Shown piece after piece: positions 1 to 64,000 of a DNA stretch of 64,000 nt. The DNA lies in contig JAYRZE010000001.1 of assembly GCA_041916635.1 (NCBI GenBank), forward strand, positions 2,860,949 through 2,924,948. Reading direction: 5' to 3'. Position numbers and translations under genes: made by a program. The DNA comes from Sphingomonadaceae bacterium. GTDB taxonomy: Bacteria > Pseudomonadota > Alphaproteobacteria > Sphingomonadales > Sphingomonadaceae. How positions within the stretch are numbered: the first letter of the stretch is position 1; every line of letters starts with the position of its first letter. The notes under the pieces were generated by a model, which saw only the letters and a list, made by a program, of their open reading frames with translations, did not search any database and was not told where the DNA came from.

Positions 1-708
1 GACCGGAGCCAGTCTTGACTTCATCGTTCCCAGATAAAAGGCCAGCGCGCGCCGAAACCCCGGGCTACGGAAATTGCCATAGCGGCCATCGTCACGCAGC
101 ATTTCATCCGGTTGCTGAAGACCAAGGACGATCAGCGGTTCATATTCATTGAGCGGGAGGAAAGCTGCATATTTCTTCGGTCCGACAAGCTTGCGGATCG
201 CCACCATCTGCCGGCGCCACTCATCCCAGTCTTGCGGCGCGCGTGAAAAACCGGCCTGTGCGAGCAAGTCACGACGATAAAACAGCAGGCGCGTATCGAC
301 ATACCACGGCACGCCATACTGCCGGCCATCGACGATGTTCGAATCCCACACGCCTTGAAAATAGTCCGCACGCTCAATTTCGGGCGTAGCTTGCAATCGT
401 GAATCAAGCGGGCTCAGCGCGCCCAAAGCGACAAATTCCGGAACCCAACTGTTGCCGAGCTGCGCCATATCCGGAAGCGAATCTCCAGCAAAGGCCGTCA
501 GCAGCTTTTCGTGTGCGGCGGTAAACGGGATTTGCTGTATCCTGACGGTTATTCCATGATTTTCGCGTTCAAAGCCGGGGATGAGACTGCCGATGACTTC
601 ACCCTCGCGCCCCATTCCCCAGATCGTAAGGACAGTCTTCTCCGGTGCGCTGCTGCAGCTTCCAAGACTCAGCGCGATCAGCATCCGGAAAAGGACAGCA
701 AGTCTCAT
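1..708 (-). CDS. Sugar ABC transporter substrate-binding lipoprotein (runs off left edge)
   Basis: Not in the ORF track because it has no stop in the window. Manual translation from ATG 708: MRLAVLFRMLIALSLGSC (lipobox)...LTIWGMGREGE...QQIPFTAAHEKLLTAFAGDSLPDMAQLGNSWVPEF...PWYVDTRLLFYRRD. ATGA overlap with the upstream hydrolase. Confidence 0.9.
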   Translation of the reverse strand, partial: MRLAVLFRMLIALSLGSCSSAPEKTVLTIWGMGREGEVIGSLIPGFERENHGITVRIQQIPFTAAHEKLLTAFAGDSLPDMAQLGNSWVPEFVALGALSPLDSRLQATPEIERADYFQGVWDSNIVDGRQYGVPWYVDTRLLFYRRDLLAQAGFSRAPQDWDEWRRQMVAIRKLVGPKKYAAFLPLNEYEPLIVLGLQQPDEMLRDDGRYGNFRSPGFRRALAFYLGTMKSRLAPV

Positions 709-2111
709 CCCAGCCAGCCGCCCTTGAAACCGGCGCGTTCCAGTCCGCGTCGGATATAAACATTTTTGCGCATCGTCGCCCACACCAAGCCGGTCCGCCA
801 GTTTTCAATACCGACAACGATCGGGCCTTGATCGATGCCCAGGTAGTCGGGGCCGATCCAGCCCGCGCCCGGTGCGATCCGTCCATGGTCGAGCCGGGCC
901 GAAGGATCAGTGAGCGTAGGGTTGAAGGCATCAAGGAACCCATATTGGCCGTAAACGGCCGAGCCATAGGCGCGGTGGAGCGCTTCGACCGCAGGCAGAG
1001 CGATCTCCGGCGCAAAAGCGAGAGCGGTCACGGCAGCCGTTGGCGCGATCGTCCCGTCGTCACGCGAACCCGGCCCTCGCTCCGCATAGCCGAAGAACTG
1101 CCGTTCACGCCCGCCGATCGTCCGTTTGAAATCGCCCGGGCCATCACACGCCGTGATCCCCCAGATGTCGTCGCCATAGCCCGCGAATCCGCCGGGGTTT
1201 GCTACGGCATAGGCTCGCTGGGCATGGGTGGCGCGGCGACTATTCTCGAAATAGTCGATGCCCTTGGCCTTCATGTATTTGTCGGCGACACCTCGAAAAT
1301 CCACCCAGAGATGGCTGTACTGGTGCACGAACAAGGGCGGATACTGGATATGCGGTCGCCCCCATTTGCTGCCCCATTGCGGCTCGAATCGCGCAGTCCA
1401 CTGGTCCCAGCACTCCGGTTCAATGGGATGATCGGGTGAGGCAAGTGCAAGCAGATAAATCAGCATGCACTCGCTGTATGTATCCCAGTCGGCGTCAATG
1501 AACCCGCTCTCGGGGTGCCACCCCATAGAAACAAAGGGCGATCGGGGAGAGGCCCAGCGCCAGTCGACCCTTGCATAGATACTATCGACCAGCGAGCGGA
1601 TGCGGCGCTCATCCAGATCGTCGCCATCGAACCAGCTTTGCGCGAACAGCATGCCGGCAATGAGCAACGCCGTGTCGATCGTCGAAAGCTCGACCGAGCG
1701 GTAACGCTCTCCACTGTGCATATCGAGAAAATGATAGAAGAGACCGTTATGGCCCGTAACGCCACGCGCTCCATCGCCCTGTGGCGCTTGGGAAAAAAAT
1801 AGCAGCGTGGTCAGCGTGCGCTCGCGGGCCTCAGCTCTCGTGATCCACCGATTAGCAACGCCAATCGGATAGGCCGTCAGCGCAAATCCGACCGCAGCGA
1901 TGCTGCTGAAGGAAGGTGAGGGCCAGCGGTCGGGAACCAGCCCGTTCTCAGGATTTGCCGTTTCCCAGAAGAAACGAAAGCTCCGCTCTTGCACGTCCTT
2001 GGCCAGCCGCACCCCGTCTCGCGGTATGGTACGCGCGGAAACCGTGCAGCCGGTTCCAAGCGCTGCGAGGAACAGCCCCGATCCTTCCAACAATTCGCGG
2101 CGGGTGTGCAT
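705..2111 (-). CDS. Tat-exported glucoamylase-family glycoside hydrolase (GH144 endo-beta-1,2-glucanase-like)
   Basis: RRELL twin-arginine signal. Motifs GLVPDRWP, SIAAVGFALTAYPIG, GLFYHFLD, ELSTIDTALL, PLFVHQYSH, YGFLDAFN, GIDQGP. Family assigned from remembered motifs. Confidence 0.75.
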   Translation of the reverse strand: MHTRRELLEGSGLFLAALGTGCTVSARTIPRDGVRLAKDVQERSFRFFWETANPENGLVPDRWPSPSFSSIAAVGFALTAYPIGVANRWITRAEARERTLTTLLFFSQAPQGDGARGVTGHNGLFYHFLDMHSGERYRSVELSTIDTALLIAGMLFAQSWFDGDDLDERRIRSLVDSIYARVDWRWASPRSPFVSMGWHPESGFIDADWDTYSECMLIYLLALASPDHPIEPECWDQWTARFEPQWGSKWGRPHIQYPPLFVHQYSHLWVDFRGVADKYMKAKGIDYFENSRRATHAQRAYAVANPGGFAGYGDDIWGITACDGPGDFKRTIGGRERQFFGYAERGPGSRDDGTIAPTAAVTALAFAPEIALPAVEALHRAYGSAVYGQYGFLDAFNPTLTDPSARLDHGRIAPGAGWIGPDYLGIDQGPIVVGIENWRTGLVWATMRKNVYIRRGLERAGFKGGWLG

Positions 2112-2188
2112 GAACTCTCCTTTTGCCGGTCAACGCTCTTGCGCGGTGGCGGAGGCGGATGCGACGTAAAGCGTGTTTCGGACCGCTC

Positions 2189-3229
2189 TCACGCCACTCC
2201 CCCACTTTTCGGCGCCTGCCTTCGACTGTTCGTCAGCGATCGATCGGTCGAGCCACGAACGACCAGTTCGGGTGCAAGGTGCTCGTGCTCATCAATCGCC
2301 CCGGCCTTTCCTTCGATGGCTTCCACCAGTCGATCCAGCGCCCGACCACCAAGTTCGGCAATATGAACACGCATCGTGCTCAAGCCGGGAGTGACGTAGC
2401 GCGCAATCGGAACATCGTCGAAGCCGATTACCGCGACATCAGCGGGCACGGCGACACCAGCCTCGATCAAGGCGGTCATGCATCCGATCGCCATAATGTC
2501 GTTTGCAGAAAACACGCCGTCAACGCCGGTGCCGAGGATCGCGCGCCCTGCAGCAACTCCCGCTTCTTCGGAGAAATCGCCTGACAGGATAACAGGGGCG
2601 CCCTCCCCCGCCAGTTGAGCCATAGCCTCGCGAAACCCCGTTGCACGCTCTTCGGCATCGGTATTTCCTTTCGGGCCTGCCAGGTGAGCGATACGGCGGC
2701 AGCCTTGTGCAACAAGGTGCGCAACGGCGCCGTATGCACCGGCCTTGTTGTCGATCGAAATCGAGGCGTGCCCACTGCCGTCTGCCGGACCGTTCATAAT
2801 GACAGCCGGAAATCCTTTTGGCAGATTGTCGGACAAAAAATCCGGATCAAGTTGCGGTGACATGACCAGAAGCCCATCGACGCGCCCGCGCATGGCCCGA
2901 AGCGCCGCCGCCGTTTCCTTGGCATTGCCATGCATGTTGGAAAGCAGGAGCTGAAGCCCCCGCCGGTGCGCGGCAAAATCAATGCCACGAATGATCTCCG
3001 AAAAGAACTCGCCGAAGAGATCGGGGAGGACGACACCGATCGTATTCGATCGCCGTGTTGCGAGGCTTCGCGCACCCAGATGCGGTACATAGTCCAGCGA
3101 CGCCGCAGCCTCGAGAACCTTGGCGCGGGTCGCATCGGTAACATTGGCGTGCCCGTTGAGCGCCCGGGAAGCCGAAGCGACCGAGACCGACGCAATCCGT
3201 GCAACATCCCTGATCGTTACGGTTGCCAT
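2189..3229 (-). CDS. LacI-family transcriptional regulator
   Basis: N-terminal TIRDVARIASVSVASASRALNG helix-turn-helix, followed by a periplasmic-binding-fold effector domain ending in VIGFDD...LVVRGST. Confidence 0.97.
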   Translation of the reverse strand: MATVTIRDVARIASVSVASASRALNGHANVTDATRAKVLEAAASLDYVPHLGARSLATRRSNTIGVVLPDLFGEFFSEIIRGIDFAAHRRGLQLLLSNMHGNAKETAAALRAMRGRVDGLLVMSPQLDPDFLSDNLPKGFPAVIMNGPADGSGHASISIDNKAGAYGAVAHLVAQGCRRIAHLAGPKGNTDAEERATGFREAMAQLAGEGAPVILSGDFSEEAGVAAGRAILGTGVDGVFSANDIMAIGCMTALIEAGVAVPADVAVIGFDDVPIARYVTPGLSTMRVHIAELGGRALDRLVEAIEGKAGAIDEHEHLAPELVVRGSTDRSLTNSRRQAPKSGGVA

Positions 3230-3302
3230 CGACGTCCCATCCCTCTCGTCTTGCTCCGCTCGACCACCGCCCTAAGCGCCTGCTGCATGCCGCGTAAATA
3301 AA

Positions 3303-3316
3303 TGTAACCGTTTCCA
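3303..3316. promoter_or_regulatory. LacI-type operator upstream of lacI
   Basis: TGTAACCGTTTCCA fits the TGNAANCGNTTNCA palindrome and is 13/14 identical to the site at 4572. Confidence 0.75.
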
Positions 3317-3359
3317 TGAACGATTGGCAAGAGGCTCGAAGCGAAGGCAGGGCACAATG

Positions 3360-4469
3360 TCATGCCGCCGCGCTCACGCGTTGGACACGCCCGCGGTCAA
3401 AGGCCTTTCCTGCTGAATCGAACAGGTAAAGATGGTCGGGAGGCAAGGAAACCCCGACCGGGACATCGACACCTCGCCGCGCGCAAAGGGCGCAGATCAA
3501 AGGCTCGTCCTCACCCACAATTTCGAGATATCCAAAGTGCGTACTGCCCAGCGATTCGACGAGCCTTACGGTGGCGTCTATCCGATTCAGGTCGTCGTCA
3601 AGAACGATATGCTCCGGTCGGATCCCAAGCGTTACCCGAGATTCTGGCGCTGCCCGGCTCGCATCGATTCCGGTCCTGATTTCCGTACCGTTCGCCAGGC
3701 GGACAACCGCACCGGTCTCGTTGTTCGAGACAAGCGTCGCGGACAACAGATTCATCTTTGGCGATCCGATGAACCCGGCGACAAAGACCGTATCCGGATG
3801 GGCATAAAGTTCGTCCGGAGTCCCTACCTGTTCAATCCGGCCAGCCGAAAGCACGACGATCTTGTCTGCAAGCGTCATGGCCTCGACCTGGTCATGGGTG
3901 ACATAGATCATTGTCGTTCCAAGTGTTTTGTGAAGCGCGGCGAACTCGTATCGCATCCGCACTCGCAGCGCGGCGTCAAGGTTGGAGAGCGGCTCATCGA
4001 ACAGGAATACCTGCGGCTTGCGGACAATAGCCCGACCAATGGCGACGCGTTGGCGCTGCCCCCCCGAAAGCTGGCGCGGCTTGCGGTCAAGCAAGTGCCC
4101 GATGTCGAGCGTCGCTGCTGCACCTTGGACAAACGTCTCGATTTCCTCGCGCGGCAGCCCTTGGAGTTTCAGTGCGAAAGCCATGTTTTCGCGTACCGTC
4201 ATGTGGGGGTAGAGCGCGTAAGACTGGAAGACCATCGCAATGCCGCGATCCGCGGGCGCCACACCATTGACCACACGACCGCCGATTTCGACCTCACCAC
4301 TGGTAAGCTCTTCCAATCCGGCAATCACTCTCAGAAGTGTTGACTTGCCGCACCCCGAAGGGCCGACGAACACGACAAAAGCACCATCCTCGATCTCGAG
4401 ATTGATGTCGCGAAGCACTTCCACAGCCCCGAAGGCTTTCGATCCGTTCGTTAGCCTAACCTTTGCCAA
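3360..4469 (-). CDS. Sugar ABC transporter ATP-binding protein (MalK/MsmK type)
   Basis: Walker [20 protein letters not shown] signature, [12 protein letters not shown]-like C-terminus. Start moved to TTG 4469, which follows a GGAGAGG RBS. Confidence 0.95.
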
Positions 4470-4571
4470 CCGCCCTCTCCCGCCGGCGCTCGCCCATACG
4501 CTTTCTATTCCGGCTGCGAGTGACGAACCACCATCGCCGGATTGCGCATTATCTGCTTTGGTATCGTCGCA

Positions 4572-4585
4572 TGTAACCGGTTCCA
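4572..4585. promoter_or_regulatory. LacI-type operator between the divergent ABC ATPase and esterase genes
   Basis: TGTAACCGGTTCCA, a near-perfect palindrome and near copy of 3303-3316. Confidence 0.75.
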
Positions 4586-4663
4586 CTACAAGCAATATGA
4601 TATTTGTTGACCGGAGCGGTAGAAGTGGCTGAGCCTCAAAGCCGATTCTCGGTGGGATATGCG

Positions 4664-6673
4664 ATGAGAACCCAAATTTTCGAAAGAGGTCGTTGCTTCG
4701 GTGCGGATACGTTCCGTGTTCGCGCGTTGGTCATGCTGGCCTCACTCCTGTCCTTGCTCCCGACGAACGCTAACGCCGCCGATAGCCCTCGGTTCGCAAG
4801 AATTTTCGGCGATCACGCGGTATTGCAACGCGACCGTCAAGTGCACGTTTGGGGGACGGGCGCCCCGTCCAAGCGACTGACGATCCGCCTTGAGAATGCG
4901 AGCGTGTCTGTAGCGACCGGAACTGACGGACAATGGGAGGCTGATCTCCCGGCGATGAAGGCCGGTGGCCCATTCACAATGAGCGTCGAGGACGACGAGG
5001 GCCACAAGACCAGCCTTGATGACATCATGGTCGGAGACGTCTTCCTCTGCTCCGGTCAGTCGAACATGGAGTTCCTCGTCAAATACGCAACGGGCACATG
5101 GGGCGGAGCTTTCATGCCAATCAACCCAAAGCTGAGATTCACCACCATAGCCCGAGACAGTCAACTGGCCCCTCTGAAGGATCTTGGCAGTCCGGCGGTC
5201 TGGCAAATTGCCGGGCCAGCGACGACCGGAGACACTTCGGCAGTCTGCTACTTCATGGCGAGCAGCATCCAGGAACGCCAGAACGTCCCGGTCGGGATGA
5301 TCAGCAGCAGTTGGGGCGGTACGATAGCTCAGGCGTGGATCAGCGCCTCGGGGTTGCGCACGCTGAAATCCTATGACGCAGGGCTTGATGCGCTTGAGAC
5401 GTATGCAAGATCGCCGGAAACTGCCATGGCCTCATGGACTAGAAAAGCGTTGGACGGGTGGCAGGAAAGCGAGCCGGACGCTGCGCAGCACGCTCTCTGG
5501 ATCTCGCCGAAATTTGCAGACGGTGACTGGGGAAGACTGCTGGCATCCGGAAGCTGGGAGGAGTCAGGCCGCCCCGATCTTGCCAGCTATGACGGAATTG
5601 TCTGGTATCGCCAGACTATCACGCTTTCGAAGGCCGAAGCCGATTCAGCGGCTGCGATCAGCCTTGGCCCGATCGACGATTCAGATGTGACGTGGATAAA
5701 CGGCAAGGCTATCGGCGCTGGCAACGGATGGCAGACGCCGCGCAATTATCGGGTGCCACGCGGCACCTTGAAGGCTGGAAAGAATGTCGTCGCCGTCCGG
5801 GTGCTCGACACAGGCGGCGGTGGCGGATTGTGGGGAAAGCCCGAAGACCGAAAACTCCTGTTCGCCGACGGCACATCCCGGCCACTCGATGCGGAATGGC
5901 GCTACCGCATTGGCGGCCAACCGAAGTCAGGCGGCAGACTGCCGAACGAACCCTGGGCAAAGCCGAACGGCCTTGCCAACCTCTACAATGCGATGATTGC
6001 CCCAATCGCGCCCTATCAGATCAAGGCCGTTGCCTGGTACCAGGGTGAATCCAACGCCTATGATCCGGCTGAATATGGTCGGCTGCTTCCCGCATTGATG
6101 CGCGATTGGCGCACGGCCTTCCGCGAGCCGGAGCTACCCTTCCTGATCGTTCAGCTCGCCGCGTTCGGATCCGTTGCGACGCGACCAGTCGAATCGAATT
6201 GGGCCGCATTGCGCGATGTCCAACGTCGCGTTGTGAGCGCCGACCCCCATGCCGCGCTGACGGTCAGCATCGATTTCGGCGACCGGTCCGACATCCACCC
6301 TGCGCAGAAAACGATCATCGGCCAGAGGCTCGCGCGCAACGCCCGCGCGGTTGTCTATGGTGAGACCATAACGCCGGGCGGCCCTGAACCGACACGCGTG
6401 GTGCGCTCCGGCAACGACCTTGTCATGCATTTCAGAAATGCCAATGGCGGACTCAGGACGTACAGTTCGAACATGGCAATTGGCTTTGAAGTGTGCGCGG
6501 TCAGCTGCACCTATGTCCCGGCCACAGCCAAAGATGACACCGTCATTCTCGAAGACGCGAATGCCCCCGGTGCCCGCAGGGTTCGCTATGCTTGGGCGAA
6601 CTCGCCGGTCACCAACCTCTACAGCGCCGACGATCTGCCTGCCACTCCGTTCGAGCTGGAGATCGATCCCTGA
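4664..6673 (+). CDS. Secreted sialate O-acetylesterase (SASA/SGNH) family protein with an inserted jelly-roll domain
   Basis: [20 protein letters not shown] and DIHP catalytic motifs, signal peptide ending ANA-AD, central [17 protein letters not shown] module. The start could be 4664 or the later Met. Confidence 0.9.
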
Positions 6674-6680
6674 CCGATCG

Positions 6681-7268
6681 CTAGGCCGCTTCCTTTTCCT
6701 TCTTGTAGATGCTGTTCAGCGGAAACTCGAAAAGCCGCATGACCATAGGTTCGAAGAATTCGAGCGGGGCCGTATCATAAGCCGGATCGAAGGCCGGGCA
6801 GTCGTATTTGTCGATGAACTCGGCAGTCGCCTCAAAATGGGAATGGCCGCGAAACCGCTCGCGCATGTTCCGGTCGAGCCCCAGATAGTGGAAGAAATTG
6901 TATCCTTGGAAGATGCCATGATGCTCGACAATCCAGTGGAGTTCCTCGGAAACGAAGGGCTTCAGGATCGCTGCGGCAATGTCCGGATGGTTATAGGCGC
7001 CAAGCGTATCTCCGATATCGTGGAGCAGCGCCATCACGACATAGTCTTCGCTCCGCCCGTCGCGATGCGCGCGGGTCGCGGTCTGAAGACAATGCTGCAG
7101 CCGGTCGATCGCGAAACCACCATAGTCTCCGCCGAGCAGCTTTAGGTGATCGAGCACGCGCCGCCCGCCGCTGCGCGAAAAGGGAACGGCGTACGTCATG
7201 ATCGTGTCCCAGTCCTGCTGGGTGCTTTCGCTCATGTCGTGGAATGTTGCGCGCGCGCCTTCGGACAT
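6681..7268 (-). CDS. HD-domain metalloprotein (PhnZ-like branch)
   Basis: DRLQHCLQTAT, ALLHDIG, NHPD, VEHHGIFQG and a terminal Asp give the HD-domain metal-ligand pattern. Confidence 0.8.
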   Translation of the reverse strand: MSEGARATFHDMSESTQQDWDTIMTYAVPFSRSGGRRVLDHLKLLGGDYGGFAIDRLQHCLQTATRAHRDGRSEDYVVMALLHDIGDTLGAYNHPDIAAAILKPFVSEELHWIVEHHGIFQGYNFFHYLGLDRNMRERFRGHSHFEATAEFIDKYDCPAFDPAYDTAPLEFFEPMVMRLFEFPLNSIYKKEKEAA

Positions 7269-7353
7269 TGTGGCATCTCCTTATCGTTGCACTGAGCATA
7301 ACGCGCGACCGGGGCGGCTTCAATCCGCTGCCGAATTGGGTTAGGACGAAGCC

Positions 7354-8439
7354 ATGGAAATACCCGGGCTGCGTTCCCAACCCTTTTTCGACGACAAGAA
7401 CCGGGCGTTCTGGATGCTCCAATCGGCAGGTTGGACCTTCTACCTGATGCTACGCATGGCCTCCGGCATCGGCAATGGCGTCAGCCTGTCGTTTATCATT
7501 CCCGTGCTGGTTTCGGCAGCGGCTGGCTATTCCATCACGCTGGTCATGGGCGCGATTTTCCGGTCGCTGATCAACCGTAAACCGATCGCCACCTGGGGGG
7601 GGTCCGTCATCGTCGTGATGGCCGCAGTGGCCGCATATTCGGCAATCGATGCCTGGATGTTCAACATGATGAACCGGGAAGGCGCAGGCTTCAACGGCTC
7701 TCTTTTCCTTGGTTCAGTAACGATCAACACGCTGCTGCTCGGCGCATGGTCCGCGCTCTACTACGGCATCAATTTCTACCTGATCGTCGAGAAGCAGGCG
7801 GACCAGCTCGCCGCCCTTGAGAGCCAGGCGACGTCAGCGCAACTCGCGATGCTGCGCTACCAGCTCAACCCGCATTTCCTGTTCAACACACTGAACTCGA
7901 TCTCGACTCTCGTCCTTCTGAAGCAGACCGAGCGCGCCAATGCGATGCTTTCGCGGCTGTCGTCCTTCCTGCGCTACACGCTGGTTTACGAGCCGACCGC
8001 GCAAGTGACGCTCGCCCAGGAAGTGGAAACGCTGAAGCTCTATCTCGAGATCGAGAAGATGCGGTTCGAAGACCGGTTGCGGCCCAGGTTCGAAATCGAC
8101 AACGCGGCCGCCAAGGCGCGCCTGCCATCGCTCCTTCTGCAACCTCTGGTTGAAAATGCCATCAAATATGCTGTAACACCGCAGGAAGAAGGCGCGGACA
8201 TAAGTGTCGAGGCACGGCTGGTCGGAGATCGCGTGCAGATTACCGTATCCGACACAGGGAGCGGGTTGAACGGCGCAGTCCAGCGCCCGAATGCATCAAC
8301 AGGGGTGGGCCTTGCGAACATCCGCGACCGGCTGGCGCAAGCCTATGGCGAGGATCAACGCATTGAATTCGGCAACCAGGCGGGCGGAGGATTTTCAGTA
8401 ATGATCGACATTCCGTACCGCGAGCAGGAAACAGCATGA
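7354..8439 (+). CDS. LytS/YehU-family membrane sensor histidine kinase
   Basis: Four N-terminal TM segments, LRYQLNPHFLFNTLNSIS, LQPLVENAIKYA, GVGLANIRDRL. Confidence 0.95.
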   Translation: MEIPGLRSQPFFDDKNRAFWMLQSAGWTFYLMLRMASGIGNGVSLSFIIPVLVSAAAGYSITLVMGAIFRSLINRKPIATWGGSVIVVMAAVAAYSAIDAWMFNMMNREGAGFNGSLFLGSVTINTLLLGAWSALYYGINFYLIVEKQADQLAALESQATSAQLAMLRYQLNPHFLFNTLNSISTLVLLKQTERANAMLSRLSSFLRYTLVYEPTAQVTLAQEVETLKLYLEIEKMRFEDRLRPRFEIDNAAAKARLPSLLLQPLVENAIKYAVTPQEEGADISVEARLVGDRVQITVSDTGSGLNGAVQRPNASTGVGLANIRDRLAQAYGEDQRIEFGNQAGGGFSVMIDIPYREQETA

Positions 8440-9236
8440 CCATCCGTACAATCCTCGTCGATGACGAGAAACTCGCGATCCAGGGCCTTCAGTTGCGGCT
8501 CGAGGCACATCCCGATGTCGAAGTGATCGACACCTGTCTCAACGGCCGCGAAGCCATCCGTTCGATCAAGACGCACAAGCCGGACCTTGTCTTTCTCGAT
8601 ATCCAAATGCCGGGTTTCGATGGTTTTTCGGTCGTTTCAGGCCTGATGGAGGTCGAGCCGCCATTGTTTGTTTTCGTGACCGCCTATTCGGATCACGCAA
8701 TCCGCGCCTTCGAGGCCCAGGCAACCGATTACCTGATGAAGCCGGTCGAGCAGGAGCGGCTTGCCGACACGATGGAACGCGTCCGCCAGCGGCTCGCCGA
8801 GAAGCGCGGCGTCGAAGAAGCCGAGCGACTGAAGGAAGTGCTCGCCGAACACGCCCCCGAGGCGCATGAGGAACTGGTCGATGCGTCCGACACCCTGGCC
8901 GTCAACCGCTATGAGAAGATGATCAATATCAAGGATCAGGGCCAGATCTTCCGCGTCGAGGTCGACAGTATCGAGCGGATCGATGCGGCGGGCGACTATA
9001 TGTGCATCTATACCGGCGGCGACACGCTGATCCTCCGCGAAACGATGAAGGACCTCGAAAAGCGGCTCGACCCGCGAAAATTCCAACGCGTCCACCGCTC
9101 GACGATCGTCAATCTCGACCTCGTCAAGCAAGTGAAGCCGCACACGAATGGCGAATGTTTCCTGGTGCTCGAATCGGGCGCACAGGTTAAGGTCAGCCGC
9201 AGTTACCGGGACGTGGTGGCGCGCTTCGTCCACTGA
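8436..9236 (+). CDS. LytTR-family response regulator
   Basis: Receiver domain (VDDE, FLDIQMP, DYLMKP) plus LytTR domain (FQRVHRSTIVNL, VSRSY). ATGA overlap with the kinase. Confidence 0.97.
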   Translation: MTIRTILVDDEKLAIQGLQLRLEAHPDVEVIDTCLNGREAIRSIKTHKPDLVFLDIQMPGFDGFSVVSGLMEVEPPLFVFVTAYSDHAIRAFEAQATDYLMKPVEQERLADTMERVRQRLAEKRGVEEAERLKEVLAEHAPEAHEELVDASDTLAVNRYEKMINIKDQGQIFRVEVDSIERIDAAGDYMCIYTGGDTLILRETMKDLEKRLDPRKFQRVHRSTIVNLDLVKQVKPHTNGECFLVLESGAQVKVSRSYRDVVARFVH

Positions 9237-9266
9237 GGCCCCGTCCTTTGACCGAAAGGATTGAAG

Positions 9267-9902
9267 ATGCGCAACAGACAATTGTTCGGTACGTGCCTCA
9301 CACTGTCATTTTGCCTTGGCTTGGCGGCGTGCGGATCCGGCGAAACGCCCAGCTCTTCGACGAGTGAAGCCAACACCGAGGTGCCGGCCGAGACGGTCGA
9401 AATTGCGGCATCTTTTCCTGAAAGTCTGAGGGTGATCGGCGACGGCTATCCGGCGAGTGGCGGCTTATGTCGACGATTGGGCGAAAGCGCTGCCACTTCA
9501 GACTGGCTGGATGCAAGCGCAATACTGGTTGGCTGTCCGACCGAAAGCTCGGCTAAGACCCTCGGAGGGAAGATAGTCGGCAAGGTGGAAGGCATCACGG
9601 TCGTCTCCATACCGACGGGCGACGAGAATGCCGGGATGGATGAAGGCGCCCCCAGGACCGCGTCAGTAGCAACTGCGCCGAAGGACATCATCCGCGGAAA
9701 AGGTGGCCTGGAAGACAAGTGCAAGGCTGCGGTTGCGAAACAGGGAGCCATTGTGACGGGGACCAACCACATTGAAGAATCCGAAGCAGCCATCGGCATT
9801 TATGTGAATGCGAAAGACGCTACCGCACCTTGGCGTTGCCTTGGCTACAAGGACGGATCGATCGGCGACGTCGAATTCACCGGCAGCGAAGGAGCGCTCT
9901 GA
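9267..9902 (+). CDS. Hypothetical lipoprotein
   Basis: Lipobox LAAC and two small Cys-pair domains. AGGA RBS upstream. Confidence 0.75.
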   Translation: MRNRQLFGTCLTLSFCLGLAACGSGETPSSSTSEANTEVPAETVEIAASFPESLRVIGDGYPASGGLCRRLGESAATSDWLDASAILVGCPTESSAKTLGGKIVGKVEGITVVSIPTGDENAGMDEGAPRTASVATAPKDIIRGKGGLEDKCKAAVAKQGAIVTGTNHIEESEAAIGIYVNAKDATAPWRCLGYKDGSIGDVEFTGSEGAL

Positions 9903-9960
9903 TCGCTGGCGCTCGGTTCGGCCCGAAGCCTGCGACACGTCAAATGCTGGAGGAATTGGC

Positions 9961-10197
9961 ATGAAATGGGCTTTCCTGGTCTTCGCGGGTCTCTATGCAA
10001 TCGCACTATTGCTTCTCCTGATCGGGACTTTCGGCTGGTTCGGGCAGGAGAAAGATCCGCTTTCAGCCGCGTTCCTCCTGCCGTTGGGGCTGCCCTGGAA
10101 TGTGGTGGCGGATCGCATCGGGCTACCAGGAGTGCCGAGCCTTCTCGTCGCCCCAGCCATCAATGCGGGAATACTCTTTTGGCTCTGGAAACGTTGA
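9961..10197 (+). CDS. Small hypothetical membrane protein
   Basis: GGAGGA RBS, MKWAFLVFAGLY..., mostly hydrophobic, 78 aa. Confidence 0.7.
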   Translation: MKWAFLVFAGLYAIALLLLLIGTFGWFGQEKDPLSAAFLLPLGLPWNVVADRIGLPGVPSLLVAPAINAGILFWLWKR

Positions 10198-10255
10198 GGG
10201 CATTCGTACAATGGGGGGCGGCCCGGGATGCATTTGTGCGGACGGTTGGCCTATC

Positions 10256-10398
10256 TCCGGAATTACGGACAGAATTTCCAGAATTACGGTGACAATAATT
10301 GCATAACGACGAGTTGCGGCAACAGTTTGCTTAATCCCCAATTGAAACTATGTCCGTCCGACTAACCAACCAACGGTGATACCCAATCGGGTGTCCCC
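10256..10398. repeat. Cluster of short degenerate inverted and direct repeats with a REP-like hairpin
   Basis: GAATTACGG at 10260 and 10281. GGACAG and GGTGACA copies on +. TATGTCCGTCC and GGGTGTCCCC copies in inverted orientation. Hairpin GGTGATACCC-AATC-GGGTGTCCCC at 10375-10398. Confidence 0.55.
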
Positions 10399-10406
10399 TA
10401 CTGTTC

Positions 10407-10505
10407 CTAATCCTCTGTGTCTTCCTTCCTGACCCTTGTATCGCCCTTCTTACGGCGCACGGTGTTCGAATAGAGGATTGCCGCCACGATAGCGGCGAAG
10501 CCGAT
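10407..10505 (-). pseudogene. 3' fragment paralogous to the small TM protein at 11348-11536
   Basis: Translates as IGFAAIVAAILYSNTVRRKKGDTRVRKEDTED*, versus IGSAAIVAALLYSNSARRKKGDTKVNTEEAED* in the intact gene. The 5' half is missing. Confidence 0.85.
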
Positions 10506-10628
10506 GTCATCCTGTGTGCGGCCGTCCCGGATATGGATGCCTATGCAGCATTCGTCGAAAGCGTGCTCAACGAAAACGCGCTGCTGCGACGTTTCAAGAC
10601 GTTCATAAGCCTGAGAAAGATCAAGTGA
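10494..10628 (+). pseudogene. 3' fragment of an Lrp/AsnC-family regulator (ligand-binding domain only)
   Basis: GEADVILCAAVPDMDAYAAFVESVLNENALLRRFKTFISLRKIK* matches the AsnC C-terminal pattern (G..D.il.v.v.dm..y..f...l......v..f.T.i.l..iK). No HTH and no start codon. Confidence 0.7.
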
Positions 10629-10642
10629 TCACTTGATCTTTC

Positions 10643-11020
10643 TCAGGCTCGCCGGTCGCGCTTGATCTCGACTGCCACCACGCCGATGAAACAGAGGACT
10701 GCGGCCGCCCAGCCGAGCGAGCCGAAGATCGCCAGAATCGGGTCATGCGTCAGGATCGAAACGGCAATGCCGACCGGAAGGATCAGCGCGGAAATGACCG
10801 CAAGCAGGAAATGCACATTGGCGAGGCGGGTCGCGGCCGCGTGCGGATAAGCACGATAAAACAGGCCGAAGATCGCGCATGACGCCCAGCCCAGCAGATT
10901 GAGGTGCGCATGGGCAGGCGCTAGCAGGAAATCATCATTGATCGCCATATAGATACCGAGCCCAACGCCACCTGCAAGATAGAGGGCAGCCAGCAACAGG
11001 AATTTGAGGTCGAGCATCAC
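10643..11020 (-). CDS. Four-TM membrane protein with an HAHLNLLGW motif
   Basis: Strongly hydrophobic. The His motif resembles the heme-ligand helices of heme-copper oxidase/NorB-like small proteins. Confidence 0.75.
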   Translation of the reverse strand: MMLDLKFLLLAALYLAGGVGLGIYMAINDDFLLAPAHAHLNLLGWASCAIFGLFYRAYPHAAATRLANVHFLLAVISALILPVGIAVSILTHDPILAIFGSLGWAAAVLCFIGVVAVEIKRDRRA

Positions 11021-11211
11021 CGCGCGGCCTCTCGCGGATCGTACATTTCCACGCTTTCCTGCTCACGCGCATCAATGCGCGCGACGATGGCGAGCGTCGC
11101 CTCGGAGATCCGCACGAAATTGGGCCGCCTCTGCCGGGCCACGATCTCGATATCAGCGTGGACAGTGACGATCGATTGGCGGGCGGACAAAACCCGGCCG
11201 AGTCCGGACAT
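11017..11211 (-). CDS. Hypothetical protein or gene remnant
   Basis: 64-aa ORF whose stop overlaps the next start (GTGA). No recognisable motif. Confidence 0.3.
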   Translation of the reverse strand: MSGLGRVLSARQSIVTVHADIEIVARQRRPNFVRISEATLAIVARIDAREQESVEMYDPREAAR

Positions 11212-11322
11212 ACAGGAACCCTCGCTACAGAAAAGACGGTGCCCGAGGGAGCCAATACTCCGCAGCGCCCGCGGACATCGCTATTACTGTTGCAGGGCCG
11301 GCGACGGATGCACGGCGGAGTA

Positions 11323-11346
11323 CAAAAACCGCTGCGAAGGCGGATT
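11323..11346 (-). terminator. Probable intrinsic terminator
   Basis: CCGC-CTTCGCA-GCGG followed by TTTTT, directly after the stop at 11348. Confidence 0.5.
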
Positions 11347-11347
11347 C

Positions 11348-11536
11348 CTAGTCCTCGGCTTCTTCCGTATTGACCTTGGTATCGCCCTTCTTGCGGCGCG
11401 CGCTATTCGAATAGAGCAAGGCAGCTACAATGGCGGCCGAGCCAATGCCGATACCGATGCCTGCTTTCAGCATGTTGGCCTTGCGCTTGGAGTCTTCTTC
11501 GCTGGCCGGGGTGGAGGATGTCGCTTCTTCGCTCAT
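11348..11536 (-). CDS. Small single-TM hypothetical protein
   Basis: MSEEATSST...GIGIGIGSAAIVAALLYSN followed by basic RRKK. A homologous fragment at 10407 conserves the reading frame. Confidence 0.75.
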   Translation of the reverse strand: MSEEATSSTPASEEDSKRKANMLKAGIGIGIGSAAIVAALLYSNSARRKKGDTKVNTEEAED

Positions 11537-11641
11537 TAGGGAAATGTCCTGCGTTTGATGGCCGCAGCCTAACAATGCCCTGCCCTATCCTGTCAATGGC
11601 GAAGCGGCGGGATGAGCGCGCAATAACCCGGATGTGCTCGA

Positions 11642-12328
11642 CTAATCCGAAGAGGCGGCGATTTCAGCGAGAAAGCCGCTGTCCAGAACGCGGATCTGAC
11701 CGTGCTCGAGTGCAATGATACCCGCATCCGCCCAGGCCGAAAGCTGGCGGTTGATATTCTCGCGGCTCATCCCCGCGAAGGCACCAAGCTCGCTCTGGCT
11801 GAGGTCCAGCCGCAGCCGCCCGTTCGCCGTTTCCGATAGCATCAGCCGCTGGAGGAACCGCGCGAGTCTTGGCCCGGAGGCAAAAGCGCGATCGCTTTCG
11901 ACCGTCATGTTCGTCTGCCGCAAGCGGCGTGAAAGTTCTTTGAGCAGGCGCCAAGCGATACCCGGCTGGCGTTCGACCAACGCCTCGAAGGCGGCGCGCG
12001 TCAACCGCAGATAGCTGCCGGGCGAAAGTGCGATAACCGAAGCGGATCGCTCGCCACCGTCCAGCACCGCAATCTCACCGAGCAGCGCCCCCGCATCGGC
12101 ATAATCGAGCGTGATTTCGCGTCCGTTCTGGGCAACCATCGTTACCTTGGCGTTGCCCGAAAGCAGGATCAGTATCTGGTCGCCCGGATCGCCCTGGAGA
12201 AGAAGCGTCTGGCCCTTCTTCATGTCGTGGCGGCTCGAAAGTGCGAGCAGGTCGGCCAGTTCGTCGGCGCGGCAAGCCGCGAATAGCGAGCCTTCGGGTA
12301 ACATCGCGGCCAGTTCCGATGCGTTCAC
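11642..12328 (-). CDS. Crp/Fnr-family transcriptional regulator
   Basis: cNMP-binding domain (LLGEIAVLDGGERSASV) and HTH (LSQSELGAFAGMSRENINRQL). Confidence 0.95.
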   Translation of the reverse strand: MNASELAAMLPEGSLFAACRADELADLLALSSRHDMKKGQTLLLQGDPGDQILILLSGNAKVTMVAQNGREITLDYADAGALLGEIAVLDGGERSASVIALSPGSYLRLTRAAFEALVERQPGIAWRLLKELSRRLRQTNMTVESDRAFASGPRLARFLQRLMLSETANGRLRLDLSQSELGAFAGMSRENINRQLSAWADAGIIALEHGQIRVLDSGFLAEIAASSD

Positions 12329-12406
12329 TCGTTCCTCCCTCTCTGCAACTGCCGCCGAAGCGCTTTGCTAGAGCCAGATTGAACAAGGGGGAAGCGGATT
12401 CGCCCC

Positions 12407-12787
12407 TCAGCCGTAACTGACAATCTCGAATTCGATGCCGTCTGAATCGTAGAAGTAAAAACGGCGGCCGGGCTCGTAGTCGCCATGATTGAACGGATCG
12501 AAACCGAGTGCGATCACTTTCGCCTCGACAGCGTCGAGATCGTCGACCTGCACGCCGACATGGTTGAGCGGTCGGCCTTTTCTGTAGGTATCGGGGGACG
12601 GCCCATCGCGGTCATTGGTATAGAGTGCGAGATAGGCAGTGTCGCTGCCCACATGGACCGTCCACCCGCCGTCACGCGCCGGCCCTTGCCAGCGCACATG
12701 CCAGCCGAACAGTTTTTCCATCACTTGAGCGCTGCGAGCGGGGTCGCTGACGGTCAGATTCACATGCTCGATAAAGGGCGAAGCCAT
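12407..12787 (-). CDS. VOC/glyoxalase-family protein
   Basis: IEHVNLTVSD, LNHVGVQVDD, FYFYDSDGIEFE. Confidence 0.92.
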   Translation of the reverse strand: MASPFIEHVNLTVSDPARSAQVMEKLFGWHVRWQGPARDGGWTVHVGSDTAYLALYTNDRDGPSPDTYRKGRPLNHVGVQVDDLDAVEAKVIALGFDPFNHGDYEPGRRFYFYDSDGIEFEIVSYG

Positions 12788-12840
12788 TGCGCGTTCCTTC
12801 AAATCCTGTTCATGATTCGGGTTGACGCAAGGCTTGTGCA

Positions 12841-12863
12841 ACCTCAACTTTGGTTGAGGTCAA
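12841..12863 (-). promoter_or_regulatory. SoxR box overlapping the promoter of the VOC gene
   Basis: Perfect 8-bp inverted repeat ACCTCAAC-TTTG-GTTGAGGT abutting a TTGACC -35 on the minus strand, the canonical SoxR arrangement. Confidence 0.9.
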
Positions 12864-12884
12864 GAGATTTTGAAGGGCGGCGCA

Positions 12885-13343
12885 ATGCTAGCAAAGGACG
12901 TGATTTCGATCGGGGAGCTGGCCGCCCGCGCCGGCGTTTCGGTTTCGGCCATCCGCTTCTACGAGGTCAAGGGACTGATCACCCCCTTCCGCAACGCTGG
13001 CGGACAGCGGCGCTTTTTCCGTTCGGACATTAGGCGTGTCTCCTTCGTCCTCATCGCGCAGCAGCTTGGCCTGTCGATCGAGGAGATCGGGAAGGAGCTT
13101 GCCCGCCTGCCCGAAGGCCGCACGCCCAATGCGACAGACTGGACCCGCATCAGCAAGGGATTGCGCCAGCGGCTCGACCAGCGGATTCACGCGCTCACAC
13201 GGACACGCGAGCTGCTTGACGCCTGCATCGGCTGCGGCTGCCTCTCATTGAAGAAGTGCAGGCTTTACAATCCGCAGGACCGGGCAGCACGACGCGGCGC
13301 GGGTCCGCGCTACCTCATGGGGGACCGGGCTGTGGTCGATTGA
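12885..13343 (+). CDS. soxR: Redox-sensitive transcriptional activator SoxR
   Basis: MerR HTH (SIGELAARAGVSVSAIRFYE) and [2Fe-2S] motif CIGCGCLSLKKC. Confidence 0.97.
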   Translation: MLAKDVISIGELAARAGVSVSAIRFYEVKGLITPFRNAGGQRRFFRSDIRRVSFVLIAQQLGLSIEEIGKELARLPEGRTPNATDWTRISKGLRQRLDQRIHALTRTRELLDACIGCGCLSLKKCRLYNPQDRAARRGAGPRYLMGDRAVVD

Positions 13344-13345
13344 AG

Positions 13346-13369
13346 CCGGGGAAGGCCGCGCTTCCCCGG
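13346..13369. terminator. Terminator hairpin between the convergent soxR and M13 peptidase genes
   Basis: CCGGGGAAG-GCCGCG-CTTCCCCGG, a perfect 9-bp stem. Confidence 0.7.
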
Positions 13370-13380
13370 GACTCATAGCA

Positions 13381-15444
13381 TTACCAGACCTTCACACGGT
13401 CAGCCGGCGCCAGATAGAATTTTTGCCCGGGCTTGGCGCCGAAGGCTGCATACCAAGCGTCGAGATTCCGCACGACATAGGCGCGGAAATTGCCAGGCGT
13501 ATGCGGGTCGGTGGTCAGACGCTGGAGCAGGTTCGCATCACGATACTTGGTTCGCCAGATCTGGCCGAAACCAAGGAAGAAGCGCTGGTCGCCCGTATAG
13601 CCGCTCAGGACCGGCGCGGTCTTGCCCTTCAACGAAAGGTGATAGGCATCGAGCGCAACATTCACACCCGCCAGGTCCGCCATGTTCTCTCCCAGCGTCA
13701 GTTCGCCGTTCACATGACTTCCCGCAAGCGGCTCATATTCGCCATATTGCTTCACGACCCGCGCGGTATAGGCCTCGAACCGCTTGACGTCTTCAGCCGT
13801 CCACCAGTCGGAAAGGTTGCCCTGCGGGTCGAACTTGCGGCCCTGATCGTCGAAATGGTGGCTCAGCTCGTGGCCTATCACCGCGCCGATCCCGCCATAG
13901 TTGACGGCATCGTCTGCATTCGGATCGAAGAAGGGTGCCTGAAGGATCGCGGCGGGAAACACGACTTCGTTCAGCAGCGGATTGGCATAGGCGTTGACGG
14001 TCTGCGGCGTCATCCCCCATTCGCCCCTGTCGACCGGCTTTCCGATCTTGGAAAGATTGCGGTTATACTCGAACTCGGTCGCCCGCATGGCGTTGCCCAA
14101 GGCATCGCCGCGCACGATCCGAAGCGCGGAATAGTCCCGCCATGTCTCCGGATAGCCGATCTTCTGCGTGAAGGCGGCAAGCTTCGCGCGCGCCTTGACC
14201 TTCGTCTCGGGCGCCATCCATTCAAGACGCGAGAGGCGCGCATCCATCGCGACACGCAGGTTGCGCACCAGCTCATCGGCCTTCGCCTTCGCCGCCGGCG
14301 GGAAATACTTCGCGACATAAAGCTGCCCAACGGCCTCGCCCAGCGAAGCATTGACGAAGTCCACGCCTCGCTTCCAACGCTCCTTGAGCGCAGGTGTTCC
14401 GGAGAGGACCGCACCGGTGAAAGCGAAATTCTCTTCGACAAAGGCCTTGCTCAGATAGGGCGCGGCGGCTTCGAGCGTATGAAATGTAAGATAATCCTTC
14501 CAGAGATCGAGCGGCTCGCTTGACGACAATGCGGCGGCAGCCGTGAGCGCGCTCGGCTGGGTGGAGATCACTTGGGGCAGCGCATCGACGCCGGTTGCCT
14601 TCAGGTAGACCGCCCAATCGAAGCCCGGCATCTTCGCGGCGAGATCACCTACCGCAACCGGATTGTAGAGCTTGTCGATCTGGCGGGACTCGGCCTGCGT
14701 CCAGTGCGCGGTCGCAATCTTCTTTTCAAGGTCATAAATCCGCTGGGCCTTGGCCGCGCTGTCGGCGAACCCGGCCAGTTTCAACATGTTGCCGATATGG
14801 GCGACATATTTGGCGCGGATTTCGACGAACCGGGGATTGTCTTCCAGATAATAATCGCGATCGGGCAGCCCGATCCCGCCCTGCCCCAGATAGGCCGAAT
14901 AGGTCGTGTTGTCCTTCAGATCCTGAAACACGCCAATCCCGATCGGATTGGTGATGCCCAGCCGGTTCGCCCTGCCGAACATCTGCGCGAGCTGGGCCGG
15001 TGTCTGGATGGCGTTGATCTCCGCAAGCAGCGGCTGGATAGCGCCGAGCCCCTTCGCCTCGATTGCAGCTTCGTCCATGAAGCTTGCATAGAAATCTCCA
15101 ACCTTCTGGCCGGCGGACCCCGGCGCATTGGTTTGGCCCGAAACCGATTCGATGATCGAGCGCGTCCGCTGGTCCGAAAGGTCGCGCAGGACCGCGAAGC
15201 CGCCCCATGAAGACTTGTCGGCCGGGATCGGAGTCACCTTCTCCCAGGCGCCATTGACGAACTTGTAGAAATCGTCGCCCGGGGCCACTGTCTTATCCAT
15301 TCCCGCCGTATCGACGCCGAACGTGCCAAGCTCGGGCTTTGTCACGGCAGGCTCAGCGCCCGTTCCCGCTGCGGCCGCCATCGCCGGAGCGCTTCCGGTA
15401 GCAAGCGCCAAGGCTGCAGCGCCAAGAATCAATCGCAATTTCAT
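13381..15444 (-). CDS. Secreted M13-family (neprilysin/PepO-like) zinc metallopeptidase
   Basis: Signal peptide, VNAY, GHELSHHFD (HEXXH), GENMAD. Confidence 0.96.
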   Translation of the reverse strand: MKLRLILGAAALALATGSAPAMAAAAGTGAEPAVTKPELGTFGVDTAGMDKTVAPGDDFYKFVNGAWEKVTPIPADKSSWGGFAVLRDLSDQRTRSIIESVSGQTNAPGSAGQKVGDFYASFMDEAAIEAKGLGAIQPLLAEINAIQTPAQLAQMFGRANRLGITNPIGIGVFQDLKDNTTYSAYLGQGGIGLPDRDYYLEDNPRFVEIRAKYVAHIGNMLKLAGFADSAAKAQRIYDLEKKIATAHWTQAESRQIDKLYNPVAVGDLAAKMPGFDWAVYLKATGVDALPQVISTQPSALTAAAALSSSEPLDLWKDYLTFHTLEAAAPYLSKAFVEENFAFTGAVLSGTPALKERWKRGVDFVNASLGEAVGQLYVAKYFPPAAKAKADELVRNLRVAMDARLSRLEWMAPETKVKARAKLAAFTQKIGYPETWRDYSALRIVRGDALGNAMRATEFEYNRNLSKIGKPVDRGEWGMTPQTVNAYANPLLNEVVFPAAILQAPFFDPNADDAVNYGGIGAVIGHELSHHFDDQGRKFDPQGNLSDWWTAEDVKRFEAYTARVVKQYGEYEPLAGSHVNGELTLGENMADLAGVNVALDAYHLSLKGKTAPVLSGYTGDQRFFLGFGQIWRTKYRDANLLQRLTTDPHTPGNFRAYVVRNLDAWYAAFGAKPGQKFYLAPADRVKVW

Positions 15445-15579
15445 AAGCACTTCCTTTAGCAAGATTGCGTCGCTCATAGGCTGGGGGGCGTAGGAGATGA
15501 AGCGACAATCCGTTCTTCGTCGAAAAGCGAGCGCCTTCCGTCGAACCGGGCACAGGTGGCAATGGATTTCCAGCGGTCC

Positions 15580-16506
15580 TTATTCGACGCTCAATAGCGT
15601 GAGCGAGCAAGCCTTCGAAAGGCCCAAGCCGCGCTTCAAGGCAGGATAGGCGCGCACCGTGGCGGCCGTCAGGGCCAGCTCAAGCCTGACGGCACGACCA
15701 TAGGATTCTTCAAGGGCATCGCCGAGAGCGAAGGCTTCGTGCGACTGGCGCGCGATGGCAGCGCCGAAGACGAACGCCATAGTCAGATCGCCTTCCGGCG
15801 GCTCCGCTGCCAGCGCTGCATTGACCAAAGCGCTGTCCACACCGTCGCGGACGGCACCTTCGGCCGCCGTCAGCGCGCAAGGGCCGCAGTCCTCGACAAG
15901 CGTCGCGCCAATCCTTGCCATATGAAATAGATCGGCCGGTGCTTCGAACCGGTGCGCCGTCACCGGCATGAAATGCTTGAACTTTTCGAGCGCATAACCC
16001 GGCGCGGCCGCCACGTCCCGAAGATATTCGATTTCGCCCGGCGCCATTTTCTCGACGGCGCCCATGAAGAGCGGTTTCGGAACGCCAGCAGGCGATATCT
16101 TTTGCTGCGCGAATAGAATCCCAAGTGCGGCCCATACAAGCAAGGGCGGCCCCAGCACGCCCGGCGCGTCCTGCCAGAATATGCCGGGGGCGCAAACGCC
16201 GGTCATGAACTCCCACACATGGAGCAGGCCATGGACCGCCAGCCACAGGCTGCCGGCGAAGGCAGCGAGCCAGCGAGTCGAAAGATTAGGCACCGAAAAC
16301 GCCAGAAGCACGCCGCACGTCAAATAGGCCAAGCCGATGTCACGGATGAAATGCTGGTTCGGCGGCCCGGTGAATTTCACCGTTCCCACGGCCTGATACC
16401 AGCCAAATGGATCCCACAGCATGAACCCGCCATTCGCGAGCGCAAACAGGGCTACCAATCCGACCAGGAGTTGTGCGACACGATCCGGAAGTCCTGGCTT
16501 GCCCAT
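15580..16506 (-). CDS. Membrane protein: N-terminal 4-TM domain fused to an AhpD-like CxxC domain
   Basis: TM region with NQHFIRDIG and HGLLHVW, C-terminal EDCGPCA. The domain assignments are inference. Confidence 0.7.
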   Translation of the reverse strand: MGKPGLPDRVAQLLVGLVALFALANGGFMLWDPFGWYQAVGTVKFTGPPNQHFIRDIGLAYLTCGVLLAFSVPNLSTRWLAAFAGSLWLAVHGLLHVWEFMTGVCAPGIFWQDAPGVLGPPLLVWAALGILFAQQKISPAGVPKPLFMGAVEKMAPGEIEYLRDVAAAPGYALEKFKHFMPVTAHRFEAPADLFHMARIGATLVEDCGPCALTAAEGAVRDGVDSALVNAALAAEPPEGDLTMAFVFGAAIARQSHEAFALGDALEESYGRAVRLELALTAATVRAYPALKRGLGLSKACSLTLLSVE

Positions 16507-16518
16507 ACTTGCCCCCAC

Positions 16519-16806
16519 TCAGAAACCCTGAACACGAAGAACAACCGCGTCTGCCCCGGCCTTCCTGTCCCGCGAAATCAGTTCATATTCCGGCGAAGCC
16601 GAAAATGCATCTGCAGAATTTGCATCAGGGAATTCGAGAATCACAATTTTTTCTCGATCCCAATGGCCCTCTACTGTCACCGGGTGCTCATCGGCAGCAA
16701 GTATCTTGCCGTTGAACTTGCTGAACACGCCCCAGAACGCCGCCTGGTAGCGATCATAGGCCGCACGATCCGTGAACCGCAGTTGCGCGACCAGATAGAC
16801 GCTCAT
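16519..16806 (-). CDS. DUF1330-family protein
   Basis: GKILAA...VEGHW...IVILEFPD...FSASPEY pattern. Confidence 0.9.
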   Translation of the reverse strand: MSVYLVAQLRFTDRAAYDRYQAAFWGVFSKFNGKILAADEHPVTVEGHWDREKIVILEFPDANSADAFSASPEYELISRDRKAGADAVVLRVQGF

Positions 16807-17843
16807 TTGCGCCCCATGGGAGCCGGTGCGGGTGTTCCCAGGAAGCGCGGCGCCGGGCCCGGCTGGTCGATGCCATCGACGTTCAGGAACGTGCCCCGTT
16901 TAACATTGTGCGGATGCTTCAGTGCGTCGGCCATCGAGAGGACCGGCGCGAAGCAGACGTCCGTCCCTTCCATCAAGGCGCACCATTCGGCGCGCGGCTT
17001 TGATTTGAAGAGCGCCGTGAGCTTTTCCTTGAGCGCAGGCCATGCCGACTTGTCCATCTGCGCATCGAAAGCCGGATCCGAAAGCCCCGCCTTTTCGCGA
17101 AGCAGCGCATAGAATTGCGGCTCGATCGATCCGATCGAAATGAAGGTTCCGTCGGCGCACTCATAAGTGTCGTAAAAATGCGCAGCCGTATCGAGCATGT
17201 TCACGCCGCGCGTGTCTTCCCACATTCCCATGCCGCGGAAGCCCCACTGCATCGCATGGATCACGGCGGCTCCGTCGGTCATCGCGCAGTCGATCACCTG
17301 GCCCTTTCCCGTGCCCCGCGCGTTGAGAATGCCCGCGACCATCCCGAAGGAGAGCATCATTCCCCCGCCGGCAAAATCCCCGATCGCATTGGTGGGAGGC
17401 GTCGGCTTGCCGTCCGGGCGGCCATAACCGTGGAGATTTCCTGAAATCGAGATGTAGTTGATGTCATGCCCCGCCGCCTGGGACAGCGGCCCATATTGCC
17501 CCCAGCCGGTCATCCGGCCGTAAACCAGCTTCGGATTGTCCCCCAGCAGCACGTCCGGTCCGAGCCCGAGCCGTTCCATCACGCCGGGGCGGAACCCCTC
17601 TATGATCCCGTCTGCAGCTTTGGCCAGTTCGCGGACGGTGGCGATCCCTTCCGGCGATTTGAGATCGGCCTCGATACGCTCGCGATTCCGGCCGAGCACA
17701 TCGCGACCCTTCGCATCGCGTGCTCCCAGCCGCGCCACCCGGATGACGCGCGCGCCATGATCGGCGAGCATCATTCCGCAAAAGGGCGCCGGGCCAATGC
17801 CCTCCATCTCGATGATCGTGACACCTTCGAGCACACCTGCCAT
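16803..17843 (-). CDS. CaiB/BaiF CoA-transferase family III (alpha-methylacyl-CoA racemase-like)
   Basis: GIGPAPFCGMMLADHGA, EGFRPGVMERLGLG, GHDINY, DFAGGG. Confidence 0.95.
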   Translation of the reverse strand: MAGVLEGVTIIEMEGIGPAPFCGMMLADHGARVIRVARLGARDAKGRDVLGRNRERIEADLKSPEGIATVRELAKAADGIIEGFRPGVMERLGLGPDVLLGDNPKLVYGRMTGWGQYGPLSQAAGHDINYISISGNLHGYGRPDGKPTPPTNAIGDFAGGGMMLSFGMVAGILNARGTGKGQVIDCAMTDGAAVIHAMQWGFRGMGMWEDTRGVNMLDTAAHFYDTYECADGTFISIGSIEPQFYALLREKAGLSDPAFDAQMDKSAWPALKEKLTALFKSKPRAEWCALMEGTDVCFAPVLSMADALKHPHNVKRGTFLNVDGIDQPGPAPRFLGTPAPAPMGRK

Positions 17844-17929
17844 GTTGCATTCTCCTCTGCGCCCGACTGGAGCGCAGCTTTACGCATACGTCAAGTGGCG
17901 GGGGTTGATTGCTGTGTCGCCCGGGCCTA

Positions 17930-18095
17930 TCGGCGACATCGTTACAGGTGCCTCGCAAGAGGCTTCAAGGGAAGCCGGTCAAAATCCGGCGCTGTTCCCG
18001 CAACTGTGACCGGCGAGTTTTCCTTCGTGATACCACTGGGCAACCGGGAAGGTGAAGGAACGCAACGACCCGGGAGCCAGGAGACCTGCTTGTGA
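17930..18095 (+). ncRNA. Cobalamin (AdoCbl) riboswitch
   Basis: Conserved elements AGGTGCC, GGGAAGCCGGT-CAAAATCCGGCGCTG, CCCGCAACTGTGA, CCACTGGG, GGGAAGG and the B12 box AGCCAGGAGACCTGC, directly upstream of a btuB-like gene. Confidence 0.95.
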
Positions 18096-18185
18096 CGGCC
18101 AGTCCTTCGCCCGTGCGGGAAGACACGGACGATCGGGGTTTTCCTCGCGTGACGGCACGTTGTTGAACGTCATGAGGAGAAAACC

Positions 18186-20042
18186 GTGAAAATTCTGAAA
18201 TGCACCGCAGCCGCTATCGCCCTTGTGCCAGGGGCCGCACATGCGCGGGAAGCAAGCGACATTGTCGTCACCGCAACCGGAGTCGAGCAGCAGCGAGATG
18301 AAGCGGGTCAGGCAATCACTGTCATCGATCGCGCTGCACTCGAGCGCACCCAGACCAACGTCATCAGCGACATATTGCGCACCGTCCCCGGTGTCCGCGT
18401 CGCGCGCAATGGCGGGGTCGGAGGCGTCACCAGTACTTTCATCCGTGGCGGTGAATCCTCGCAGACGCTTGTCCTAATCGACGGCGCGCGCATCAACGAT
18501 CCGTCGAGCCCCAATGCCGCATTCGACTTCGGTTCGCTGTTGACGGGTAATATCGGCCGCGTCGAAGTGCTGCGCGGGCCGAACTCGGTCATCTGGGGCA
18601 GTCAGGCCATCGGCGGCGTGGTCAATATCCAGACGCTCGAACCGACCGAAGCGCTCGCGGTCAATGCCCGCGCCGAATATGGATATCGCAACACCGCCGA
18701 AGCACAGGCGAATGTTTCGGGGACCAGCGGCATCGCCTCCGGCAGCATCGGCGGCGGCATCTTCCGCACCGACGGGATTTCCGCTTTGGCTGCGGGAACC
18801 GAGCGTGACGGATACCGGAATGTTTCGGCGAACGGGAAGCTGAAGCTTGCCTTTACCGATGCGCTTTCGCTCGACCTGCGGGCCTATTTCAATCGCGGCC
18901 GGGTGGAATTCGACGACCCCTTCGGCGCAACGCCTGATACGTTCCCGGAAACCCGGAACCGGCAGTTCATCGGCTATGCCGGGATCAATGCCAGTTTCGC
19001 AGATGGCCGGTTCCGCAACCGGCTCGCCTATACCCGCACCGATCTCGATCGGAAGGGAAGCGAACCGAACGTGCCATTCAGCTTCAACGTCAATGCACTC
19101 AAAGGCACCATCGACCGGTTCGAATATCATGGCGCGTTCGACATCGCCGATGCCGCGACTCTGGTCTTCGGACTCGAGCATGAGCGGACCTTTGCCAGCA
19201 CTTTCTTCCCCGCAGGCGGCGGCTCGGCCCCGGACACCGCCAAGGCCAACGTCACGAGCGGTTTTGGCCAGCTTATCCTCAAGCCTCTTGCCGGCCTGAC
19301 GCTGACGGGCGGCGTCCGTTATGACGACTACAGCCGATATGGCGGTCAGACAACGTTCGGTGCCAATTTCGCCTACACGCCAGACGAAGGACGCACGGTC
19401 TTTCGCGGCACTTATGCCGAAGGCTTCCGCGCCCCGACACTGACAGAGGCGCTGCTTCCGTTCGGCAATACCGCACTCAAGCCCGAAACGGCGAAGAGCT
19501 TCGATTTCGGCGTCGAACACAGCGTCCTCGACGGGCTGATCGCCGCATCTGCCACCCTGTACAGGCGGACGAGCCACAATCTCATCACTTTCTCGTTCGT
19601 GACGTTCCAATCGGAGAATATTGCGGCGGCGCGGTCGCAGGGGCTTGAGCTTGGCTTGGCCCTGCGCCCCGCACCGAATCTCAGGATCGACGCCAACTAC
19701 AGCCTTGTCGATGCGAAAAGCCGTTCGGCGGACGCGACATTCGGAAACCGTCTCGCGCGGCGGCCAAAGGACAATGCCAACCTCTCGATCGACTGGAAAT
19801 CGCCGTTCAAGCTCGCCATCGGGGCCGGCGTCTCGATCACCGGCGACAGTTTCGACAATCTTTCGAACACCCGTCGCCTCGATGGCTATACGCTCGCCTC
19901 GATCCGGGCGTCATACCCGCTCAACGCCGCCATCGAGGTCTTCGGCCGGGTGGAAAACCTGTTCGATGCGAAATACCAGACGGTCTCGGGCTATGGCAGT
20001 TATGGCCGCAATGCCTATGCCGGAGTCCGGGCAAAATTCTGA
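18186..20042 (+). CDS. btuB: TonB-dependent cobalamin receptor
   Basis: TonB box IVVTAT, plug motif RVEVLRGPNSVIWG, C-terminal Phe. Lies downstream of the B12 riboswitch. GTG start. Confidence 0.9.
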   Translation: MKILKCTAAAIALVPGAAHAREASDIVVTATGVEQQRDEAGQAITVIDRAALERTQTNVISDILRTVPGVRVARNGGVGGVTSTFIRGGESSQTLVLIDGARINDPSSPNAAFDFGSLLTGNIGRVEVLRGPNSVIWGSQAIGGVVNIQTLEPTEALAVNARAEYGYRNTAEAQANVSGTSGIASGSIGGGIFRTDGISALAAGTERDGYRNVSANGKLKLAFTDALSLDLRAYFNRGRVEFDDPFGATPDTFPETRNRQFIGYAGINASFADGRFRNRLAYTRTDLDRKGSEPNVPFSFNVNALKGTIDRFEYHGAFDIADAATLVFGLEHERTFASTFFPAGGGSAPDTAKANVTSGFGQLILKPLAGLTLTGGVRYDDYSRYGGQTTFGANFAYTPDEGRTVFRGTYAEGFRAPTLTEALLPFGNTALKPETAKSFDFGVEHSVLDGLIAASATLYRRTSHNLITFSFVTFQSENIAAARSQGLELGLALRPAPNLRIDANYSLVDAKSRSADATFGNRLARRPKDNANLSIDWKSPFKLAIGAGVSITGDSFDNLSNTRRLDGYTLASIRASYPLNAAIEVFGRVENLFDAKYQTVSGYGSYGRNAYAGVRAKF

Positions 20043-20842
20043 TGCGGATGATCTGGCCCCTGCTGCTGCTTGGCGGTTGCACGCAGGGGCCGGCCATCGC
20101 GCCCGGCAGGATCGTTTCGAACAACCCCTGTATCGACGGCATTCTTGCCGAAATCGCCGATCCCGCCAGCATTGGCGCGATCAGCCGCTATTCGCAGGAA
20201 CCGGAAAGCAGTTCCGCCCCGCTCGACTGGGCAAATCGCTTTCCGGCCATCGGCACCAGTGCCGAGGAAATCCTTGCGGCAGCGCCGAGTCTTGTCCTGT
20301 CGGGAAACTATGCCTCGACTGGTACAAACACGGCACTCGAAAAGGCCGGAATCCCGGTCCGGAGCTTTGGTGTTCCGGCCACCCTCGATGAGAGCGAGGC
20401 GCAGGTCGCAGGCATCGCCCGAGCCATTGGCCGCGACACGCAAGGCGCGGCGCTCATCGACCGGATGAAACAGGCTACCCGCCCCACCCCCGGCACTCAA
20501 AGCGCCATCATTTGGCAGACGGGCGGCTTCGTTGCCGGCAAGGGAACGATCCAGGATGAGATGCTCAAGCGCGCGGGCTTCCGCAACGCCAGCACCAGAT
20601 ACGGCCTCAAGCAATGGGATATCCTGCCGCTCGAGACAATCCTGCGCGATCCTCCCGATGTCATCTTCACACCCGTTTCAGGCATCGGGGAAGACGCACG
20701 CGCGCTGGCGCTTCGGCAGCGTGTTCTGCGCCACCTTGCCGGGCGGACCCGCATCATCGCCTTTCCCGACCGGCTGCTTTTCTGCGGCGGTCCCACCGTG
20801 ATCGAAGCAATGCAGCGCTTGCGCGGCGCGAGGGCGTCATGA
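20042..20842 (+). CDS. btuF: Cobalamin ABC transporter substrate-binding lipoprotein (BtuF-like)
   Basis: Lipobox LGGC, RIVSNNPCIDGIL, class III SBP pattern, operon context. Confidence 0.8.
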   Translation: MRMIWPLLLLGGCTQGPAIAPGRIVSNNPCIDGILAEIADPASIGAISRYSQEPESSSAPLDWANRFPAIGTSAEEILAAAPSLVLSGNYASTGTNTALEKAGIPVRSFGVPATLDESEAQVAGIARAIGRDTQGAALIDRMKQATRPTPGTQSAIIWQTGGFVAGKGTIQDEMLKRAGFRNASTRYGLKQWDILPLETILRDPPDVIFTPVSGIGEDARALALRQRVLRHLAGRTRIIAFPDRLLFCGGPTVIEAMQRLRGARAS

Positions 20843-21792
20843 GGAAGCTGCTTGTCCTGCTGGTTGGTGCAGCCTTCCTTTTCTCGCTGATGGCCGGGAA
20901 GGTCTGGATCGCCCCTTCGGACTGGTTCGCCGACAATGCCGACGGCTGGATCATGGCCGAACTTCGGCTCCCTCGGGCGATCCTGGGGCTTGGCATCGGC
21001 GCTGTTCTCGGGCTTTCCGGCGCCGTCCTGCAGGGCTATCTCCGTAACCCGCTGGCCGATCCTACCGTGGTCGGCGTTTCGTCGAGTGCGGCGCTGGGCG
21101 GAGTGACAGCAATCTTCCTCGGACTTACAGCTCATCCGATGGGGTTGTTCGGCTGCGCGATGCTCGGGGCCGCGCTGGCAATGCTCCTGCTTGCCGCGAT
21201 GGCTGGGCGGAGCGGCGGGCCGCTGGGGTTCATCCTTGCCGGTATGGTGCTTTCGACGCTGGCCGGCTCGCTGACGGCGTTTCTCATCAGCATTTCGCCC
21301 AATCCTTTTGCGACCAGCGAAATCATTGCCTGGCTGATGGGCGCGCTGACCGATCGCGGGATGGACGATGTAATTCACGCCCTGCCCTTCATGCTGCTCG
21401 GTGGCATGATCCTGCTCGGAACCGGACGCGGGCTCGACGCGCTGACGCTGGGTGAGGATGCAGCGCGAAGCCTGGGGTTCAACCCGACGCGCGAGCAATG
21501 GCTGATCGTCGCAGGCGTCGGGTTGGCCGTCGGGGCATCGGTTGCGGTTTCGGGCGTGGTCGGCTTTGTCGGCCTGATCGTTCCGCATTTCATCCGCAGC
21601 ATGTTCGGCGAACGCCCGTCGGCGATCCTCGTTCCATCGGCGCTTGGCGGCGCGGTCCTGACCTTGACGGCAGACAGCCTTGTTCGCCTCGTTCCCGGAG
21701 CAGGCGAGGTACGGCTCGGCATTGCAATGGCAGTGCTCGGGGCGCCCTTCTTCTTCCTCCTGCTTGGCCGCATCCGGAGCCGTGCTTCATGA
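20839..21792 (+). CDS. btuC: FecCD/BtuC-family ABC permease
   Basis: ELRLPRAIL, LRNPLADP, GVVGFVGLIVPH. ATGA-coupled start at 20839. Confidence 0.88.
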   Translation: MRKLLVLLVGAAFLFSLMAGKVWIAPSDWFADNADGWIMAELRLPRAILGLGIGAVLGLSGAVLQGYLRNPLADPTVVGVSSSAALGGVTAIFLGLTAHPMGLFGCAMLGAALAMLLLAAMAGRSGGPLGFILAGMVLSTLAGSLTAFLISISPNPFATSEIIAWLMGALTDRGMDDVIHALPFMLLGGMILLGTGRGLDALTLGEDAARSLGFNPTREQWLIVAGVGLAVGASVAVSGVVGFVGLIVPHFIRSMFGERPSAILVPSALGGAVLTLTADSLVRLVPGAGEVRLGIAMAVLGAPFFFLLLGRIRSRAS

Positions 21793-22538
21793 TCGGCGCG
21801 AATCACCTGACACTGACGCTCGGGGGACGGACGGTCCTCGACGATATCAGCTTCGCCCTGGAATGCGGCCGCGTGACCGCGATTATCGGCCCCAATGGCG
21901 CTGGCAAGACCAGCCTGATCCGCGCGCTTGCCGGGTTGCTGCCCGGCCCCGTCCGACTCGATGGCCAGCCGCTGGAAGCCGTCTCGCTGGTCGAGCGGGC
22001 GCGGCGGATCGGCTATCTGCCGCAGGACGGCGAGCCGGCCTGGAATGTCACGGTGCGCGAACTGGTCGCGCTCGGCCGCCTGCCGCATCGCAACCGGCTC
22101 GCAGCGCCTTCGGTCATCGATGCGGAGGCCGTGTCGGCCGCGCTTGCAGCAACCGACACTGCGCAACTCGCCGATAGGACCATCGACACGTTGTCGGGGG
22201 GCGAAAGAGCACGGGTCAAGATGGCGCGTGTCGTGGCAGGCGACCCAGACTGGATTCTCGCAGACGAGCCGCTTGCCAACCTCGATCCGCCGCACCAGCG
22301 CGACCTGTTCACGCTGCTCAGGGCGGCAGCCGCAAGCGGCAAGGGTGTGGTTGCAGTCCTTCACCAGCTCGACGCTGCGGCGCTTGCAGACGACATATTG
22401 ATCCTGAAAGAGGGAAAAGTCGTGGCGCTCGGTCCCGTGCGCGAAACCATGACTGCGGCCAATCTGGAAATCGCATTCAGAATGGCCTTCGACGTGTTCG
22501 AGCACCAGAGACGAATCGCGATCCTGCCCCGGGCCTGA
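21789..22538 (+). CDS. btuD: ABC ATPase (BtuD/FepC type)
   Basis: GPNGAGKT, LSGGERARV, LADEPLANLD. ATGA-coupled start. Confidence 0.88.
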   Translation: MIGANHLTLTLGGRTVLDDISFALECGRVTAIIGPNGAGKTSLIRALAGLLPGPVRLDGQPLEAVSLVERARRIGYLPQDGEPAWNVTVRELVALGRLPHRNRLAAPSVIDAEAVSAALAATDTAQLADRTIDTLSGGERARVKMARVVAGDPDWILADEPLANLDPPHQRDLFTLLRAAAASGKGVVAVLHQLDAAALADDILILKEGKVVALGPVRETMTAANLEIAFRMAFDVFEHQRRIAILPRA

Positions 22539-22582
22539 CACAGCACCCGACCAACTGCACCAGGGCTTCGACGAAGTGTCTT

Positions 22583-22600
22583 GATATGGTGTAACATTGC
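22583..22600. promoter_or_regulatory. Putative Zur box
   Basis: GATATGGTGTAACATTGC resembles the 18-bp alphaproteobacterial Zur palindrome (GNNATGTNATNACATNNC). A partial inverted copy lies at about 22608-22626. Confidence 0.55.
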
Positions 22601-22644
22601 CTCTAGGGGCAATGTCACATTATCACATCAAGCAGGAATCCCCC

Positions 22645-24723
22645 ATGCCGCGTCGCATATCGCTTTATTGTGCATCAGCATTGCTCGCCCTCGCTGCCCC
22701 CGCGCTTGCGCAGGAAGCGCCCGACCAGGGACATGGCGATCACGACGCGGAGGGCGGGGAGATTGTCGTGACCGCGCTTCTCGGCCGCAACCAGGCCGAC
22801 CTGCTCTCCGGCACCTCGGTCGTGGCTGGCGAAGACCTTGCGCGCGAACTGAAGCCAACGATCGGCGAGACCCTGTCGCACCAAGCAGGTGTTTCGGCGA
22901 CATCGTTCGGCCCCAATGCCTCGCGCCCGGTGCTGCGCGGCTTCCAGGGCGAACGCGTCCGCGTATTGGCCGACGGGATCGGCAGCTTCGACGTGTCGAA
23001 CACCAGCGTCGACCACGCCGTTGTCATCAACCCCCTGACCGCCGACCGGATCGAAGTGCTGCGCGGCCCTTCCGCGCTGTTGTTCGGATCATCGGCGATC
23101 GGCGGGGTGGTGAATGTCATCGACAGCCGGATTCCGAGGCAAGTGCCGGAAGAGGCTGTCCATGTCGACGGCCTTGCCACCTATGGCTCCGCCGCGAACG
23201 AGCGGTCGGGCGGCGCGCGGATCGACGTTCCGCTTGGCGACCGGTTCGTCCTCCATTTCGACGCCAGCTATCTGAAGACGGACGATCTGGAAATCGGGGG
23301 CGCTGTCCTGACCCCTGCCCTGCGCGCGCAGGCCGCCGCAAGCCCTGATCCGGCAATTGCGGCGCTCGCCGGCCTGAAAGGCAGGCTGCCCAACAGCGCG
23401 GGGCGGACATGGGAAGTGGCCGGGGGCGCGGCCTATGTGACGGGCAACGCCAATCTCGGCTTTTCGGTCAGCCGCTATGACAGCCTTTACGGCGTGCCGG
23501 TCCGCTACTCGCTCGATCCAGCGATCGAGGCGGAAGCGGTGCGGCTTGACGTGAAGCAGACCCGTTATGATGGCCGCGCGGAAATCAATCCTGCGGGCGG
23601 CCTGCTGGAAGCGGTGCGGCTCAGGGGCGGTTATGCCGTTTACAGGCATAACGAGCTGGAGGAAGACGGCGCTATCGGCACGACCTTCAGGAACAAAGGT
23701 GGAGAGGCGCGGCTGGAACTGGTCCAGCGGGAGCGCGGCGGCTGGAAGGGCGCTGTCGGTTCGCAGCTTGTTATCCGCACGCTCGACATTGTCGGGGCAG
23801 AGAAATTCCTGCCGAAAAGCAAATCGCAGCAATACGGCCTGTTCACTGTCCAGTCCTTCGATCTGGGCGCGATACGCGTGGAGGCAGGCGGGCGCGTGGA
23901 GCATTCCATCGTTTCGGCCGATGCCGACGCCATTCTGGGCAACCCGGACATCCGCCGCAAGTTCACGGCACTTTCGGGCTCGCTCGGGGCAAACATCGAA
24001 TTCGCGCCCGGCTGGCGCGCGGGGCTGAACGCTGCCTATACGCAGCGCGCGCCTTCGGCCGAAGAACTTTATCCCAACGGCCCGCACGCCGGAACGCAGG
24101 CGTTCGAGATCGGCGATCCGACGCTCACCAAGGAGAAATCGACCGGCCTTGAAGCGACGTTGCGCGGCAAGGGCGAAGGATATTCGCTTTCGGCTTCGCT
24201 CTACTACAGCTGGTTCAACGACTTCATTTTCGAAACCCAGACTGGGGCGATCCAGGACGACTTGCCGGTGTTCCAGTTCGGCCAGGCCAATGCCCGATAT
24301 TATGGCACGGAAGTGGAGGCTTCGGTCCGCCTTGGCATGGTCGGCGCCTTCGCCATCAATCTCGACGGCGTGGGCGATTTCACCCGCGCCTCGATCAAGG
24401 GCGGGGGGCCCTTGCCCCGCATTCCGGCGCTCCGCCTGCTCGGCGGGATCGAAGCGCAGTCGGACGCTTTGACCGGCCGGGTCGAGGTCGAATGGGTCGA
24501 TGGACAGGACCGGATCGCCGCCTTCGAAACGCCGACCAGCGGCTATACATTGGTCAATGCGTCGCTTGCCTTGAAACCGTTCGGTACGGATTCGAAGTTC
24601 GATCTGACGCTTTCGGCGAACAACATCTTCGATGTCGATGCCCGCCGTCACGCGAGCTTCCTGAAGGACTATGCCCCGCTTTCCGGTCGCGACGTCAGGA
24701 TTGGGCTGCGCTTCTCCTTCTGA
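22645..24723 (+). CDS. TonB-dependent receptor, ZnuD-like
   Basis: Signal peptide, His/Asp-rich GHGDHD, GQAGVSATSFGPNASRPVLRG-type plug, NGPHAGTQAFE, ARRHASFLKDYAPL, terminal Phe. Confidence 0.88.
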   Translation: MPRRISLYCASALLALAAPALAQEAPDQGHGDHDAEGGEIVVTALLGRNQADLLSGTSVVAGEDLARELKPTIGETLSHQAGVSATSFGPNASRPVLRGFQGERVRVLADGIGSFDVSNTSVDHAVVINPLTADRIEVLRGPSALLFGSSAIGGVVNVIDSRIPRQVPEEAVHVDGLATYGSAANERSGGARIDVPLGDRFVLHFDASYLKTDDLEIGGAVLTPALRAQAAASPDPAIAALAGLKGRLPNSAGRTWEVAGGAAYVTGNANLGFSVSRYDSLYGVPVRYSLDPAIEAEAVRLDVKQTRYDGRAEINPAGGLLEAVRLRGGYAVYRHNELEEDGAIGTTFRNKGGEARLELVQRERGGWKGAVGSQLVIRTLDIVGAEKFLPKSKSQQYGLFTVQSFDLGAIRVEAGGRVEHSIVSADADAILGNPDIRRKFTALSGSLGANIEFAPGWRAGLNAAYTQRAPSAEELYPNGPHAGTQAFEIGDPTLTKEKSTGLEATLRGKGEGYSLSASLYYSWFNDFIFETQTGAIQDDLPVFQFGQANARYYGTEVEASVRLGMVGAFAINLDGVGDFTRASIKGGGPLPRIPALRLLGGIEAQSDALTGRVEVEWVDGQDRIAAFETPTSGYTLVNASLALKPFGTDSKFDLTLSANNIFDVDARRHASFLKDYAPLSGRDVRIGLRFSF

Positions 24724-25382
24724 TCGCCTTCCTTGAGGCGCGCCAGCCGCAAGCCGATAAGCGCGAAGCCCGCGCCCCAGAGCCAGCCCCCCAGCACGTC
24801 GCTGGGCCAATGGACGCCGAGCAACAGACGCGACGTGCCGATCGCTGCCGCCAGCAGCAGCGCAAGGCCGATCCAGAGCGGCCGTCGCGCCCGCGCCAGC
24901 AGCAGCGCGGCGAGGAGGTATATCGCCATGACGTTCGTTGCGTGCCCGCTGGGAAAGGACAGGCTGGTGACTGTATCGAGATGCGGCACCAGGTCCGGCC
25001 GCGCACGCCCGAACGCCTCCTTGAGCAGGCTTGATGTTGCCCCGGCAACTGGCGGCGCGACGGCCATCACCAGCGCCGCCCGGGGCCGCTTGCGCCAATA
25101 GAGCAGCCCGGCGAAGGCGACCATCGCAAGGCTGCGCTGCGCAGGCTCGCCGAACCAGGAAACCCACTGGACCAGCGAGATCGCGATGTGGGGCGTCGCA
25201 TGTTCGCGAAGCGCAACGGCCTTCATGATCGCCCGTTCGACCGGAAATCCGGCCTTCAGGGCTGCAAGCACCCCAAGCGCGATTGCAAGGACCATCAAGA
25301 CCAGCCCAAATACAAGTGCCCCGCGCACGACCGGCGTTTGCGCGGCTACCGTAATACTATCGTTGCCGGGGCCGTCGTTCAC
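24669..25382 (-). CDS. PAP2-family membrane phosphatase
   Basis: KEAFGRARP, SFPSGHA, SRLLLGVHWPSDV motifs. Confidence 0.93.
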   Translation of the reverse strand: MNDGPGNDSITVAAQTPVVRGALVFGLVLMVLAIALGVLAALKAGFPVERAIMKAVALREHATPHIAISLVQWVSWFGEPAQRSLAMVAFAGLLYWRKRPRAALVMAVAPPVAGATSSLLKEAFGRARPDLVPHLDTVTSLSFPSGHATNVMAIYLLAALLLARARRPLWIGLALLLAAAIGTSRLLLGVHWPSDVLGGWLWGAGFALIGLRLARLKEGDQKEKRSPILTSRPESGA

Positions 25383-26647
25383 TGTGCAGCCTTCACGACC
25401 GCCCCGCCCTTGATGACCACGTCCACATGCTCAAGCGCGCGAACGTCGGCAAGTGGGTCGCCCTTGACGGCGATCAAGTCCCCATAACGGCCAACTGCAA
25501 TTGCCCCGACATCGCTCTCGCGGCCAAGCGCCTGCGCGGCATTGAGGGTCGCGGCCTGGATCGCCTGCAACGGGGTCATTCCCCATTCGACCATCTTGGC
25601 GAACTGCAGCCCATTGTCTCCATGCGGATAGACGCCGGCGTCCGAACCGAAGACCATCGGAACGCCCGCCCGCACCGCACGCTGGAAGGTCTGGCGCTGC
25701 TTCAGGCCGATTTCCTTTTCCTTGTCGAGGCTTTCCTGCTCGGTGCCGTTCGCCGTGCCGGTCGCGAGAATATAGTCGTCATTATAGACATCCATCGAGA
25801 ACCAGGTCTTGCGCTGTGCCGCGAGCTTGATCGTTTCATCGCTTGCAAGGCTGCAATGCTCAATCGTGTCGATGCCAGCGAGGATCGCCGTTCGAATTCC
25901 TTCGTCGCCATGCGCGTGTGCAGCGACGTTCAGATGGAGCATGTGCGCCTCATCGGCGACGGCCTTCATCTCCTCGAGAGTCAGCTGCTGGCCACCGACA
26001 GAGTCGCCGAGCGAAAAGACGCCACCCGTGGCGCAGATCTTGATCACTTCGGCGCCGTATTTGTGCAACCAGCGCACCTTGGCCCGCGCCTCGTCGGGAG
26101 AATTGACGACACTGGCTTCCTGCCGGTCATATTGCGGCGGCAGTGCGTTGCTATCGCAATGCCCGCCTGTCGCGCCGATCGCATAGGCCGCCGGCACGAT
26201 CCGCGGCCCGACCGCCCAACCACCGTCGATCGCTTCCTTCAGGCCGACATCCTGAAACTGGTCGGAACCCACATTGCGGACCGTTGTGAAGCCGGCATTG
26301 ATCGTCTTCATCGCGTTGCCGACGCTCACCGCACTCCAGAAACTGTCCGTATGCTTGAAGCCGTTATAGCCACCGATCTCGGCGAGTGCGGTCAGATGGA
26401 CATGCATGTCGATCAGGCCGGGGAGCAGCGTCTTGCTTCCTAGGTCAATCCGCTTCGCGCCTTCCGGTACCTGGAGGTTTCCCTGCTGGCCAACCGCCGT
26501 AATCCTGCCATCGGTCACGATGACGACCGGCTTCTCGATACGCTTGCCGGCCACCACGTCGATCATGCTGGCTGCGCTGATCGCAACGGTTTCTGCAGCG
26601 GCAGGAGCCGCAATCGCAATTGTGAAAGCAAAAAACACCCGCCGCAT
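25379..26647 (-). CDS. Secreted amidohydrolase (Xaa-Pro dipeptidase-like)
   Basis: LPGLIDMHVH, IKICATGGV, AAHAHG, IEH, FGSDAGV. Confidence 0.93.
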   Translation of the reverse strand: MRRVFFAFTIAIAAPAAAETVAISAASMIDVVAGKRIEKPVVIVTDGRITAVGQQGNLQVPEGAKRIDLGSKTLLPGLIDMHVHLTALAEIGGYNGFKHTDSFWSAVSVGNAMKTINAGFTTVRNVGSDQFQDVGLKEAIDGGWAVGPRIVPAAYAIGATGGHCDSNALPPQYDRQEASVVNSPDEARAKVRWLHKYGAEVIKICATGGVFSLGDSVGGQQLTLEEMKAVADEAHMLHLNVAAHAHGDEGIRTAILAGIDTIEHCSLASDETIKLAAQRKTWFSMDVYNDDYILATGTANGTEQESLDKEKEIGLKQRQTFQRAVRAGVPMVFGSDAGVYPHGDNGLQFAKMVEWGMTPLQAIQAATLNAAQALGRESDVGAIAVGRYGDLIAVKGDPLADVRALEHVDVVIKGGAVVKAAQ

Positions 26648-26676
26648 ACCAATCTCCCTTGTATCAAAGGGAGGTG

Positions 26677-27084
26677 CTAGCGGTTGGGAGCCCCAGCTGT
26701 CGAGCCCTCGCCGGTCGATGATGCGTCAGCACCGGACGAGTGGGTATTCGACGGGTTGTCAAGAGCGCTCCCCGCGTCCCATAGCGCCTCATTACCATAG
26801 CCCGTAACAGGCGGCTCGATTTCGCCGGGGCCAGCCTGGACCTGTACATCCCGGTAGCCGACGAGCCCATGAAGCGCATTGCCACCAGGAGACGGCCGTC
26901 CCGGTCCGGGTGGAGGCGGAGGAGGCGGGGAAAGCGTCGTCGAACCGCCGGCCGGGTTCTGTGCCGAATGCGGGAGCGGCGGCGGCGAAGGCTGGGAAGT
27001 AGGTTCACGCCCGTTCGATTGGGCGTGCGCGATCGGAGGCAGGATCAGCATGCTGGCAAGGGCAAGACCAACGGTACGTCTCAT
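26677..27084 (-). CDS. Secreted Pro/Ser-rich hypothetical protein
   Basis: Signal peptide ending AHA-Q, polyproline run. Confidence 0.55.
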   Translation of the reverse strand: MRRTVGLALASMLILPPIAHAQSNGREPTSQPSPPPLPHSAQNPAGGSTTLSPPPPPPPGPGRPSPGGNALHGLVGYRDVQVQAGPGEIEPPVTGYGNEALWDAGSALDNPSNTHSSGADASSTGEGSTAGAPNR

Positions 27085-27136
27085 GACGTCGTGTATCCGG
27101 CCAAAGCCATGCCGATGTCAAATGGGCGTTGCTCGA

Positions 27137-28531
27137 TCAGATGTGCAGCGCTCGCCCATAGGCCCCGAGGACGCTTTCGTGCATCATTTCGCTCAGCGTC
27201 GGATGCGGGAACACTGTATCCATCAATTCGCGCTCGGTCGTCTCAAGCGTCTTGCCGACCACATAGCCCTGGATCAGTTCGGTCACTTCGGCGCCGATCA
27301 TATGCGCGCCAAGCAGTTCGCCGGTCGCTTCGTCGAACACGGTCTTGATAAAGCCCTCCGCCTCGCCCAGCGCAATCGCCTTGCCATTGCCGATGAAGGG
27401 GAATTTCCCCACTTTCACTTTGTATCCAGTCTCCTTCGCTTTCGCTTCGGTCAGGCCCACGCTCGCGATCTGCGGGTGGCAATAAGTGCAGCCGGGGATG
27501 TTGAGCGGGTCCATCGCGTGCGGATGGTCGCCGGCAATCGCTTCGGCCGCGATCACGCCTTCATGGCTGGCCTTGTGCGCAAGCCAGGGCGGAGCCGTCA
27601 CGTCGCCGATCGCCCACAGGCCCGGCACGTTGGTCCGGCACATCGCGTCGGTATCGATATGGCCCTTCGTCGTTTTCACGCCGAGTTTTTCGAGGCCGAT
27701 ATTTTCCGTATTTGGGACAATGCCGATGGCCACGATCGCGTGGCTGAATTCGCCCGACACGACCTTCCCACCCTTCGCCTTGATCTTTGCGGATACGCCC
27801 TTGGCGCTCGCCTTGAGTTCCTCGACGCCCGCGCCGGTCATGATCGTCATGCCCTGCTTGGTGAGCGCCTTTTCAAGGAAATCGGAAACCTCGGCATCCT
27901 CGACCGGCACCACGCGATCGAGCATTTCAACGACCGTAACTTCGGCACCCATATCCTTGTAAAAGCTCGCAAATTCGATTCCGATCGCGCCGGACCCGAT
28001 GACGAGCAGCTTGGTCGGCATTTCTGGCGGGACCATTGCATGACGATAGGTCCAGATGCGCTTTCCGTCGGCCGGGGCAAAAGGCAGGTCGCGCGCGCGG
28101 GCGCCGGTTGCGATGATTATGTTCTTCGCCGCCAGCTCTTCCGCCTTGCCGTCCTTGGTAACGGTCAGCTTGCCCGGCGCCGTGATCGCGCCATCGCCCA
28201 TATGGACGGCGATCTTGTTCTTCTTCATCAGGTGCGTCACGCCCTGGTTGAGCTGCTGCGCAACACCGCGCGAACGCTTCACCACGGCGTCGATATCCGC
28301 GCTGATCTTCTCCGCCGCGAGGCCATAGGCCGAGGCGTGCTGCATATAGTGATATATTTCCGCCGAACGAAGCAGGGCCTTGGTCGGGATACAGCCCCAG
28401 TTGAGACAGATTCCGCCGAGATTCTCGCGCTCGACGATCGCGGTCTTCAGGCCAAGCTGGGCTGCGCGGATCGCGGCGACATAGCCGCCGGGTCCTGAAC
28501 CCAGGACGATCAGATCATATTGTTCGGTCAA
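27137..28531 (-). CDS. lpdA: Dihydrolipoyl dehydrogenase (E3)
   Basis: GSGPGGY, GGICLNWGCIPTK redox disulfide, HPTLSE. Confidence 0.98.
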   Translation of the reverse strand: MTEQYDLIVLGSGPGGYVAAIRAAQLGLKTAIVERENLGGICLNWGCIPTKALLRSAEIYHYMQHASAYGLAAEKISADIDAVVKRSRGVAQQLNQGVTHLMKKNKIAVHMGDGAITAPGKLTVTKDGKAEELAAKNIIIATGARARDLPFAPADGKRIWTYRHAMVPPEMPTKLLVIGSGAIGIEFASFYKDMGAEVTVVEMLDRVVPVEDAEVSDFLEKALTKQGMTIMTGAGVEELKASAKGVSAKIKAKGGKVVSGEFSHAIVAIGIVPNTENIGLEKLGVKTTKGHIDTDAMCRTNVPGLWAIGDVTAPPWLAHKASHEGVIAAEAIAGDHPHAMDPLNIPGCTYCHPQIASVGLTEAKAKETGYKVKVGKFPFIGNGKAIALGEAEGFIKTVFDEATGELLGAHMIGAEVTELIQGYVVGKTLETTERELMDTVFPHPTLSEMMHESVLGAYGRALHI

Positions 28532-28962
28532 GTTATGCTCCCATTGCCCGGCCGACGCGCCAGGTCCATGTTGAAAATCAGCCAGACCAGCCCGCCGACC
28601 AACCCGGCGGCAAGCCCGTACTTGATATAGCCGAGCTGCCCCTCGTCCACGATCAGGCAGGCAATCGTCAGCGCGATCGCCCCACCGGTTGCTATGCCCG
28701 CGACAATGAACGCCGCGACCCGCACGACACCAGACGCGCGCGCGCGGTTAAGCATGACCAGTGCCGGGATGCCGCCAACGAGCATGCCCACAAGGGCTAT
28801 CGCTGCCATCATCGCCATCGACTTCCAGTCCCGGAACGGAGATTCGTCAGACCCGAGCATGCGATAAATGGCGAAGTTGGACAGCACGCCCGCCAGCAAC
28901 GCCGGCGCGACAAGACGACGGACGATGCGAAACGGAATCGAATCAGGGGAACCATCAGCCAT
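28528..28962 (-). CDS. Hypothetical four-TM membrane protein
   Basis: Hydrophobic ORF translationally coupled to lpdA. Confidence 0.7.
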   Translation of the reverse strand: MADGSPDSIPFRIVRRLVAPALLAGVLSNFAIYRMLGSDESPFRDWKSMAMMAAIALVGMLVGGIPALVMLNRARASGVVRVAAFIVAGIATGGAIALTIACLIVDEGQLGYIKYGLAAGLVGGLVWLIFNMDLARRPGNGSIT

Positions 28963-28984
28963 GGGCGACTCCGTCGGCAACCAT

Positions 28985-30259
28985 CTAGGCCACCAGCCCC
29001 AGCGGCTTCTCCACCAGTTCCTTGAAGAGCTTCATCAATTCGGCGCCGTCCGCGCCGTCGATGGCGCGATGATCGAAGCTGCCGGTCGCGCTCATGATCG
29101 TGGCCATCGCCAGCGCGTCATCGACGACATAGGGGCGCTTCTCGCCCGCGCCGATCGCCATGATCATGCCCTGCGGCGGATTGATGACCGCTTCGAACTG
29201 CTTGATCCCATACATGCCCATGTTGGAAAGGCTGGCGGTGCCGCCCTGATATTCGTGCGGCTGGAGCTTGCCTTCCTTCGCCCGGCCCGCGAGTTCCTTC
29301 ATGTCGGTCGAAATCTTCGAGACGCTGATATTGCCCGCATCACGGATGATCGGGGTGATAAGGCCCGTCGGCGTCGAAACCGCGACCGAAACGTCGGCGC
29401 GCTTGTACGTCACCATCTCGTTGCCGAGGAAGGTGACGTTGCATTTGGGCGTCTGTTCGAGCGCCACACCCAGCGCCTTGATCAGCAGGTCGTTGACCGA
29501 CAGCTTGATTCCGCGCGCCTCAAGGCTGGCGTTGAGTTCGGACCGGAGCGCAAGCAGCGCATCGAGCCTGATATCGACCGTGAGATAGATGTGCGGAATG
29601 GTCTGCTTCGCCTCGGTCAGGCGCCGCGCGATCGTCTTGCGGATGTTGGAGAGCTTTTCCACTTCATGCGGAATGGTGTCATCATACCAGACGGCCTTGG
29701 CCTCCGGTGCAGCAGAGGGCGTTGGCGCCGCGGCGGGAGCCGCTGGCTGAGCCGGCGCAGCGGCCGCCCTTGGCGCACCTTCCAGATCGGCCTTTACGAT
29801 CCGGCCATTCGGCCCCGATCCCTTCACGGTCGAAAGATCGATTCCCCGCGCGGCCGCGAGCCGCTTCGCGAGCGGCGAAGCAATTATGCGATTGCCGGAA
29901 ACAGTCTTGGCCGGAGCTGACGCTTCCGCGAGAGCAGGTGCCGGTTGCATGGCAGCCGGAGCTGCCTCGGGCTTGGGCGCTTCTGCCTTTGGCGCAGGTT
30001 TCGCGCCTGCTTCTTCCCCATCACCGGCAATCAGGGCGATGACGGCACCGACCTTTACGCCTTCCGTTCCCTCGGCAACCAGGATCGAAGAGATTATCCC
30101 TTCGTCGACGGCCTCGAACTCCATTGTTGCCTTGTCGGTTTCGATTTCGGCTATCAAGTCTCCCGATCTGACCTCATCCCCCTCTTTCACAAGCCATTTG
30201 GCGAGCGTGCCCTCCTCCATCGTTGGTGACAAGGCGGGCATTTTGAGTTCGATCGGCAT
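28985..30259 (-). CDS. pdhC: Pyruvate dehydrogenase E2 dihydrolipoamide acetyltransferase
   Basis: [11 protein letters not shown]...EIETDKAT lipoyl domain, E3-binding domain, DHRAIDG catalytic motif. Confidence 0.97.
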
Positions 30260-30402
30260 TGAGCGGTTCACCTGTTCTTGCGTGTGCGGCGTTTTACGTA
30301 ACGGCAACCGCTTGTCGATGCCAGAGGCAAGGCCTTGCACAGACCGATTAATTGACGCAGGCTACGCAACATCGGGTCGATTGGGGGATAACGGGCAAGC
30401 GA

Positions 30403-30858
30403 ATGCGCACCTATCTGGTGATAATCGACGAGACGGAAGAGGCTGAAATCGCGTTGCGCTTCGCCGCCCGCCGCGCCGCCAAGACGAAAGGCGGGCTCGA
30501 AATTCTCGTAATCATTCCGCCGCAGGAATTTGTTGCCTGGGGTGCCGTCCAGGCAACAATCGAGAATGAGGCGCGCGAGCATGCCGGAGAAATTGTCCGC
30601 CACGCAATCGATACGCTGGCCCAGGAAAGCCCGATCACGCCCAAGATTTCCGTGAAGACCGGAGACGCGGTCACCGCCATCCGCAACGCGCTTGCCGAAA
30701 ACCCCGATATTGGCGCTCTCGTTCTGGCGGCCGCGAAAAGCGGCAATCCCGGACCGCTCGTCAGCCATTTTGCTGGCGCGGATTCAGGCACTTTGCCATG
30801 CCCGGTCATGATCGTGCCGGGTTCGTTGACCAACGATGCGCTCGACCGGTTGAGTTGA
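30403..30858 (+). CDS. Universal stress protein
   Basis: YLVIIDETEEAEIALRFA...LVLAA...PCPVMIVPG, the USP fold pattern. Confidence 0.9.
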   Translation: MRTYLVIIDETEEAEIALRFAARRAAKTKGGLEILVIIPPQEFVAWGAVQATIENEAREHAGEIVRHAIDTLAQESPITPKISVKTGDAVTAIRNALAENPDIGALVLAAAKSGNPGPLVSHFAGADSGTLPCPVMIVPGSLTNDALDRLS

Positions 30859-30871
30859 TCCTCAAGAATAG

Positions 30872-30906
30872 AAGGCCCGGCCACTCCCCCAAGCGGCCGG
30901 GCCTTT
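30872..30906. terminator. Strong, probably bidirectional intrinsic terminator
   Basis: AAGGCCCGGCC...GGCCGGGCCTT, an 11-bp perfect stem. Confidence 0.85.
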
Positions 30907-31099
30907 GCCCCGTTCGGCGCGCTTTGCCTGACCAGCAGGCTCGGCGCTGCTACGGGCGGGGCTTCCAAACGTGACGCATCCGTCGAGATATCGACGAGGT
31001 GGCGTCAAAAAAATTTCCCCCAGTCATCCCCATTTTCATTCAGTCCAATGGTGAGGACCGAAATCCAACCAGCTTTTACAGCGGCGGATTCCAATTGAG

Positions 31100-31127
31100 A
31101 TGATAATCATATTTCAACTCGCTGCAA
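31100..31127 (-). promoter_or_regulatory. Sigma70-like promoter overlapped by a Fur-box-like core
   Basis: Minus strand TTGCAG-N16-TATCAT. The perfect palindrome ATGATAATCAT (31100-31110) equals the core of the classical Fur consensus. Confidence 0.5.
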
Positions 31128-31173
31128 TATTCCATTTCCGGAGAATATAGCATCGAATCTGTCCCGTTGCGGG

Positions 31174-31653
31174 TCAGATCCGATCGGCCAGCACCTCCGC
31201 CAGCGCCTCGCAGCCGGTCGCATCCTCGGCATCGAAACGACCGGTTTCCGGGCTGTCGAGGTCAAGCACAGCCGCCAGCCGTCCATTGCGGACAATCGGA
31301 ACCACAAGCTCCGAGGCGGATGCCGCATCGCAAGCGATATGGCCAGGGAACGCATGAACGTCTGCGACGATCTGGGTCTGCAGCGTGCTTGCCGCCGTTC
31401 CACAGACGCCCTTCCCCAACGCGATGCGAATGCAGGCAACCTTGCCCTGGAACGGCCCCAATACGAGCTCATCGCCAATCAGCCGGTAAAACCCCGCCCA
31501 ATTCAGATCTGGAAGATACTCCCAGATCAAGGCTGCGGCATTCGCCATGTTTGCCACTGGATCGGGCTCGGTCGCGGTCAGCGCATCGAGTGCCGAGAGA
31601 AGGTCGCGATAGAGGTCCGCCTTAGAACTTGTGTCGATCCTGAATTCATACAT
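31174..31653 (-). CDS. msrC: GAF-domain protein, free methionine-R-sulfoxide reductase-like
   Basis: NWAGFY, LGPFQGKVAC, GKGVCG, GHIACDAASASELVVP, DLDSP. Confidence 0.88.
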   Translation of the reverse strand: MYEFRIDTSSKADLYRDLLSALDALTATEPDPVANMANAAALIWEYLPDLNWAGFYRLIGDELVLGPFQGKVACIRIALGKGVCGTAASTLQTQIVADVHAFPGHIACDAASASELVVPIVRNGRLAAVLDLDSPETGRFDAEDATGCEALAEVLADRI

Positions 31654-32063
31654 CAGTCGAAACTCACCTTGCCGCGCCCCTTTTTGACATCTCCGCGGAT
31701 CGCCTTTCCGGCGAGCCGTTTTTCCTTCGCCGATCGCGACGGCTTGGTTTTGATCCGCCGTGCGGGCGCCCGATGCGCCTTGACGACCAACGCGGTCAAC
31801 CGTTCGCGCGCATCGGCGCGATTGGCTTCCTGTGTACGAAAACTGCGCGCAGTGATGACGATTTCTCCCTCATTGGTCCAGCGGCTGCCAGCGAGCGCCT
31901 TCAACCGCGCATAGACAGTCGGAGCCAGCCTCAAAGCGAAGACATCGAGCCGAATCTGGACTGCGGTTGCAACCTTGTTGACATTCTGCCCACCCGGGCC
32001 GGTCGCTGCCAGAAACCGCTCCTCAAGCGTGCTTTCAGGTAGCACATAAGGGTCGTCCGCCAT
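31653..32063 (-). CDS. arfB: Alternative ribosome-rescue peptidyl-tRNA hydrolase ArfB
   Basis: GPGGQNVNKVAT and a basic tail (TKPSRSAKEKRLAGK). Start at ATG 32063. Confidence 0.95.
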   Translation of the reverse strand: MADDPYVLPESTLEERFLAATGPGGQNVNKVATAVQIRLDVFALRLAPTVYARLKALAGSRWTNEGEIVITARSFRTQEANRADARERLTALVVKAHRAPARRIKTKPSRSAKEKRLAGKAIRGDVKKGRGKVSFD

Positions 32064-32230
32064 TACCGGGTCAGAAGATAGTAGATGACGTAGAACCAGG
32101 ACAGGAAACCCTGGATCACGGCCCAAAGGACCGACTTGTGAAGGCTCCACGAAATCGTGATTGCAAGCGCGCTGCCAAAACCGATCCCGGCGCGCGTTGC
32201 CGAGGCGGTGTAAGTGCGTATCTCAGCCAT
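32063..32230 (-). CDS. Small two-TM hypothetical protein (55 aa)
   Basis: GIGFGSALAITISWSLHKSVLWAVIQGFLSWFYVIYY. TAATG overlap with arfB. Confidence 0.75.
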   Translation of the reverse strand: MAEIRTYTASATRAGIGFGSALAITISWSLHKSVLWAVIQGFLSWFYVIYYLLTR

Positions 32231-32265
32231 GGCCGAACATTCGCACTTACACGCGCCGAATGCAA

Positions 32266-33210
32266 TCAGCTGCCGAAGTCGAGCTGCACGACCTTGGTCG
32301 ATGTTGCACGACAATAGATCGGCAACTCACGGTCTCCGTCCGGATAGGTCCCGATCAGCTTGGCCCGGAAGCGCCAGCCGCCATTGCCCGGCTGGATTTC
32401 CGTGATCCCGTCAAGCTTCAGTTTCGTCCCGCCGGTCGCGCCGATTTCCTGCGATGCTTGGAACAGGCAGGTCTGCATTGCCGGCTTCTGCGCGGCCGTC
32501 AGCGTCGAAAGATCGGCCGTGATCGCCGCCGGAGGCCGGGGCGGGAAAGTGGCGGGCGTTTCGGGCTCGGGTGGCGTGCCGGCCTGTTCGGCCTCTTCCT
32601 TGGGCTTTTTGTTCTTCGAGGCCAGCAAGGCGACCAAGCCTGCCGCGACCACGACCCCGCCAATGATGAGGCCGGCATTAGGGCCCTTGTCCTTTTCGGG
32701 CTCGGGCCAATAGGTTCCGTTGCCGTAGGCAAAAGTCGCCCGGCAACCGTTGCTGACCCAGATTGCCCAACGGTCATAGCCCCAGTCGCGACTCTGGCGG
32801 CATTTCCCATCATGCCGGTCGATCAGCGCCACCCTGTTCTCGTGCCGGACATTGCAGCGGCGGGGGAGGTTGCCACGCGCCTCGCAGCGCACGGTCGCCG
32901 CATAGCCGCCATTGCCATAGACCGGCCCCGGCAAGGGCACTGGTTTGGTTTCGGGCACCGGCTGCGGCAGCGGAACTGGCTTGGTCTCGGGAATTGGTTG
33001 AGGCAGCGGGACCGGCTTGGGCAGCGGTTTTGGTTTGGGCCGCGGCTTGGGCAGCGGTTTCGGAAGAGGCTTTGGCGTTGGCTTGGGCGCCGGAAGCGGC
33101 GTCGGCTGAATTTCGGGCTGGGGTGCCGGTTTGGTCTGAGCAAGCGCTGGTGCGCAAATCTGGCTGGCGAGAAAGGCGGCAAGCGTCAAACGAGTTACGG
33201 TGTGTTGCAT
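32266..33210 (-). CDS. Secreted Pro-rich DUF3011-domain protein
   Basis: Signal peptide, PKP/PETKPVPLP repeats, CRQSRDWGYDRWAIWVSNGCRATF (DUF3011-like), glycine-rich hydrophobic segment. Confidence 0.8.
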   Translation of the reverse strand: MQHTVTRLTLAAFLASQICAPALAQTKPAPQPEIQPTPLPAPKPTPKPLPKPLPKPRPKPKPLPKPVPLPQPIPETKPVPLPQPVPETKPVPLPGPVYGNGGYAATVRCEARGNLPRRCNVRHENRVALIDRHDGKCRQSRDWGYDRWAIWVSNGCRATFAYGNGTYWPEPEKDKGPNAGLIIGGVVVAAGLVALLASKNKKPKEEAEQAGTPPEPETPATFPPRPPAAITADLSTLTAAQKPAMQTCLFQASQEIGATGGTKLKLDGITEIQPGNGGWRFRAKLIGTYPDGDRELPIYCRATSTKVVQLDFGS

Positions 33211-33380
33211 GATCATCCCCTTCAATGACAAACCCCAACACAACACGGGTGATCGATCCTAACCTTGATGCATGCCGCAGCAAGCAGCAATTTAGCTGTT
33301 GTCACATAGCTTCAATTGAACTTCGTGATTGTCGAAGATAGGACAATTGAAACCAAAATAGTCCGCAGGTCGACCCATCC

Positions 33381-34502
33381 ATGTTCCAGCCCGTCATCTC
33401 CGCAACTGGCCTTTTCACACCACGAGACAGCATCTCGAACGAAGAGCTTGTCGAAAGTTTCAATCTCTACGCGGATCGCTTCAATAGCGAGAATGTTGCA
33501 GCGATCGCTGCCGGGACCGTCGAGGCCGTGCCGCACAGCTCGGTGGAGTTCATCGAAAAGGCCAGCGGGATAAAGGCGCGCTATGTGCTTTCGAAGGGGC
33601 CGATTCTCGACCCGGACGTGATGTGCCCGCGCTTTCCCGAACGACCCAATGAAGACATTTCCGTCCTCGCCGAAATCGGCGTCGCTGCCGCGCGCGATGC
33701 ACTTGCTCGTGCAGGTCGCAGGCCGGAGGATGTCGATGCCGTACTCTGCGCCTGTTCCAACCTCCAGCGCGCCTATCCGGCGATTGCCGTAGAGATCCAG
33801 GATGCGCTGGGAATCGATGGCTTCGGGTTCGACATGAATGTCGCCTGTTCCTCAGCAACGTTCGGCATCCAGACCGCGGCCGATTTCATTCGTGCGGGCC
33901 ACGCGCGCTCGATCCTCGTCATCAATCCGGAAATCTGTTCGGGCCATCTGAACTGGCGGGATCGGGACAGTCATTTCATCTTCGGCGATGTGGCGACGGC
34001 GATCCTTGTCGAGGACAAGACCATCGCGCCCGCCGGGCATTGGGACATTCTCGGCACACGGCTCAAGACCAAATTCTCGAACAATATCCGCAACAATTTC
34101 GGCTTCCTCAACCGCACGCACCCCGAAAGCCGCGATGACCGGGACAAGCTGTTTGTCCAGGAAGGCCGCAAGGTTTTCAAGGAAGTGGTCCCGATGGTTG
34201 CCGAACTGATTCAGTCACAGCTATCCGAACTCGGCATAGCGCCGGATGCGTTGCGTCGCATGTGGCTGCATCAGGCCAATGCCGGCATGAACCGGCTGAT
34301 CGCGACGCGCGTACTGGGCCACGAACCGACCCCCGACGAAAGCCCGACTGTGCTCGATACCTATGCCAACACCTCATCGGCAGGCTCGATCATCGCCTTC
34401 CACCTGAACAGCGCGGACCTGAAGCCGGGCGATGCTGGGCTCATCTGCTCGTTCGGTGCCGGCTACTCGGCTGGAACAGTGGCCCTCCGCAAAGCCAGCT
34501 AG
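33381..34502 (+). CDS. Beta-ketoacyl-ACP synthase III family protein
   Basis: DMNVACSS (Cys), WLHQAN (His), YANTSSAG (Asn), SFGAG. Confidence 0.93.
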   Translation: MFQPVISATGLFTPRDSISNEELVESFNLYADRFNSENVAAIAAGTVEAVPHSSVEFIEKASGIKARYVLSKGPILDPDVMCPRFPERPNEDISVLAEIGVAAARDALARAGRRPEDVDAVLCACSNLQRAYPAIAVEIQDALGIDGFGFDMNVACSSATFGIQTAADFIRAGHARSILVINPEICSGHLNWRDRDSHFIFGDVATAILVEDKTIAPAGHWDILGTRLKTKFSNNIRNNFGFLNRTHPESRDDRDKLFVQEGRKVFKEVVPMVAELIQSQLSELGIAPDALRRMWLHQANAGMNRLIATRVLGHEPTPDESPTVLDTYANTSSAGSIIAFHLNSADLKPGDAGLICSFGAGYSAGTVALRKAS

Positions 34503-34837
34503 CTGGCTTTGCCTGGCATACGGAACTGGCTGACGATATGATCGAGAACCGCTTTGTGAAGCGGTGCCGCGAATTCGCAACCATAACGATGCCCACGGCG
34601 CCAGACGACGTAAGACTCAAGGCCTGTCATTCCAGGCACCGTCAGCCAGACCCGGTCTCCGATGTTCAGGTTCGATGCGGTTCCAAAGCCGACACCGATT
34701 ACCGACATGTCGATCACGTCGACATCGAACCTGGTCGATCCCGAAGGGCGAAGCGCCGCCTGCATCTGTACGCCAAGCCGTTCGGCCCGGCGGCCGTCAT
34801 GATTCCAGCGATATTCGTTTTCTGCCGTCGCGGCCAT
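34499..34837 (-). CDS. Stand-alone PilZ-domain protein
   Basis: RRAER (RxxxR) and DMSVIG (DxSxxG) c-di-GMP-binding motifs. Start uncertain. Confidence 0.85.
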   Translation of the reverse strand: MAATAENEYRWNHDGRRAERLGVQMQAALRPSGSTRFDVDVIDMSVIGVGFGTASNLNIGDRVWLTVPGMTGLESYVVWRRGHRYGCEFAAPLHKAVLDHIVSQFRMPGKAS

Positions 34838-35001
34838 TCCTGTTACCCGTTTCGCCTGTCCCGTCACTACCAATAGCCAATCTTGGTTGATCAAATCTTT
34901 ACGTCACCCGGACTGAGCCGAAGAATGCCCGTCTTGCCCCTTGCGCATCCCGAACTATCTCCTAGCCTCCAGACAAGAAAAAGAATCATATCGAGAGAGC
35001 G

Positions 35002-36570
35002 ATGCCCCAGAGCCAATCAACTCAGCCACCGTTGCTGAGCTTCGATCATTTCATCACTCATTGGGCAATGGATCGCCCGGATCGCCTGGCCTTGCGCGAG
35101 GAAGATCGTACGCTGACCTTTGGGGAACTGGAAGAGCGAACCGCCAAGGTCGCTTCGGCGCTTCTAGCAGCCGGTCTGAAGAAGGGCGACCGGATCGCCT
35201 GGCTCGGCAAGAATAGTGACCTCTACTACCAGCTCTTCTTCGGAGCGGCACGGATCGGCGTGGTGATGGTCCCGGTCGGCTGGCGGCTCGCCCCGGTCGA
35301 AATTGCTTATATCGTAAACGACACGAAGGCTCGGCTGCTTTTTATGGGGCCCGGCTTTGATGCGGTCGCAGAGGCGATCCGGAATGATCTGGTTCATGTC
35401 GAACGCGTTCTCGGTGCCGACGCGACAAGGCGCTGGATCGAGGCAAGCCCGCGCACCACGTTCGAAGCCGCTGGCCCCGACGATGCGGTGCTTCAGCTCT
35501 ACACCTCGGGCACGACAGGCAATCCCAAAGGAGCCGTCCTTTCGAACCGGAACCTGTTCGGACTACGCATCCCGTCGCTCGATGCCGGGCTGCCCTGGTC
35601 GCGCTGGGACGATGACGAAGTCGTGCTGATGTGCATGCCCTGCGCGCACATCGGGGGGACCGGGCTCGGCGTCATGGCGCTGGCCGCAGGCGTTACCGGC
35701 CATATCATGGCCGAGTTCGAACCCGGCGGCGTGCTCGATGCGGTCGAGACTGGTGGCGTGACACGCTTCTTCATGGTGCCCGCCGCGCTGCAGATGGTCA
35801 TCAACCATCCGCGAGCCGCAGCGACGGATTTCTCACGCCTCAAATATATCATCTACGGCGCCGCGCCGATCCCGCTTGAGCTTCTGCGCGAATGCATCAA
35901 GGTGTTCGGCGCGCAATTTCTCCAGGCCTATGGCATGACCGAGACGACCGGGACTGTCGTCATGCTTCCACCCGAAGACCACGACCCGAACGGCAGCCCC
36001 CGCATGCGCGCGGCGGGCAAGCCACTGCCCGGCGTCGAACTGAAGGTGGTGGACGACGCCGGCAATGAAGTGGCGACGGGCGACGTGGGCGAGATCATCA
36101 CACGCTCCTCGAACAACATGATATCATACTGGAACCTGCCCGAAGCGACGGCCAGGACCATGAGCGCGGACGGCTGGGTCCGTACCGGCGATGCCGGCTA
36201 TCTCGATGCTGACGGCTATCTCTATATTCACGACCGGGTGAAGGATATGATCATTTCGGGCGGCGAGAATGTCTATCCCGCCGAAGTCGAAAGCGCGATC
36301 TATGGCCATCCGGCGATTGCCGAAGTCGCCGTTGTCGGAGTGCCCGACGATAAATGGGGCGAGGCCGTGAAGGCCGTCTGCGTGCCCAAGCCGGGCGCCA
36401 CGATCGACGAAGCCGATGTCATCGCCTGGACGCGCGAGCGGATCGCCGGTTTCAAGGTTCCGAAGTCGATCGACGTGATCGCCGCCCTCCCCCGCAACGC
36501 TAGCGGCAAGATCCTACGCAAGGACCTGCGCGCACCCTATTGGGAAGGGCGCGAGCGGCAGGTGAATTAG
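35002..36570 (+). CDS. Long-chain fatty-acid-CoA ligase (AMP-binding enzyme)
   Basis: YTSGTTGNPKG, YGMTET, TGDAG, GGENVYP, NASGK. Confidence 0.95.
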   Translation: MPQSQSTQPPLLSFDHFITHWAMDRPDRLALREEDRTLTFGELEERTAKVASALLAAGLKKGDRIAWLGKNSDLYYQLFFGAARIGVVMVPVGWRLAPVEIAYIVNDTKARLLFMGPGFDAVAEAIRNDLVHVERVLGADATRRWIEASPRTTFEAAGPDDAVLQLYTSGTTGNPKGAVLSNRNLFGLRIPSLDAGLPWSRWDDDEVVLMCMPCAHIGGTGLGVMALAAGVTGHIMAEFEPGGVLDAVETGGVTRFFMVPAALQMVINHPRAAATDFSRLKYIIYGAAPIPLELLRECIKVFGAQFLQAYGMTETTGTVVMLPPEDHDPNGSPRMRAAGKPLPGVELKVVDDAGNEVATGDVGEIITRSSNNMISYWNLPEATARTMSADGWVRTGDAGYLDADGYLYIHDRVKDMIISGGENVYPAEVESAIYGHPAIAEVAVVGVPDDKWGEAVKAVCVPKPGATIDEADVIAWTRERIAGFKVPKSIDVIAALPRNASGKILRKDLRAPYWEGRERQVN

Positions 36571-36660
36571 TGCAGGAAACGCCACCTTCCCGGTCATCCA
36601 AAACCTCTCGCGGCGCATAACTCTGGATGCAGCCATCAAGCTGCATGTGAAGGAGAGTAT

Positions 36661-36753
36661 ATGTCCCTCGCAGATATATGCCTCTTTCTTGGTGCGCTAT
36701 TCGCCTTCGCGACCTTGATTCTCAAGATCGTCGAAGTGACGCGCATCAAGTAG
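36661..36753 (+). CDS. 30-aa hydrophobic peptide, putative type I toxin-like
   Basis: MSLADICLFLGALFAFATLILKIVEVTRIK*, with a strong AAGGAG RBS. One TM helix and a basic C-terminus. Below the ORF-track size cutoff. Confidence 0.7.
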   Translation: MSLADICLFLGALFAFATLILKIVEVTRIK

Positions 36754-36754
36754 G

Positions 36755-36853
36755 GCACGGGATGGGGAGGGGGCTGTAATTCGCTCCCCAGAACGATTTG
36801 GCCCCCAACCGCTGTAACGATTTGGGGGTCCGAAGGCGTATATGTCTTTCGCG
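36755..36853 (-). ncRNA. Candidate antisense sRNA to the peptide mRNA
   Basis: Minus-strand TTGATA-N17-TATTCA promoter (36887-36859). The predicted 5' end is complementary to the SD/AUG at 36649-36671. Two stem-loops follow. The ends are inferred. Confidence 0.45.
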
Positions 36854-36902
36854 GATGCTGAATAGCGCGACCGGGCGAAAATATCAACGAGACCGGCAAG
36901 AT

Positions 36903-36926
36903 GGTGGTGCAGATGATTGCACCACC
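36903..36926 (-). terminator. Hairpin after the mltG stop
   Basis: GGTGGTGCA-GATGAT-TGCACCACC, a perfect 9-bp stem with a weak U-tract. Confidence 0.55.
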
Positions 36927-36944
36927 GCCGGCAATTCCCTGCCC

Positions 36945-37877
36945 CTACATCTCCCCGCGCGAACGTCTCAGCGCATACCATTTCTGGACGTTCGCATTGT
37001 GTTGCTCGAGCGTGTCGGCAAAGACATGACCGCCCGTGCCGTCGGCCACGAAATAGAGCGCGCGGGTCGGTGCCGGATTGAGGACCGCCTCGATCGAGGC
37101 CTTGCCCGGATTGGCGATGGGGCCAGCGGGCAGGCCTGCCTTCGCATAGGTATTATAGCCGTTGTCCGCCGCCAGCTCCGATTTCAGGATGCGTCGGCCC
37201 AATGGGCGCCCTTTCGTTACGGGATAGATCACTGTCGGATCCGCCTGGAGTTTCATCCCCAGCCGCACGCGGTTCGAATAAACGCCCGCGACCGTCCGCC
37301 GCTCGCTTGCCTTGCCCGTCTCCTTTTCGACGATCGAGGCAAGGATGATCGCTTCCTCCGGGCTGCGCGCGACTGTTGTCGGCTTGCGGTCAGCCCAGGC
37401 CCTGGCAAGCGTCTTCGCCATTGCCTCCTGCATCCGCCTGAGGACGACACTGCGCTTTTCGCCCCGGGTGTAGGAATATGCATCAGGAAGGACGCTTCCT
37501 TCCGCCGGAACCGCAACACCGCCGATAAGATATTCGGCCGCCATCAGCTTGTCGGCGACAATGACGCTCGGCGTGCCTTCGGGAATGATGACGAAGCGCT
37601 GCTTTGTCTTGCCCGACTGGAGAAGCGCAAGCACATCGCCACTGCCCATCCCGGCCTTGATTTCATACTCCCCAGGTTTGATCGGCTCGGACGATCCGAA
37701 AACCCTGGCGTAGCGCAGAAAGCCCGACGCGGAATCGATTGCGCCCTGTTCCTCGAGCACGCGCGCGGCCGCCTTGAGGCTCGAGCCCGGTGGCACGACG
37801 ACGGTCACATCCTTGTCTGCGGCGCCCGAACAGGCTGTAAGCAGAAGCGCGGCCAGCAGGGCCAGCCAGAGGCGCAT
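36945..37877 (-). CDS. mltG: Endolytic transglycosylase MltG
   Basis: LASIVEKET, MKLQADPT, YNTY..GLPAGPIANPG, LYFVADG. Follows fabF. Confidence 0.96.
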   Translation of the reverse strand: MRLWLALLAALLLTACSGAADKDVTVVVPPGSSLKAAARVLEEQGAIDSASGFLRYARVFGSSEPIKPGEYEIKAGMGSGDVLALLQSGKTKQRFVIIPEGTPSVIVADKLMAAEYLIGGVAVPAEGSVLPDAYSYTRGEKRSVVLRRMQEAMAKTLARAWADRKPTTVARSPEEAIILASIVEKETGKASERRTVAGVYSNRVRLGMKLQADPTVIYPVTKGRPLGRRILKSELAADNGYNTYAKAGLPAGPIANPGKASIEAVLNPAPTRALYFVADGTGGHVFADTLEQHNANVQKWYALRRSRGEM

Positions 37878-39136
37878 CAGAGCGCCCGCATCACCAGGCT
37901 GGCGTTGGTTCCCCCGAAACCGAAGCTGTTGTTGAGAACGGCCTTGACCGGACGCCGCTTCGCAACGTGCGGAACCAGATCGACTCCCGAGCAGCTATCG
38001 CTCGGATTATCGAGATTGAGCGTTGGCGGCACAATCTGGTCGCGCATGGCGAGAATGCAGAAAATGCTTTCGACCGCGCCCGCGCCACCCAGCAAGTGCC
38101 CAATCGCCGATTTGGTCGATGACATGGACAGGCTACCGATCGCATTGCCGAATAGGCGGCGCACCGCGCCCAACTCAAGCTCGTCGCCAAGCGGCGTCGA
38201 TGTACCGTGCGCATTGACATAATCGATATCGGTAAGGGCAAGGCCAGACTTCTTCATCGCCATTTGCATCGAACGGAACGCCCCCGAACCTTCGGGATGC
38301 GGCGCCGTTACGTGATAGGCGTCGCCCGAAAGGCCATACCCGATCACCTCAGCGTAGATTTTCGCGCCGCGCGCCTTTGCCCGCTCATACTCCTCGAGCA
38401 CGACCACACCGGCGCCTTCGCCCATCACGAAGCCGTCGCGTGCCTGATCATAGGGCCGCGAGGCCTTTTCGGGCGTATCGTTGAACCCGGTCGAAAGCGC
38501 GCGGGCCTGCGCAAAGCCCGCAATCCCGATTGGACAGACCGTCGATTCGGAGCCGCCGGCGAGCATGACATCCGCATCGTCCATCGCGATCATCCGCGCC
38601 GCATCGCCGATCGAATGCGCGCCGGTCGAACAGGCCGTCACCACGGCATGGTTGGGGCCCATCAGGCCATATTTGATTGAGACTTGCCCCGAAATGAGGT
38701 TGATCAGCCGCCCATGCACGAAATGCGGAGAGACACGCCCCGGTCCTTTCTCGTGAAGGACGATGGATTCGCTCTCGATCCCAGGCAATCCGCCGATCCC
38801 GGAACCGATCGAGCAGCCTGCACGGAAGCGCTCCTCCTCGGTCATGTCGAGAAGCCCTGCGTCCTCGATCGCCTGGCCCGCGGCATCGATGCCATAGATA
38901 ATGAACGGATCGACCTGGCGCTGGACCTTGAAGTCGACACGCTTGTCGGCGTCGAAACCCCAGGGATGCTCCTTGGGCTTCACTTCGCAGGCAATGCGGC
39001 ACTTCTGGTTCGACGCGTCGAAGCGCGTAATCGGCCCTGCGCCCGACTTGCTGGCGATGAGATTGGCCCAGCTTGTCTCGACATCGCCACCCAGCGGCGT
39101 GACCAGCCCCAATCCGGTTACGACTACTCGACGCAT
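37877..39136 (-). CDS. fabF: Beta-ketoacyl-ACP synthase II
   Basis: VTACSTG, NAHGTST, GHLLGGAG, NSFGFGG. Confidence 0.98.
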   Translation of the reverse strand: MRRVVVTGLGLVTPLGGDVETSWANLIASKSGAGPITRFDASNQKCRIACEVKPKEHPWGFDADKRVDFKVQRQVDPFIIYGIDAAGQAIEDAGLLDMTEEERFRAGCSIGSGIGGLPGIESESIVLHEKGPGRVSPHFVHGRLINLISGQVSIKYGLMGPNHAVVTACSTGAHSIGDAARMIAMDDADVMLAGGSESTVCPIGIAGFAQARALSTGFNDTPEKASRPYDQARDGFVMGEGAGVVVLEEYERAKARGAKIYAEVIGYGLSGDAYHVTAPHPEGSGAFRSMQMAMKKSGLALTDIDYVNAHGTSTPLGDELELGAVRRLFGNAIGSLSMSSTKSAIGHLLGGAGAVESIFCILAMRDQIVPPTLNLDNPSDSCSGVDLVPHVAKRRPVKAVLNNSFGFGGTNASLVMRAL

Positions 39137-39153
39137 TGCATTCCCTTCACATG

Positions 39154-39190
39154 AAAGCGGCCCCCCGTCATATCAACGGAGAGCCGCTTT
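39154..39190 (-). terminator. Terminator or attenuating hairpin between acpP and fabF
   Basis: AAAGCGGC...GCCGCTTT inverted repeat. Confidence 0.65.
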
Positions 39191-39232
39191 GAGAATTCAC
39201 CGGCTCCCACTCGGGGTTCCGAATTGGTCCGC

Positions 39233-39469
39233 TTAGCCCTTGTTCGAATCGATATAGGCAATCGCGTCGTTGACGGTCGCGATCTTCTCGGCGGCATCGT
39301 CGGGAATTTCGACACCGAACTCCTCTTCGAACGCCATCACGAGTTCGACGATATCAAGGCTGTCTGCACCGAGATCGTCGATGAAGCTTGCTTCCTCGGT
39401 CACTTTCTCGGCTTCAACACCGAGATGTTCGACGACGATTTTCTTTACGCGGTCGGCAGTCTCGCTCAT
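39233..39469 (-). CDS. acpP: Acyl carrier protein
   Basis: [16 protein letters not shown]...[20 protein letters not shown]. Confidence 0.99.
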
Positions 39470-39587
39470 GGATAGTCCTTCTCGTTCATGTGTGAGCAAT
39501 ATTTGAATTCGCCCTAAAGCGGGCGCGGCAGACTGGCAACCCCCCACGGCCAGGTGACGGTCGGGAAACCCCGTCCGCCGAAGCGGG

Positions 39588-40328
39588 TCAAAGCATCGCC
39601 ATCCCGCCATTTACGTGGACCGTCTGGCCGGTCACATAGCCGGCTTCGCGCGAGGCGAGATATGCGACGGCAGCGCCAATATCCTGACCGTCACCAAGCC
39701 GGCCGGCGGGGATTCGCGCCGTCAGCGCCTCTTTCTGGGCATCGGGCAGCACATCGGTCATCGGCGAAGTGATGAATCCCGGCGCGACACAATTGACGGT
39801 GATATTGCGGCTCGCCAGCTCCTGGGCCAGCGCCTTCGACATGGCGGTCAGCCCGCCCTTCGATGCGGCGTAGTTGGCCTGCCCCGGATTGCCCGTCGCT
39901 CCCACGACGCTGGTAATCGTGATCACTCGCCCAAAGCGTGCCTTCATCATCGGCTTGCATGCCGCGCGGATCAGGCGGAACGCGGCCTCGAGATTGACGC
40001 GGATAACCGTGTCCCATTCCTCGTCCTTCATCCGCATCGCCAGATTGTCGCGCGTCACGCCGGCATTGTTGACGAGGATATCGAGCTGCCCGCCCAATGC
40101 TTCAACGGCGCGGGGAACAAGGCCATCGACGGCCGCGCTGTCCGAGAGGTCGCACGGCAGGATCAGCGGATCGCCCGGCAAGGTCGCGGCAACCGCCTTC
40201 AATGCCTCTTCGCGCGTCCCCGAAAGCGCAACCCGGGCACCCTGCCCCGCAAGTGCCGCTGCAATCGCGGATCCGATCCCGCCCGAAGCACCGGTCACCA
40301 GCGCAGTCATTCCTGTAAGATCGAACAT
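39588..40328 (-). CDS. fabG: 3-oxoacyl-ACP reductase
   Basis: [18 protein letters not shown]. Confidence 0.97.
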
Positions 40329-40330
40329 GT

Positions 40331-41266
40331 CTAGAATTCCTTCACCAAGGCTTCGATGTCGTCCATCGAGATCACACTTGTCGTGTTGGCGTCTGGCGCG
40401 GAGCGCTTGACCATGGGGCCAAGGACCTTGCCCCCGAATTCCACGAAGTCATGCACGCCGCCATCGAACATCGCAATCACGCTCTCGCGCCAGCGCACGC
40501 GGCCCGTCACTTGTTCGACCAAGAGCGCCCTGATCGTGTCGGCATCAGCAACGGGAGCCGCAGTTACATTGGCATAAAGGGGAGCGAGCGGCGCTCGCAG
40601 CGCCGATCCGGCAAGCGCCTCCGCCATTGCGTCGGCCGCCGGCTGCATCAGGGGGCAATGGAACGGCGCCGAGACCGGCAGGAGAATTCCGCGCTTGATG
40701 CCATGATCCTTGACCAGCTCGATCGCACGCTCGATCGCGCCCCTGTGTCCGGAGATCACGACTTGCGACGGATCATTGTCATTGGCGACGGCACAGACTT
40801 CGCCCTTGGCCACCGCATCGGCCAGCGCCTGCGCCTTTTCCATATCCGCGCCCAGCAAAGCCGCCATCGCTCCGACACCCACCGGCACAGCCGCCTGCAT
40901 GGCCTGGCCGCGCAGCTTCAGCAGCCGTGCCGTGGTCGCCAGATCAAGCGCCCCGGCAGCGCAGAGAGCCGAATATTCGCCAAGGCTGTGCCCCGCCACG
41001 AACTGCGCCTTGTCCGCCAGCCGGATCCCGCCTTCCTTTTCCAGCACGCGCAGCGTTGCAATGGCGTTGGCCATGATCGCGGGCTGGGCGTTTTCCGTGA
41101 GAGTCAGCTGATCTTCCGGCCCTTCGATCATCAGGCGGAAAAGCTTTTGCCCCAACGCATCGTCGACTTCCTCGAAAACCTCGCGGGCAATGGCGCTGGC
41201 ATCGGCCAGCGCCTTGCCCATGCCGACAGATTGGCTGCCCTGCCCCGGAAAAATGAATGCGCGCAT
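40331..41266 (-). CDS. fabD: Malonyl-CoA:ACP transacylase
   Basis: FPGQGSQ, GHSLGEY, VSAPFH. Confidence 0.98.
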   Translation of the reverse strand: MRAFIFPGQGSQSVGMGKALADASAIAREVFEEVDDALGQKLFRLMIEGPEDQLTLTENAQPAIMANAIATLRVLEKEGGIRLADKAQFVAGHSLGEYSALCAAGALDLATTARLLKLRGQAMQAAVPVGVGAMAALLGADMEKAQALADAVAKGEVCAVANDNDPSQVVISGHRGAIERAIELVKDHGIKRGILLPVSAPFHCPLMQPAADAMAEALAGSALRAPLAPLYANVTAAPVADADTIRALLVEQVTGRVRWRESVIAMFDGGVHDFVEFGGKVLGPMVKRSAPDANTTSVISMDDIEALVKEF

Positions 41267-41473
41267 TGTCGCTCCCCGATTGTTTCGCAGCCCCGACTAG
41301 AAACCGGAACGCTTGCGCGCAAGCCCGTCAAGCGGGTTGACTCCAAGCCCTTAGAGTCGCAGCCTTTGCCCATAGATGGACACGATGCCAAGCGATCGTG
41401 AATCCATCAGGGTCCGCCTGTCACGTTCAGTTGCGTTTTGTCGCGTTGGACCATCAAAGTCAGGAGAAGAACG

Positions 41474-41953
41474 ATGAAAGTTGCACATCTTGTGCGCGGC
41501 GGCTGCGTTGCCGCCGCAGCTTCGCTCATTGCCACATCCGCGCCCGCTGCGGACAACCCACAGATTGCCGCGGCCGTCATGGCGCTTGCGCGCGCGCAAT
41601 GGGCGGCAGAGATTGCCGGAAAATCGGGTGCCGAGCAGAATGTATCGCTGGCCGACGACTATACCGAGTTCAACCCGGACTATCCGACCCGGCTCGAGGG
41701 GAAGGCAATGGCCACCGCGATGACCGATGCCTTCGGCAGGAATGACGTGGCGGTCTATTCCGACATGCAGAATCCGAAAGTGCAGGTCTATGGCGATACG
41801 GCGATTCTCACATACAATTTCGCTGGAATCCGTCGGGATGCATCCGGCAAGACGAATGCCAACACAGCCAAATCGACGCGCGTCTATGTAAAAATGGGCA
41901 ACGAATGGAAGCTGGTCCATGCCAACTTCGCGCCAGTCTCGACCGGAAACTGA
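41474..41953 (+). CDS. Secreted NTF2-like (DUF4440) protein
   Basis: AGGAG RBS, signal peptide, VQVYGDTAILTY...STRVYVK..EWKLVHANF. Confidence 0.85.
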   Translation: MKVAHLVRGGCVAAAASLIATSAPAADNPQIAAAVMALARAQWAAEIAGKSGAEQNVSLADDYTEFNPDYPTRLEGKAMATAMTDAFGRNDVAVYSDMQNPKVQVYGDTAILTYNFAGIRRDASGKTNANTAKSTRVYVKMGNEWKLVHANFAPVSTGN

Positions 41954-41959
41954 TGCACC

Positions 41960-41989
41960 GGGCGGAGGCGAGTCCCCTCGCTTCCGCCC
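41960..41989. terminator. Bidirectional terminator
   Basis: GGGCGGAGGCGAG-TCCC-CTCGCTTCCGCCC, a 13-bp stem between convergent genes. Confidence 0.8.
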
Positions 41990-41995
41990 GCTCCG

Positions 41996-44311
41996 TCACA
42001 GGGCCAGCCGCCTCAATCGCAGCGCATTTCCGATCACCGAAACCGAGCTAAAGCTCATCGCGGCTGCCGCGATCATCGGGCTCAACAACAGCCCGAATGC
42101 CGGATGGAGCAGCCCCGCTGCCACCGGAACGCCCAAGGCGTTGTAGACGAAGGCGAAGAACAGGTTCTGCCGGATATTGCGCATTGTCGCCCGGCTCAGG
42201 TGGCGCGCCTTGGCAAGGCCCATAAGGTCTCCCTTGACTAGCGTTATCCCCGCACTTTCGATTGCGACATCGGTCCCCGTTCCCATCGCAATGCCGACTT
42301 CGGCCGCTGCAAGCGCGGGCGCGTCGTTGACACCGTCACCCGCCATTGCGACGACTCGGCCCGCGTGTCGCAACTCCGATATAATCCGATGCTTGTCCTC
42401 GGGTGAAACATTGGCACGAACATCCTCGATCCCTACGGCCGCGCCGACGGCTTTCGCCGTTGCCTCGCTGTCTCCCGTCAGCATGACGACATCCACACCT
42501 TCGCCGCGCAAGGCGGAAACGGCAGTGATCGTTGTCGGCTTGATCGGATCGGCGACGCCGATAAGCCCGGCCGATACTCCGTCCACCGCAACGAACATGA
42601 GAGTGTGTCCCTGGGTTCGCGATGCATTGGCTTGCGCAACCAAAGCGTCGTCGAGAAGGTCCAGGCGGGTCATCATCTTCTCGTTTCCGATGGCAACTTT
42701 GCGCCCTGCAACCAGCGCCTCGGTGCCCATGCCGGTCAATGACTTGAAGCCCGATGCTTCGTCCCGGGGGATTCCACGGTCTTCTGCTCCCCTGACGATA
42801 GCAGCGGCCAGCGGATGCTCGCTTTGCCGTTCGACTGCCGCCACAAGCCGAAGCAGCCCCGCCTCATCGATCGCGCCTATGGGCTCGACGCTCACAAGTT
42901 CCGGCCGGCCCAGTGTCAGCGTGCCTGTCTTGTCCACGACCAGCGTATCGACCTTTTCAAACCGCTCGAGCGCTTCGGCGTTCTTGATCAGGATTCCATT
43001 CTGCGCGCCCTTGCCGACCCCCACCATGATCGACATCGGTGTCGCCAGCCCCAGCGCGCAGGGGCAGGCAATGATCAGGACGGCAACTGCGTTCACCAGG
43101 CCATAGGCCAGCGCGGGCTCGGGCCCCCAAAGCGCCCAGGCCCCGAACGTCAAGAGCGCAACCGCCACGACAAGCGGCACGAACCATCCCGAAACCTGGT
43201 CGGCAAGCCTTTGGATCGGTGCTCGGCTGCGCTGCGCCTCCGCCACCATCTGTACGATCTTGGCAAGCAATGTATCCTTGCCGACACGTTCGGCCACCAT
43301 GATGAAGCTGCCTGTCTGGTTGACGGTCCCGCCCGTCACCGGACCCCCCGGCCGCTTGGCGACCGGAATGGGTTCGCCCGTTATCATCGCCTCGTCGACG
43401 CTGCTCGATCCCTCAAGGACCCGGCCATCGACGGGAATTTTGTCGCCGGGGCGGATGCGCAACCGATCCCCCTCTTTGACCATGTCGAGCGAGATTTCCT
43501 CGTCTCCGTCCGCCGTGACGCGCAAGGCCTTTGGCGGCGCAAGTTCGAGGAGAGCCCGCAAGGCCCCCGAAGTCTGCCCGCGCGCGCGGAGTTCGAGCAC
43601 CTGGCCGAGCAGGACCAGCGTCGTGATCACCGCCGCTGCCTCGAAATACACCCCGACCTGCCCGTGCATGTCGCGAAACGATGCGGGGAACACGCCCGGC
43701 GCCAGCACCGCGGCCACGCTGAAGAGATAAGCCACCGCGACGCCAAGCGAGATCAGCGTGAACATGTTGAGATGGCGGCTCCGCAGCGATTGCGCTCCGC
43801 GCACGAAAAAAGGCCAGGCGCCCCAAAAGACGACGGGCGTCGCGACGGCCATTTGCAGCCAGCGGACGGTATTTGCGGGAAGCCCCGGCGCGAACGGCCT
43901 GGCCATGAGCATTTCGCTCATGACATAGGCGAACAATGGAAAGGAAAGCGCCCCGCTGATCCAGAACCGCCGTCGCATGTCCAGATATTCCGGGTCAGGC
44001 CCCTCAACGAGCGATGCCGTTTCGGGCTCCAGCGCCATCCCGCAGATCGGGCACGAGCCGGGCCCGATCTGCCGTATCTCGGGATGCATCGGGCAGGTGT
44101 AGATCGTGCCTTCGGGAAGAGCGGCAGGCGCATTTCCCTTGCCCGCGAGATAATGCGCCGGATCGGCCGCGAACTTTGCCTTGCAACCGGCGGAGCAGAA
44201 ATAATGCATCTGCCCTTCGTGCTCCAGACGGTGCGTCGTGCGGGCGGGATCGGTCGCCATCCCGCACACCGGGTCGGTTTCCGCGGTTTTGAGGTGATGT
44301 TCGTTAGTCAT
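41996..44311 (-). CDS. copA: Cu(+)-type P1B ATPase with YHS and CPMH metal-binding N-terminal domains
   Basis: DPVCGM/YFCS..C, YTCPMHP, TGE, CPC, DKTGT, SEHPL, GDGVND, YN and MSFSS ligands. Confidence 0.92.
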
Positions 44312-44405
44312 GCACCCTGCTCCTAGGCGCAAAGGCTCACGAACATAGAGCGCGTGTCAAGGCAGGCGCGCGGCCATGCAGAAAATGCTGGTCTTAGCGG
44401 CCCCC

Positions 44406-45068
44406 TCAGGAATACGCGGGAAGCGTTCTTCGTCTGCGCCTAGCCGTCACGCCTATCAGGCCGAATCCCAGGATCATCATCGACCAGGTGGCCGGTTCCG
44501 GAACAACCGAAACACCGCCAAGCCGCACCTGTTTCAGCGAATCGACGGCGGCCCCGGTGGGATTCAGCGTGAAGGCAATATCCGTGATCACGTCCCCACC
44601 GGTCGTATAGCCGCTGAACCAGTTGTTCCCGTTTCCGGCGAGAGCGTAGATCGGGTATGGAGAGGTGGTCGTCAGCACCCCGTTCGCGCCCGTGATCGTG
44701 AAGGTCACGGTGGTCGCTTCGGCCGGCGGCGGATTGCCTGGCACGCCCTCAAGGTTGAATTCGAAGGCCGTGAACGATCCCCCGTTCGTCAGGAAAAAAT
44801 TGAGGCTGCCTGTCAAGACACCGCTTGTGCCGGTAACGCTCGATTGGCCGCCCTGGGCGACCAGCGTGTTGGTACCCATGACCGTGACCGCAGTACCGGC
44901 ATTCGTCGTCCCGAAAACGGTCGTTGCGGTCTGCACGCCCGTATTGAACAAGAGGTTCTCGTTAGTGGTGCCGCAATTCTGCGCCGCGCAGACGATCAAC
45001 GCGGCAGAGGCGGGCGAAACCCCCAGGAACGCCGCCGCAATGCCGGCAGCAATCATGCTTCTGTTCAC
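44406..45068 (-). CDS. PEP-CTERM (PEPxxW variant) surface protein
   Basis: Signal peptide, Thr/Gly/Asn-rich body, VPEPATWSMMILGFGLIG followed by RRRRR. GTG start after GGGAG. Confidence 0.92.
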   Translation of the reverse strand: MNRSMIAAGIAAAFLGVSPASAALIVCAAQNCGTTNENLLFNTGVQTATTVFGTTNAGTAVTVMGTNTLVAQGGQSSVTGTSGVLTGSLNFFLTNGGSFTAFEFNLEGVPGNPPPAEATTVTFTITGANGVLTTTSPYPIYALAGNGNNWFSGYTTGGDVITDIAFTLNPTGAAVDSLKQVRLGGVSVVPEPATWSMMILGFGLIGVTARRRRRTLPAYS

Positions 45069-45290
45069 TGGAATCTCCCTTTTCGTTTGCGACTCGAATC
45101 GAGAGGACGAACTATTTTAGCAGGGCGCGGCTTTCTCCAACAGGCGGCCATTGCGCAATTAACCAATAATTGTTCCAATTCGGGACAATCCGTGCCGCAT
45201 CCGCTGCGGACGGAGCCTAGCTCTCCCGCGCTGCGTATCGGACCCTGCCCGCTTTCCCCTTGCACTTGTCGCTGAATTCCGCCAATGGCG

Positions 45291-45328
45291 CGCCTCCCGG
45301 AAGGGAATCGAAGAAAGCCGGAGGGGCG
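45291..45328 (+). promoter_or_regulatory. Hairpin in the rpsF leader (possible S6:S18 autoregulatory element)
   Basis: CGCCTCCCGG...CCGGAGGGGCG stem upstream of rpsF. The function is inferred from position only. Confidence 0.3.
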
Positions 45329-45373
45329 TTCGCATGGTGCGGCGTCAGCGATCGGCATGGAAAGGCAAGACTT

Positions 45374-45778
45374 ATGGCTCTTTACGAGCATGTTTTTCTT
45401 GCGCGTCAGGATCTGGCCCAGGCCCAGGTGGACGCGCTGGCGGCGAACGCCACCGAAATCATCGAGAAGAATGGCGGCAAGGTCGTGAAGACCGAGACCT
45501 GGGGCCTGCGCAGCCTCGCCTACAAGATCGCCAAGAACCGCAAGGCGCACTATGTGCTGCTTGAGCTGGACGCACCGGGCACGGTCGTCGCCGAGCTGGA
45601 GCGCCAGACCCAGATCAACGAAGACGTGATCCGCTACATGACGGTGAAGGTCGACGCGCACGAAGCCGGCCCGTCGGTGATGATGCGCAAATCCGATCGG
45701 CGCGATCGCGAAGATCGTCCGCGCCGTGACCGTGATGATCGTCCGCGTCGCGACGACATGTTCGGAGGAGATGAATAA
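45374..45778 (+). CDS. rpsF: 30S ribosomal protein S6
   Basis: [13 protein letters not shown]...[18 protein letters not shown]. Confidence 0.99.
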
Positions 45779-45780
45779 TC

Positions 45781-46005
45781 ATGGCACGTCCATTTTTCCG
45801 CCGCCGCAAGAGCTGCCCCTTCGCCGCCAAGGATGCGCCGAAGATCGATTACAAGGATGTCCGCCTGCTTCAGGGATTCGTCTCCGAACGCGGCAAGATC
45901 GTCCCGTCGCGCATCACTGCCGTTTCCGCAAAGAAGCAGCGTGAGCTCGCCCAGGCCATCAAGCGCGCACGCCATCTCGGCCTGCTGCCCTATCTCGTGA
46001 AATAA
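45781..46005 (+). CDS. rpsR: 30S ribosomal protein S18
   Basis: [27 protein letters not shown]. Confidence 0.99.
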
Positions 46006-46017
46006 GGAGCAAGAACG

Positions 46018-46659
46018 ATGGAAGTCATTTTGCTCGAACGCGTCGAAAAGCTTGGCCAGATCGGTGACGTTGTTACCGTCAAGAACGGCTTTGCCCGCAA
46101 TTTCCTGTTGCCGCGCGGCAAGGCGCTCCGCTCGAACGCGGCCAATCTCAAGGTCTTCGAAGCCAACAAGGCGAAGATCGTTGCAGACAATGAAGCGAAA
46201 CGCGGTGAAGCCGAAAAGGCCGCAAAGACCGTTGACGGCACCGCCGTCACCCTGATCCGTCAGGCATCGAACACCGGCCAGCTTTATGGTTCGGTTGCTG
46301 TGCGCGACATTGTCGAGGCGCTGGAAGCCGAAGGCAAGAAGGTCACTCGCCAGCAGGTCGTTCTGGACAAGCCGATCAAGGCGATCGGCGTCTACGAAGT
46401 GAAGGTTTCGCTCCACGCGGAGGTCTCCGTCATCGTCAAGGTGAACGTCGCCCGCTCGCCGGAAGAAGCAGAACTTCAGTCGCAGGGCGTCGATGTTATG
46501 GCGCAGATGTTCGAAAAGGACACCGCAGGCTTCATCGAGGATTTCGATCCGAACGCCGAACCCGGCGTGATCGCCGGCGAAGAGCCCGAAGCGGCACCTG
46601 CCGCGGAAGCGGCTGCTGCAACCGAAGAAGAAGTCTCAGCAGCCGAAACTTCCGAATAG
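46018..46659 (+). CDS. rplI: 50S ribosomal protein L9
   Basis: MEVILLERVEKLG...GFARNFLLP, LYGSV, acidic tail. Confidence 0.99.
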   Translation: MEVILLERVEKLGQIGDVVTVKNGFARNFLLPRGKALRSNAANLKVFEANKAKIVADNEAKRGEAEKAAKTVDGTAVTLIRQASNTGQLYGSVAVRDIVEALEAEGKKVTRQQVVLDKPIKAIGVYEVKVSLHAEVSVIVKVNVARSPEEAELQSQGVDVMAQMFEKDTAGFIEDFDPNAEPGVIAGEEPEAAPAAEAAAATEEEVSAAETSE

Positions 46660-46672
46660 CAGGCCGCGGCCA

Positions 46673-47335
46673 ATGTTCCGGTTGATCCCGGTCCTATCGC
46701 CTGAACAAGTGACGCAGCTTCGCGAGATCGCAGCTGCGTCACGGTTCGTCGACGGACGGGTCTCCAACCCGCACTCTACCGTCAAAAACAATCTTCAGCT
46801 CCACGATTCCTCGGGACAGGAGAAGGCAGGCGAAATCCTGCGGCAGGCTCTCCTTGCGAGCGAGGAGTTTCGGGATTTCACGCTTCCCAAGGCGATCGCC
46901 CCACCTCTATTGGCACGCTATGAACCAAGCATGCATTACGGGCTCCACACCGATGCGGCGCTCATGCAGTTTCCGCGCGGCGTCGTTCGTGCCGATGTCA
47001 GTTGCACAGTCTTTCTGAACGATCCGGCGAGTTACGATGGCGGCGCACTTCGCGTGATGATCGGGATGACTCCGGTTTCCTTCAAGGAAGCTCCAGGCGT
47101 CGCGGTGATTTATCCCTCGACCACGCTGCACGAAGTGGAGCCCGTAACGCGCGGAGAACGGCTGGTCGGCCTCACCTTCATCCAGAGCTTCGTTTCCGAT
47201 CCCGCGAAGCGCGAGATCCTGTTCGAGCTCAACAACGTCGCAGGGCTCGAAGGTCTGAAGATGGCGCCGGACAATTATGTCCGGCTAAGGGCCATTCGCG
47301 ACAATCTCGAGCGACGCTGGTCCGACGCACCTTAA
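46673..47335 (+). CDS. PKHD-type Fe(II)/2-oxoglutarate hydroxylase (YbiX/PiuC-like)
   Basis: FVDGR, KNNLQL, HTD (HxD), SYDGG, YPSTTLHEVEPVTRGER. Confidence 0.9.
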   Translation: MFRLIPVLSPEQVTQLREIAAASRFVDGRVSNPHSTVKNNLQLHDSSGQEKAGEILRQALLASEEFRDFTLPKAIAPPLLARYEPSMHYGLHTDAALMQFPRGVVRADVSCTVFLNDPASYDGGALRVMIGMTPVSFKEAPGVAVIYPSTTLHEVEPVTRGERLVGLTFIQSFVSDPAKREILFELNNVAGLEGLKMAPDNYVRLRAIRDNLERRWSDAP

Positions 47336-47344
47336 GTTCCGCTG

Positions 47345-47665
47345 CTAGAGTTCGGCTTCGAGCCACCCCTTCAGTGCCGATTTGGGGGCAGCGCCAACCT
47401 TGGTCGCCGCTGGGGTTCCGTTTTTGAACAGGATCATTGTCGGGATTCCGCGCACTCCATACCGGGAGGGAGCGTCGGGGTTCTCGTCGATGTTGATCTT
47501 GGCGATCGTCACCTTGCCCGCAAGCTCGTCGCTGATCTCTTCGAGGCTCGGTCCGATCATCTTGCACGGCCCGCACCACTCCGCCCAGAAATCGACGAGC
47601 ACAGGCCCGCCCGCATTGATCACATCGGTTGCGAAACTCTGGTCGGTAATCTTCTTGGTGGCCAT
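47345..47665 (-). CDS. trxA: Thioredoxin
   Basis: [11 protein letters not shown]. Follows addA. Confidence 0.98.
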
Positions 47666-47715
47666 TGGGGATTCTCCTTGCTTGGCACCCAATTTAGGCA
47701 GCCGTTCCGACATTC

Positions 47716-50700
47716 TCAACCGGTTGGCGCCAATTTGTCCCGTTGATCGCCATAGCCGGGCTTGTGTGACTCAAGATCAGCGCCGGACAGGTGAATGAGC
47801 CTCGGTTCGGTGGTGTAAAGCAATGCGGCGCGGACATGGTGGTCGGGAAAAATGCCCCGAAGTACTGCAACATAGGCTGCCATCTGCGCCTTGTAATTGG
47901 CCGGGACGGCATCGGCCGATTCGGGCACGCGTCGCCCGGTCTTGAAGTCCACAACCAGCACCTGTGTCTCATCCACTAGCAAGCGGTCGACGGTGCCGAC
48001 AATCACCTCCCCGTTCACGACGCCGGCCAACGGGGCCTCCGCCAGCGCATCGGGCGCGAAGATCGCCGCAAAGGCCGATTCCTCGAGAACACGCAGCGCG
48101 TCGGCGACAAGCGCCTGACGCGTTACCGCGTCGTTCACGCCCGCGGATTCACGCAACCACCTGTCCGCGCTTTCAGGCCGCCTTGCAGGATCAACAGCGG
48201 GGAGACGCTCGAACAAGCCGTGGAGCAAAGCGCCACGCTCCGCTGCCAGCCGCATTTCAGGCGAAGGCGGCGGATCTGAAACGCTATCGGCGGGCAGGAT
48301 TGCGGACGGCGCCAGGGGGCGCGGTGGGCGGGCCTCTTCGGGAGCAGGCGATCGCAGCCATTCGGGCAATCTAGCCATTGGCGCAGCGTTTTTTCGGGTC
48401 GGTTCGGACGCCCTGGGTTCCGCCTCATGATGAATAAGCGTGCGCGTGCCTTCGATTTGGTCGATCCCCATTGCCGCCATCGCGCGATCAACTTGCACGT
48501 GCCAGCAATTCTCGCCCATGCCGCTCCTATGCTGCCGCGGCTTGAGCGCACCGCCGACAAACAAATGCTCTTCGGCGCGGGTGAGCGCGACGTAGAGTAG
48601 CCGCCAGTTTTCTTCGAGCTCACGCACGTCGCTGGCCTCCGCGGACGCCTTCAGCGAGCCCGACAGCTCTTCCCTACGCGGTCGGAATATCGGCAAGGAC
48701 AGTACTTCATCAGCTTCCCAATCAAGCTCACGCGACACCTTGAAATCAGGATCACTTGTGGCATCGGCGAGAACGACGATCGGGGCCTGCAGCCCCTTGG
48801 CACCGTGGACCGTCATGACACGGACCGCGCCTCCCGGTTGAGCCGAATCGCGCTTGATTTCCACCGCGCCACGATCGAACCAGTCGACAAACCCTTGCAG
48901 GGATGGCGTCGCCTCGCGCTCGAACGCCAGCGTCTGGTTGGTCAGTTCCTCAATCGGGTCGCGCGCTTCGTCTCCAAGCCGCGCGAGCAATTTGCGCCGA
49001 CCCTCCATCGGGCCGGAAAGAATTGCCTCGAGAAAGCGGTGCGGCGTCGTGAGGTCAGCCACACCAAGCAGATCGAGCAGCACCTGTGGCTTGTGCTCCC
49101 CCAGATGCTGCCAGAGCGAAACACCGGTGCGCTGCTTGCCCCTTTCATACAGATCTGCTTGCGACCAGCCCAGGAGCGGCGAGACGAGGAGCGACGCAAG
49201 GTTCAGGTCGTCATCGGGCTGTAGGACGAAACGGATGCAGGCCATCAGATCCTGTACAGCTATCGGCGCATTGAGCCTCAGGCGGTCCACGCCCGCCACG
49301 GGAACGTCGGCTTCATAGAGGCGCGAGACGATCGTCCGTGCGAGATCGCCACGCTTGCGCACGAGAATGAGGACATCGCCCGGTTCGGCATCGCGCGCTT
49401 CGTTGCGCAGGCGAAGCCGGTCCGGTCCGCGTGTCCAGCTCCAGATGCGTTCGGCAAGGTCCGATGAGAATTTCAGCTCGGCATCCGAAAGCCAGCTTTC
49501 CTCTGCGCCATCGTCTTCGACGCCGGGCAGGTTCGGCTCCACAGGCGACCAGAGTGTTACGCTGCCCGATTGTCCCGCCCTTGCGCTGATATGCCGGCGG
49601 GGAGGCGTGTCCAGTCCCATTGCAGCCGGGGATATGGTTTCGATGAGCTGGTTTACGAGGTCCAGCACCGGCCGTCCCGAACGGAACGATTGCGCCAGCG
49701 AAAGATCGAGAACGTCCCGTTCCGCACTCGCCGCAAGATCGGAAAAATGGGCCTTGGCCTTTTCGAACTCCTTGGGATCGGTTCCCTGGAAACCGAATAT
49801 GGCCTGCTTGTAATCACCAACCGTAAACAGGGTCCGGACCGTTCCCGTTCTGGCGCCTTCGCCGGCGTAGAACTCCCCCGCGATGGCCTTCACGATGTCC
49901 CATTGCCGGGCGTTGGTATCCTGCGCTTCGTCGACAAGGACATGGTCGGTCGTCTGGTCAAGCTTGTAGCGGATCCAGTCTCCCATACCCCGCGTTTCCA
50001 GCAGCTTGACGGTGTGCTTGATCAGGTCGTTGAAATCGACGACTCCCGCCGCGCGCTTTGCGTCGGCATAAGCGCGGGCATAGGTTTGGCCGACCGTAAG
50101 GGCATTGGCGAGGTGCGGCGCGATCTCCGCAGCACTCTTCAACTGCAACAAGCGCAACAACCAATCGTCTAACCCGTCGACCAATCGAGTGTAGTCCGGA
50201 TCTTCCGGAATAGTGATGCGACGCGTATCATCGCTTGTCTGCCAAGCCAGCCTGAGATCACGAAGCGCCGCGTACCTTTGCGCGTTATCAAATCGAAGCC
50301 AATCCGAGATGATTTTTGCCGACTTCTGCCCACTCGCGTTGGGAGTGCCCGCCTTTGTCCGCCACTCGGCGTTGAGCAAACGGACGCGATCGAGCGACTC
50401 CCGATCAAAGCCCCCATCGGAACAGGCGGTCGTCACCGTACCTTCAATATCCTCGATCCCGTTCGAAAGCGTCCGGCGGACCCAAGACTCGATACCCTGG
50501 GCGGGTCCCAGTGCTTCCATCGCCTCCGGGTCGCGCGCGCTTCGCTCCAGCAGCCTCCGCGTACCGTCTTCGCCCAACCTACGGCTCAATTGCTGGAGCC
50601 GTCTGATCAGGCTGACCTGCCCACTCCGCTCGGCATCTGCCACCATTTCGGCCAGCACCGATTGGGCAAGTGCGGCTTCCTCGCGCCCTTCGATCGCCCT

Positions 50701-51153
50701 GAAGCCGGGAATCAGGCTGGCCTCTGCCGGAAAGCCGGCAAGCAGCGACTGGCAGAAGCTGTGAATCGTCTGGATGCGCAGCCCGCTGCCGCGCGCGTCG
50801 AGTACCCTGGCGAAAAGCGTCCGTGCTTTCGCCCTTGCTTCTGGGCCAGACTCTTCGCCCAGCGCTTCCAGGTCCTTGAAAAGCAGGTTCGAGGGCAAGC
50901 GGACCCAAGCGCCGAGAATCTCGTTGATGCGGTTAGCCATTTCGGCGGCGCCGGCCTTGGTGAATGTCAGGCAAAGGATCGATTCCGGGCGCGCATCGTG
51001 GAGGAGAAGACGCAGTACGCGCGCGGTAAGGACCTGAGTCTTGCCGGTACCGGCAGATGCCGAAAGCCAGACGTCGCTCGACGCCGGATGCGACGCGTCC
51101 GCCTGTTCGCCTCTCAGCCGCGGAAACGCTTTATGGGTATCGGCTTTAGACAT
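47716..51153 (-). CDS. addA: Double-strand break repair helicase/nuclease AddA
   Basis: [42 protein letters not shown], RecB-type nuclease VVDFKT. Confidence 0.97.
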
Positions 51154-54070
51154 CGCGGCCCTGCCATTCTTCCATCCGCATCAGCTGGTCGAAATCGGCC
51201 CAAGCATATTCGGGGCGGAGCTTCGCCTTGAACGGCTCGTTTCCGGTAAGCCATTTCCCAGCGGCCTCTCGAAACTTGCCTGCAATGAATTCGACAAACG
51301 CCTCCGGCTCCTTGACGGCCGTCCTGCCCGTGACCGGTGACGTGACCTTCCCGAATTGCCCCGTTCTCGAGTCTCGTGCGAGCGACCAATATTCGAATGC
51401 ACCACCCTCACCCGTCACGCCCTCGAAACCGCCCTGCTCTGCGATCAGGCCGATCAGACCGAGCTGCATGGCAAAGCCGGCGGCGACCTGCTTGTTGTTC
51501 GGCCCCTCCCCTGTCTTGTAATCGACGATCGCCAGCCGTCCATTGGCCAGTCGGTCAATCCGGTCGGCCCGCCCACGGATTTTGACACCCGCAACTTCGG
51601 CCTGTCCCGACTTCTCAGCTACAAGCGGCGTTCTGCCTTCTGCTTGGTGCTCAGCCACGCGTTGTTCAATCCACTCAGCAGCTTCGCTGAGACGCGGAAG
51701 CCAGAGTGCGCGGACAAGCGGATGGATCGTGCCGTCCGAGAGCGCTTCTTCCATGCGCGCGACCAACGCACCGGGACGATAGCCATCGTCCCTTGCCCAA
51801 CGTTCCAGCACGCCATGGATCAGGCTGCCGCGCCACGCCGGGCCGGGATCGGCATCGACGGGCTCAAGGGCGTTCAGGCCAAGCATCGCGCTTGCGTAGA
51901 AGGCGAACGGATCGGCACTCAGCCGATCCACGGCAGTGACGGATATCTCGCGCGGCCGTTCTTCCAGAGGTGGGCAGGGCGCTGGGCGCTGGGCGCGGTC
52001 CGGCTTGCCGGTACAGGCATCGATCGCTTGCGCGATCCCGTCATAGGGCGTTTGGGGCGGTTCCAGCCCCCCCGTCATCGTTTCGAGGCGCAACCAGAAG
52101 CGTGAGGCGATCGTCGGACCTCGCGCGTCGCGCCGGGCCCGCGTCATGAGCACGCTAGGTGCGCCGAGCGCGCTGGCCAGGTCGTGCGCCGCAAGGCCGA
52201 TCCGGCGCTCAAGGCTGGACAGGCCGAGTTCCCGCCTGATCCGGGGCGCAAGCCAGGGATCGGGCGCAGGCAGTTGTGGCCAGGTTCCTTCGTTGAGGCC
52301 GCCAAGAATGACAAGGTCCGCCGATTGCAGCTTCGCTTCCAGCAAGCCCCAGATGAATACGCGCGGATGTCCGCCATAGCCTGGGCGGATGGCAATCCCG
52401 TCCATCAACTGCCGCAGCACTTGCGGCAGAGATGCCAGTGACATGCCTTCGGGCCCTTGCGGCGCGCCCAGTTCGAGCTCGGCAATCAGTGCAGCCAGCT
52501 CCCGTCCGGCAGGTCCGGACCAGAGCGCCTCTCCGGCTAGCGCCCCCGCCACTTCGCGCAACGTAGCGATCATCCCGGGCAGATTCCGGTCTGCCATCCG
52601 TTCAAGCGGCGCTAGGACTGTCGACGTGTCGGCCCACCAATCCCGCACTCCTTGCCTGCTGGGCCGTGTACGACTGTCCCCGCCCAGAAGGAATTGCGCC
52701 ATCCCTTCCAGCCCCGGGGCAGGGCGCGGTCCCCGCACGACAAGGTCGAGCTTGCGAACCCGATCGAGCCATTCCCGCCGCTCCTCGCCCTGACGGACCA
52801 ATGGATGCTTCAACAGGGCGAGCAGCGCGGAAGGTGCAAAATGCTCCACGGCCGCTTCGGCCAAGGCAAGCAGCAGCGTCCCGCTCGGGGTTGCCGCAAG
52901 GCTTTGCCCCGCCGAATCGTCGGCCTGGATCTGCCAGCGCTGCAAATGCGCCGAAACCCTGGACGCAAGATCCCGGTCGGGCGTGACAAGCGCCACCGTC
53001 TCCGCTGGACGCTCGATTGCTTCGCGAATGGCAAGGGCGATGGCCTGCGCCTCTTCCGCCGGATTGCTCAGCTCAAGCGCGGTGACGCCCGCCAGATTAC
53101 GGTCCTTCTGTTCAAGCTCGATCCAGTTCCGTGTCGCCTCTGCCGGAGCGAAGGCGTGACTGATTGCCCGGGCACGTTTTGCCGTGGAGGCGATATCGCC
53201 GCTCCACTTCCACCGCTGGACCTCGCCGCGACCAACTTTCATGCGCGACAGAAGCTGATGCAGGTGGAACTGTGGATGCGTTTCGATTGCCGGTTCGGCC
53301 TCGCTGCCACCGATCGCCGCCCATTCCTCATCCGATATGTCCAGATCGAGGCCGGCAAGCACGACCTCGCCATTGGCGCTTCGCGCGACAGTGGCAAGCA
53401 ACTCGACCACTGCGGGCGCGGCGGTGCTGATGCCTGCTGCTGCGACGAAACCCTTTGGCGGATCCTGGCGCCAGCGCGCTGCCACTTGCTTGAGCTGGCG
53501 GTTGCGCCGGTCCGCAAGATCGATCCGCCCGAGTTTTTCAAGCTCCCGCGGCCACAAATCGAGGATCGCCTTCAACTGTTCCAGAGAGGTATTCCAATGC
53601 GTCGAAAGCTCCCCGGAGAGGTTGAGTTCGCGAAGTTTCGATGGCGCGACATCCTCGACGATCAGCTGGTCAAGCGTGCGCGCCAGATCGGCCGCGAGGC
53701 GCATCGCTTCGGCACCGTCGACATGCCGATCGCGCTGGATGAGACGCGCAAGGATAAGCTGGCGCTGAAGCGACTCAATTGCAGGAGGCAACGGCTCGTC
53801 GCCGATCGCGTCGAGCGCCGCGCCTGCCTTTTCATTGAGCTCGCTATCCCCAACGGCCACGAGCCTGGGCAGGAGCAAACCTTGTTCGGCCTGTCGTACA
53901 AAGGCTTCGCGGATCGCCTGCCCTGCCCGGTTGTTGGGAACAAGAATCGTGCCCTCTGCAAGTGCCATGCGGTCGCGGCCATGCCGCGCAAGGATGCCGG
54001 CCACCAGCGCATCGGCAAAGGCCCGTATCGGCGGGATCGTGTAAACGGCCGGACCGGGCCGATCAGCCAT
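51146..54070 (-). CDS. addB: Double-strand break repair protein AddB
   Basis: Starts MADRPGPAVYTIPP, PD-(D/E)xK nuclease (RADRID, IVDYKTG). The longer ORF-track start overlaps murU. Confidence 0.95.
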   Translation of the reverse strand: MADRPGPAVYTIPPIRAFADALVAGILARHGRDRMALAEGTILVPNNRAGQAIREAFVRQAEQGLLLPRLVAVGDSELNEKAGAALDAIGDEPLPPAIESLQRQLILARLIQRDRHVDGAEAMRLAADLARTLDQLIVEDVAPSKLRELNLSGELSTHWNTSLEQLKAILDLWPRELEKLGRIDLADRRNRQLKQVAARWRQDPPKGFVAAAGISTAAPAVVELLATVARSANGEVVLAGLDLDISDEEWAAIGGSEAEPAIETHPQFHLHQLLSRMKVGRGEVQRWKWSGDIASTAKRARAISHAFAPAEATRNWIELEQKDRNLAGVTALELSNPAEEAQAIALAIREAIERPAETVALVTPDRDLASRVSAHLQRWQIQADDSAGQSLAATPSGTLLLALAEAAVEHFAPSALLALLKHPLVRQGEERREWLDRVRKLDLVVRGPRPAPGLEGMAQFLLGGDSRTRPSRQGVRDWWADTSTVLAPLERMADRNLPGMIATLREVAGALAGEALWSGPAGRELAALIAELELGAPQGPEGMSLASLPQVLRQLMDGIAIRPGYGGHPRVFIWGLLEAKLQSADLVILGGLNEGTWPQLPAPDPWLAPRIRRELGLSSLERRIGLAAHDLASALGAPSVLMTRARRDARGPTIASRFWLRLETMTGGLEPPQTPYDGIAQAIDACTGKPDRAQRPAPCPPLEERPREISVTAVDRLSADPFAFYASAMLGLNALEPVDADPGPAWRGSLIHGVLERWARDDGYRPGALVARMEEALSDGTIHPLVRALWLPRLSEAAEWIEQRVAEHQAEGRTPLVAEKSGQAEVAGVKIRGRADRIDRLANGRLAIVDYKTGEGPNNKQVAAGFAMQLGLIGLIAEQGGFEGVTGEGGAFEYWSLARDSRTGQFGKVTSPVTGRTAVKEPEAFVEFIAGKFREAAGKWLTGNEPFKAKLRPEYAWADFDQLMRMEEWQGRDV

Positions 54071-54824
54071 CGGCCAACATTGCCTCGGTCTTGGGAATTG
54101 CGGCAGGCGTCCCGACATCGAACCACAGCCCCTGATGGACAACGCCGAAGCAACGCCCCACGGAAATTGCGCGGTCCCAGAACACATTGGTCGAAAATAC
54201 TGTGGCAGGCGGATCGACAAGCAGGCGTTGCGAGAGCATTTGGATGCCAGTCCAGACATAGGGTGCCATCCGGCCCGGCTTTCGGCGCGACAGGCGGCCC
54301 CAGGGGTCCATCTGGAAATCGCCCCGGCCGCTATGGTTGTGCGCCCGTGCGAGCGGCACAAGCAGCATCAGCGCGTCCATCCGGTCATCGTCCCACTGCG
54401 AGGCGAGAAGCCGGATACCGTCGACAGGCCCATCGACCCAGAAATTGTCAGTGTTGACGCACAGAAAGGGGTCGTCGCGCAGCAGCGCCTTCGCCTTCAT
54501 CAGCCCGCCCCCGGTCTCGAGAAGCTCGTCGCGTTCATCAGAAATCACGACATCGAAATCGCGCGCACGCGACTTGAGATGCGCTTCGAGCGAATCCGCG
54601 AAATAATGAACGTTCACCACAATCCGCCCCACACCGGCAGCGCGTAGATGATCAAGGACGTGATCGAGGAGCGTTGTACCTGCGACCTCGATCAAAGGTT
54701 TGGGGCGCGTCGCGGTCAGCGGCCGCATGCGCGTTCCCTTGCCCGCCGCCATCACCATTGCGGTGCTCGGCACTTCTGCTTCGAGCTTGGGCCGGACGGT
54801 CAGTGGCTTGCGGACACGGCTCAT
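54063..54824 (-). CDS. murU: Nucleotidyltransferase (MurU-like)
   Basis: MAAGKGTRMRPLTATRPKPL, LETGGG, WFDVGT. amgK-murU synteny. Confidence 0.85.
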   Translation of the reverse strand: MSRVRKPLTVRPKLEAEVPSTAMVMAAGKGTRMRPLTATRPKPLIEVAGTTLLDHVLDHLRAAGVGRIVVNVHYFADSLEAHLKSRARDFDVVISDERDELLETGGGLMKAKALLRDDPFLCVNTDNFWVDGPVDGIRLLASQWDDDRMDALMLLVPLARAHNHSGRGDFQMDPWGRLSRRKPGRMAPYVWTGIQMLSQRLLVDPPATVFSTNVFWDRAISVGRCFGVVHQGLWFDVGTPAAIPKTEAMLADG

Positions 54825-55807
54825 TCGACAAATGCCTCCCATGCGGGCGCACGCTTGCCGGCCGGAACATGGACATCCATCCACGCCTTGGCCGGCGCGA
54901 GAGCCGGATGCGCAAGGCTCCGCTCGACATAGGCCCAGACGCGCGGCTGGAAGGCTCGGTATCGCGGCTTGTTATCGCGCTTCCACAGCCTTGTGAAAAT
55001 GCCGAGAATCTTGAGATTCCTCTGAACACCGAGCAGGTGATAAGCCGCCTCGAACCCATCCGCCGGTTGCGCAAGCGAAAGGTAATGCGCGAACATCTCC
55101 GCCTCTATTTCCAGCGATACCGTCCGGCGAGCGTCCTGCAGCATCGAAACAAGATCGTAGGCCGGATGCCCGGCAAGCGCGTCCTGAAAATCGAGCAGGC
55201 CGAGCCGATCACGCCCCTCGCGCCCTTCGATCAGCATGATATTCTCGGCATGATAGTCACGCAGCACTGTCACGGGATTCGCTTGCGCGGCGAGAACTGG
55301 GACAAGCAGTTCGGACCAGAGTGCCTCATAGGACTCGCGATCGGGCGAAAGCCCTACTGCCGGGCAATACCATTCGGTGAAAAGGCCAAGTTCACGCTGA
55401 TAATCGGCCAGCGAATAGGGCGCGATTGCCATGGCGGGCCTCTTTGCAAGGTCCACAAGCAATTCGGTCACATCGCGATAAAGCGGGCGTTCGAGCGCAG
55501 GGTTCGCGTCGATCGCTTCCCGCATCCGGCTGGCTCCGAAATCCTCGATCAGCACCAAGCCCAAATCGAGATCGACCGCGAGGATGCGCGGGGCGGAAAA
55601 ACCCTGTTCTACAAGCCATTGCGCAACGGTGATGAAGGGCTTCGGATCCTCATGAGGAGGAGGCGCATCCATCAGGACGGCATGTCGGTCTCCCAGTACG
55701 GCTCGAAAGTAGCGCCGGAACGAAGCGTCTCCGGCCAAAGGCAATATCTGCGCGCCGGACCAGCCAGCACGGGCGAGAAATCCGGGGGCCGTTTCCGGCG
55801 GAATCAT
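54821..55807 (-). CDS. amgK: Anomeric MurNAc/GlcNAc kinase (AmgK-like phosphotransferase)
   Basis: LAGDASFRRYFR, LRDYHAENI, LLDFQDA, YDLVS. tsaE-amgK-murU synteny. Confidence 0.87.
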   Translation of the reverse strand: MIPPETAPGFLARAGWSGAQILPLAGDASFRRYFRAVLGDRHAVLMDAPPPHEDPKPFITVAQWLVEQGFSAPRILAVDLDLGLVLIEDFGASRMREAIDANPALERPLYRDVTELLVDLAKRPAMAIAPYSLADYQRELGLFTEWYCPAVGLSPDRESYEALWSELLVPVLAAQANPVTVLRDYHAENIMLIEGREGRDRLGLLDFQDALAGHPAYDLVSMLQDARRTVSLEIEAEMFAHYLSLAQPADGFEAAYHLLGVQRNLKILGIFTRLWKRDNKPRYRAFQPRVWAYVERSLAHPALAPAKAWMDVHVPAGKRAPAWEAFVE

Positions 55808-56247
55808 CGAAACGGGCATCGCGTCTCCCAAGACGGCGGGATCGAAACTGTCAAGCGCCGCGCACCCGTTCCAATATCATCCAGCCTGATTTTCAGGGCC
55901 TCGGGCCAAAGGCGATCGCCCAGCCGTTCGGGCCATTCGATCAATAGCGCCAAGTCCGACAAGGCGTCGTCAAGACCAAGCTCCTCAGCTTCCTCCGCAC
56001 ATTCCAGCCGATAGAGGTCGACATGCCAGACCGGAATCCTGACGGCTGGCGGCGCATAGGGAATGACAAGCGCGAAACTGGGGCTGGGCACGTCTCCGTC
56101 AAATCCCAAGCCCAGCAAAATGCCACGCGCGAGGCATGTCTTGCCCGCACCGAGATCGCCCGACAGCGCAATCACGTCTCCGCGACGGAGAGTCCTTGCC
56201 AACGTCCGACCAGCCGCTTCGGTCGCCTCGGCATCGCGAAGGATCAT
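55804..56247 (-). CDS. tsaE: tRNA threonylcarbamoyladenosine biosynthesis ATPase
   Basis: LSGDLGAGKT, VPSPSF, HVDLYRL, IEWPE. Confidence 0.96.
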   Translation of the reverse strand: MILRDAEATEAAGRTLARTLRRGDVIALSGDLGAGKTCLARGILLGLGFDGDVPSPSFALVIPYAPPAVRIPVWHVDLYRLECAEEAEELGLDDALSDLALLIEWPERLGDRLWPEALKIRLDDIGTGARRLTVSIPPSWETRCPFR

Positions 56248-58595
56248 CGTGGCAGTTCGATCCGAACGAGCGTTCCCTGCCCAGGCTCGGAGACGAGCGA
56301 CATGCTACCGCCATGCGTTTCGACGAACTGCTTGGCTAGAGGAAGGCCAAGGCCCAGCGAAAGGTCAGCTTCGCGGGCTTGGTCGACCCGGCTGAACCGG
56401 TCCAGCGCTGCGGTCTGCTGTGCCGTGTCCATCCCTGGACCATTGTCCGAAACGATGATCACGGCTCGCTCGGCATCCCCTTCGGCATGAAGAAGGATGC
56501 GCCCATCCTTGGGGGTATAGGTCAGGCTGTTTTCGAGCAAATGGTCGACCGCCTGGCGCAATCGTTTCGCATCACCGTTGATCATGCCGACCTGCTGATC
56601 GATTTCCACGGCCAGATCGATCGCCTTCGCGACTGCCGTCGTCCGATGATCGCGCGCTGCATCATGCAGCAGCATTGCAAGATCGACCGGCTTGCGATCG
56701 AGGGGCAACTGTCCGGCGTCGCTTTGGGTCAGATCGAGCACGCGATCGACAAGGCCGCCGAGTCGGGCCGCCGAATCGAGAATCGCCGCAACATATTCCC
56801 GCCCCTGCGGAGGGAGATCGCCGCCAAAGCCCTGCTGCAACATCTCCGCAAATCCGCTGATCGAGGTGAGCGGCGTGCGGAGCTCATAGCTCATATTAGC
56901 CACAAAGGCGGTCTTGACCTTGTTGGCTTCTTCAAGGGCATCCGCCCGCTCGCGCAGGACGCTTTCGACCCTGCGGCTGTCGGAGATATCGAGCATGGTG
57001 AACAGGGCGTTCCCGTCCGGAAGCGGCACAGCGGCGAATTCGAAGTGGCGGCCGTTTTTCAGCGCCAGTCGTCCGCTGCGCTGTTGCCGCTCGACCGTTG
57101 CCGCGCGGACCATTTCGCGAATCAGGGCGCCTCGCGACGGATTGGTGAGCCGCGACGATGCCACCTCCGCCAGCGCATCGACATGCGGATGGCCGGCGAG
57201 GAACTCCTCGTCGAAATCCCAGACCTGTCTGAAGCTGTTGTTCCAGAGGTGAAGCCGCCCATCCGATTCGAAAACGCCAACCGCCTCGAACATGTTGTCG
57301 AACGTGGCTGTGCGCACGCGAAGCAGCGTATCGCGGGCACTGGCCAGTTGCGCCTGCTCCGTCCGGTCCTCGAAGATCGCCAGAAGCCCACCATCGGGCA
57401 GCGGCTGGGCCACAATCCGCAAATGCGCGCCATCCGGGAGCAGCCAGTTCTCTTCCTGCGCTCCTTCGGTTGCCGTGAACCATTCGCGCCGCTCGGCCTT
57501 CCAGCCCGGAAAGTCCCTCGTTTCCGGGACGCGATTGGCTTCGCGCATCCGGTCGAGCAACCGGTCGAAATCGGGCCGTTCGGCAACCCATTCGGGCTTG
57601 AGTGCAAACTGCCGCTGAAAAGGCTGGTTGCAGAACAGCAGCACCCGGTCGGCCCCGAATTGTGCGACACCCGCCGACAGTCGGTCGAGCGTGTCGCGCT
57701 GGGAGGCAACGAAGCGCCGGAAAGCCGTGTTAGCCCGCTCCACTTCCTCGACATCCATCGCAAATCCTGCCACGCCCGCATCGCCGAGCGGAACGTCGAC
57801 AATCCTTGCCGCGCGCCGCTCGCCGGCGATCGTGATCGGCACGACCCGGCTGACAGGCTGGTTGGTTTCGCGCGCCCTTTGCGGCGCGGCGAGCGGGCTG
57901 GCCTCGGTGCCAGCATCGACCAGCTCAAGCCCACGCGCGATCACATCGGTTGCTGACTCCGCCTCGACCGCGCGAACATATGCGTTGTTCACCAGCGCAA
58001 TGCGCATGTCCGGCCCCCGGTGCCACATAGGCATCGGTGCGGCTTCTATCAGCCCCGACAGGCGGTCGAAGGCGAGCTTCAGGCGTGCACTTTCTTCGCC
58101 CAGCCGTCCAATCTCCGCCTGGCTTTCGGTCGCGTCGAACCACCAGAGGATGACCGCACCGTTCGAACCCAACCGCACGGCCGCCGGTGCACCGCGGACA
58201 AGGAGCGTACGCGAGGAACCCTGTGCGCGGATCGCCCGGGTGAAGCTCCGCCCCGTCCGCTGGACGGCCGACACGTCGCGCACCAGTGCAGACGCATCGT
58301 CATCGGTAAGGCCGCAATTATGGCCGGCAAGGTCCGATACGAAATTGGGAACCTTGGGCAAGCCCAACCAGTCCGCCAAGCGGTCCGGCGCCTCAATCCG
58401 CCCGTCGTTGCGGACCATCAGCGGAAGCGCCGGGGCCGACTCGAGCAGCGAAGCCAGGCGATCCGCCTGACTGGTGGAGAATTCCGCCCGCTTCCGCAGC
58501 TTCAAGCCCGTCCAGACCGCCCAGACCGCAAGTCCCAGCCATATCGCCATCACGGCACCGATCAGCACCGCCATGGTGTGCGACAGGGTCAGCAT
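56244..58595 (-). CDS. divL: PAS-domain atypical histidine kinase DivL
   Basis: The H-box reads NMSYELRTPL (Tyr instead of His). Multiple PAS domains, N-terminal TM, ahcY-divL-tsaE synteny. Confidence 0.88.
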   Translation of the reverse strand: MLTLSHTMAVLIGAVMAIWLGLAVWAVWTGLKLRKRAEFSTSQADRLASLLESAPALPLMVRNDGRIEAPDRLADWLGLPKVPNFVSDLAGHNCGLTDDDASALVRDVSAVQRTGRSFTRAIRAQGSSRTLLVRGAPAAVRLGSNGAVILWWFDATESQAEIGRLGEESARLKLAFDRLSGLIEAAPMPMWHRGPDMRIALVNNAYVRAVEAESATDVIARGLELVDAGTEASPLAAPQRARETNQPVSRVVPITIAGERRAARIVDVPLGDAGVAGFAMDVEEVERANTAFRRFVASQRDTLDRLSAGVAQFGADRVLLFCNQPFQRQFALKPEWVAERPDFDRLLDRMREANRVPETRDFPGWKAERREWFTATEGAQEENWLLPDGAHLRIVAQPLPDGGLLAIFEDRTEQAQLASARDTLLRVRTATFDNMFEAVGVFESDGRLHLWNNSFRQVWDFDEEFLAGHPHVDALAEVASSRLTNPSRGALIREMVRAATVERQQRSGRLALKNGRHFEFAAVPLPDGNALFTMLDISDSRRVESVLRERADALEEANKVKTAFVANMSYELRTPLTSISGFAEMLQQGFGGDLPPQGREYVAAILDSAARLGGLVDRVLDLTQSDAGQLPLDRKPVDLAMLLHDAARDHRTTAVAKAIDLAVEIDQQVGMINGDAKRLRQAVDHLLENSLTYTPKDGRILLHAEGDAERAVIIVSDNGPGMDTAQQTAALDRFSRVDQAREADLSLGLGLPLAKQFVETHGGSMSLVSEPGQGTLVRIELPR

Positions 58596-58658
58596 AGGCA
58601 CAGGCTCTCGGACATGCCTATCCCTTAAGCGCTGCCGCCCGGTTCTGGAAGGGCAAGC

Positions 58659-60053
58659 TCAGTAGCGATAATGTTCGGGCTTGAACGGCCCCTGTTCCGG
58701 CACGCCGATATAGCTTGCCTGCTTGGACGAGAGCTTGGTCAGCTTCACGCCGAGCTTTTCGAGATGCAGCGCGGCCACCTTTTCGTCGAGGTGCTTCGGC
58801 AGAACATAGACCTTGTTCTCATATTCGCTGGACTTCGTGAACAACTCGATCTGCGCCAGCACCTGATTGGTGAAGCTCGACGACATGACAAAGCTCGGGT
58901 GCCCTGTCGCACAACCCAGATTGACGAGACGCCCCTTGGCCAAGACGATGATGCGTTTGCCATCGGGAAACTCGACGACGTCCGTGCCCGGCTTGATCTC
59001 GTCCCATTTATAGTTGGAGAGCGCCGAGATCTGAATCTCGCTGTCGAAATGGCCAATGTTGCAGACAATCGCCATGTTCTTCATCGCCTTCATGTGATCG
59101 GCGGTGATGACATCTTCATTGCCGGTGGCCGTCACGAAAATGTCGGCACGGGTCACGGCTTCTTCCATCGTCACGACTTCATAGCCTTCCATCGCGGCCT
59201 GGAGCGCGCAGATCGGATCGATCTCGGTCACCATGACGCGCGCGCCGCCCTGGCGGAGCGATGCAGCCGAGCCCTTGCCGACATCGCCGAACCCGGCAAC
59301 GCAGGCGACCTTGCCGGCAAGCATCACATCGGTCGCGCGGCGGATCGCATCCACGAGCGATTCCTTGCAGCCGTACAGGTTATCGAACTTCGACTTGGTC
59401 ACGCTGTCATTCACGTTGATCGCGGGGAAAGGAAGTTTCCCGTCGCGCGCGATCTGGTAAAGGCGATGGACGCCCGTCGTCGTCTCTTCGGAAACGCCTT
59501 TGACCGCGTTGACCGAGCGCGAGAGGTAGCCGGGCTTCGCCTTGATGAACGCCTTCAGCGCGCGCTGGAATTCGACTTCTTCCTCGTTGCCGGGCTCGGG
59601 TAGCATGTCGCCGGCTTCGACCCGCGCCCCCCAGAGCGCGAACATTGTTGCGTCACCACCATCATCGAGGATCATGTTGGCGGTATGATCGTCGCCCCAA
59701 TCGAAGATGTGGCCGACATAGTCCCAGTAATCGGCCAGGCTTTCGCCCTTGATCGCGAAAACCGGAATGCCCCGGGCCGCGATCGCGGCGGCAGCATGAT
59801 CCTGGGTCGAGAATATGTTGCAAGTTGCCCAGCGCACTTCGGCGCCCAGATCGACAAGCGTCTCGATGAGCACTGCCGTCTGGATGGTCATATGAAGCGA
59901 GCCCGTGATCCGCGCACCACGAAGCGGCTTGCTCGCGCCGAATTCCTGCCTGAGCGCCATCAGGCCCGGCATTTCAGTTTCGGCAATGTCGATTTCCTTG
60001 CGTCCGAAATCGGCAAGGGCAATGTCAGAAATCACATAATCATTCGCGGCCAC
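58659..60053 (-). CDS. ahcY: S-adenosylhomocysteine hydrolase
   Basis: [53 protein letters not shown]. Confidence 0.99.
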
Positions 60054-60115
60054 AACGGGTCTCCGGCTAGGGGTGAGATGGCCCGCCCCCTAACCTCGCC
60101 GTTACGCAAATGCAA

Positions 60116-60135
60116 ATATAAAGATTTCTTTATAT
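60116..60135. promoter_or_regulatory. SahR-type operator upstream of ahcY
   Basis: Perfect palindrome ATATAAAG-ATTT-CTTTATAT in a GC-rich background, about 60 bp upstream of ahcY. Confidence 0.75.
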
Positions 60136-60136
60136 G

Positions 60137-60616
60137 CTATTTGCGAGTGGCGATAACCATCGTGCAGCGACGGTCGGTCAGGACCGGTTCGACATTGGCC
60201 GCCGTCGCAAGGCGGGCCAATCCCACAAGAGATCCGGCCTCCGACTTCGCAGCGGAAAGGATCGACGCCATGTCGACACAACTCAGCCCTTCGGCGCCCG
60301 CTCCATAGCGGTTGGCAATCGATGTCACATAACGATCATAGCCATTCAGCCCGCCCTGATCGGCAAACTGGCGCCGCAATGTATCGTTGACCTGCGTCAG
60401 CGCGACGCGGCTTGAGCGAATGAATGCGTTGTAGGCTGGAAGAATGGTCGGATCCGAGGATCTACAGCGCAGCGCGGAAACCATCAACATCGTTTCCATG
60501 TCCCGAATTTTCGCGGCATTGATCGCGTGCTCGCCCCAACATGCCGCCTGAGCGGACGTGACCGGCAAAGCGGCAAGGACGGCCGCAGCTAAAGTGGATT
60601 TGAAGATTTTCCCCAT
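60137..60616 (-). CDS. Secreted hypothetical protein (four Cys)
   Basis: Signal peptide ending AQA-A, then LMVSALRCR, GLSC and RC motifs. Confidence 0.8.
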   Translation of the reverse strand: MGKIFKSTLAAAVLAALPVTSAQAACWGEHAINAAKIRDMETMLMVSALRCRSSDPTILPAYNAFIRSSRVALTQVNDTLRRQFADQGGLNGYDRYVTSIANRYGAGAEGLSCVDMASILSAAKSEAGSLVGLARLATAANVEPVLTDRRCTMVIATRK

Positions 60617-60757
60617 GACATTCCCCCTGGCGCGATCGATGGGGGAAACGTCTCATGCGGGATTGATCAGATCGTTAAGGACAATGGTTAACGCGTCCGT
60701 ATTGCACCAAATTCCCCGGCAGTACGTCAATCATGACGCACTGCCGGTTCCGGAACA

Positions 60758-61312
60758 TCAATAATAGGAGCCGCGCAGGCCTGAAAGGCGGACATCCTGA
60801 ATGCTGCCAAATCGAGACAGGCAGGAAAATTTGCCCTTGTCATAGTCCCGTCCATAACGGTCATAGCGATATCCGTAGCGGTCCCACCCGTCATAACCGC
60901 GGGTCCAATGGCCGCGACCGGCCACGACCAGGCGCCCCCGCACTTCATATCCGCCGCGAATCCGGTTTATCGAGGTCACGTCGGTGATACGAGCCCTGCC
61001 GAAGCGGCTCGCGTCCCGCTCCGCCGCGCGGACACACTGCTCGACAGCAACGCGGCTGCCATAACCGTTCCGATAATAGCCATAGTCATATCCGCCCCGA
61101 TCATATCTGCGGTCATACCCGCGATCGCCGTGGGACGCCGCAGAAGCAACAGCCGCAATCCCGCCGATGATCAGGGCGCCCGCGATCACATCTCCGGCAT
61201 CGATCCCGTCATGGCCCCGATGGCGTCCATTATCGGCCATTGCAGGCGCGGCCGCCGCGATTGTCGTCGCAGCCGCCGCTGCAATCAGCGAAACACTGGA
61301 AACCATCTTCAT
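60758..61312 (-). CDS. Secreted Gly/Arg/Tyr-rich hypothetical protein
   Basis: GGAGG RBS, signal peptide ending AMA-D, glycine-zipper-like segment, C-terminal Cys-pair domain. Confidence 0.8.
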   Translation of the reverse strand: MKMVSSVSLIAAAAATTIAAAAPAMADNGRHRGHDGIDAGDVIAGALIIGGIAAVASAASHGDRGYDRRYDRGGYDYGYYRNGYGSRVAVEQCVRAAERDASRFGRARITDVTSINRIRGGYEVRGRLVVAGRGHWTRGYDGWDRYGYRYDRYGRDYDKGKFSCLSRFGSIQDVRLSGLRGSYY

Positions 61313-61573
61313 ATCAACCTCCATCGGCGCCCTACCAATTACTCCAGGCGCTTGGAGGGGTGTCGCATAGCCAGCATGACCGGATACTGAATTCCATTGT
61401 AGGCTGCGGTTCAGCCAAAGAGTCGCTTGGCCCTTGAAATTCAGCGAATCCGCTGTTAGTGGCGCCCGACGAACGGCGTGATACGTATCACGACGATCCC
61501 TTTGTTTTTGCCATTTGAACCGAACGTGCGTTTTGTCACGTTCCTGCTGAATTGACCGGAGTGTGACGACTTT

Positions 61574-61780
61574 ATGCAAATTATGGTTCGCGACAACAAT
61601 GTCGATCAGGCGCTGCGCGCGCTCAAAAAGAAGCTGCAGCGCGAAGGCGTGTATCGCGAAATGAAGCTGCGTCGTCATTACGAAAAGCCGTCGGAAAAGC
61701 GCGCCCGCGAAAAGGCCGCCGCGATCCGTCGTGCTCGCAAGATGGACCGCAAGCGCGCCGAGCGCGACGGCGTCCGCTAA
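61574..61780 (+). CDS. rpsU: 30S ribosomal protein S21
   Basis: [21 protein letters not shown]...YEKPSEKR. Confidence 0.99.
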
Positions 61781-61851
61781 GAAGTTTCCGGCTGACGCGG
61801 CGCGGCTGCGCCGCTAGGGTCGCCCGACCAATGCAGGCACCAGGGGGCTCC

Positions 61852-62427
61852 ATGTCCGTTACGACCGTTCCGATTCCGCCCGTCGAAAAGGGCTCGCTCG
61901 CGAAACTCTGGGGCGGCGTCGCACTGGCCGTCCTGATTGCTGGCGGTGCGGCTTGGTGGGGAACGGAAAAGGCGGTTGCCGGCGCATGCAGTGCAAAGGC
62001 ATTTGCGCCTGAGGGCGAAATCGAAAAAACGGCGTCGGGGCTCCAGTTCCAGACGGTAAAGCCGGGTGCCGGCGCCAAGCCGACCGATACAGACGTTGTT
62101 CTGGTCAGCTACAAGGGCACGCTTGCGAGCGGGAAGGAGTTCGATGCCAACCCACGAGCGGCTTTTCCGGTTCAGGGACTCGTACCCGGCTTTTCCGAAG
62201 CGCTGAAACTGATGCAGCGCGGCGGCAGCTACAAGCTCTGTATTCCGCCCGCACTTGGCTATGGCACGCAGGCGAACGAGCGGATCCCCGCAAATTCGAC
62301 GCTGTTGTTCGATGTCGAGCTGATCGATTTCAAGAGCATGGCCGAAGTTCAGGCGCTCCAGCAGCAGATGCAGAGCCAGCAGGGCGCTCCTGGCGAGTTG
62401 CCGCCCGGCATGGTTCCCGGCCAATAA
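61852..62427 (+). CDS. FKBP-type peptidyl-prolyl isomerase
   Basis: TASGLQ, YKGTLASGKEFD, LVPGFSEAL, IPPALGYG, LLFDVEL. Confidence 0.95.
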   Translation: MSVTTVPIPPVEKGSLAKLWGGVALAVLIAGGAAWWGTEKAVAGACSAKAFAPEGEIEKTASGLQFQTVKPGAGAKPTDTDVVLVSYKGTLASGKEFDANPRAAFPVQGLVPGFSEALKLMQRGGSYKLCIPPALGYGTQANERIPANSTLLFDVELIDFKSMAEVQALQQQMQSQQGAPGELPPGMVPGQ

Positions 62428-62473
62428 GAACCGCCCCCCGCTTGCCCTGCGCTAGGGCAACCCGGTCTAAAAG

Positions 62474-63334
62474 CTACTCTGTCTGTTCAGGACGCAGGCT
62501 CGTTCCCGCCCGCCCGCCGCGCAGGGCTGTGAACCAGGTCAGCGGGTTCCACAACTGCGTCGTACCGTCGAGCGAGAAGGTAATGAATTCTGCCTTTCCG
62601 CCGATATTCTCCCAAGGCACGGGCCCGCCAAGACCGCGATCCTCGATAGAAAATCGACTGTCTGCCGAACGGTCGCGATTGTCGCCCATCAGGAAGACAT
62701 GGTTGTCGGGGATAGTGATCGCCGGGTAATCGTCGGATTCATACCTGTAGCCGAGGTCGATGGTGTTGTAGCTGCGGCCGTTGGGAAGCGTTTCCCGTAC
62801 GATTGGCATGCGGCAATACTCGTTGCCGTCCCGTGCGCGCATCTTGAGCCCCGGATACTCCGTCTCGCTGCAAGGCGCATTCTCATCGACGGGAATCAGG
62901 GCAAAGCGGACGGGATCGCGCTTCACTGGCACACCGTTCAATATTACGGTGCCGTTCCGCACTTCGAGCCGATCGCCGGGCAGGCCGATCACGCGTTTGA
63001 TATAGTCTTCCTTGACGCCCGGGGGAGCTGCAATGACGACATCGCCACGCTCAGGCATCTTGCCCCAGATCCGACCCTTCATGAATGGCAGCAGGTGGAA
63101 GGTCGGGGAAACGAACGACCAGCCATATGGATATTTGGTCACGACCAAACGGTCACCCACCAACAATCCGGGCATCATCGATTCCGAGGGGATATAAAAG
63201 GGCTTGGCAATGAAACTGTGAAACCCGAGCACGGCAAGCAGCAACCAGAACACACCCTTGATTTCAGCCCACCAATCGACCTTGTGCTTTTGCGCTGTTG
63301 GCGCGGCTTTGTTCTCGTTCGCAGTCTCGGTCAT
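62474..63334 (-). CDS. lepB: Signal peptidase I
   Basis: IPSESMMP (Ser), YIKRVIGLPGD (Lys), MGDNRDRSADSR. Confidence 0.97.
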   Translation of the reverse strand: MTETANENKAAPTAQKHKVDWWAEIKGVFWLLLAVLGFHSFIAKPFYIPSESMMPGLLVGDRLVVTKYPYGWSFVSPTFHLLPFMKGRIWGKMPERGDVVIAAPPGVKEDYIKRVIGLPGDRLEVRNGTVILNGVPVKRDPVRFALIPVDENAPCSETEYPGLKMRARDGNEYCRMPIVRETLPNGRSYNTIDLGYRYESDDYPAITIPDNHVFLMGDNRDRSADSRFSIEDRGLGGPVPWENIGGKAEFITFSLDGTTQLWNPLTWFTALRGGRAGTSLRPEQTE

Positions 63335-63348
63335 GTCCGTCACAGGTA

Positions 63349-63759
63349 TCAGTCTTTCGGGTTCGGGATTGCTTCGATGATGACAAAGGCTTGCGCCCAT
63401 GGATGATCATCGGTGAGCGTGAGATGAATGCGCACCGCATGGCCCTCGGGAATCAAGGCGTCAAGTCTTGCCCTCGCCCCACCCGTCAACGCCAGGGTCG
63501 GCGCACCGGATGGCGCATTTACGACTCCGATGTCTTTCATGAAGACGCCGGCCTTGAATCCGGTACCCACGGCTTTGGAGAACGCCTCCTTGGCCGCAAA
63601 TCTCTTGGCATAGGTCCCGGCCTTAGTGAACGGGCGCCGCGCAGCTTTGGCCCGTTCGATCTCGGTGAACACGCGCAGTTCGAACCGTTCTCCGAAGCGA
63701 TCAAGCGAATTCTGGATCCGTTCGACATTGCACAGATCGGAACCTAGTCCCACAATCAT
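63349..63759 (-). CDS. acpS: Holo-ACP synthase
   Basis: [25 protein letters not shown]. Confidence 0.97.
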
Positions 63760-64000
63760 CGCGCGGCATCCATCAATGAACGCATTTTCGAAACGCTCCG
63801 GTCCAAGCCGTCGAAAATTGCCTCCCCGATCAGGAAGTGCCCGATATTGAGTTCGGCGACTTGGGGGATCGCGGCGATCGGTGTCACATTGTCGAAAGTC
63901 AGGCCGTGGCCGGCGTGCGGCTCGATTCCGTTCTTGCGAGCAAGCGCGGCCGCATCGGCAATACGGCGGAGCTCATCGGCCCGCGCCGCGCCGTCGAGAT
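63756..64000 (-). CDS. pdxJ: Pyridoxine 5'-phosphate synthase (3' part, runs off right edge)
   Basis: Manual translation: [13 protein letters not shown]...[14 protein letters not shown]...MDAAR*. ATGA overlap with acpS. Confidence 0.96.

What the first reader, a model, noticed from the sequence alone, without database searches (positions are those of the whole stretch)
36571..36930. Unannotated type I toxin-antitoxin-like module: 30-aa membrane peptide with a locked RBS and a convergent repeat-based antisense RNA
SEEN: (a) A 30-codon ORF, MSLADICLFLGALFAFATLILKIVEVTRIK, behind a strong AAGGAG RBS. (b) The SD plus AUG (GAAGGAGAGUAUAU, 36649-36662) can pair with AUAUGCCUCUUUC (36676-36688) inside the ORF, giving 13 pairs including 2 G-U and one bulged A. 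(c) A further 7-bp leader hairpin at 36627-36646. (d) A degenerate DIRECT repeat of the RBS/start region downstream: GAAGGCGTATATGTCTTTCGCGGAT (36832-36856) versus GAAGGAGAGTATATGTCCCTCGCAGAT (36649-36675). (e) Just beyond it, a minus-strand TTGATA-N17-TATTCA promoter, insulated from mltG by a hairpin at 36903-36926. A transcript from that promoter would begin ...CGCGAAAGACAUAUACGCCUUC and pair across the peptide's SD and AUG. KNOWN: convergent transcription through direct repeats to create complementarity is the logic of the Fst/par (RNAI-RNAII) type I system, and RBS-sequestered short TM peptides are typical type I toxins. INFERENCE: this is a type I TA or sRNA-gated small-protein system. 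I do not recall one described in sphingomonads.
Basis: partly seen in the sequence, partly recalled or inferred. Interest (0 to 1): 0.8.

Follow-up and report, generated by a model that had tools for sequence, protein, structure and literature searches.

The report
Sphingomonad par-like type I toxin-antitoxin cassette
A 374-base inserted cassette encodes a 30-residue membrane peptide and, very probably, a small convergent antisense RNA that blocks its translation. About 70 sphingomonad genomes carry the same design, which copies the logic of the Gram-positive par/Fst plasmid-addiction system in a group where I found no such system described.

Summary
All five observed features are at the stated coordinates. 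The 19-nt repeat is beyond chance (0 of 100 shuffles).

The peptide (M..C..LG..FAFATLILKVVEV.R.K) defines a family limited to Sphingomonadales. It occurs in 21 of 401 sampled genomes, in many genomic contexts, and once on a plasmid beside parB, ssb and an antirestriction gene.

In 68 distinct loci the same anatomy recurs:
- a weak sense promoter and a 5' hairpin
- SD and start codon, then a 30-codon ORF (dN/dS about 0.24)
- two GC hairpins with compensatory changes
- a direct repeat of that locus's own start region
- a minus-strand promoter, TTGAAA-N17-TATAT(A/G)

The repeat co-evolves with the start region. Within a locus, identity is 0.86-0.98 at CDS nt 4-11, against 0.25-0.63 between loci. 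It falls to background exactly at the predicted antisense start. The apical loops of the two hairpins also share a locus-specific motif, which suggests a kissing-loop site.

The closest relatives have an empty site: 4 nt between the acyl-CoA synthetase gene (called acs here) and mltG, against 374 nt in the window.

The peptide is neither Fst/Ldr nor Hol_Tox by sequence.

Verdict: a new type I TA-like family with par-type regulation.

The parts
36571..36944 (.). Whole inserted cassette between the stop codons of the acyl-CoA synthetase gene (acs) and mltG
   Evidence: The closest relatives G012, G014 and G015 have only 4 nt between the two stop codons (TAG-AGGA-TCA). The window has 374 nt. Homology to the modules of G036 and G025 runs from about 36573 to 36887.
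36593..36621 (+). Putative weak promoter of the peptide mRNA (GTCATC-N17-CATAAC)
   Evidence: A -10-like C(A/T)TA(A/T)n motif lies 5-12 nt upstream of the 5' hairpin in most loci, and the -35 is poor. This is inference only.
36627..36646 (+). 5' leader hairpin (7 bp), probably at or near the mRNA 5' end
   Evidence: It is homologous to the family hairpin GGCGGCAAUYCCGCCGCC, in which 6 of 6 pairs show compensatory changes.
36649..36675 (+). DR1: SD (AAGGAG, 36650-36655), AUG (36661) and codons 2-5. This is the target of the antisense RNA.
36649..36688 (+). Intramolecular hairpin that sequesters the SD and AUG
   Evidence: -18 kcal/mol, z -4.5. G036 and G025 keep it through changed bases (spacer GUAUAU/codon AUAUAU becomes GCAAAU/AUGUUUGC). 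There is no fixed-register covariation across the family.
36661..36753 (+). 30-codon ORF for a single-pass membrane peptide, the candidate toxin
   Evidence: The family has dN/dS of about 0.24, the ORF is 30 aa in 62 of 68 loci, and no locus has an internal stop. The profile search found 99 clusters.
36764..36789 (+). GC hairpin 1 (3' end of the mRNA); apical motif CTGTAA at 36774-36779
   Evidence: All but one of the 19 predicted pairs in hairpins 1 and 2 show compensatory changes. The loop motif is shared with hairpin 2 in a locus-specific way.
36800..36831 (.). GC hairpin 2; on the minus strand it is the terminator hairpin of the antisense RNA. Apical motif CTGTAA at 36812-36817.
   Evidence: Compensatory changes. 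The tail after it on the minus strand is T-rich in the family (4.3 T per 10 nt; 20 of 42 loci have 5 or more). The other three tails are not T-rich.
36832..36856 (+). DR2: degenerate direct copy of DR1, with GGAG changed to GGCG. It is the template for the 5' end of the antisense RNA.
   Evidence: The SD core is deleted or mutated in the DR2 of many loci, and ATG is sometimes CTG or TTG.
36790..36852 (-). Predicted antisense RNA of about 63 nt: 5' GCGAAAGACAUAUACGCCUUC, then hairpin 2, then the tail
   Evidence: The start is inferred from the promoter geometry and from the sharp end of concerted evolution at CDS nt 11-12. The duplex with the translation initiation region is -27.8 kcal/mol, against -15.9 +/- 3.2 for shuffles. 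No transcript was observed.
36859..36887 (-). Promoter of the antisense RNA: TTGATA-N17-TATTCA
   Evidence: It is positionally homologous to the family consensus TTGAAA-N17-TATAT(A/G). The spacer is 17 in 60 of 68 loci, and 52 of 68 match at 8 or more of 12 positions, against 0.8% of control segments.
36903..36926 (-). Strong hairpin upstream of the antisense promoter and downstream of mltG. It is a likely terminator or insulator and part of the cassette in this subclade.
   Evidence: -18.2 kcal/mol, z -5.3. A similar hairpin (GATGATGCA...TGCACCATC) follows the promoter in G036 and G025, although their neighbouring genes differ.

Best explanation
The cassette is a type I toxin-antitoxin-like module with par/Fst-type regulation.

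Proposed mechanism:
1. A weak sense promoter makes a short mRNA: 5' hairpin, SD and AUG, 30-codon ORF, GC hairpin(s).
2. The mRNA encodes a single-pass membrane peptide that is probably harmful when over-made.
3. A stronger convergent promoter, 100 nt downstream of the stop codon, makes an RNA of about 60-85 nt.
4. The first nucleotides of that RNA are the complement of a direct repeat of the start region. It can therefore pair with codons 4 to 1, the AUG and the leader on both sides of the SD, and so block ribosome binding.
5. Its terminator hairpin carries a loop complementary to the loop of the mRNA's 3' hairpin, which gives a likely first 'kissing' contact.
6. In this locus an intramolecular hairpin also hides the SD and AUG.

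Shown from sequence comparison: the conserved anatomy, the co-evolving repeats, the conserved antisense promoter, purifying selection on the peptide, and the inserted, patchy distribution.

Inferred only: that both RNAs are made, that pairing represses translation, and that the peptide is toxic.
For: The family has 64 loci from the search for related loci plus loci from the window's own genus, giving 68 distinct modules.

Evidence for an antisense RNA that pairs with the start region:
- Repeat score: own locus 27.2, cross-locus 14.2 (sd 3.8).
- Within-locus DR1=DR2 identity is 0.86-0.98 at CDS nt 4-11, against 0.25-0.63 between loci. It drops to background at nt 12-14.
- Predicted duplex energy: own -40.1, cross -23.7 kcal/mol.
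- Antisense promoter: -35 TTGA in 63-67 of 68 loci; spacer 17 in 60 of 68; -10 TAT in 57-62 of 68. The -10 ends 5-6 nt from the complement of codon 4 in 46 of 68.
- DR2 usually lacks the SD core, so it is not itself translatable.

Evidence for the RNA structures:
- Hairpins 1 and 2: 18 of 19 pairs show compensatory changes.
- The minus-strand tail after hairpin 2 is T-rich.
- The loops of hairpins 1 and 2 share a locus-specific 6-8-nt motif: own 6.9, cross 4.0.

Evidence that the peptide is real: dN/dS 0.23-0.25.

Evidence for an accessory, acquired element:
- Present in 21 of 401 genomes of the order and 7 of 96 genera. Only two marginal hits (E 0.003-0.004) among 400 genomes sampled across the class.
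- Empty site in the closest relatives.
- Many genomic contexts.
- A plasmid copy beside parB, a transposase, an antirestriction gene and ssb.

The architecture matches the features listed for par in PMC7472228 and PMC8594479.
Against:
- Toxicity is untested.
- The peptide is unusually well conserved for a type I toxin, with 10 invariant residues in a 31-sequence alignment. That would also fit a housekeeping-type small membrane protein.
- It is usually single-copy and chromosomal.
- It matches no toxin family above threshold.
- The window's own antisense -10 (TATTCA) lacks the final T, and its duplex (-27.8 kcal/mol) ranks only 12th of 68 partners.
- The sense-strand terminator is unclear, because there are no U-rich tails on the plus strand.
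- SD sequestration is not demonstrably conserved.
Confidence: 0.7

Rival explanations
1. The module is an sRNA-gated but non-toxic small membrane protein, for example an accessory subunit or regulator of a membrane complex. The antisense RNA only tunes its level, and there is no addiction or toxin function.
For: The sequence is strongly conserved, with an invariant C7, L10 and FA.LILK..E core and dN/dS of about 0.24. The gene is single-copy in most genomes. No hit to a toxin family passes threshold.
Against: The distribution is patchy (5% of genomes in the order). The closest relatives have an empty site. There is no conserved neighbouring gene. One copy lies in a plasmid maintenance region. 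The weak sense promoter, strong antisense promoter and multilayer translational block are the hallmark of toxic-peptide control (PMC7472228).
Confidence: 0.2
2. The downstream repeat is a functionless remnant of a tandem duplication of the gene start, and the 'promoter' is a chance match.
For: In the window alone DR2 reads as a truncated ORF (MSFADAE*). Its -10 is poor, and the generic promoter scan finds nothing.
Against: The repeat is kept in 68 loci across at least eight genera and changes together with its own start region. Its SD core is selectively lost. The promoter is conserved in sequence, spacing and distance. The identity boundary coincides with the predicted transcription start.
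Confidence: 0.03
3. The minus-strand promoter drives a protein-coding gene antisense to the peptide ORF. The window has 87- and 94-aa minus-strand ORFs, and the plasmid record annotates such a CDS.
For: A minus-strand frame is stop-free across the module in 44 of 68 loci. AP026901.1 annotates a hypothetical CDS there.
Against: The open frames fall in different phases relative to the peptide ORF (27 versus 25), and 24 loci have none. Spacing between the parts varies by non-multiples of 3. Sequence read shows no SD or start codon after the predicted start site. The openness is explained by G+C composition.
Confidence: 0.02
4. The antisense RNA acts mainly as a cis-overlapping 3' antisense (TxpA/RatA or BsrG/SR4 style). 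It would trigger degradation of a longer mRNA that reads through both hairpins and DR2, rather than blocking the ribosome binding site.
For: No U-rich tail follows either hairpin on the plus strand, so read-through is plausible. A read-through mRNA would be fully complementary to the antisense RNA.
Against: This does not explain why DR2 must track DR1, nor why the loop of hairpin 1 tracks that of hairpin 2. The two modes could coexist.
Confidence: 0.05

Closest known systems
par of Enterococcus faecalis plasmid pAD1 (Fst toxin, RNA I / RNA II) and the Fst/RNAII family
   Same: Both have convergent promoters. Both have a small antisense RNA whose 5' part is complementary to the toxin's SD and start region, because both RNAs cross DNA direct repeats. 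Both have complementary stem-loop loops as a second contact, an intramolecular hairpin over the SD, a structured mRNA 5' end, and a toxin of about 30 aa with one TM helix and a charged C-terminus. Some copies are on plasmids. The par features are taken from PMC7472228.
   Different: - The host is a Gram-negative alphaproteobacterial order, not Firmicutes.
- The peptide lacks the Fst/Ldr signature: there is no Trp between the TM helix and the tail, and no P/D/S/T-XXXG motif. It has C7-xxx-G11 instead.
- There is one long repeat with the SD core deleted in the downstream copy, instead of DRa plus DRb.
- There are two separate GC hairpins whose loops are direct repeats, so the two RNAs may not need to overlap.
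- A bidirectional terminator is not shown.
SprA1/SprA1AS (PepA1) of Staphylococcus aureus
   Same: The antisense RNA is encoded at the 3' side of the toxin gene, but acts through a non-overlapping 5' domain on the toxin's translation initiation region (PMC8594479).
   Different: PepA1 is an Fst-type peptide of Firmicutes. The complementarity there is not described as a co-evolving direct repeat with a deleted SD.
Hol-Tox family (Pfam PF16935; TC 1.E.42) and ComI (NCBIfam NF052249)
   Same: These are small single-TM peptides of about 30-48 aa. A few Sphingobium members give marginal hits (E 0.03-0.1), and UniProt names one member 'Holin-like toxin'.
   Different: The scores are far below the curated cut-off (14 versus 23.3 bits). 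Only 2 of 53 family representatives hit at all. The window's peptide gives no hit. Membership is not supported.
hok/sok and related type I systems of Gram-negative plasmids
   Same: Both involve a small membrane toxin, RNA antitoxin control of translation and mRNA folding that hides the ribosome binding site. Both sit in plasmid maintenance or leading regions beside ssb and antirestriction genes (that location for hok-type loci is from my own knowledge).
   Different: Sok is encoded inside the 5' part of the hok mRNA and acts through a leader ORF (mok). Here the RNA gene is 3'-convergent and uses repeats. There is no sequence similarity.

Membership tests
Fst/RNAII (par) type I TA family | Convergent promoters for the toxin mRNA and a small antitoxin RNA | tested here: met
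   A conserved minus-strand TTGAAA-N17-TATAT(A/G) promoter lies downstream of the ORF in 52-60 of 68 loci. A weaker sense -10 lies upstream of the 5' hairpin. This is sequence-level evidence only; no transcripts were seen.
Fst/RNAII (par) type I TA family | Direct DNA repeats transcribed in opposite directions, giving complementarity over the SD and start codon | tested here: met
   the repeat is locus-specific and co-evolving, and the predicted duplex is -40 kcal/mol (own) versus -24 (cross).
Fst/RNAII (par) type I TA family | Shared bidirectional intrinsic terminator whose complementary loops start the interaction | tested here: inconclusive
   Hairpin 2 has a T-rich tail only on the minus strand. 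The loop motif is duplicated in hairpin 1, so a loop-loop contact is possible with or without overlap. No consistent YUNR motif was seen.
Fst/RNAII (par) type I TA family | Intramolecular stem-loop that sequesters the SD | tested here: inconclusive
   Present and strong in the window. In 25 of 68 loci the translation initiation region folds with z below -2. There is no fixed-register covariation, and SD accessibility equals that of shuffled controls.
Fst/RNAII (par) type I TA family | Fst/Ldr peptide signature: TM helix, conserved Trp before a highly charged C-terminus, and a P/D/S/T-XXXG(C) motif | tested here: not met
   The peptide has no Trp and no such motif (it has C7xxxG11). No Pfam or NCBIfam hit to Fst or Ldr models.
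Fst/RNAII (par) type I TA family | Toxicity of the peptide and post-segregational killing | not testable with these tools
   This needs expression and plasmid-stability experiments.
Hol_Tox (PF16935) | Score at or above Pfam's gathering threshold (23.3 bits) | tested here: not met
   Window peptide: no hit. The best family member scores 14.2 bits. Only 2 of 53 representatives give marginal hits.
Type I toxin-antitoxin systems (general) | Small hydrophobic protein under 60 aa, plus an adjacent antisense RNA that base-pairs with its mRNA | tested here: met
   The peptide is 30 aa with one predicted TM segment. The antisense RNA gene is inferred from the conserved promoter, the complementarity and the terminator.
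Type I toxin-antitoxin systems (general) | The RNA is actually expressed and neutralises a toxic product | not testable with these tools
No transcriptome paper for a carrier strain was found.

The most novel reading that the evidence does not exclude
This is an independent, alphaproteobacterial invention of the par-type addiction module. Both RNA-RNA contact sites are encoded as co-evolving DNA direct repeats: the start region with DR2, and the loop of hairpin 1 with the loop of hairpin 2. The toxin mRNA and the antitoxin RNA therefore need not overlap at all, and each locus carries its own private 'address'. That would make it the first par-like type I TA family outside Firmicutes, moving as a promoter-to-insulator cassette of about 350 bp between chromosomes and plasmids of Sphingomonadales.
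Probability: 0.45. Interest if true: 0.75.

Novelty: new variant of a known kind. Interest (0 to 1): 0.64.

Why it matters
Type I toxin-antitoxin families are known for narrow, lineage-specific distributions (PMC5367252). According to the T1TAdb paper, the 3'-convergent, repeat-based organisation occurs only in Gram-positive bacteria (PMC8594479). I found no paper describing a type I system in sphingomonads, and no occurrence of the peptide motif in the literature.

If confirmed, this family would do four things:
- It would extend par-type RNA control to Alphaproteobacteria, arguing for convergent evolution of the design.
- It would give about 70 natural variants in which target and antisense co-vary, a ready-made data set on the specificity rules of RNA antitoxins.
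- It would add an unannotated small gene and an sRNA to many sphingomonad genomes.
- It would provide a compact, potentially orthogonal translational switch or plasmid-stabilising cassette for sphingomonads used in bioremediation.

Tried and rejected
- Rfam, both strands, E up to 10: nothing.
- Pfam and NCBIfam with the window's peptide: nothing. Family members give only sub-threshold Hol_Tox, ComI and miscellaneous TM hits. PF16935 searched in the window's own genome misses the peptide.
- Generic sigma-70 and terminator scan of 36400-37100: 0 sites. It is too strict for this -10.
- tblastn of a consensus peptide against plasmids and phages: no match. blastn with a Sphingobium module found one plasmid copy.
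- The pBS32 record, wanted for a ComI comparison, is not held.
- Test of SD accessibility against shuffled CDS: no difference.
- Fixed-register covariation of the window's SD hairpin: none.
- Antisense protein gene: rejected.
- Paralogues in the window's own genome: none.
- Earlier scan notes: nothing relevant.
- Fozo 2010 supplements are not held.
Full report
**What is in the window**

The interval lies between the 3' ends of two convergent genes. One is an acyl-CoA synthetase gene (35002-36570, +; called acs here). The other is mltG (36945-37877, -), which is followed by fabF.
- A 30-codon ORF (36661-36753) sits behind AAGGAG.
- A 7-bp leader hairpin lies at 36627-36646.
- A hairpin pairs the SD and AUG with codons 5-10. 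It is the minimum-energy fold of 36645-36692: -18 kcal/mol, z -4.5, 0 of 200 shuffles as good.
- A direct repeat of the start region lies at 36832-36856. The 19-nt core matches at 16 of 19 positions, and no match appeared in 100 shuffles of the window.
- On the minus strand there is TTGATA-N17-TATTCA (36887-36859), preceded by a strong hairpin at 36903-36926 (-18.2 kcal/mol, z -5.3).

The generic promoter and terminator scan reports nothing. Rfam, Pfam and NCBIfam are also silent. From the window alone, the case rested on pattern recognition.

**The peptide defines a family, and the whole anatomy is conserved**

A DNA search of relatives, followed by a degenerate-pattern scan of one genome per species, gave 64 further loci. 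They come from Sphingomonas, Novosphingobium, Sphingobium, Erythrobacter, Allosphingosinicella, Stakelama, Sphingorhabdus and Qipengyuania. Together they make 68 distinct modules.

The peptide consensus is M-x-x-A-x-L-C-x-x-L-G-x-L-F-A-F-A-T-L-I-L-K-V-V-E-V-x-R-x-K, with ten invariant positions. The ORF is 30 codons in 62 of 68 loci and never has an internal stop. Third codon positions vary most, and dN/dS is 0.23-0.25. It is therefore a translated gene under purifying selection. A profile search of 1.84 billion representative proteins found 99 clusters, all short and all with the AFATL(I/V)LK(I/V)(V/I)EV core.

Every locus has the same order of parts:
1. A -10-like C(A/T)TA motif.
2. A 5' hairpin, consensus GGCGGCAAUYCCGCCGCC, with compensatory changes in 6 of 6 pairs.
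3. The SD and start codon.
4. The ORF.
5. GC hairpin 1.
6. The spacer AAACGA.
7. GC hairpin 2. In hairpins 1 and 2 together, 18 of 19 pairs show compensatory changes.
8. A copy of that locus's own start region.
9. A minus-strand promoter.

**The repeat tracks its own start region**

The start regions differ between loci, yet each downstream copy matches its own:
- Local alignment scores are 27.2 for the own locus and 14.2 (sd 3.8) for other loci. The own copy is the best target in 39 of 68.
- Anchored on the AUG, within-locus identity is 0.86-0.98 at CDS nucleotides 4-11, where between-locus identity is only 0.25-0.63. At nt 6, a four-fold variable position, it is 0.86 versus 0.25.
- Identity falls to the between-locus background at nt 12-14.

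Upstream of the AUG the leader is also copied, but the SD core is typically deleted or mutated in the downstream copy. Examples are GAAAGGAGAACACAATG versus GAAAGG----CACAATG, and in the window GGAG to GGCG. The ATG is sometimes CTG or TTG. The copy is therefore kept similar, but kept untranslatable. A decaying duplication cannot produce concerted change across eight genera. Selection for complementarity between two RNAs can.

**A conserved convergent promoter sits exactly where that RNA should begin**

Scanning the 65 nt beyond the repeat on the minus strand gives these results:
- -35 element: TTGAAA (T 64, T 67, G 66, A 63 of 68).
- Spacer: 17 nt in 60 of 68.
- -10 element: TATAT(A/G) (T 60, A 62, T 57).
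- 52 of 68 loci match the sigma-70 consensus at 8 or more of 12 positions, against 0.8% of control segments from the same loci.

Read one base earlier, the motif is TTGAAA-N16-CTATAT. From my own memory of the literature, this is close to the alphaproteobacterial RpoD consensus.

The -10 ends 5-6 nt from the complement of codon 4 in 46 of 68 loci. That places the transcription start at the complement of CDS nt 11-12, the same point where the concerted evolution stops. On the minus strand, hairpin 2 is followed by a T-rich tail (CAAUUCGUUUG; 4.3 T per 10 nt; 5 or more in 20 of 42 loci). The other three hairpin flanks are not T-rich.

The predicted product is an RNA of about 60-85 nt. It has a single-stranded 5' end complementary to codons 4 to 1, the AUG and the leader, followed by a terminator hairpin. 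Predicted duplexes with the cognate initiation region average -40.1 kcal/mol, against -23.7 for non-cognate pairs.

In the window the RNA would run from about 36852 to about 36790. Its duplex is weaker (-27.8 kcal/mol; shuffled -15.9 +/- 3.2; 0 of 500 shuffles as good). Its -10 (TATTCA) is shared with the modules of G036 and G025 but departs from the consensus. This copy is therefore at the weak end of the family.

**A second repeat pair: the hairpin loops**

The apical loops of hairpins 1 and 2 carry the same 6-8-nt motif within a locus, but different motifs between loci. The window has CTGTAA at 36774-36779 and 36812-36817. Other loci have CTACCAC, CTGCAAC, CTGGCA, CGGCAA, TTGCAG, TGACAG or TTGCCG. 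The own-locus score is 6.9 against 4.0 for cross-locus pairs, and the own pair is best or tied in 30 of 42.

The loop of the antisense RNA's terminator is therefore complementary to the loop of hairpin 1 in the mRNA as well. In par of pAD1, the interaction starts at complementary terminator loops and then spreads to the repeats (PMC7472228). Here the loop contact may be provided by a repeat rather than by overlap.

**The RBS lock**

In the window the SD/AUG hairpin is strong. G036 and G025 keep it with different bases. Across the family, the segment -17..+33 folds better than shuffles (mean z -1.5; 25 of 68 below -2; codon-order shuffles -1.2). However, pairs in the window's register show no covariation (54% paired versus 53% in shuffles). 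SD accessibility in a 120-nt context equals that of controls. I treat the lock as real here and as a family tendency, not as a proven conserved element.

**An accessory, acquired cassette**

- The three closest relatives (mltG about 80% identical in DNA) have the acs stop codon, 4 nt, then the mltG stop codon. The window has 374 nt.
- The profile finds the peptide in 21 of 401 sampled genomes of the order (7 of 96 genera). It is usually single-copy, with one genome holding four. Among 400 genomes sampled across the class there are only two marginal hits, at E 0.003-0.004.
- Flanking genes fall into 147 clusters for 68 loci, with synteny only within subclades.
- One copy lies on Novosphingobium sp. 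MBES04 plasmid p2, among parB, a transposase, an antirestriction gene and ssb. It has a near-perfect repeat and a TTGAAT-N17-TAAATA antisense promoter.

None of this proves toxicity. It is the pattern expected of a selfish or addiction-type module, and not of a housekeeping membrane protein.

**Relation to known families**

The regulatory design matches, point for point, what Weaver lists for par-like loci: convergent promoters, direct repeats, loop complementarity, an SD-sequestering stem-loop and a structured 5' end. According to the T1TAdb paper, a 3'-side antisense RNA that interacts outside the overlap is known only for Fst/RNAII and SprA1/SprA1AS, both Gram-positive.

The peptide is not an Fst/Ldr member. 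It lacks the conserved Trp and the P/D/S/T-XXXG motif and gives no model hit. It is not a Hol_Tox member either, despite one UniProt name.

I therefore file it as a new family of the type I TA kind that works like par. I do not file it as a member of the Fst family. I found no publication describing it, but the library is limited to open-access papers.

**Rivals**

- A benign sRNA-gated membrane protein remains possible, at about 0.2.
- The dead-duplicate reading is excluded by concerted evolution.
- An antisense protein gene is excluded, because the open frames lie in inconsistent phases and 24 loci have none.
- A cis-overlap degradation mode may coexist, but it does not explain the repeats.

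**Limits**

Both promoters, both RNA ends, repression and toxicity are inferences from sequence comparison. The covariation counts are not corrected for phylogeny, although the cross-locus controls are conservative because related loci share sequence.

Noticed in passing
L005-L008, L071, L072 (e.g. L008:1440-1560): A second subfamily (peptide ...IVAIITAAIAFAALILKIVEVSRDK) has no ATG, GTG or TTG at a usable distance. A perfect extended SD (AGGAGGTGAT) is followed after 8 nt by an in-frame ATA, ATT or ATC, and in L071 an in-frame TAG lies just upstream. Initiation at an AUH codon looks likely, which would itself throttle translation. The downstream repeat keeps the ATA.
   Followed up: partly
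L003:1460-1500 and L003:1875-1915 (G025): This module is flanked on both sides by the same 34-nt sequence, CCCCGCATCCCCAGCTTCTTCTCCACCCCGCGCC. This may be a target duplication or insertion into a repeated element. G036 has it only on the downstream side.
   Followed up: no
L107 (AP026901.1 113717-113980, minus strand): The plasmid record annotates an 88-aa hypothetical protein antisense to the module and does not annotate the 30-aa ORF. The annotated CDS is probably spurious, because antisense frames are open here for compositional reasons.
   Followed up: partly
window 36927-36944: GCCGGCAATTCCCTGCC, just beyond the insulator hairpin, resembles the family's 5' hairpin consensus GGCGGCAATTCCGCCGCC. 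It may be a remnant of a second, lost module or of the insertion process.
   Followed up: no
window 36582-36595 and 36891-36904: An imperfect 14-nt inverted repeat (CCACCTTCCCGGTC / GACCGGCAAGATGG, 86% complementary) lies near both ends of the inserted cassette. It could be chance or a trace of how the cassette moves.
   Followed up: no
G305 (C1:549772, C1:393157, C2:654933, C1:213435): One genome of the same family carries four divergent copies of the peptide gene, while nearly all other carriers have one.
   Followed up: no
window 36636-36899 and 36697-36981, minus strand: Long minus-strand ORFs (87 and 94 aa) overlap the module. They are not conserved in phase across the family, and gene callers should not call them.
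   Followed up: yes
window 36792-36801 and 36816-36825: An exact 10-nt direct repeat, AACGATTTGG, links the spacer before hairpin 2 with the 3' arm of hairpin 2. It is specific to this locus and unexplained.
   Followed up: no
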